From: a virus | Virus record (IMG/VR): IMGVR_UViG_3300045988_078885 | Coordinates: 1 to 5,122 of that record | Length of the DNA stretch: 5,122 nucleotides | Reading direction: 5' to 3' (one strand) | Part shown: positions 1 through 5,122 of the stretch, one piece after another | How the letters are laid out: each line of letters starts with the position of its first letter | Position numbering within the stretch: the first letter of the stretch is position 1 | Position numbers and translations under genes: made by a program | The notes under the pieces: model-generated | What the model saw: only the letters and a program-made list of their open reading frames with translations | What the model was told of the DNA's origin: nothing | Database searches by the model: none

Positions 1-55
1 CCAATCTAAACTTTTATCTAAACGACAACCAATACATTGACCACAGGGAACCTTA
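1..55. repeat. Terminal redundancy. Bases 1-55 are identical to 5068-5122, marking the wrap point of a circular 5067-nt genome.
   Basis: Compared base by base: ccaatctaaacttttatctaaacgacaaccaatacattgaccacagggaacctta occurs at both ends. A 55/55 match at both termini of a ~5-kb sequence encoding Microviridae proteins is the signature of a linearised circle. Confidence 0.9.
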
Positions 56-165
56 ACTTCAAAATCTCGCAAACCTTCACTGATATTAAAAACGACAGGC
101 CACTTACCATCAGGCGTCTTTCCATGAGCTGAACGCCAACCAGTAATAGGACAAAAACACGTCAT
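1..165 (-). CDS. Replication initiator Rep/VP4, N-terminal part. The ATG is at 165..163; the ORF continues across the circular junction into 5067..4207. Reconstructed N-terminus: MTCFCPITGWRSAHGKTPDGKWPVVFNISEGLRDFEVKVPCGQCIGCRLDKSLDWAGRCIQESTLWEHNYFLTLTYDD...
   Basis: Extended by hand upstream of the ORF-track start (TTG at 5019) in the same frame through 5122 = 55 and on to an in-frame stop at 181-183. The only ATG in the extension is at 163-165. It contains the CxxC...CxxC-like PCGQCIGCRL segment and the FLTLTY rolling-circle motif I, both typical of gokushovirus VP4. No SD: the upstream sequence is CACCCTTTTTTTT-ATG. Confidence 0.85.
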   Translation of the reverse strand, partial: MTCFCPITGWRSAHGKTPDGKWPVVFNISEGLRDFEVKVPCGQCIGCRLDKSLDW

Positions 166-195
166 AAAAAAAAGGGTGTTTCACGTGAAACACCC
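166..195 (-). terminator. Perfect 22-bp palindrome GGGTGTTTCAC|GTGAAACACCC (174-195) followed on the minus strand by T8 (166-173). Rho-independent-terminator-like, ending 0 nt before the Rep ATG.
   Basis: Reverse complement of gggtgtttcac = gtgaaacaccc (checked). The run of eight A on the plus strand at 166-173 is a T8 on the coding strand directly 3' of the hairpin. Confidence 0.6.
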
Positions 196-234
196 AATCA
201 AAAGGAAGAGAAATGAAAAAGACATCGGCTTCAA

Positions 235-354
235 TTATAACCGAATACCTCCTCGAAGCGGTCGGGCGTCATTCTTTTTGCGGTGCCGCATAGCGGTTTT
301 CGTAAAAAGAGCTTTGCTCTTCCGACGGGAGATCTTCTTTCGAAACTTACTCAT
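235..354 (-). CDS. Small highly basic DNA-binding protein (Microviridae J / gokushovirus VP8-like), 39 aa: MSKFRKKISRRKSKALFTKTAMRHRKKNDARPLRGGIRL
   Basis: Hand-translated minus-strand ORF, ATG at 354..352 and TAA at 237..235. A strong SD (GAGGAGAA) lies 6 nt upstream. About 41% K/R, no acidic stretch. It sits between VP2 and Rep. It is too short to appear in the supplied ORF track. The overlapping plus-strand ORF 176..373 is its antisense shadow. Confidence 0.6.
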   Translation of the reverse strand: MSKFRKKISRRKSKALFTKTAMRHRKKNDARPLRGGIRL

Positions 355-443
355 GGTTTGTTCTCCTCAATAAAACCAATGAATTGAAGAACAGCCTTAA
401 AAATCTCGGCCACGTAAGAAAAAAACTGGTCAATAAACTCCAT
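351..443 (-). CDS. Hypothetical 30-aa peptide MEFIDQFFSYVAEIFKAVLQFIGFIEENKP. Its TGA overlaps the ATG of the J-like gene (ATGA).
   Basis: Hand translation: ATG 443..441, stop 353..351. The stop-start overlap ccATGAgt suggests translational coupling, and the SD of the J-like gene is encoded inside its last codons (att GAG GAG AAc). It has no SD of its own. The strand is T-rich, so an F-rich ORF may arise by chance. Confidence 0.25.
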   Translation of the reverse strand: MEFIDQFFSYVAEIFKAVLQFIGFIEENKP

Positions 444-446
444 TAT

Positions 447-530
447 TTAAAAACCGCGAATAAAAAAGTAAATCAAACCAACAAAAACAACAAGACCGAA
501 AAGCCAAGACAAAAAACTAACGCTTCCCAT
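447..530 (-). CDS. Hypothetical 27-aa single-pass transmembrane peptide MGSVSFLSWLFGLVVFVGLIYFFIRGF. Its start overlaps the VP2 stop. Candidate lysis/membrane peptide.
   Basis: ATG 530..528, TAA 449..447. Sequence context atgggaagcgtTAGt: the VP2 stop TAG lies 9 nt inside this ORF. A GGTGG SD-like element sits 2 nt upstream. About 20 contiguous hydrophobic residues are followed by a basic R. Caveat: the T-rich strand favours hydrophobic codons by chance. Confidence 0.3.
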   Translation of the reverse strand: MGSVSFLSWLFGLVVFVGLIYFFIRGF

Positions 531-1137
531 TGCCACCAGACTCAAAAAAACGATCTGCTAAATCACGAAGACGCTTCAATTCTGAAGCTGACGAAGCATT
601 CTCTGTGATACCAGAAAGAATACCAGCAAGACCACCAACGCCAGGAAAAGCATCATTAGCTTTTTTAATACGAAAAGTCAAAGGATTGTCATCCCAAAAT
701 CGATTTTCACGATACAAAGAATAAGCATTCTCAGAATTTATGACAGCCTGAAGACGATTAGCATTGGCAATAGCTTCTTGAGCAAAACGTTGGTCTTCCT
801 TAAGCTCCGTATCCTTCTTAATGTTATCAATTTCAGCTTTCTGTTTGTTAAGAAGATTTTGCATCTGCAAACCTTGAAAAGCAGAAGAAGCAACATCAGG
901 CATCTGAACAGCAGAACCACCAGCATTAAGACCACCGGTCGAAGCACCTTGGTTAGCAGAAAGAATGGGATTAAGACCGGCCTTACGAAGGTCGTCAACC
1001 TCCCATTGATGGCGATTCTGCATCGCCTCTTTCTGCCATAGCCAATTATGGTACTGGGAAAGGTAGTTGAAGCGGTAGTTTCCATAACCTTGAGCAGCCG
1101 AAGAAGCAGCACCGACAACAGCACCAATCCAAGACAT
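517..1137 (-). CDS. VP2 minor capsid / DNA pilot protein (gokushovirus-type), 206 aa.
   Basis: ATG at 1137..1135, preceded by an AAGGAG SD at a 5-nt spacing (ttctAAGGAGtagttATG). Gly/Ala/Gln/Asn-rich with the KAGLNPILS motif characteristic of gokushovirus VP2. Starts 9 nt after the VP1 stop. Confidence 0.8.
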   Translation of the reverse strand: MSWIGAVVGAASSAAQGYGNYRFNYLSQYHNWLWQKEAMQNRHQWEVDDLRKAGLNPILSANQGASTGGLNAGGSAVQMPDVASSAFQGLQMQNLLNKQKAEIDNIKKDTELKEDQRFAQEAIANANRLQAVINSENAYSLYRENRFWDDNPLTFRIKKANDAFPGVGGLAGILSGITENASSASELKRLRDLADRFFESGGNGKR

Positions 1138-1146
1138 AACTACTCC

Positions 1147-2808
1147 TTAGAAATGATCAACCAAACCAGGTGTCGCATAAATCGGCATCGGTCTAACGCA
1201 TTTCATTTTAAAGAAACAATCACAAATGATAGGCGGTTCGTCAGTAACCGCAACCACTCTTTCAATCGGTGTATTGTCCCGAATGAACTCACCGTTAAGA
1301 ACAGGAAGCTGATCAAACTTTTCGGCGAGATGCCACACATCAAGCGGCGTACTGGACGTCGAGCGAAGTTGACCAGTGATCATCGACTGATGGTACCGAT
1401 ACTCAGCATAACGCTCTTGGTAACCGAAGACCTTGTCGTCATCTGCAGTGCCTTGGAAATAAATTTCCTTGTTGAGAATCGCTTGCTCACCAAGGTGAGC
1501 CAGAGCAGGCCAATAGAAGTCCCAACGGCCTTTACGACTCCACATGCGCGGAAGACCTTGCTGATACGTGAGATCGGACTGCACACAACAAAAACCGATA
1601 ATCCAACCGTGTTCGACAAACGACTTAGTGAAAGCATGACGAACATCCATGCCAACACCATAAGCTGCCAAGTTACCTTGGGGCGTAGTAGCAGAATCAG
1701 CCGTGCCACTAGTCTGTTGGACAGGGTTAATGTTGATGTGCGAACGACCACCACCGAGATACTCGGGGCGTTGGAGGCGAGCATCGGGAGAAACCACGCC
1801 GAAATGGGAGCGGAGAATTTCGATATAACGTGTGCCGCCGCGAGCGTCACGCTCCATCAACTTCTGGAGTTGGAATGCCTGACGAAGATCATTAATACTA
1901 ATAGGCGTTGCTTCAGAAAGATCTACAGTACCAGAACCAGATGCAGACAAACCAGAGGCATACGACAAAGCGTAACTGTCTCCAGTCTGACCAATATGAA
2001 CAGCCTGATCACCAAGACTAGAAACAGACAAATTATCAGCAACAACAGTAACGCGATTACGATTAAAAGTAAGATTGCCAGAAGAAACGATATCAATATC
2101 GTTGACAACTGCAGGAACAGAACCGCCTAAAGAAATCTCAACACCAGGGCCTTTCTGAGGCCACGGAAGTGCACTCGTAAAGTAATCATGGAACTTAGCA
2201 ACGGGCGGGGGCTCAGATCCGTAAGTCAAAGGATTATCAACATTGGTACCAGAAATAGCCGCATCACCTACAAACTCGCGGTCCGTAGTCTTGTCGATGT
2301 TATAAGCATCCTGCAAGTTTTGATCTCGAAACCACTCGTTCCAAATGAGCGAGATGCAACGAAGCGGAAGCTCCGTCATCTTGCAATCAGCATTGACATT
2401 AACAGGCAAACCAAGGTAATCACCAATAGTCCCAATTTGAAGATTATTAAGCGTAGCCTCGGGGACAAGATAATCAGTAGAAGCAGTGGGACCAGATCTC
2501 TGGTCTCCATTAAGAGCTTCCCAATGATTCCAAACCAATCGGTTAGGAACAAAGAAAAAAAACGTTCGAAGGTACAAATTATCCATGAAAGGCACGATCG
2601 GAGTGGAAAGACGTGCCAAAAGGGAGGCGGTCACATTGAAAGTATCGCCTGGGAGTACCTCATCAATGAAAATCGGGATGAGCTTGCCAGTCTTGAAAGC
2701 CGTCTTGTGATCAAAGTCACGCTTCAAAACTGAACGAGGAATACTCACCTTCGGGAGCTCGACAAATTGGCGAGCAGGATTGCCGTAACGAACAGTAGTT
2801 TTTGACAT
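1147..2808 (-). CDS. VP1 major capsid protein (phiX174 F-like jelly-roll, gokushovirus-type), 553 aa.
   Basis: The N-terminus ...PRSVLKRDFDHKTAFKTGKLIPIFIDEVLPGDTF...FMDNLYLRTFFFFVPNRLVWNHWE... matches the conserved gokushovirus VP1 N-terminal block. The length is typical (~550 aa). SD GAGGTGA lies 8 nt upstream of ATG 2808. Confidence 0.95.
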   Translation of the reverse strand: MSKTTVRYGNPARQFVELPKVSIPRSVLKRDFDHKTAFKTGKLIPIFIDEVLPGDTFNVTASLLARLSTPIVPFMDNLYLRTFFFFVPNRLVWNHWEALNGDQRSGPTASTDYLVPEATLNNLQIGTIGDYLGLPVNVNADCKMTELPLRCISLIWNEWFRDQNLQDAYNIDKTTDREFVGDAAISGTNVDNPLTYGSEPPPVAKFHDYFTSALPWPQKGPGVEISLGGSVPAVVNDIDIVSSGNLTFNRNRVTVVADNLSVSSLGDQAVHIGQTGDSYALSYASGLSASGSGTVDLSEATPISINDLRQAFQLQKLMERDARGGTRYIEILRSHFGVVSPDARLQRPEYLGGGRSHININPVQQTSGTADSATTPQGNLAAYGVGMDVRHAFTKSFVEHGWIIGFCCVQSDLTYQQGLPRMWSRKGRWDFYWPALAHLGEQAILNKEIYFQGTADDDKVFGYQERYAEYRYHQSMITGQLRSTSSTPLDVWHLAEKFDQLPVLNGEFIRDNTPIERVVAVTDEPPIICDCFFKMKCVRPMPIYATPGLVDHF

Positions 2809-2840
2809 CTTTAGGTCACCTCATTGGAAATTCGGTGTCA

Positions 2841-2875
2841 CCTCACACAGTTACATCAAGATTAACTGTGTGAGG
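2841..2875 (-). promoter_or_regulatory. Perfect 13-bp inverted repeat (cctcacacagtta / taactgtgtgagg) with a 9-nt loop, in the VP3-VP1 intergenic space.
   Basis: Arms 2841-2853 and 2863-2875 are exact reverse complements. It begins 1 nt after the VP3 stop (2877-2879). No T-run follows on the coding strand, so this is not a classic terminator. More likely an mRNA-stability or processing hairpin, or an ssDNA structural element. Confidence 0.55.
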
Positions 2876-2876
2876 T

Positions 2877-3293
2877 TCAAACCGCAGGTTCCTGAGTCGG
2901 AACTGCGGGCTGGGTTTCAGGTTCAGCAGCTGGTTTTGAGGGACTCAAATCGCCTGCAAGTTGTTTCTTAGCGGCTTCCTCAACCAAAGACTCGACCCAA
3001 AGGCGAGGGTCGTCTTGGAATTCACGGCGTTTGTCCGCGGGAAGTTCCGCAAACGTGGCATTGACCGCAAGAATCTTATTGAGCTGTTCCTGATAATCAC
3101 CGACATCGCTGACATCCAAATGCACAGCGGCAGACGCGCGAGCGGGATCACCGAGCAAACCAGTCGCACGGTAACGCTTCAAGTAATAATCGATTGTTGT
3201 CTGAGGGTACTCAGACTGCACCGTCATTGACGGCTTCTTGTAAGTCGTGCCCTTGGAGGGCACACGAGCCGAATAGCGATCTTTAAACTTCAT
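2877..3293 (-). CDS. VP3 internal scaffolding protein (gokushovirus-type), 138 aa from ATG 3293. The ORF track extends it to a GTG at 3347.
   Basis: The central segment ...FAELPADKRREFQDDPRLWVESL... resembles the conserved LPAxVRxxFxNxP...L block of gokushovirus VP3. The C-terminus is acidic/Pro-rich. ATG 3293 has a GAGGA SD 9 nt upstream and overlaps the 3' end of the upstream ORF (ATGAAGTTTAA). Confidence 0.7.
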   Translation of the reverse strand: MKFKDRYSARVPSKGTTYKKPSMTVQSEYPQTTIDYYLKRYRATGLLGDPARASAAVHLDVSDVGDYQEQLNKILAVNATFAELPADKRREFQDDPRLWVESLVEEAAKKQLAGDLSPSKPAAEPETQPAVPTQEPAV

Positions 3294-3549
3294 CTTCCAA
3301 ATCCTCACCGACAAAAGTGAAATCGCACCATTCAGAAATGGCAACACCGTCTTCGTAAAAACGACGCTTTCTTAAACTTACGCTTTCTTTACTAGAAAGA
3401 ACAGCATGGGTCACATCTTTCGCCATCGGGTGTCGCGCAACCATACGACCCGCCTTTGTGGCGGCTCCGCGGAATGATTCAGCCGCGAGATGCACGCACG
3501 CTAATTTATATACGCCGTGCCAAATCGACAAACTGTATAAGCTAACCAT
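3283..3549 (-). CDS. Hypothetical protein, 88 aa, with an acidic C-terminus (EDLEDEV). Translationally coupled to VP3.
   Basis: ATG 3549..3547 with a strong SD AAGGAGA 6 nt upstream. Its stop TAA (3285..3283) falls 8 nt after the VP3 ATG. I do not recognise any family. Confidence 0.55.
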   Translation of the reverse strand: MVSLYSLSIWHGVYKLACVHLAAESFRGAATKAGRMVARHPMAKDVTHAVLSSKESVSLRKRRFYEDGVAISEWCDFTFVGEDLEDEV

Positions 3550-3561
3550 GGACTCTCCTTA

Positions 3562-3604
3562 GCTTTTGTTTCACAAAAGCGCGGGGCCCCCCAAGGCCCC
3601 CCGC
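3562..3604 (-). promoter_or_regulatory. Tandem hairpins: AT-type gcttttgt-ttc-acaaaagc (3562-3580) and a GC-rich gcgggg...ccccgc element (3581-3604). On the coding strand the GC hairpin is followed by TTTTGTG.
   Basis: Reverse-complement checks: cttttgt/acaaaag, gcgggg/ccccgc, and the internal self-complementary ggggcccc. On the minus strand the order is GC hairpin, then TTTTGTGAAACAAAAGC, then the SD of the 88-aa ORF. This is terminator-like and would have to be leaky. Confidence 0.5.
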
Positions 3605-3638
3605 ACGTCAACGCTCGCCTGCGGCCTCGCTGGAGGCT

Positions 3639-3848
3639 CTACGCATGACCAACAACGTCACAAATAAACGAATCATTCTTGACAAGACAATAAAACAATT
3701 TGTCAACATCTTTGTCATAAAAGAAATAACCAACTAAACGGCCTTGAGCTACCGCGCGGGAAAGCCCGCTTGGTGCCTCGATTGCGCCGCTTCGCTGGGC
3801 TCGTCGAGGTCGATTTTTTTCCGCCTTCGGCGGCTTTCCATCAGACAT
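3639..3848 (-). CDS. Questionable 69-aa basic ORF (MSDGKPPKAEKNRPRRAQRSG...) running through the hairpin-rich non-coding block. Probably not coding.
   Basis: The ATG at 3848..3846 overlaps the stop of the 110-aa ORF (ATGTCTGA). The N-terminus is K/R-rich. The Ala/Gly-rich middle is encoded by GC hairpins (3755-3833), and the AT block carries promoter-like hexamers. A second J-like protein is unlikely given the 39-aa candidate with the strong SD. Confidence 0.2.
   Translation of the reverse strand: MSDGKPPKAEKNRPRRAQRSGAIEAPSGLSRAVAQGRLVGYFFYDKDVDKLFYCLVKNDSFICDVVGHA
3755..3833. promoter_or_regulatory. Cluster of GC-rich hairpins: gcggg-aaag-cccgc (3756-3769); cctcga...tcgagg (3776-3809) followed by a plus-strand T7 (3814-3820); ccgcc-ttc-ggcgg (3821-3833).
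   Basis: All stems were verified by reverse complement. On the plus strand a hairpin followed by a T7 run resembles a rho-independent terminator. In ssDNA these would form stable stem-loops. This is the largest non-coding stretch of the genome. Confidence 0.5.
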
Positions 3849-4173
3849 TTTTCTCAACCTTATTAGAAGAGGATGCTTTCGCAAGTTCAGAAGCGAAACG
3901 TTCAGCCTTAAGAGCAGAAATGCGAGCCTCAACACCGGTCATGATTTGAACACGATTAGTGGATTCATCTTCATTCTGGAAAATGGAGCCAGTGCCCTCA
4001 TAAAAGGCACCAAGACACCAAAGATCAAAATCTTCAGGATTGCGAGAAATGACAGTGCGTGCGTCACGACAAAGATCGACAAAACTGCGCTTGGCAAGAT
4101 CGTGATTGACACAGAAAAAAGGCGTGTTGTATGACTGAGCCTTTTTGTCATAAACGCTATACAAAAACTGCAT
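3841..4173 (-). CDS. Hypothetical protein, 110 aa from ATG 4173, in the VP5 position immediately downstream of Rep.
   Basis: The ATG at 4173..4171 is preceded by TGAGGT and a 6-nt spacer (gagTGAGGTtttttATG). The ORF track starts it at a GTG at 4185. Begins 33 nt after the Rep stop. Assignment as VP5 is by position only. Sequence: MQFLYSVYDKKAQSYNTPFFCVNHDLAKRSFVDLCRDARTVISRNPEDFDLWCLGAFYEG... Confidence 0.55.
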   Translation of the reverse strand: MQFLYSVYDKKAQSYNTPFFCVNHDLAKRSFVDLCRDARTVISRNPEDFDLWCLGAFYEGTGSIFQNEDESTNRVQIMTGVEARISALKAERFASELAKASSSNKVEKNV

Positions 4174-4206
4174 AAAAAACCTCACTCAACATAATAGTAG
4201 TTGTGG

Positions 4207-5122
4207 TCACTCAAACGTACGTTTGAGAGCTTTTGCCGTGTATTCCTTTGCCTCACGGCGGGCAATCAGCCGAGACTGCTCATTGTCTAAAGAGCTCTCA
4301 GCTTTCTTAGCGATTATAGCACGCTTAGCTTTGTAATCGAAGTAGGCTTTCTTGTTAAGCTTAAAGAGCTTATCCAAATAGTAGCGCGGAACGCTATGCT
4401 TCTTCCCATTGATGAGAACGAAGCCAAGGCGTTCAATGTCCTCACGGTTTTTAATGAACCAATTAAAGCCAATGCCTGGACGGTTGCTACAGCGGGAAAA
4501 CGGGGGAAGGCGCGTACCGTAATAATCAGCGGCAGGATCGCCATAGATTTTCTTGGTCGTATAGCGCGCAACGTAACCAGCTGATTCAGCAGTAACAGAA
4601 CCGATAATCACATTACCATGACCCCAAATACGCTCAAGCCAAGCGGACCGAAACAAAGGGGAACCATCGGAGCCCATACCGTAATAGAGCAAATCCGGAA
4701 TGTCCAAGTTAAAAACAATCGCATGATAGTGCGGGCGACCTCCTTTATCACCATACTCGCCAGAAGCGAAATAACGAATGCTATTCACAAGCGTTCGTTT
4801 ACCGTCAACGATCTCATAAACTGGCTGGCGACCAAGTCCGCCAGCAAGTAAATCTTCGGAATTCAAAGGCGCAAAAACAGACTTACGCAAACGCTTCCAA
4901 AAAAGAGTGAGATGCAAAGGAATCAAACCACCATCGTCGGGGCGATCTGTACGATAACAAAAAGACGGATCTTGAAAAGACTTAACAGGAGTCCTCTCAT
5001 CATCATAAGTCAAAGTCAAAAAATAGTTATGCTCCCAAAGAGTACTTTCTTGAATACAACGACCTGCCCAATCTAAACTTTTATCTAAACGACAACCAAT
5101 ACATTGACCACAGGGAACCTTA
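4207..5122 (-). CDS. Replication initiator Rep/VP4 (rolling-circle HUH endonuclease), C-terminal 304 codons within this window. The true start lies beyond the window end, at position 165 after the circular wrap.
   Basis: Motif I FLTLTY (about 5005-5022). Motif II HYH in GRPHYHAIVFN (4723-4731; checked, cactatcat on the coding strand). Motif III YVARYTTKK (about 4561-4575), comparable to phiX174 gpA YVAKYVNKK. The ORF has no ATG until residue 116 but stays open upstream across 5122/1. Confidence 0.9.
   Translation of the reverse strand, partial: KVPCGQCIGCRLDKSLDWAGRCIQESTLWEHNYFLTLTYDDERTPVKSFQDPSFCYRTDRPDDGGLIPLHLTLFWKRLRKSVFAPLNSEDLLAGGLGRQPVYEIVDGKRTLVNSIRYFASGEYGDKGGRPHYHAIVFNLDIPDLLYYGMGSDGSPLFRSAWLERIWGHGNVIIGSVTAESAGYVARYTTKKIYGDPAADYYGTRLPPFSRCSNRPGIGFNWFIKNREDIERLGFVLINGKKHSVPRYYLDKLFKLNKKAYFDYKAKRAIIAKKAESSLDNEQSRLIARREAKEYTAKALKRTFE

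Follow-up and report, generated by a model that had tools for sequence, protein, structure and literature searches.

A consensus chromosomal parS sequence within a terminator-like hairpin upstream of rep in a gokushovirus genome

Genome organisation

The window analysed here, meaning the whole stretch of 5,122 nt, corresponds to IMGVR_UViG_3300045988_078885, which on sequence grounds is a gokushovirus. The contig carries an exact 55-nt terminal direct repeat (1-55 = 5068-5122) and is therefore circular with a unit of 5,067 nt, in which positions 5068-5122 are duplicate coordinates. ORF and Pfam annotation of the window placed all recognisable genes on the minus strand:

1..165 (first 55 codons) and 4207..5067 (the rest, including the stop), minus strand: Rep (VP4), PF23343 REP_ORF2-G2P, E 2e-16
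Minus strand: VP5, PF20577
Minus strand: scaffold VP3, PF09675
Minus strand: capsid VP1, PF02305, E 3e-163
Minus strand: VP2, a recognisable gene
235..354, minus strand: gene for a VP8/J-like small basic DNA-binding protein of 39 aa, MSKFRKKISRRKSK...RGGIRL* (MSKFRKK...), the last gene before the hairpin, with a GAGGAG Shine-Dalgarno (SD) sequence

The VP8-like protein shows 77-85% identity among relatives, and its orthologue in one of them (L004) is annotated as a 'DNA binding protein'. No DNA-level match was obtained when the whole genome was compared by megablast with GenBank phages, an IMG/VR scan with a single protein also gave no match, and relatives were obtained only via tblastn or alignment-based scans. 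The closest Rep found by tblastn is 59% identical and comes from pig faeces. The clade set, drawn from GenBank, IMG/VR and Logan/ENA assemblies, comprised 17 genomes with Rep 44-96% identical. Scans of metagenomes and GTDB genomes with a Rep alignment returned, among the matches listed, only distant relatives (at most 40% identity) and gave no host for the clade. Additionally, two tiny hydrophobic ORFs were observed on the minus strand between VP2 and the VP8-like gene, at 447-545 (32 aa from a TTG) and 351-443 (30 aa, MEFIDQFFSYVAEIFKAVLQFIGFIEENKP), and an ORF of about 30 aa is called at the equivalent place in L004, L317 and L328. These ORFs could encode membrane or lysis peptides.

The rep start and its upstream hairpin

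In the initial annotation, rep had been extended by hand across the ends of the contig. Tracing the ORF on the circle recovers the same protein of 341 aa, which starts at ATG 165..163 on the minus strand, passes from position 1 to 5067 and stops at 4207, and the ORF lister indeed reports only a TTG-started fragment of 270 aa (4207..5019). The N-terminus (MTCFCPITGW, pattern M.C..P) aligns residue for residue with the Rep starts of relatives. The region upstream of this start contains the following elements:

163..165, minus strand: start codon ATG of Rep (VP4), SD absent, N-terminus aligned with relatives
166..173, minus strand: T8 tract (U8 in the mRNA), lying between the hairpin and the rep ATG and abutting both
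174..195 (coding strand 195..174), minus strand: perfect 22-nt palindrome GGGTGTTTCACGTGAAACACCC, consisting of the parS core and a GGG/CCC clamp, a hairpin stem-loop in RNA or ssDNA
177..192, no strand assigned: 16-bp parS core TGTTTCACGTGAAACA, the same sequence as the consensus centromere site of chromosomes to which ParB/Spo0J binds
215..223, minus strand: GTCTTTTTC motif, downstream of the VP8 stop and ahead of the hairpin, present in 16/17 clade genomes including the parS-less L004, no function assigned

No SD-like sequence was found upstream of the rep ATG, in agreement with the earlier description; VP1, VP2, VP5 and the VP8-like gene each have GAGG or GGAG 6-10 nt upstream of the start. 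The feature is real in this genome but does not set it apart, as 110 of 153 gokushovirus loci lack an SD-like tetramer at rep. A hairpin with a T-run within 25 nt of the rep ATG is present at 19 of the 153 loci. A sigma-70 scan detected fewer sites than in shuffled sequences and none upstream of rep. A TATAAT sequence at 234-239 (minus strand), which overlaps the VP8 stop (..TTA TAA T) and is kept in most clade genomes, may be a -10 element or a mere by-product of the codon and stop; since it has no credible -35 and is absent in L317, no promoter is claimed.

On the coding strand, the palindrome followed by T8 was confirmed directly 5' of the rep ATG. Perfect palindromes of 22 nt are expected about 0.001 times in 5 kb (5067 x 4^-11). 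As RNA, the element folds into a 9-bp stem (5 GC) with a 4-nt ACGU loop, with a minimum free energy of -19 kcal/mol in a 91-nt context (z = -3.2), and it lies 41 nt past the stop of the last late gene (VP8/J-like). Rfam gave no match in the window at E up to 1. The proposal that this is an intrinsic terminator finds support: its anatomy is textbook, and a GC hairpin followed by T6-9 precedes an SD-less rep ATG in 17/17 clade genomes. The direct abutment on the start codon is not conserved, however, the gap between the T-run and the ATG ranging from 0 to 13 nt across the clade. Two members, L004 and L328, have hairpins of unrelated sequence at the same place; that the structure is retained with unrelated stems argues for selection acting here on a terminator-like structure. 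The outer clamp also differs among relatives (GGG/CCC, GGGG/CCCC, GGGCG/TGCCC), although it is always GC-rich. What is found is thus a GC stem-loop followed by a U-tract past a gene end, with the structure kept despite different sequence. We infer that Rep expression through such a terminator could be very low.

In phiX174, the rho-independent terminators T_J, T_F, T_G and T_H lie at gene boundaries and attenuate transcription. The element described here similarly combines a GC hairpin with a U-run at a gene boundary under transcription in one direction, and would attenuate rather than abolish downstream expression. It differs in that the stem is itself a putative protein-binding site with nucleotide-level conservation, and in that a start codon without an SD follows directly. 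A small ORF running through the hairpin (MSFSFLFLLIGCFT*) was judged not conserved, because L002 has no ATG for it. A second terminator-like element was observed at 3583-3600 on the minus strand (GGGGCCTTGGGGGGCCCC followed by GCGCTTTTGT), just 5' of the SD of an 88-aa ORF (3549..3283) with no function assigned.

The hairpin stem contains a consensus parS sequence

Positions 177-192 match the chromosomal parS pattern TGTTNCACGTGAAACA at 16/16 positions, and no other match with up to 3 mismatches was found in the window (0.04 expected). By our own arithmetic, the exact consensus would occur by chance in 5 kb with a probability of about 1e-6. The same sequence is given verbatim as 'consensus parS' in a ParB crystallography paper, and transitions at positions 5 and 12 of parS are reported to be found in nature with ParB binding retained. 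An IMG/VR scan for the 16-nt core yielded at least 120 loci; the very varied G+C of the contigs and the multiple copies on many of them pointed to a widely used protein site.

Within the clade, the hairpin is kept at the equivalent position in 17/17 genomes, a comparison that had been suggested for the palindrome, and the stem is of parS type in 15/17. Twelve of these copies are exact, two carry A12G (TGTTTCACGTGGAACA, the reverse complement of TGTTCCACGTGAAACA) and one carries C8T (L327). Among 12 non-redundant genomes, the 16-mer has a mean identity of 97%, compared with 65% for rep at the nucleotide level and 46% at its third-codon positions. In L003 and L330, the outer stem has been rebuilt (GGGCG.../...TGCCC) and the 16-mer retained. 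A stem serving only as a terminator should drift by compensatory change; the 16-mer does not, so the sequence, and not only the pairing, is conserved. The invariance of the inner stem also means that it offers no covariation evidence either way on the RNA hairpin.

Compared with chromosomal parS of ParABS systems (the Spo0J site of B. subtilis and those of Caulobacter and Burkholderia chromosome-1), the 16-bp palindrome is identical, and where relatives depart from it they mostly do so at the permissive positions 5 and 12. The copy in the window differs in being single, in lying away from any oriC on a 5-kb ssDNA-phage genome without ParA or ParB, and in its fusion to a transcription terminator. 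None of the ORFs in the window has the size of a ParB or belongs to that family, the Pfam assignments being limited to Rep, capsid, scaffold and ORF5.

A candidate replication origin upstream of VP1

A further hairpin with a 14-bp stem was identified in the VP3-VP1 intergenic region (2840-2876, minus strand). Two sequences are invariant here: CTTGATGTAA, located within the loop or adjoining it, and GTGACAC, which follows directly on the 3' side. This hairpin is present in all 10 clade genomes that cover the region, and its stems covary (CACACAG/CTGTGTG, CGCACAG/CTGTGCG, GGCACAT/ATGTGCC, GGCGCTA/TAGCGCC); the covariation was read from per-sequence folds, as loop-length differences shift the register in an ungapped alignment. 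The CTTGATGTAA loop resembles the nick region of the phiX174 origin (ACTTG and, after the nick, ATATTAAT). The hairpin is therefore proposed as a candidate Rep nick site and a better origin candidate than the palindrome at 174-195, which is improbable as a Microviridae Rep nick site or (+) origin since it is not common to all relatives with a homologous Rep. As an alternative to the terminator, the initial annotation had offered a binding site for Rep or for a host factor. With a better origin candidate elsewhere, a Rep-binding site appears unlikely, while the host-factor reading has gained strength from the consensus parS match and the conservation of the sequence.

A dif-like site and the probable host

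An additional short site was identified at the other end of rep:

4184..4211, minus strand: dif-like 28-mer AGTGACCACAA-CTACTA-TTATGTTGAGT (11-6-11; XerCD target), overlapping the rep stop, upstream of VP5

At 23/28 positions, this 28-mer agrees with the host dif seen in the empty integration site for a related prophage, and the XerD arms of the two are identical. A Rep of the clade (P0003, 59% identical) was found on contigs of 10-13 kb in which the phage sequence ends just past rep and is followed by bacterial genes. Comparison of one such prophage (L317) with an uninterrupted bacterial locus identified the spacer of the host dif, ATTCAACATAA-CTGCTA-TTATGTTGAGT (empty site at about 8545-8590 of L321), as the exact junction. 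An exact cluster look-up of the proteins flanking the prophage gave no named match; in a homology search, the closest named proteins to the flanking [FeFe] hydrogenase were from Mesosutterella and Duodenibacillus, at 67%. Furthermore, in two Sutterella bins (L214 and L215) a gokushovirus rep is followed by the same dif type, with the CTACTA spacer of the window. Together, the prophage at the host dif, the hydrogenase and the Sutterella bins suggest Sutterellaceae (Burkholderiales) as the probable hosts of the clade and XerCD as its route of integration, a proposal based on one related prophage flank and on dif similarity. Such an arrangement implies putative XerCD-mediated lysogeny in a non-enterobacterial gokushovirus clade. 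Enterobacteriaceae, Pasteurellaceae and Mycoplasmataceae are the only families reported to lack chromosomal par genes, which makes a ParABS-bearing host likely.

Integration through dif and XerCD has precedent in gokushoviruses (PMC7062461). For the enterobacterial members, XerCD integration was demonstrated experimentally, and circular phage DNA was found to persist in surviving colonies without integration (Kirchberger & Ochman 2020). The genome described here resembles that system of passive integration and pseudolysogeny in having no integrase and using a short host chromosome-maintenance site: the dif-like 28-mer adjoins rep, and integration at the host dif is seen in a clade member. The host family is probably Sutterellaceae rather than Enterobacteriaceae, and the window has an additional parS; parS and ParB have 0 mentions in Kirchberger & Ochman 2020. 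A perfect 18-bp palindrome (CTCAAACGTACGTTTGAG, 4210-4227), encoding the Rep C-terminus, was also observed and partly overlaps the dif-like motif at 4184-4211.

parS in other gokushoviruses

The recurrence of parS was assessed in loci gathered with the Rep protein, blind to parS, comprising 80 loci from IMG/VR, 80 from metagenomes (matches listed) and 29 from genome bins. The 14-bp core GTT[TC]CACGTG[AG]AAC was present in 11/80, 4/80 and 2/29 of these, respectively (17/189 among the matches listed), with about 0.004 occurrences expected per set. The parS 16-mer was the most recurrent 16-bp palindrome among the 160 viral and metagenome loci listed. The parS core was observed in at least 7 different contexts, several without a T-run or within coding sequence, including:

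Clade of the window: after the VP8 stop, fused to the terminator
Group 2 (L147-L185, L240-L247, L305): Pseudomonas/Myxococcus-type GTTCCACGTGGAAC, 1 nt past the VP8 stop, followed by a separate hairpin with T7-9 abutting rep
L214 (Sutterella bin) and L012: 15-20 nt upstream of the VP8-like gene, directly 5' of its SD
L199 group and L312: within rep or other coding sequence, encoding VSRET
L177: downstream of rep
SpV4 (L316, NC_003438): exact 16-mer at 693-708, 6 nt past the stop of the VP8-like ORF (537-686), no T-run

SpV4 is a cultured Spiroplasma phage with 32% G+C. Its site is non-coding and lies just 5' of the SD and ATG of another tiny basic ORF, and an expressed ParB is annotated in Spiroplasma eriocheiris. 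No parS was found in the genomes of phiMH2K, whose host has ParABS, or Chp2. In group 2, 7/16 parS copies are perfect and 9/16 are changed, mostly in the central CACGTG; the constraint on parS is therefore weak in this group, where sequence conservation is only partly evident. The CpG in the middle of parS has repeatedly changed from C to T (CATGTG instead of CACGTG), in L157, L163, L243 and L305 of group 2 and in the clade member L327; a mutational hotspot at CpG or a relaxation of constraint may explain this.

Proposed function and alternative explanations

These observations suggest that the phages may borrow the chromosome-segregation machinery of the host. In our preferred reading, which we hold to be reasonably probable, the palindrome is dual-purpose, acting as a terminator in RNA and as a host-ParB site in the double-stranded replicative form, where it probably aids episomal persistence. 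ParB binding, the partition or persistence role, the efficiency of termination and the identity of the host are inferred. Host ParB, which is not phage-encoded, would nucleate on parS of the double-stranded replicative form and load onto the small circle as CTP-dependent clamps, and host ParA, possibly with SMC, would position and partition the circle like a low-copy plasmid. Partition would in turn allow the phage genome to persist in dividing cells, as pseudolysogeny or a carrier state. The dif-like site near rep would act alongside, through XerCD integration or multimer resolution, so that 44 bp of parS and dif mimic would provide a 5-kb virus with both classic functions of plasmid stability, partition and Xer resolution or integration. 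In the transcript, the palindrome with its GGG/CCC clamp and U8 would form an intrinsic terminator ending the late VP1-VP2-VP8 message, the SD-less rep would be reached only by read-through, and ParB bound just upstream could also dampen rep expression. The dual-purpose reading is in line with reports that one chromosomal parS together with Par proteins stabilises unstable plasmids, and that host-type parS and Spo0J are exploited by phage phi29.

Several observations count against this dual function. The parS is dispensable in close neighbours of this lineage, with ordinary hairpins in L004 and L328, the core is altered by C8T in L327, constraint in group 2 is weak, and phiMH2K (with a ParABS host) and Chp2 do without it. 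A lytic, high-copy replicative form would need no partition, and an integrated prophage would put parS at the chromosome terminus. A parS at that position is deleterious in some bacteria.

The same parS sequence evidence would also suit a decoy, in which sites on the multicopy replicative form titrate host ParB and perturb segregation, SMC loading, division or sporulation to the benefit of the phage; the chromosome has few parS sites, and copies of the replicative form could exceed them in number. However, the dif motif and the prophage make the clade look temperate or persistent, which fits maintenance better than sabotage; we regard a decoy as unlikely. It also seems quite unlikely that the element is an intrinsic terminator alone, with the 16-mer kept as a good stem and its parS match incidental. 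The textbook hairpin with T8, the T-run and GC clamp in 17/17 clade genomes, the unrelated hairpins serving in L004 and L328 and the similar terminators abutting rep in other gokushoviruses all agree with termination, but stems normally drift in a compensatory manner, and here the 16 nt are 97% identical against 46% at third-codon positions of rep. An exact consensus would moreover arise by chance with a probability of only about 1e-6 in 5 kb, and the 16-mer recurs in unrelated gokushovirus contexts without a T-run or inside genes.

A role in phage replication was also considered, either as a Rep nick or binding site (+ origin) or as a hairpin priming complementary-strand synthesis. The palindrome lies in the main intergenic region beside rep and would form a stable ssDNA hairpin, and in ssDNA phages such as G4 and phiX174 intergenic hairpins serve as minus-strand origins. 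Nevertheless, L004 and L328 have unrelated hairpins in its place, most gokushoviruses lack it, its position varies elsewhere, including inside genes, and the hairpin upstream of VP1 is the better origin candidate, which makes a replication signal improbable. Lastly, host ParB at parS might act mainly as a roadblock or repressor of rep, a borrowed lysogeny-type repressor for which partition is irrelevant. ParB family proteins can silence adjacent genes, as P1 ParB and KorB do, and parS immediately precedes rep here, the SD of the VP8-like gene in both L214 and L012, and a small ORF in SpV4. Several parS copies are instead located within coding sequence or downstream of rep, and no promoter could be defined, so that we consider this role highly improbable.

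Precedents and implications

Host-type parS on a phage is already known from phi29, which is the closest precedent. There, Spo0J-dependent genome entrapment in B. subtilis spores likewise involves a phage without its own partition proteins that carries host chromosomal ParB sites. In contrast, phi29 has a 19-kb linear dsDNA genome and five sites with Spo0A boxes, whereas the present genome is that of a circular ssDNA microvirus with a single site and a probable proteobacterial host. The multiple sites of phi29 have no counterpart in the window at up to 3 mismatches, and no sporulation link was evident. The combination of a centromere and an Xer site on a small circle, served in trans by host proteins, also recalls the stability sites of plasmids (partition with cer/psi-type Xer resolution). 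ParAB is normally encoded by the plasmid itself, and the centromere is specific to the plasmid; the sites described here mimic those of the chromosome itself, and the replicon is a virus.

Full-text literature searching found no report of parS or ParB in Microviridae, including gokushoviruses and SpV4. A single parS copy that is fused to a terminator and accompanied by a dif mimic appears to be a new finding for ssDNA microviruses. In animal guts, microviruses belong to the most abundant and persistent phages, and they have 4-6-kb genomes without repressor, integrase or partition genes. If the proposal is true, a borrowed centromere would be a concrete and directly testable persistence mechanism for microviruses and would extend the phi29 precedent to ssDNA phages. 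More tentatively, and with somewhat more doubt than confidence, we suggest that many gokushoviruses, including SpV4, are plasmid-like episomes without a maintenance gene of their own, in which parS recruits ParABS and, in some lineages, a dif mimic recruits XerCD. The parS variant would then track the host clade and double as a host-range marker. If so, parS could serve as a sequence marker for host prediction, because the host must have ParABS and the type of parS variant is informative. For annotation, the case is a caution: what looks like a 'textbook terminator' can contain a protein-binding site on which selection acts more strongly than on the hairpin.

Judging from sequence matches, host-type parS may occur widely among phages. 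A BLAST query of 33 nt containing parS and the T-run gave matches of about 87-90% in phages of the Listeria A511/P100 type and of Clostridium, Gordonia and Arthrobacter (GenBank H44-H98), which may retain the 16-mer itself. Many larger phage contigs from IMG/VR (L010, L024, L025, L027, L065, L069, L075, L077 and L110) carry 3-5 exact 16-mers, often at promoter-like intergenic positions.

Follow-up and report, generated by a model that had tools for sequence, protein, structure and literature searches.

A 39-codon gene upstream of Rep very probably encodes the DNA-binding virion protein VP8 in a gokushovirus known from metagenomes

VP8 of gokushoviruses is an arginine- and lysine-rich polypeptide considered analogous to the J protein of phage phiX174 (PMC11281519; discussion in PMC12328618). 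In SpV4, residues 9-38 of VP8 were built with side chains in the cryo-EM density on the inner capsid surface, with the C-terminal residue buried close to the 2-fold axis in a hydrophobic pocket of VP1, and the N-terminal 14 aa were ordered only in DNA-filled particles (PMC11281519). VP8 was built into full and empty SpV4 capsids alike, so it may enter either with the DNA or before it, and a band of the size expected for VP8 was seen in purified SpV4 virions (PMC11281519). In the virion of ΦEC6098, only the C-terminal 10 residues of VP8 are ordered (PMC11281519); in phage Ebor, VP8 is not resolved at all (PMC12328618). The phiX174 J protein is needed for DNA packaging (PMC11281519, citing Hamatake et al. 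1985). In the structural literature, the role of gokushovirus VP8 has been inferred from its position in capsid maps and from the analogy with phiX174 J (PMC11281519, PMC12328618).

The described members used here as references are VP8 of ΦEC6098 (Enterogokushovirus; YP_009859313), which is a dif-integrating temperate phage of Escherichia, and the ORF8 proteins of the Chlamydia phage Chp2 (NP_054652) and the Bdellovibrio phage phiMH2K (NP_073546). Chain E of the PDB entry 8DES is ΦEC6098 VP8. The phiMH2K record labels its ORF8 as "putative DNA binding protein; similar to phiX174 J". Translation of the reference genes revealed a common layout and a C-terminal MRGGIR[LF]. The ORF at positions 354..235 of the DNA analysed here is a conserved and selected coding sequence, homologous to VP8 of ΦEC6098, Chp2, and phiMH2K in both sequence and gene position. 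We are confident that it encodes gokushovirus VP8 (ORF8), a highly basic DNA-binding protein of 39 residues located inside the virion.

The window, by which we mean the whole 5,122-nt stretch of DNA analysed, has a 55-nt direct repeat at both ends (1-55 is identical to 5068-5122). Assembly of a circular contig with an overlap usually leaves such a repeat. The genome is a complete gokushovirus circle of 5,067 nt, and the additional 55 nt are an overlap from assembly. The same genome was found in three ENA metagenome contigs, two of which are 100% identical to it, while one has a single mismatch. These contigs are independent assemblies from different samples, each opened at another point of the circle; thus, the genome sequence is real and circular. 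The virus is known from metagenome assemblies only. A megablast search with the whole window against GenBank phages returned only a 72-nt match in VP4, and no annotated phage is closely related to it by nucleotide sequence.

All recognisable genes are located on the minus strand according to the ORF list, Pfam, PHROG, and the ENA gene calls (Table 1). Their order, VP4-VP5-VP3-VP1-VP2-VP8, is the six-gene gokushovirus arrangement of ΦEC6098 (PMC7062461). The Rep was also called, with the same length, on the three ENA contigs. The level of identity of VP1 is 69% with Gokushovirus WZ-2015a (KT264806) and 52% with the ΦEC6098 VP1 (PDB 8DES_A). No D, E, or G genes were detected in the window using Pfam and PHROG, and an Rfam scan of the window, including the hairpin described below, revealed no family.

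Table 1. Features of the window (numbering of the 5,122-nt stretch)
Feature	Position	Strand	Description
Rep/VP4	165..1 joined to 5067..4207	-	341 aa; Pfam REP_ORF2-G2P, phrog_942; translation across the junction
Terminator-like hairpin	166..195	-	perfect 22-nt palindrome GGGTGTTTCACGTGAAACACCC (195..174) and T8 (173..166), lying between VP8 stop and Rep ATG
65-aa antisense shadow ORF	176..373	+	not a gene; shares third-codon positions with VP8
VP8/ORF8 gene	235..354	-	ATG 354-352, TAA stop 237-235 (stop included in the coordinates); 39 aa
C-terminal tail PLRGGIRL of VP8	238..261	-	residues 32-39; R34, G35, G36, R38 invariant in 19 members
N-terminal basic arm of VP8	262..354	-	residues 1-31; 14 K/R plus H24; conserved R5, S13, F17, N28
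ORF30	351..443	-	30 aa, amphipathic (MEFIDQFFSYVAEIFKAVLQFIGFIEENKP); TGA stop overlaps the VP8 ATG as ATGA
Shine-Dalgarno sequence of VP8	361..368	-	GAGGAGAA; 6-nt spacer CAAACC to the ATG; within the 3' end of ORF30
TM-like peptide	447..530	-	27 aa, single-TM-like (MGSVSFLSWLFGLVVFVGLIYFFIRGF); overlaps the last 14 nt of VP2; GRAVY 1.9
VP2 pilot protein	1137..517	-	several PHROG families, "pilot protein for DNA ejection"
VP1 capsid	2808..1147	-	Pfam Phage_F, E 3e-163
VP3 scaffold	ends at 2877	-	Pfam Chlamy_scaf
88-aa ORF	3549..3283	-	
VP5	4173..3841	-	Pfam Phage_ORF5

The first-pass annotation, made from the sequence of this DNA, had proposed an unannotated 39-aa gene on the minus strand, and the ORF list and translation contain it exactly as described. 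Its product is MSKFRKKISRRKSKALFTKTAMRHRKKNDARPLRGGIRL. This protein carries eight lysines, eight arginines, and one histidine against a single aspartate; it has a pI of 12.0 and a net charge of about +15. The extreme basicity that had been ascribed to it is real: with 16 K+R residues, it exceeds in K+R fraction all other stop-to-stop segments of the window that span 30 aa or more (89 in total). The window contains 48 ORFs of at least 30 aa, so the length of 39 codons alone is unremarkable; the ORF is non-random because it combines homology, synteny, and purifying selection. On the three ENA contigs, the gene is also called, without a name or a Pfam match.

The Shine-Dalgarno (SD) sequence was likewise found at the proposed spacing of 6 nt. 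The first-pass annotation considered this ribosome-binding site the best in the genome, which holds among real gene starts, where the SD/anti-SD duplex of VP8 (-9.3 kcal/mol) is the strongest, by a margin of only 0.2 kcal/mol that makes it a near-tie, and does not hold among all 517 ATG/GTG/TTG triplets of both strands, where the VP8 start ranks about fourth to fifth. The corresponding values are -9.1 kcal/mol for both VP5 (4173) and the 88-aa ORF (start at 3549), -8.6 kcal/mol for VP2, and -6.9 kcal/mol for VP1. Upstream of VP8 in the relatives, the duplex energies are between -8 and -11.5 kcal/mol in nearly all loci. A strong SD fits a protein required in capsid-like amounts.

Because composition alone can produce matches between basic peptides, a leave-out HMM was built solely from Chp2 ORF8, phiMH2K ORF8, and ΦEC6098 VP8. 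The 39-aa protein scores 33.9 bits with this model (E 2.8e-10 among 136 open segments of the window), and the runner-up has an E of 0.38. The 2000 composition-preserving shuffles scored -0.7 +/- 2.4 bits; the best of them had 12.3, and none reached 33.9. A phmmer search against the PDB retrieved a sole chain, 8DES_E, a "Putative DNA binding protein" of 39 aa, aligned over residues 1-39 of both proteins (E 5.9e-4). A search of the PDB with the VP8 profile at E up to 10 retrieved no chain of SpV4 VP8. A pattern search for SpV4 VP8 in NC_003438, translated with table 11, gave no match, probably because TGA is read as Trp in Spiroplasma. Among the PHROG families, phrog_10695 matches the protein over its entire 39-position profile (E 9.7e-12). 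This family has the label "unknown function"; as ΦEC6098 VP8 (E 1.6e-10) and Chp2 ORF8 (E 5.8e-19) match the same PHROG, the label is an annotation gap. A Pfam scan gave no family either for the 39-aa protein (E up to 1) or for any of 19 VP8 members (E up to 10).

The alignment of 19 sequences has five invariant positions (F17, R34, G35, G36, R38) and three nearly invariant ones (R5, S13, N28). VP8 proteins are about 37-44 aa in length and have a pI of about 12 or more, and the protein described here falls within both ranges. It also has both sequence hallmarks of the family, the C-terminal tail RGG[IVFL]R[LFIM]-COOH (here RGGIRL) and the invariant central phenylalanine (F17). The first-pass annotation had called this ORF a likely analogue of J/VP8, packaged with ssDNA; the leave-out HMM, 8DES_E, and phrog_10695 specify it as a VP8 homologue, and J is an analogue only. 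The profile comparison with the microvirus J and VP8 families that it suggested gave the same division, with VP8 matched at 33.9 bits and J unmatched (hhalign probability of about 1%).

A tblastn search found the C-terminal two-thirds of the protein in 49 microvirus records. Among the 40 matches listed, about 31 fall in places without any annotated feature, and a few are annotated as "DNA binding protein". For a survey of the locus, VP2 was used as bait and 47 IMG/VR loci were fetched. A VP8-like ORF of 37-42 aa, on the VP2 strand and a few hundred nucleotides downstream of the VP2 match, is present in 41 of the 47; one further locus has a VP8 copy cut by the contig end, which gives 42 of 47 in total. 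The other five stop at a contig boundary 233-689 nt beyond the VP2 match and are uninformative. In the window, VP8 is on the common coding strand, after VP2 and directly upstream of Rep/VP4. The proposed position between VP2 and VP4 thus holds in the window and in the relatives, and the small basic ORF whose conservation there had been suggested as a check was found in every locus apart from the five that end too early.

The closest sequences, with 79-85% identity, belong to Dulem virus 149 (XCD04075.1), KT264806, MG945561, MG945721, and MG945320. The closest relatives share the same layout: VP2, a small ORF with a 4-nt overlap, VP8, a hairpin with a T-run, and Rep. In Dulem virus 149, VP2 is followed by a 29-aa ORF, a 38-aa "DNA binding protein" with the 4-nt overlap, and Rep. 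The VP8 homologue is not annotated in KT264806, MG945561, MG945721, or MG945320; in MG945721 and MG945320, its start codon is GTG.

Two small ORFs are located between VP2 and VP8. Homologues of ORF30 with the 4-nt overlap were found in MG945721, MG945320, KT264806, Dulem virus 149, and the IMG/VR sequences L067, L068, and L070. The pN/pS values of ORF30 are 0.13-0.36 (Fisher p 7e-6). Purifying selection and the overlap kept in seven relatives support the reading of ORF30 as a real coding sequence. It has no SD of its own (duplex -2.4 kcal/mol) and no family in Pfam or PHROG. In the ORF list, the TM-like peptide starts at a TTG at 545 and has 32 aa. Similar TM-like peptides are encoded at the same position in L068 (MGSLSIEHWIIGLVVGFLFLAWLVKSIFK), KT264806, L067, L070, and Dulem virus 149, and at that position none is present in MG945320 and MG945721. 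Neither of the two small peptides falls in a named family. Speculatively, a translationally coupled mini-cassette might run from VP2 through the TM-like peptide and ORF30 to VP8 as its distal cistron, and both peptides would be unrecognised gokushovirus proteins, for example, membrane-active lysis/egress factors or cofactors of assembly supplied in parallel with VP8. We regard this as improbable; VP8 has its own strong SD despite the ATGA overlap with ORF30. Gokushoviruses are said to lack a lysis/egress function (PMC7062461), and, if the proposal were true, the coupled small ORFs would bear on both gokushovirus gene expression and the unsolved question of lysis.

The intergenic region between VP8 and Rep folds at -17.4 kcal/mol according to the terminator scan and folding, and its T8 run adjoins the Rep start codon, which has no SD. 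An identical palindrome follows VP8 in KT264806, L067, L068, and L070 despite the saturated synonymous sites of VP8. In Dulem virus 149, the same place is occupied by a hairpin of another sequence followed by T9. Two of the five IMG/VR matches of the palindrome, L066 and L069, were set aside as unrelated GC-rich contigs. Judging by its form, the hairpin looks like an intrinsic terminator that would close the structural transcription unit and throttle Rep, and a sequence-specific role is possible. It recalls the T_J terminator located downstream of gene J of phiX174. The conservation of the hairpin before Rep may be of interest for gokushovirus gene expression.

By analogy with the published structures, the following course of events can be proposed for VP8. 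The structural block VP3-VP1-VP2-(small ORFs)-VP8 ends with this gene; its product would be translated efficiently from the strong SD and would enter the procapsid with the newly made single-stranded circle during packaging. The basic arm (residues 1-31) is probably the part that contacts the ssDNA, binding the phosphate backbone and neutralising its charge, as suggested by SpV4 VP8 and phiX174 J (PMC11281519). With the icosahedral 60 copies per virion at a net charge of +15, about 18% of the 5,067 phosphates would be offset, a value comparable with those of phiX174 J (13%) and ΦEC6098 VP8 (22%). The PLRGGIRL tail would serve as an anchor that tethers the genome to the shell by inserting into a hydrophobic pocket on the interior side of VP1. 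The transfer of this anchor from ΦEC6098 relies on the last ten residues, ARPLRGGIRL versus ARSMRGGIRL, of which 8/10 are identical, together with the 52% identity of VP1 to 8DES_A. For this virus, the location in the virion, the anchoring to VP1, the DNA contacts, the copy number, and the time of entry are all inferred from such analogies.

The coding frame was analysed in a codon alignment of the VP8 gene of the window and six GenBank relatives; the identical ENA contigs were left out, and the more distant GenBank relatives were used. In comparisons with close relatives, pS of the VP8 frame is 0.56-0.97, near saturation, pN is 0.11-0.24, and pN/pS is 0.13-0.33; for KT264806, the Fisher p of the pN/pS contrast is 1.6e-11. 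Thus, the sense frame of VP8 is under strong purifying selection. One could reverse the reading and take the plus-strand ORF 176..373 as the real gene, with the minus-strand ORF as its chance antisense image, as the plus-strand ORF is the longer one (65 aa) and its pN/pS is also lowish (0.22-0.59). Such values are expected, because the antisense frame shares third-codon positions with the constrained VP8, and pN/pS of the sense frame is lower in every comparison among close relatives. In three of five distinct relatives (KT264806, MG945721, and MG945320), in-frame stops located in the overlap interrupt the plus-strand frame. Given the shared third-codon positions and these stops, the low antisense pN/pS was rejected as evidence for a plus-strand gene. 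This ORF has no Pfam or PHROG match, and its GTG start is inside the hairpin; judged by the 20 nt upstream, this start falls outside the top 15 of the 517 candidates in the strength of the SD-like duplex. It would also be the sole gene on its strand, whereas the recognised genes of this genome and its relatives are all on the opposite one, and microvirus genes face one direction only (PMC9239249). A plus-strand gene can be practically dismissed, and the view of the first-pass annotation that this ORF is an antisense image of the 39-aa gene stands.

Two other explanations accept the minus-strand gene and differ in the function or the origin of its product. The peptide could be a non-structural nucleic-acid-binding regulator, acting, for example, on Rep translation or on the switch to ssDNA synthesis, that is not packaged. 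GenBank/RefSeq label Chp2 ORF8 and ΦEC6098 vp8 as "nonstructural protein", and the VP8 gene is immediately upstream of Rep with only the hairpin between them. These labels conflict with the structures and appear to be legacy annotation: VP8 density was built on the SpV4 capsid interior, the C-terminal 10 aa were built in ΦEC6098 (8DES chain E), and a band of the expected size is present in purified SpV4 virions (PMC11281519). Moreover, within the VP8 family, conservation is highest in the VP1-contacting C-terminal motif, which the 39-aa protein carries. An unpackaged regulator is therefore very unlikely, while an additional regulatory role of VP8 besides packaging is possible. The other explanation concerns descent: the 39-aa protein could be a highly diverged true homologue of phiX174 J, with J and VP8 forming one superfamily of common origin. 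Both VP8 and J are about 25-44 aa long, with a very basic N-terminus, a short Gly-Gly tail, and a hydrophobic last residue (RGGIRL versus VGGQQF), and their four C-terminal residues superpose across the solved microviruses in the same buried VP1/F pocket (PMC11281519). However, none of the 19 VP8 members matches Pfam Microvir_J (PF04726) at E up to 10, and an hhalign comparison of the VP8 and J profiles (the latter from phiX174, G4, and alpha3) aligned 2 columns with a probability of about 1%. The gene positions also differ, as J is directly upstream of the capsid gene F, and VP8 follows VP2 and precedes Rep. Sequence does not settle the descent of VP8 and J, since the peptides are short and compositionally biased. 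We consider common descent rather doubtful, though plausible in view of the shared pocket; judged by sequence, the 39-aa protein is a homologue of VP8 and an analogue of J.

VP8/ORF8 is a well-known family, and the gene described here is a new, unnamed member of it. This does not change the known biology of microviruses; the gain is in the quality of annotation. VP8 is unannotated in most GenBank microvirus records because it is below the ORF-length cut-offs, has no Pfam model, and corresponds to a PHROG of "unknown function". Its recognition completes the six-gene core of this genome. VP8 can be recognised by a simple diagnostic: a product of 37-44 aa with RGG[IVFL]R[LFIM] at its C-terminus, encoded immediately before Rep and on the coding strand.

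When the 39-aa protein is compared with the J proteins of Bullavirinae (phiX174, G4, alpha3), the common features are a small basic peptide packaged with ssDNA and a C-terminus that sits in a capsid-protein pocket (PMC11281519, PMC12328618), features that in our protein would follow from its membership in the VP8 family. J is 24-38 aa in length, with a net charge of +12 in phiX174, whereas the protein described here has 39 aa and a net charge of +15. The C-terminal motif of J, GARLWYVGGxQ[FY], is absent, and PLRGGIRL shares with it only the Gly-Gly and the hydrophobic last residue. The J gene lies between the D/E genes and F, while the 39-aa gene lies after VP2 and before Rep. The N-terminus of phiX174 J is directed toward the 2-fold axis, and that of SpV4 VP8 toward the 5-fold axis (PMC11281519). 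The ORF8 proteins of Chp2 and phiMH2K are considerably more similar: they are basic, 38-44 aa in length, have the invariant F and the C-terminal MRGGIR[LF], and are 41-44% identical to the 39-aa protein. Their genes have other upstream neighbours, with ORF8 located after VP3 and before ORF4 in Chp2 and after VP5 and before Rep in phiMH2K; the downstream neighbour is Rep in both phages and here. With ΦEC6098 VP8, the level of identity is about 47%. In ΦEC6098, VP8 starts 2 nt after the VP2 stop, whereas two small hydrophobic ORFs separate these genes here. In both genomes, VP8 is the last gene of the six-gene order, and both proteins have 39 aa with 16-17 basic residues and the C-terminal RGGIRL.

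The 30-aa ORF that overlaps the VP8 start probably represents a genuine gene that has no name and is specific to the clade. In seven relatives, an ORF with the same 4-nt overlap lies upstream of VP8, and purifying selection acts on the 30-aa ORF (pN/pS 0.13-0.36, p = 7e-6). Searches of Pfam and PHROG found no family for it, and anti-SD duplex scoring indicated no SD of its own. The coordinates of this and the other features are given in the table.

Features of the genome other than VP8 itself
Feature	Position	Strand	Remarks
Rep/VP4	165..1 + 5067..4207	(-)	split across window ends
Perfect 22-nt palindrome GGGTGTTTCACGTGAAACACCC + T8	166-195	(-)	directly adjoins Rep ATG at 165
Perfect internal SD-like sequence GAGGAGGT	240-254	(-)	formed by R34-G35-G36 codons CGA GGA GGT in VP8
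30-aa amphipathic ORF MEFIDQFFSYVAEIFKAVLQFIGFIEENKP	351-443	(-)	TGA overlaps VP8 ATG (ATGA)
27-aa single-TM-like peptide ORF MGSVSFLSWLFGLVVFVGLIYFFIRGF	447-530 (447-545 if counted from TTG)	(-)	overlaps final 14 nt of VP2
88-aa ORF	3283-3549	(-)	between VP5 and VP3; strong SD AAGGAGAG (-9.1 kcal/mol)
69-aa ORF	3639-3848	(-)	between VP5 and VP3; called on ENA contigs

On the other side of VP8, the palindrome with its T-tract is terminator-like. An identical palindrome is located 3' of VP8 in KT264806 (Gokushovirus WZ-2015a) and in the IMG/VR loci L067, L068, and L070, and this identity holds despite the saturation of VP8 synonymous sites. At the equivalent spot, the genome of Dulem virus 149 carries a hairpin of different sequence followed by T9. 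No Rfam family matched the palindrome, and no SD was detected at the Rep start by anti-SD duplex scoring.

With the TTG at 234 taken as the start, the SD-like sequence inside VP8 gives an anti-SD duplex of -13.0 kcal/mol, stronger than any other in the genome. This sequence is probably an incidental by-product, since the RGG of VP8 is encoded by other codons in the relatives. The VP2-related IMG/VR loci (L008-L048, mostly from metagenome 3300045988) yielded 41 full-length VP8 ORFs, and 23 of these encode one and the same protein, MSRRRHKLSRKASKRIFRKGASRTKTLNTRATPMRGGFRI, although their contigs are of different lengths and have different DNA around the gene. Within this group of loci, VP8 sequences appear to be unusually conserved.

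Peptides resembling the 27-aa TM-like one occupy the corresponding place in L068, KT264806, L067, L070, and Dulem virus 149, while MG945320 and MG945721 have none there. Given that no lysis gene has been identified in gokushoviruses (PMC7062461), this peptide can be regarded, speculatively, as a candidate for a membrane-active function. Neither ORF between VP5 and VP3 gave family matches; the annotation of Dulem virus 149 at the equivalent position is a hypothetical protein.

The two ends of the window form a 55-nt direct repeat (1-55 and 5068-5122), which is an assembly overlap; the genome is therefore a circle of 5,067 nt. Because the Rep gene is split at the window ends, the ORF listing gives it only as a truncated form of 270 aa with an internal TTG start.

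The PHROG containing VP8 and its Chp2 counterpart ORF8 (phrog_10695) is labelled as having 'unknown function'. In the reference records, both Chp2 ORF8 (NC_002194, 3010-3144) and ΦEC6098 vp8 (NC_048874, 4355-4474) are labelled 'nonstructural protein'; however, these labels contradict the cryo-EM data, which place VP8 inside the virion (PMC11281519).

What the first reader, a model, noticed from the sequence alone, without database searches (positions are those of the whole stretch)
351..530. Chain of translationally coupled micro-ORFs after VP2: a 27-aa transmembrane peptide and a 30-aa F-rich peptide feeding into the J-like gene
On the coding strand, the VP2 stop sits 9 nt inside a 27-aa ORF that is essentially one TM helix plus a basic tail (MGSVSFLSWLFGLVVFVGLIYFFIRGF). 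Three nt after its TAA, a 30-aa ORF (MEFIDQFFSYVAEIFKAVLQFIGFIEENKP) starts and ends with TGA overlapping the J-like ATG (ATGA). That ORF also encodes the J-like SD in its last codons. Gokushoviruses have no recognised lysis gene, whereas phiX174 lyses with a small TM protein E. A tiny membrane peptide coupled to the late structural operon is therefore an attractive lysis or membrane-targeting candidate. The main counter-argument is compositional: the strand is T-rich here, which inflates chance hydrophobic ORFs.
Basis: inference. Interest (0 to 1): 0.65.

Follow-up and report, generated by a model that had tools for sequence, protein, structure and literature searches.

The report
TatA-like membrane micro-gene in gokushovirus
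Two tiny genes wedged between the pilot-protein and DNA-binding genes of a gut gokushovirus are real, and the first encodes a 27-residue membrane peptide whose start copies the start of the bacterial export protein TatA. This suggests the phage tampers with its host's Tat export machine, although the peptide is not a general gokushovirus lysis gene.

Summary
On the minus strand, VP2 (1137-517) is followed by a 27-aa TM ORF (530-447), a 30-aa ORF (443-351) and the J-like gene (354-235), chained by stop/start overlaps and closed by an intrinsic terminator (195-174).

A single sequence proves little: 18% of shuffles give a hydrophobic ORF. Comparison does.

- **30-aa ORF.** It is a single amphipathic helix under strong purifying selection (dN/dS 0.03-0.2). 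It is present in both gut clades examined.
- **TM ORF.** It is an accessory gene, present in 11 of 18 genomes of its clade and 0 of 35 in the sister clade. It is absent, with the 30-aa ORF, from an E. coli gokushovirus prophage. It evolves fast (dN/dS about 0.8).
- **TatA resemblance.** Residues 1-17/19 of the family match the TatA N-terminus ([11 protein letters not shown]), including the polar residue 8 that contacts TatC. The TM run is longer than TatA's and there is no amphipathic helix.
- **Host.** Prophage relatives sit in Sutterellaceae contigs.

Best reading (inferred): a TatA/TatB decoy that poisons Tat and stresses the membrane late in infection. It is not a universal lysis gene.

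The parts
517..1137 (-). VP2 (DNA pilot protein, 206 aa). Its TAG (519-517) lies inside the TM micro-ORF.
   Evidence: PHROG pilot-protein families, E=1.6e-25 to 3.9e-27. It is 82% identical to VP2 of L149-L151.
533..537 (-). SD-like GGTGG, 2-3 nt upstream of the TM ATG. It is encoded by the Gly-Gly codons of VP2 and its spacing is suboptimal.
   Evidence: Read from the sequence. Relatives such as L052 have GAGG with 5-nt spacing.
447..530 (-). 27-aa TM micro-ORF, MGSVSFLSWLFGLVVFVGLIYFFIRGF. It has a TatA-like N-terminus with polar S8, then 16 uncharged residues, then the tail RGF.
   Evidence: - The homologous ORF sits at the same position in 11 of 18 clade genomes.
- It shares 16/29 identity with L149, MGSLSVWHWFFGLLVSVGLVYFLVRGMFK.
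- It scores 10.1 bits against a TatA HMM, reached by 0 of 1000 shuffles, and stands above all natural decoys.
- BLASTP against TatA P0012 gives 11/18 identity.
351..443 (-). 30-aa amphipathic-helix micro-ORF ('AMP'), MEFIDQFFSYVAEIFKAVLQFIGFIEENKP. Its ATG has no SD of its own and lies 3 nt after the TM stop.
   Evidence: - dN/dS is 0.03-0.23 in most pairs (0.41 in one).
- It is present in both gut clades.
- AF2 predicts a single helix, residues 2-27, pLDDT 94.
- The hydrophobic moment is 0.58.
- The equivalent ORF is annotated 'hypothetical protein' in Dulem virus 149.
362..367 (-). GAGGAG Shine-Dalgarno for the J-like gene, inside the last codons (IEENKP) of the 30-aa ORF.
   Evidence: Read from the sequence. 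The junction is conserved in relatives.
235..354 (-). J-like / VP8 DNA-binding protein (39 aa). Its ATG overlaps the TGA of the 30-aa ORF (ATGA).
   Evidence: phrog_10695, E=9.7e-12. dN/dS is 0.04 against L150.
166..195 (-). Intrinsic terminator closing the VP2-TM-AMP-J transcript. The stem GGGTGTTTC/GAAACACCC spans 195-174 and a T8 run spans 173-166. The VP4 ATG follows at 165-163.
   Evidence: Terminator scan. RNA fold z=-3.2, with 0 of 200 shuffles as stable. VP4 start.

Best explanation
**Shown.** The window is a complete 5,067-nt gokushovirus genome. Its late transcript ends VP2 -> 27-aa TM peptide -> 30-aa amphipathic helix -> J-like protein -> intrinsic terminator. Each cistron starts at or next to the stop of the one before.

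**Translational relay (inferred).**
- The 30-aa gene has no SD of its own here.
- In genomes without the TM gene, its ATG overlaps the VP2 stop directly.
- So in this window it is most likely reached by ribosomes that have just finished the TM ORF. The TM ORF therefore acts at least as a translational relay.

**The TM peptide.**
- It belongs to a fast-evolving accessory family that travels with the 3' end of VP2.
- Charge distribution predicts N-out/C-in insertion in the inner membrane.
- Its first 17-19 residues copy the TatA N-terminus (consensus [11 protein letters not shown]). This includes the polar residue at position 8, which in TatA/TatB hydrogen-bonds to TatC.
- It has 16-19 uncharged residues after that position, where TatA has 12. 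It has no Phe-Gly hinge and no amphipathic helix.

**Mechanism (inferred).**
- The peptide acts as a TatA/TatB decoy. It docks on TatC or mixes into TatA assemblies of the host, probably a gut Sutterellaceae.
- It cannot support transport, so it poisons Tat export and stresses the membrane late in infection.
- This is what engineered long-TMH TatA variants do.
- Whether the outcome is help with release, host shut-down or exclusion is not known.

**The 30-aa helix.** It is a separate, strongly conserved protein that probably works with VP2 and J in morphogenesis. It is not the TatA amphipathic helix.
For: **Gene reality**
- The architecture and couplings are conserved across relatives with VP2 34-82% identical.
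- Genomes that lack the TM ORF lack the whole roughly 85-nt segment, and VP2 then abuts AMP.
- AMP dN/dS is 0.03-0.2.
- A terminator follows J.
- There is no Rfam hit and no unusual RNA fold.

**TatA resemblance**
- All 7 non-phage hits of the profile search are TatA.
- 6 of 8 peptides have three NCBIfam TatA equivalog models as their top hits, always positions 1-19 to 1-19. By contrast, 0 of 10 reversed or shuffled controls hit TatA.
- Against a TatA HMM built from 119 sequences, 11 of 12 peptides score 10-20 bits, reached by at most 1 of 1000 shuffles.
- The top 8 of 365 natural small hydrophobic ORFs are exactly these ORFs, and the next decoy scores 5.8 bits.
- All 19 hits among 17,670 six-frame segments are these ORFs.
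- Position 8 is H in most alleles and S in the window. Both occur naturally in TatA-family proteins, paired with TatC residue 215 (PMC5201420).

**Precedent**
- TatA variants with the TMH lengthened by 6-7 residues are inactive, induce Psp membrane stress, slow growth and are dominant negative (PMC9424591).

**Topology and host**
- N-tail charge is 0 or -1 and C-tail charge is +1 to +3.
- Prophages carrying the TM gene lie in contigs whose flanking hydrogenase is 96% identical to Duodenibacillus and 87-88% to Sutterella.
Against: - The TatA match is short (17-19 residues). It is far below curated cut-offs (about 17 bits against 83) and not significant database-wide (E about 1-9; none at E<=1e-3). 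Pfam PF02416 does not hit.
- The window's own copy is the weakest member with a signal (about 10 bits). It has no NCBIfam hit, has LS instead of WH at positions 7-8, and has a shortened tail.
- dN/dS of 0.81 against L150 is compatible with relaxed constraint.
- The L051 allele shows no TatA signal.
- No Sutterellaceae tatA/tatC sequence could be fetched. Neither host-specific mimicry nor the host of this particular phage is shown.
- No experiment links any such peptide to Tat. Convergence on a self-inserting N-out helix is possible.
Confidence: 0.4

Rival explanations
1. Tat-independent single-gene lysis or holin-like peptide. The TM peptide accumulates in the inner membrane late in infection and causes lysis by itself or by blocking a cell-wall step, as phiX174 E or the short ssRNA-phage lysis peptides do.
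For: - It sits late in the structural operon, upstream of the terminator.
- It has a TM helix plus a basic tail.
- The genome has no endolysin, peptidase or other conserved TM gene.
- Lysis genes are unknown in gokushoviruses.
- Fast evolution is typical of such genes.
Against: - It is absent from the nearest relatives that otherwise share the module, from the whole sister clade, and from an E. coli gokushovirus prophage.
- It has no similarity to E or any PHROG lysis family.
- This reading leaves the specific TatA-like N-terminus unexplained.
Confidence: 0.2
2. The TM ORF in this window is mainly a translational relay, or a decaying copy. It is translated so that ribosomes reach the SD-less 30-aa gene, but the peptide itself has little or no function here.
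For: - AMP has no SD, and its ATG is 3 nt after the TM stop.
- dN/dS is 0.81.
- The WHW motif is lost and the tail is truncated relative to L149.
- The gene is dispensable in many relatives.
Against: - Hydrophobicity, length, start and topology signals are kept.
- Changes are rarest at codon position 2 (3 of 18).
- S8 is a natural TatA-family variant.
- The TatA-HMM score is still above all decoys and shuffles.
- A relay does not need 27 codons, because relatives simply abut AMP to VP2.
Confidence: 0.15
3. Superinfection-exclusion or lysogenic-conversion membrane protein of a temperate gokushovirus. It would block entry of related phages or alter the envelope of the lysogen.
For: - Distribution is patchy, and alleles are hypervariable next to near-identical AMP and J genes (L050, L052, L059).
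- Relatives carrying it are integrated prophages.
Against: - It has no promoter of its own above chance.
- It is embedded in, and coupled to, the late structural operon.
- The TatA-like motif is not explained unless Tat is involved in entry.
Confidence: 0.12
4. Accessory partner of the pilot protein VP2. The peptide, and perhaps the 30-aa helix, would be made in step with VP2 and help it insert into or cross the inner membrane during assembly or DNA delivery.
For: - Its start overlaps VP2.
- TM alleles co-vary with VP2 C-terminal types (GGNGK-type with MGS..., NLRTPK-type with MNEV/MSDL...).
- There is a weak local match between one AMP type and the tail of a long VP2 (p=0.005 for one pair).
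Against: - Co-variation can be plain linkage.
- The AMP-to-VP2-tail similarity is not significant overall.
- VP2 works without either peptide in many lineages.
Confidence: 0.1
5. Chance open frames in T-rich sequence, not genes.
For: 17.7% of shuffles give a hydrophobic ORF. The window has many hydrophobic alternative-frame ORFs.
Against: - Position, frame, couplings and motifs are conserved across many genomes.
- The 30-aa ORF is under purifying selection.
- The TM segment is present or absent as a whole unit.
Confidence: 0.03

Closest known systems
[quoted passage not shown]
   Same: - The N-terminal 17-19 residues match, including the [11 protein letters not shown]-type motif and a polar residue at position 8.
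- The predicted topology is N-out/C-in.
- A basic stretch follows the helix.
- See, and PMC5201420.
   Different: - Length is 27-38 aa against about 70-80 aa.
- It has 16-19 uncharged residues instead of the conserved 12.
- There is no conserved Phe-Gly hinge, no amphipathic helix and no acidic patch.
- Scores are far below the family cut-offs.
- It is encoded by a phage. It is a mimic or fragment, not a member.
Engineered TatA variants with a lengthened transmembrane helix (A+6, A+7; PMC9424591)
   Same: A TatA N-terminus is joined to a TM helix about 4-7 residues too long. In E. coli such variants are inactive, dominant negative, induce Psp stress and slow growth.
   Different: Those variants keep the amphipathic helix and are laboratory constructs. 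The effect of a helix-only peptide has not been tested.
phiX174 protein E (single-gene lysis, MraY inhibitor)
   Same: It is a small microvirus membrane protein with an N-terminal TM helix and a basic C-terminal part, made late.
   Different: - E is 91 aa, is overprinted inside gene D, and belongs to Bullavirinae.
- There is no sequence similarity.
- The micro-ORF has its own dedicated sequence and is dispensable in relatives.
phiX174 protein K (from memory: small non-essential membrane-associated protein that raises burst size)
   Same: It is a small, hydrophobic, accessory microvirus protein.
   Different: K is an overprinted gene in a different genome position. No similarity was tested or known. 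This comparison rests on recall only.
Short ssRNA-phage lysis peptides and small one-TM holins (BhlA/TpeE type; PMC9527704)
   Same: They have one short TM helix with charged flanks. The BhlA TM helix alone is bactericidal. From memory, sizes go down to about 35 aa in ssRNA phages.
   Different: There is no sequence relation and no endolysin partner here. The TatA-like N-terminus is specific to this family.
Unnamed 'hypothetical protein' between VP2 and the DNA-binding protein in GenBank gokushovirus records (for example XCD05475.1 of Dulem virus 149)
   Same: It is the same gene as the 30-aa ORF, at the same position and with the same ATGA coupling to J.
   Different: It is annotated only sporadically, and it is unannotated in human-gut gokushovirus records. 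No function is assigned. There is only a weak PHROG match (phrog_16247, E=0.067).

Membership tests
TatA/TatE family (Pfam PF02416; NCBIfam NF001940, NF002813, NF003393) | Short N-terminal periplasmic tail with a polar residue at about position 8 that contacts TatC | tested here: met
   - H8 is present in 10 of the 12 peptide alleles scored. The window has S8, and L051 has S at an equivalent place.
- H8 and S8 are natural TatA-family variants (PMC5201420).
- The HMM match runs from residue 1 to residue 1.
TatA/TatE family (Pfam PF02416; NCBIfam NF001940, NF002813, NF003393) | TM helix of only 12 consecutive hydrophobic residues, ending in a conserved Phe followed by a strictly conserved Gly (PMC9527704, PMC9424591) | tested here: not met
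   The polar residue is followed by 16-19 uncharged residues, and there is no conserved F-G hinge.
TatA/TatE family (Pfam PF02416; NCBIfam NF001940, NF002813, NF003393) | Amphipathic helix after the hinge | tested here: not met
   - The peptides end 3-13 residues after the TM run.
- The neighbouring 30-aa helix has no TatA signal and does not raise the score when appended.
TatA/TatE family (Pfam PF02416; NCBIfam NF001940, NF002813, NF003393) | Score above the curated family cut-off | tested here: not met
   The best scores are 17-18 bits against cut-offs of 83-104. There is no PF02416 hit.
Microvirus lysis protein E | Sequence similarity to E, or a match to phage lysis families | tested here: not met
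   No Pfam or PHROG lysis family hit at E<=10.
Microvirus lysis protein E | Overprinted inside the external scaffolding gene | tested here: not met
   Only 14 nt overlap VP2. About 70 nt are dedicated sequence. From established knowledge, gokushoviruses have no external scaffolding gene D.
Microvirus lysis protein E | Causes lysis when expressed; MraY and SlyD dependence | not testable with these tools
   This needs expression experiments.
Holins | At least one TM helix with a charged, usually basic, cytoplasmic C-terminus | tested here: met
   KD17 is 2.45 and the C-tail charge is +1 to +3.
Holins | Genetic partnership with an endolysin | tested here: not met
   No endolysin or peptidase domain in any ORF of the genome.
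Gokushovirus VP8 / J-like DNA-binding protein (for the downstream gene 235-354) | Short, highly basic protein encoded after VP2, with a family profile match | tested here: met
   phrog_10695, E=9.7e-12. The RGGIRL C-terminus is shared with all relatives, including the E. coli prophage.

The most novel reading that the evidence does not exclude
A family of gokushovirus micro-proteins would be the first virus-encoded antagonists or hijackers of the twin-arginine translocase.
- They are TatA transmembrane-helix decoys, captured from or moulded on the TatA of their Sutterellaceae hosts.
- They would dock on TatC through residue 8 and poison Tat late in infection.
- The resulting envelope defect and membrane stress could be what lets these endolysin-less phages escape.
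- The allele at residue 8 (H or S) would track the host TatC partner residue.
Probability: 0.3. Interest if true: 0.8.

Novelty: new variant of a known kind. Interest (0 to 1): 0.62.

Why it matters
- **Under-annotation.** Gokushoviruses are among the most abundant gut phages, yet their genomes are annotated with five or six genes. This work shows two further real genes of 27-38 aa that standard pipelines mostly skip.
- **A testable target.** One of the two carries a recognisable copy of a host protein's functional end. That turns a vague 'small hydrophobic ORF' into a testable hypothesis with a named target: TatC and TatA.
- **Host clue.** The resemblance offers a sequence-based host clue (proteobacterial TatA type), consistent with prophages found in Sutterellaceae.
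- **Limits on the lysis question.** The lysis question for gokushoviruses stays open, but the search is narrowed. Neither micro-gene is universal, so neither can be the general answer.
- **If the decoy idea holds.** It would be a new way for a virus to disable a bacterial export system. It would also give a natural peptide lead against Tat, which many pathogens need.

Tried and rejected
1. **'The 30-aa helix is the missing TatA amphipathic helix, so the pair is a split tatA.'** A pairwise BLASTP of the concatenated pair against a TatA looked suggestive (E=0.009). However, NCBIfam gave no TatA hit for 10 AMP variants. AMP scores against a TatA HMM are no better than shuffles, and appending AMP does not raise the TM score. 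AMP is also far more widespread than the TM gene. Rejected.
2. **'AMP is a detached C-terminal tail of long VP2 proteins.'** One local match was found (IDKVLSLFGNL against IIKVLSPFTNL, p=0.005). The AMP HMM does not hit long-VP2 tails, and only 2 of 15 pairs had p<0.02. Not supported.
3. **Structured RNA instead of coding.** There are no Rfam hits, and the fold z-score is -0.89. Rejected.
4. **Overprinted hydrophobic ORFs as alternative lysis candidates.** An example is the 61-aa ORF at 1923-2108 inside VP1. These are not conserved in sequence in the 82% relative.
   - Megablast of the genome against GenBank phages gave no match.
   - A profile search of 1.84 billion representatives returned only the query members.
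   - PDB sequence searches gave nothing meaningful.
   - Strain variants could not be used: the three contigs carrying the same J protein are 100% identical to the window.
   - Cluster names did not place the matching TatA sequences in Sutterellaceae. Only Dongiaceae and Verrucomicrobiae labels appeared.
   - Literature searches found no report of a gokushovirus lysis gene or a phage TatA mimic.
Full report
**What the window is.** The 5,122 bases are one circular gokushovirus genome of 5,067 nt with a 55-nt terminal repeat. All genes are on the minus strand:
- VP4 (replication initiator) starts at 165 and runs over the junction to 4207.
- VP5 is at 4173-3841.
- An 88-aa ORF is at 3549-3283.
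- VP3 (scaffold) is at 3293-2877.
- VP1 (capsid) is at 2808-1147.
- VP2 (pilot protein) is at 1137-517.
- The two micro-ORFs follow, then a 39-aa J-like/VP8 protein at 354-235.

The same genome, 100% identical, occurs in three metagenome samples.

**Observation.**
- The TM ORF runs 530-447, and the VP2 TAG lies at 519-517 inside it.
- Three nucleotides separate its TAA from the ATG of the 30-aa ORF (443-351).
- The TGA of the 30-aa ORF overlaps the J ATG as ATGA, and the GAGGAG SD for J lies in the last codons of the 30-aa ORF.
- One small correction: the overlap with VP2 is 14 nt.
- A strong intrinsic terminator (stem 195-174, T8 at 173-166) closes the unit 40 nt after J.
- The region has no Rfam match and folds no better than shuffles.

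**Chance.** From this sequence alone the TM ORF is not significant.
- The coding strand is 31.7% T, and 47% T in this region.
- The window has nine hydrophobic alternative-frame ORFs.
- 17.7% of dinucleotide shuffles of the VP2-J gap give a hydrophobic ATG-ORF of at least 25 aa. Two consecutive ORFs arise in 0.8%.

**Comparison.** I gathered relatives in five ways:
- VP2 searches.
- A back-translated J motif scanned through viral and metagenome contigs.
- Exact-protein look-ups.
- Three GenBank phage records fetched whole.
- An E. coli prophage found through VP1 DNA.

In the clade that shares the window's J type (FTKTAMRHRK), the order VP2 -> [TM] -> amphipathic peptide -> J is constant. The junctions are ATGA, TAATG or a few nucleotides apart.

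**The 30-aa ORF ('AMP').**
- It is present in every genome of this clade. It is also present in all 35 genomes of the human-gut sister clade, where it reads MIDxILKFVNVLLNSGSAIWEAFKAVKKLFKK and overlaps the VP2 stop directly.
- Nei-Gojobori dN/dS is 0.03-0.23 in most pairs, with one at 0.41. It is 0.15 against the closest distinct relative, L150. For comparison, J is 0.04, VP1 is 0.09 and VP2 is 0.22.
- AlphaFold2 gives one helix, residues 2-27, with pLDDT 94.
- The hydrophobic moment is high (0.41-0.62). Net charge drifts from -4 to +4 between lineages. That argues against a purely electrostatic role, whether DNA binding or cationic membrane attack.
- It is annotated as a hypothetical protein in Dulem virus 149 and unannotated in human-gut gokushovirus records.
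- So it is a real, constrained gene of unknown function.

**The TM ORF.**
- A homologous ORF of 26-38 aa sits in the same slot in 11 of 18 distinct genomes of the clade. Those genomes are:
  - the window
  - L149-151
  - L049 (Dulem virus 149)
  - L158
  - L050 (KT264806)
  - L052
  - L152/153
  - L054
  - L055
  - L059-065
  - L051
- It is absent from 7 genomes: L048/MG945320, L156/157, L053, L154/155, L159/160, L056 and L057. In these the whole segment is missing and VP2 abuts AMP.
- It is absent from all 35 sister-clade genomes.
- An E. coli gokushovirus prophage (L161) has neither micro-ORF. Its J starts 3 nt after VP2.
- The closest distinct relative (VP2 82% identical) has MGSLSVWHWFFGLLVSVGLVYFLVRGMFK, against the window's MGSVSFLSWLFGLVVFVGLIYFFIRGF. 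That is 16/29 identity, which ties the window's copy to the family.
- dN/dS is 0.81, with changes at codon positions 1/2/3 of 8/3/7. Sequence is weakly constrained while hydrophobicity is kept.
- Genomes with near-identical AMP and J (L050, L052, L059) carry very different TM alleles. These go with different VP2 C-termini. So the gene moves as a module with the 3' end of VP2.

**The unexpected finding.**
- A profile of concatenated TM+AMP peptides, searched against 5.8 billion proteins, returned the phage peptides and, as the only other hits, seven TatA proteins. Examples are [15 protein letters not shown]... and [16 protein letters not shown].... Those E-values (1-9) mean nothing alone, and the candidates were pre-selected by shared words, so I tested the link independently.
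- NCBIfam: 6 of 8 peptides have three TatA equivalog models as their top three hits (E 0.002-0.2), always peptide 1-19 against model 1-19. None of 10 reversed or shuffled controls hit TatA.
- TatA HMM built from 119 TatA sequences chosen by full-length similarity to one TatA, with consensus [25 protein letters not shown]. It scores 11 of 12 peptides at 10-20 bits, reached by at most 1 of 1000 composition-matched shuffles. The window's copy scores 10.1 bits, with 0 of 1000.
- Natural decoys: among 365 small hydrophobic ORFs from all loci, the top eight are exactly the post-VP2 TM ORFs, and the next scores 5.8 bits.
- Six-frame scan: among 17,670 segments, all 19 hits at E<=1 are these ORFs.
- The match is confined to residues 1-17/19.
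- The motif is not forced by the overlap with VP2, because alleles that overlap VP2 by only 1-4 nt have it too.

**How far the resemblance goes.** TatA family proteins are defined by four features (PMC9527704, PMC9424591, PMC5201420):
- a short periplasmic N-tail;
- a polar residue at about position 8 that hydrogen-bonds TatC;
- exactly 12 hydrophobic residues ending in Phe-Gly;
- an amphipathic helix.

The phage peptides keep the first two features. Position 8 is H in most alleles and S in the window, and both occur naturally, paired with TatC residue 215. The peptides differ in the rest: they have 16-19 uncharged residues, no conserved hinge and no amphipathic helix. They are far below the family cut-offs, and Pfam does not hit. 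So they are not TatA family members. They are TatA N-terminus look-alikes, either by capture of the 5' end of a tatA gene or by convergence.

**Mechanism (inferred).**
- The charge pattern (N-tail 0 or -1, C-tail +1 to +3) predicts the TatA topology, N-out/C-in.
- The part that is conserved is the part of TatA/TatB that engages TatC.
- A helix-only peptive with a TatA N-terminus and an over-long helix is therefore best read as a decoy or poison subunit for the host Tat system. It would be made late because it is coupled to VP2.
- What the phage gains is open. Options are envelope weakening and help with release, shut-down of export, or exclusion.
- Independently of the peptide's own activity, the ORF probably serves as a relay. 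The strongly conserved AMP gene has no SD here and starts 3 nt after the TM stop. In TM-less genomes it starts on the VP2 stop.

**Host.**
- The 38-aa allele (P0004) lies in integrated gokushovirus prophages on bacterial contigs (L060; L061 from a 55-kb contig).
- A flanking hydrogenase is 96% identical to Candidatus Duodenibacillus intestinigallinarum and 87-88% to Sutterella and Duodenibacillus species.
- So at least part of this clade infects gut Sutterellaceae.
- From memory, the [11 protein letters not shown]-type TatA N-terminus is common in beta- and alpha-proteobacteria. I could not fetch Sutterellaceae tatA to test this directly (one search gave no useful taxonomy).
- The host of the window's own phage is inferred only by clade membership.

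- 'Real, coupled micro-genes, one a membrane peptide' is supported.
- 'The missing gokushovirus lysis gene' is not. The TM gene is accessory and absent from close relatives and from the E. coli gokushovirus prophage examined. It is unrelated to phiX174 E.
- A lineage-specific role in release remains possible, and I give it about 0.2 as a Tat-independent mechanism.
- The window's copy is the most diverged TatA-like member (positions 7-8 changed, tail shortened), so reduced function in this particular genome cannot be excluded.

**Novelty.** The papers held here report no gokushovirus lysis gene and no phage-encoded TatA mimic. The peptides appear in databases only as unnamed hypothetical proteins, and they match no PHROG family convincingly. 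I rate this a new variant of a known kind, namely small phage single-pass membrane proteins. The more novel reading, a viral Tat antagonist, stands at about 0.3.

Noticed in passing
window 163-195 (minus strand): The terminator hairpin GGGTGTTTCACGTGAAACACCC is a perfect palindrome. It is followed by T8 and then immediately by the VP4 ATG (165-163). The same palindrome recurs in relatives, where it reads 'MFHVKH...' in both directions in L050, L154, L156 and L159. It may serve as more than a terminator, for example in control of VP4 expression or as an origin or recombination site.
   Followed up: partly
L060 1-10500; L061 1-10360; L161 1-8131: Gokushovirus prophages of this clade in Sutterellaceae contigs lie next to a hipA gene, as does the E. 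coli gokushovirus prophage (hipBA). That fits integration at the chromosomal dif region in both hosts. The window's clade is therefore at least partly temperate.
   Followed up: partly
L002 1700-1795: One human-gut-clade genome has an extra 31-aa, non-hydrophobic ORF (MKFGQWMGLINPFNNTSSAATSAVGAARLAK) inserted between VP2 and the amphipathic peptide gene. So the VP2/AMP junction seems to be a general insertion slot for micro-genes.
   Followed up: no
window 3283-3549 and 3639-3848 (minus strand): An 88-aa ORF upstream of VP3 has no family match but a dN/dS of 0.09 against the 82% relative, so it is a real gene of unknown function. A 69-aa ORF overlapping the end of VP5 is called as a gene in the identical contigs, but I did not test it.
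   Followed up: partly
window 1923-2108 (minus strand, inside VP1): A very hydrophobic 61-aa alternative-frame ORF (TTG start) lies in the variable part of VP1. The relative L150 has a different hydrophobic ORF at about the same offset, with no sequence conservation. It is probably a compositional by-product.
   Followed up: partly
L053 2642-3290: In this IMG/VR contig VP2 appears broken into pieces (148 aa plus fragments), and the amphipathic peptide gene starts with GTG. This could be an assembly error or a defective genome.
   Followed up: no
L039 2560-2658 versus L050 2375-2461: There is a local similarity between the amphipathic peptide of L050 (IDKVLSLFGNL) and the C-terminal tail of a 308-aa VP2 (IIKVLSPFTNL), in a lineage that has no separate peptide gene. 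It is not significant overall, but it hints that the peptide could once have been a VP2 tail.
   Followed up: partly
L050, L052, L059, L152 (VP2 3' end to J): Genomes with nearly identical AMP and J genes (dN = 0) carry unrelated-looking VP2 C-termini and TM alleles. This indicates a recombination breakpoint at the TM/AMP junction.
   Followed up: partly

Follow-up and report, generated by a model that had tools for sequence, protein, structure and literature searches.

Introduction

The intercistronic hairpins of phiX174 (TJ, TF, TG and TH) act as weak terminators and stabilise mRNA. In phage G4, a member of the Bullavirinae that, like St-1, alpha3 and phiK, depends on DnaG, the annotated complementary-strand origin consists of three viral-strand intergenic hairpins, of which the last, some 25 nt ahead of the following gene, contains a mini-hairpin. 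DNA mini-hairpins of this kind occur at the primase origins of G4, St-1 and alpha3 and at RSF1010 ssiA. Their stability far exceeds that of their RNA counterparts (the melting temperature of r(GCGAAAGC) is 39 C), and they have been linked to the exclusion of single-strand-binding protein (SSB) and to primase recognition; two tandem CGGCGAAAGCCG units are bound poorly by SSB (PMC13037366). For phiX174, the n' (PriA) site in the F-G intergenic region was proposed as the entry point for priming (Shlomai and Kornberg 1980, as summarised in PMC9865509). The single-strand origins (sso) of rolling-circle plasmids and ICEBs1 and the (-) origins of filamentous phages comprise about three stem-loops and are served by host RNA polymerase or primase (PMC4595007). 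Intergenic hairpins of reekeekee- and roodoodooviruses, predicted with DNA parameters and showing compensatory substitutions, were proposed as the start site of the negative strand; the stem-loops of phiX174 serve several functions, so that the presence of a hairpin does not by itself imply priming (PMC9865509).

Here we analyse a viral DNA window of 5,122 nucleotides (IMG/VR record IMGVR_UViG_3300045988_078885, positions 1 to 5,122), which is the complete circular genome, of about 5067 nt, of a gokushovirus, a small ssDNA phage of the gut. Gokushoviruses are among the most abundant ssDNA phages of gut and environmental viromes, and almost none of them has been cultured. To our knowledge, no complementary-strand origin is defined for any gokushovirus; an element of this kind is expected, and we know of no description of one in the subfamily.

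Results

A modular hairpin array on the virion-sense strand

The minus strand of the window is the virion-sense strand and carries every gene of the genome. On this strand, where all features described below are located, the region shows a modular layout of seven hairpins in two blocks. Block A (3749-3834) holds the hairpins H1, H2 and H3 and lies inside the first third of ORFx, an open reading frame of 69 codons. Block B (3550-3644) is non-coding, begins with an unpaired 10-mer that is followed by H4, H4b, H5 and H6, and stops 1 nt short of the ribosome-binding site that serves the conserved 88-aa ORF (ORF88). Read from the sequence, this strong site is the Shine-Dalgarno motif TAAGGAGAG (3553-3561), which together with the ATG of ORF88 (3547-3549) spans 3547-3561.

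In block A, H1 (3821-3833; CCGCC-GAA-GGCGG) has a 5-bp stem and a G-N-A triloop closed by C-G. An A7 tract (3814-3820), which is A6 in relatives, separates it from H2 (3776-3809), a long imperfect CCTCGA..TCGAGG hairpin with a GC-GAA-GC mini-hairpin as its cap. H3 (3752-3773) has a GCGGG-CTTT-CCCGC core at 3756-3769 with outer CC/GG pairs, and is preceded by a conserved GGCACCAAGCG. The 10-mer that opens block B, GCGTAGAGCC (3635-3644), recurs in every one of the 13 type I and type III genomes, altered at no more than one position. Folding places H4 (GCCTC-CAGC-GAGGC) at 3624-3637, and the mini-hairpin H4b (GCC-GCA-GGC, replaced by GC-GAA-GC in most relatives) at 3617-3625; two bases are common to both hairpins, which are therefore alternative conformers. 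Alignment of the relatives reveals a conserved linker, GAGCGTTGACGT (3605-3616), whose TTGACG is not strictly kept (TCGACG in L327, CTGACG in L349). The GC-rich H5, GCGGGGGGCCTTGGGGGGCCCCGC (3581-3604), contains internal G.G mismatches that are conserved, and the AT hairpin H6 (3562-3580), GCTTTTGT-GAA-ACAAAAGC, has arms at 3562-3569 and 3573-3580 that form 8 perfect base pairs.

The original prediction had listed six hairpins, and direct reading and folding recovered all of them at their coordinates; it had overlooked H4b as the seventh, and its description of the GC-rich hairpins as perfect does not hold for H5, with its two G.G mismatches in the stem. Its switch to a GC-rich composition proved modest: the GC content of the region is 0.49-0.555 compared with about 0.46 genome-wide, and the central 100 nt are the most AT-rich part (GC 0.32). 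Likewise, about 90 nt (3550-3638) of the block of some 300 nt that was taken to be non-coding are clearly so, while 3639-3848 is the 69-aa ORF, which is open in relatives.

The AT-rich part is the spacer between the blocks (3645-3748), which codes for the C-terminal half of ORFx. Across the clade it lacks sequence conservation, but its length is 96-104 nt in eight of nine genomes, and its identity to the closest relative, L327, is at background level (89.4%). By eye, nothing dif-like that could serve XerCD was seen in this non-conserved spacer. A promoter scan of the region yielded no promoter-like -35/-10 pair; the spacer contains a TTGACA that has no -10 partner and is not conserved. Separate from the array, a hairpin between VP3 and VP1 (2840-2874) carries an invariant CTTGATGTAA and looks like the Rep nick site, with CTTG|ATG as the predicted cleavage point, making it the candidate (+) origin. 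The array lies about 700 nt upstream of this candidate on the virion strand.

Rfam covariance models at a permissive threshold (E up to 1) gave no match, ARAGORN called no tRNA or tmRNA, and a near-identity search of phage records found no match, while a distant search of phage records found four at about 70% identity. When a phage collection was queried with positions 3500-3900, only two gokushovirus records were obtained, and no homology to the G4, St-1 or alpha3 origins was seen; probing IMG/VR with the VP5 protein gave no match. A scan of metagenomes and genomes for the pattern GAGGCACCAAGCG..GCGCGG was discarded, as 171 of its 240 matches were a coincidence inside the EF-Tu gene of high-GC bacteria; two matches with a trailing TAG (L012 and L069) were unrelated. 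L007 is a chance match within a gene of a high-GC phage.

The hairpins are conserved and covary

The 299 nt fold better than dinucleotide shuffles, both as DNA (z = -2.65, with 2 of 200 shuffles as good) and as RNA (z = -2.36). Much stronger evidence comes from conservation and covariation in relatives. Between the window and L327, block A is identical at 86 of 86 positions, and H4, H5 and H6 are identical as well, compared with 87-92% identity and a synonymous divergence of 0.24-0.36 in ORF88, VP3 and VP1. In about 12 related genomes the stems stay paired through compensatory changes.

Individual hairpins differ in how this is achieved. The H1 stem is invariant in nine genomes, and its loop changes only at the N position (GAA, GCA, GTA); these nucleotides are kept even though they are read in two frames, as KPPKAEKN or KAAEGGKK. 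For H2, for which four sequences are available, 5 of 13 pairs are compensatory and 96% of cells are paired, versus 33-50% in slid controls. The H3 stem is fully swapped between L356 and L362 with pairing retained, and the encoded peptide changes from RAGNDPLE to RSSLYSIG. H4 is invariant in type I genomes, and a covarying 7-bp hairpin takes its place in type III genomes, while the outer pair of H5 changes from C-G to T-A in L006 and L329. In H6, 6 of 7 pairs are compensatory, 93% of cells are paired, and none of 500 shuffles was as good. The relatives carry CGGC-GAA-GCCG in the place of H6, in tandem units of 2-4 (two copies in L349, four in L356), and the H6 of L348, CGGC-GAAA-GCCG, is the identical 12-mer to G4 hairpin I.

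RNAalifold of the block A variants was compromised because MAFFT lost the H2 register between the two H2 types, and we therefore used per-hairpin alignments and a manual register. In the latter, 25 of 59 paired positions are compensatory, in a register that was set by eye and leans toward pairing. Every variant, folded separately, gave the same three-plus-three hairpin layout. Counts of G.T versus A.C pairs did not discriminate which strand folds, the cases being too few. The hairpins are present and covarying in relatives, and they are real structures under selection. Judged from these sequences, structure is selected independently of protein, since H1 is kept in two frames and H3 is kept while its peptide changes.

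A strand-specific loop type

Among the triloops on the virion strand, 36 of 37 are of the G-N-A type (29 GAA, four GCA, two GTA and one GGA), and all of these are closed by C-G except the window's own H6, which is closed by T-A. On the virion strand of the window, two C(GNA)G hairpins have stems of 3 bp or more, both of them in the region and none elsewhere (P = 0.007 in shuffles of the region). In a census of 77 gokushovirus genomes, 28 C(GNA)G hairpins on the virion strand and three on the other strand fell outside long ORFs, many of the 28 being homologous copies and hence not independent; within coding sequence the counts are 104 and 132, respectively. Only two of the 28 virion-strand hairpins have a T-rich tail. 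We regard the existence, conservation and covariation of the structures, and their strand-specific loop type, as established.

ORFx overlaps the hairpins and appears to be maintained

ORFx (3639-3848) encodes 69 amino acids with a basic N-terminus. Its ATG overlaps the stop codon of VP5 (3841-3843), its own stop is the TAG within the GCGTAGAGCC 10-mer, and H1-H3 fall within its first 33 codons. At least 10 related genomes keep the frame open, with 3' halves that come in six divergent versions; the chance of being stop-free is 0.07-0.32 for each of the six versions, with a product of about 1e-5. In two pairs of genomes, pN/pS is lower in frame (0.53-0.65) than out of frame (0.85-1.4), with no signal in the window-L327 pair, and the overall pN/pS of ORFx is 0.66-0.84 versus 0.12-0.28 for VP5, ORF88 and VP3. 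The dismissal of the 69-aa ORF as a by-product is therefore doubtful, and the codon-position comparison proposed along with it gave a divided answer, positive in two pairs, far weaker than in the neighbouring genes. The small ORF seems from these comparisons to be maintained under weak selection at the protein level.

In relatives, no clear Shine-Dalgarno motif precedes the ATG of ORFx, neither Pfam nor PHROG gave a family match, and a protein database contains only six clusters of it. The window has lost the upstream start region, and a new ATG and one extra A restored the ORF into the EAPSGLSRAV frame; this extra A, in the A7 tract, shifts the frame in which H1 is read. Read-through of the VP5 stop codon into the KAAEGGKK frame was considered and dropped, as it would apply to the window only and is absent from L327. 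Block B lies outside ORFx in most genomes and is read through only by virtue of a 4-nt indel in L349 relative to L351.

Discussion

Block B resembles the G4 origin in its layout, in that H4, H5 and H6 immediately precede the ORF88 ribosome-binding site, and both elements are viral-strand GC-rich hairpin clusters just upstream of a structural gene. The hairpin nearest the start site is of the GCGAAAGC or GCGNAGC type, with T-GAA-A in the window's H6, and further C(GNA)G hairpins are found in H1, the H2 cap and H4b. The hairpin closest to the next gene is the same CGGCGAAAGCCG in G4 and in L348, and CGGC-GAA-GCCG in most relatives. However, G4 belongs to the Bullavirinae and the array to the Gokushovirinae; the two share no sequence homology, the resemblance being the L348 12-mer only, and the array differs from the G4 origin in having seven hairpins in two blocks that lie about 100 nt apart, half of them inside an ORF. 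Block B contains CTG, the start trinucleotide of E. coli DnaG, in only one of 13 genomes, and the preferred trinucleotide of the host may differ.

The n' site of phiX174 is, like the array, a viral-strand hairpin region of a microvirus proposed for complementary-strand priming, but it comprises one hairpin region of about 55 nt, recognised by PriA, and the array neither resembles it in sequence nor points to PriA over primase or RNA polymerase. The sso elements share with the array the character of exchangeable, host-dependent cassettes, in that the slot of the array is occupied by three alternatives. They differ from it in that the array has no promoter-like -35/-10 pair, and the ssoA CS-6 motif TAGCG[TA] is absent from block B in all 13 genomes. 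A collection of 72,556 plasmids contained no match to the region, so that no link to a known sso or ssi emerges; as far as sequence can tell, the array is without similarity to any known origin, neither the plasmid collection nor Rfam having given a match. The reekeekee- and roodoodooviruses have one or two hairpins and are unrelated clades, whereas the array combines seven hairpins with G-N-A loops, tandem amplification, cassette exchange and ORF overlap.

We tentatively propose that the hairpin array is a modular single-strand (complementary-strand) origin, a candidate that in our estimate has nearly as good a prospect of being right as of being wrong. A role at the DNA level, a role in priming and the enzyme involved are all points that we infer. 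The C(GNA)G mini-hairpins could remain folded in the infecting single-stranded genome and resist coating by host single-strand-binding protein, and the folded array would then mark the site at which a host-made RNA primer for complementary-strand synthesis is laid down. The priming enzyme might be primase, as in phage G4, or RNA polymerase or PriA, as at other single-strand origins, and the array would be a host-dependent exchangeable cassette comparable to the single-strand origins of rolling-circle plasmids. The original prediction of a complementary-strand origin is, in this respect, supported by conserved virion-strand structures, covariation, G-N-A loops and the strand bias in 77 genomes, while its comparison with the phiX174 n' (PriA) site is not. 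The three alternative cassettes found in one slot do not track Rep or ORF88 clades, which fits a signal that depends on a host factor, and the (+) origin seems to lie elsewhere, at the VP3-VP1 hairpin. Type II relatives lack the array altogether; were it an origin, theirs would have to be of an unrelated kind. The location of half of the array inside a maintained ORF also counts against its being an origin.

Since virion strand and mRNA share one sequence, all structural arguments apart from that from the loop type hold for RNA as well. The hairpins could act in polycistronic mRNA as nuclease barriers, processing sites or weak read-through terminators and set the ratio of Rep and VP5, encoded upstream, to ORF88, VP3, VP1 and VP2, encoded downstream, as the intercistronic hairpins of phiX174 do; we consider this the foremost alternative to an origin, yet an unlikely one. 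The array is GC-rich, intercistronic and located on the coding strand, as TJ, TF, TG and TH are in another microvirus. Block B falls precisely into the gap between two cistrons and adjoins a strong ribosome-binding site, the RNA fold z-score is about as good as that of DNA, and the loops in short forms of H3 are of the GNRA type (GTGA, GAGA), which is typical of RNA. Unlike the phiX174 hairpins, the array has no U-tract conserved after any hairpin and extends into an ORF, where stable mRNA hairpins (H1-H3 in ORFx) would hinder translation. The hairpins also leave the ribosome-binding site unsequestered, and the loop type is DNA-specific, C-G-closed G-N-A triloops being special in DNA and weak in RNA (PMC13037366). 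The more specific proposal that H5 followed by TTTTGTG stops coding-strand transcription and H2 followed by T7 stops antisense transcription, as intrinsic terminators on both strands, is very improbable. A terminator scan did call H5 with GCGCTTTTGT (3600-3583, minus strand) terminator-like, and the A6-7 run beside H2 (T6-7 on the plus strand) is conserved. Yet the Ts that follow H5 belong to the 5' arm of H6; such a run is confined to the window and L327, 11 of 13 genomes having 0-2 T in 8 nt, and the predicted coding-strand terminator at 3581-3604 is thus not supported. The predicted plus-strand terminator at 3776-3809 fares no better: the scan did not call it because its T7 starts 4 nt past the stem (4-6 nt across genomes), the A-run doubles as a Lys-Lys codon pair of ORFx, and, with all genes on a single strand, there are no plus-strand genes to protect. 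A textbook terminator does exist elsewhere in the genome (195-174) and is quite unlike the hairpin array.

The same A-run could be read as part of a -1 programmed ribosomal frameshift cassette of the dnaX type, in which an A_AAA_AAG heptamer is followed 4-6 nt on by H2. The heptamer is in the ORFx phase in 8 of 10 genomes, always with the hairpin downstream, but the -1 frame products are not conserved (L349 stops after three codons), the window's own heptamer is A_AAA_AAT, and ORFx itself is weakly supported as a gene, so that we find this scarcely credible. It is also quite improbable that the region is simply the protein-coding gene ORFx, with GC-rich inverted repeats as a side effect of a peptide rich in Lys, Arg, Ala, Gly and Pro. 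The six open versions, the in-frame pN/pS of two pairs and the restoration of the ORF after loss of its start region speak for such a gene; against it stand the compensatory stem changes with the complete H3 swap, the conservation of H1 in two frames, the position of block B outside the ORF in most genomes, a pN/pS well above that of neighbouring genes, and relatives that lack a ribosome-binding site and a family match. Some other cis-acting role on single- or double-stranded phage DNA appears improbable as well; the region might, for instance, help Rep or VP5 to bind or to terminate during rolling-circle synthesis, direct packaging or act as a recombination hotspot. Conserved unpaired motifs (GCGTAGAGCC, GGCACCAAGCG) flank the hairpins, the candidate nick site follows downstream, and a recombination hotspot would explain why cassettes are swapped between lineages, but the independence of cassette type from Rep and ORF88 lineage makes a signal tuned to a phage protein less likely. 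Beyond the gene A origin of phiX174, we know of no such cis signal in the Microviridae, which also counts against it.

If the array is a complementary-strand origin, it would provide a concrete clonable element for M13 or plasmid single-strand-origin rescue assays, extend the link between G4 origins and mini-hairpins to a second subfamily, and carry in its cassette type a reflection of the host priming enzyme that could help to predict hosts. Gokushoviruses as a subfamily might mark their complementary-strand origin with SSB-resistant arrays of C(GNA)G mini-hairpins, in interchangeable host-matched cassettes that can be amplified in tandem (one to four CGGC-GAA-GCCG copies) and threaded through a small maintained ORF; this generalisation is speculative and somewhat unlikely to hold. 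Were it true, cassette type could serve to infer, from sequence alone, the host priming machinery and hence the host range of thousands of uncultured gut microviruses. Should the hairpins act in mRNA instead, the finding would be an ordinary one.

Independently of these readings, the annotation of the region is corrected in that about 90 nt are clearly non-coding, the overlapping small ORF is seemingly maintained, and a probable Rep nick site is placed at the CTTGATGTAA hairpin. A J/VP8-like DNA-binding function of ORFx was considered and rejected, as another ORF occupies the VP8 position: by comparison with enterogokushoviruses (PMC7062461), this position is taken by a very basic 39-aa ORF with a strong ribosome-binding site at 235-354.

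A conserved hairpin array in the virion strand

We found a real and conserved array of hairpins, strand-specific in its loop type, in the minus strand of the window at 3550-3848. All six hairpins of the original prediction were recovered by direct reading of the sequence and by folding; numbered 5' to 3' along the virion strand, they are H1 (3821-3833), H2 (3776-3809), H3 (3756-3769), H4 (3624-3637), H5 (3581-3604) and H6 (3562-3580). A seventh, H4b (GCC-GCA-GGC, 3617-3625), has two bases in common with H4. The region folds better than its shuffles, both as DNA (z = -2.65) and as RNA (z = -2.36); the compositional switch that had been claimed is present but modest. Within H5 are two G6 stretches (GGGGGGCC tt GGGGGGCC), and its mid-stem G.G mismatches are conserved; relatives keep 6-7 G in each stretch and have 1-2 nt more in the loop. 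H5 could conceivably form a two-tetrad G-quadruplex or serve as a protein site.

The first 55 bases of the window recur at its end, which makes the genome circular, with about 5067 nt; it belongs to the Gokushovirinae. All recognisable genes lie on the minus strand: Rep (VP4, from 4207), VP5 (3841-4185), ORF88, a conserved 88-aa ORF (3283-3549), the VP3 scaffold (2877-3293; ORF listed to 3347), VP1 (1147-2808) and VP2 (517-1137). Since the virion strand of Microviridae carries the mRNA sense, this minus strand corresponds to packaged DNA and transcript alike. The hairpin region recurs with 100% identity on four human-gut metagenome contigs.

For comparison, four GenBank genomes (about 70% identity) and four further relatives from IMG/VR were available, together with contigs fetched for 20 protein clusters from an ORF88 alignment and two more relatives found through the 69-aa ORF. 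Between the window and its closest relative, L327, the flanking genes are 87-92% identical, with a synonymous divergence of 0.24-0.36; H1-H3 (block A) are identical at 86 of 86 positions, H4, H5 and H6 are unchanged, and the changes are located in the spacer, within H4b or the linker next to it, and beside the ribosome-binding site. H6 occurs with five distinct stem sequences; six of seven pairs differ in both partners and pairing holds in 93% of cells, a level reached by none of 500 shuffles (slid controls, 20-37%). In H2, 5 of 13 pairs are compensatory without any one-sided change, among only four sequences, and the H3 stem differs wholly between relatives L356 and L362, forming a perfect 10-bp hairpin in each. 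Every variant, folded singly with DNA parameters, gave the same three-plus-three layout, and 25 of 59 positions are compensatory in a manual register that was set by eye and is biased toward pairing. The hairpins are kept in relatives, as the original prediction would have it, and they covary; on this comparative evidence they are selected structures.

Exchange of cassettes between VP5 and ORF88

The VP5-ORF88 gap is long (259-614 nt) in all genomes of the clade and takes three alternative forms. Type I (window, L327, KT264806/L001, L005, L006, L328, L336, L349, L351, L356, L362) has block A, then some 100 nt of spacer, then block B, which comprises GCGTAGAGCC, H4, H4b, H5 and H6. Type III (L004, L329-L331, L347-L348) has only block B in common with type I; the 5' half joined to it is different and contains a called ORF (122 aa in L329-L331). 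Type II (L003, L248, L249, L332-L346 and others) carries unrelated conserved hairpins, whose covarying GC stems are GGCCCGG-acgc-CCGGGCC, TGCGGCG-acg-CCGCCGCA and AGCCGCG-tcgc-CGCGGCT. Cassette type does not track the Rep or ORF88 lineage, so the slot exchanges cassettes.

Directly after VP5, every relative (L003-L006, L248, L249, L328, L349, L356 and L362 among them) carries two tracts of alternating purines and pyrimidines, e.g. CGCGCGTGCGCG-att-CGCGCGTGCGCG (L001:3985-4016); the window has lost this segment along with the usual start of the 69-aa ORF. The more distant gokushoviruses L283 and L289-L291 have these two tracts as well, together with an AGC-GAA-GCT mini-hairpin, located 1 nt ahead of a long ORF, probably Rep. 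On two contigs with type II relatives, the genes ahead of VP5 are HipA-like and HTH ones (L338:1-542) or an unidentified 206-aa gene (L339:1-803, 14.9-kb contig) instead of Rep; either a prophage junction or a chimeric assembly could account for this. Matches in metagenome and genome contigs to the 13-mer GAGGCACCAAGCG with GCGCGG 12 nt on were dominated by coincidental ones in the EF-Tu gene (..LLRGTKREEVERGQV..) of many high-GC bacteria.

Mini-hairpin loops

The virion-strand triloops are G-N-A in 36 of 37 instances, N being any of the four bases with G and A fixed, and are closed by C-G throughout except in the window's own H6 (T-A). Both C(GNA)G hairpins with stems of at least 3 bp on the window's virion strand lie in the region, with none elsewhere (shuffles, P = 0.007). 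Across 77 gokushovirus loci oriented by VP1 (window, L001, L003, L004, L006, L248-L326), such hairpins number 28 on the virion strand versus 3 on the complement outside ORFs of at least 80 aa, a count that overstates independence because several of the 28 are homologous copies; inside ORFs the numbers are 104 and 132. The direction of this bias opposes base composition, the virion strand being A-poor.

These G-N-A triloops are the mini-hairpin of Hirao and colleagues. Extraordinary stability marks the DNA forms d(GCGAAGC) and d(GCGAAAGC) but not their RNA versions, r(GCGAAAGC) having a Tm of 39 C (PMC13037366). In relatives H6 is CGGC-GAA-GCCG, and the unit ACAACGGC-GAA-GCCGC stands in tandem, twice in L349 (~1450-1490) and L351 and four times in L356 (~1420-1490). 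H6 of the type III relative L348 is CGGCGAAAGCCG (CGGC-GAAA-GCCG), the exact 12-mer of hairpin I in the phage G4 origin; a tandem pair of CGGCGAAAGCCG units binds SSB poorly (PMC13037366).

The overlapping 69-aa ORF

The 69-aa ORF crossing the array (ORFx, 3639-3848, minus strand) had been dismissed as a probable by-product, a view for which our results are mixed: it is opposed by a frame that is kept open, and favoured by weak protein constraint and the lack of family matches to its product. In ten genomes it spans 65-106 aa, starting about 20 nt before H1, running through H1-H3 and the spacer, and stopping right where block B begins. Six versions of the spacer, hardly or not at all similar to one another, are all stop-free in this frame, for which chance gives 0.07-0.32 per version and a product of about 1e-5. 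In two pairs of genomes, pN/pS in the ORFx frame (0.53 and 0.57-0.65) falls below that of the alternative frames (0.85-1.4); the window-L327 pair gave no such signal, and overall values are 0.66-0.84 for ORFx versus 0.12-0.28 for VP5, ORF88 and VP3. In the window, where the usual start region is lost, the downstream frame is restored by a single extra A and a new ATG that overlaps the stop of VP5. No clear ribosome-binding site precedes ORFx in relatives, and a strong one precedes every other gene. We consider translation somewhat better than even.

Translated or not, ORFx leaves the hairpins unexplained, since H1 persists although it is read in two frames, and H3 persists despite changes in its peptide. 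Block B lies outside ORFx in most genomes; a 4-nt indel makes the difference between L349, where ORFx reads through it, and L351, where it does not. In the window only, a KAAEGGKK frame extends in phase beyond the TGA stop of VP5 (3841-3848), and a dnaX-type-like A_AAA_AAG lies in ORFx phase 4-6 nt before H2 in eight of ten relatives (window, 3814-3820). Read-through of the VP5 stop and dnaX-type frameshifting were both rejected, as neither alternative product is conserved.

Possible function of the array

Terminators had been proposed on both strands. On the coding strand, a terminator scan does call H5 with its TTTTGT, but this T-run forms the 5' arm of H6 as it occurs in the window, and the other 11 genomes have 0-2 T at this position. 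On the plus strand, T7 starts 4 nt after H2; the scan made no call, and the plus strand carries no genes. T-rich tails follow only 2 of the 28 virion-strand C(GNA)G hairpins outside ORFs, which are therefore not terminators. A genuine terminator of this genome can be seen for comparison at 195-174 (minus strand), where a textbook 9-bp stem, GGGTGTTTCACGTGAAACACCC, is followed by T8, upstream of Rep.

The best-supported reading, which we hold tentatively and at slightly under an even chance, is that the array may be a modular complementary-strand (single-strand) origin working like that of G4. A role of the hairpins in the mRNA is the main rival and seems rather unlikely; the virion strand is also the transcript, and only loop chemistry and analogy separate a DNA role from an RNA role, hence our caution. 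Mini-hairpins occur at the primase start site in the complementary-strand origins of G4, St-1 and alpha3, and in RSF1010 ssiA (PMC13037366). The annotated G4 origin is laid out alike, with three viral-strand hairpins in an intergenic region, the mini-hairpin one last just before the next gene; by sequence, however, the array is not a member of that family. It lacks a CTG start site and the ssoA CS-6 motif, and a plasmid search with it gave no match. The origin idea itself is not new, since simpler conserved intergenic hairpins of other microvirus clades have been given the same tentative reading (PMC9865509). New here are the G-N-A mini-hairpin signature, tandem mini-hairpin amplification, cassette exchange, the overlap with a maintained ORF and the subfamily-wide strand bias.

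The origin of the plus strand likely lies elsewhere. In the VP3-VP1 spacer (2809-2876), a perfect 13-bp hairpin (CCTCACACAGTTA-atcttgatg-TAACTGTGTGAGG, 2840-2874, minus strand) has a stem that covaries in 13 genomes and an invariant CTTGATGTAA in its loop, and is followed by invariant GTGACA(C/G)C. Its CTTGAT is similar to the site nicked by the gene A protein of phiX174 and G4, CAACTTG|ATATTAATAAC (CAACTTG|ATA), which we located in G4, and likewise to the CTTG|ATA nick sites known from plasmids of the pC194 family. We infer that this hairpin is the likely nick site of Rep (VP4), in which case the array would not be needed as the Rep origin. The array lies about 700 nt upstream of this candidate site on the virion strand, a spacing that resembles the usual sso-dso arrangement of rolling-circle plasmids. 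General properties of such ssos are described in PMC4595007.

The 195-174 terminator lies downstream of an extremely basic 39-aa ORF (MSKFRKKISRRKSKALFTKTAMRHRKKNDARPLRGGIRL, 235-354, minus strand) between VP2 and Rep. This ORF has a strong ribosome-binding site, is also called as a gene on the identical contigs L358-L360, and probably encodes a VP8/J-like DNA-binding protein.
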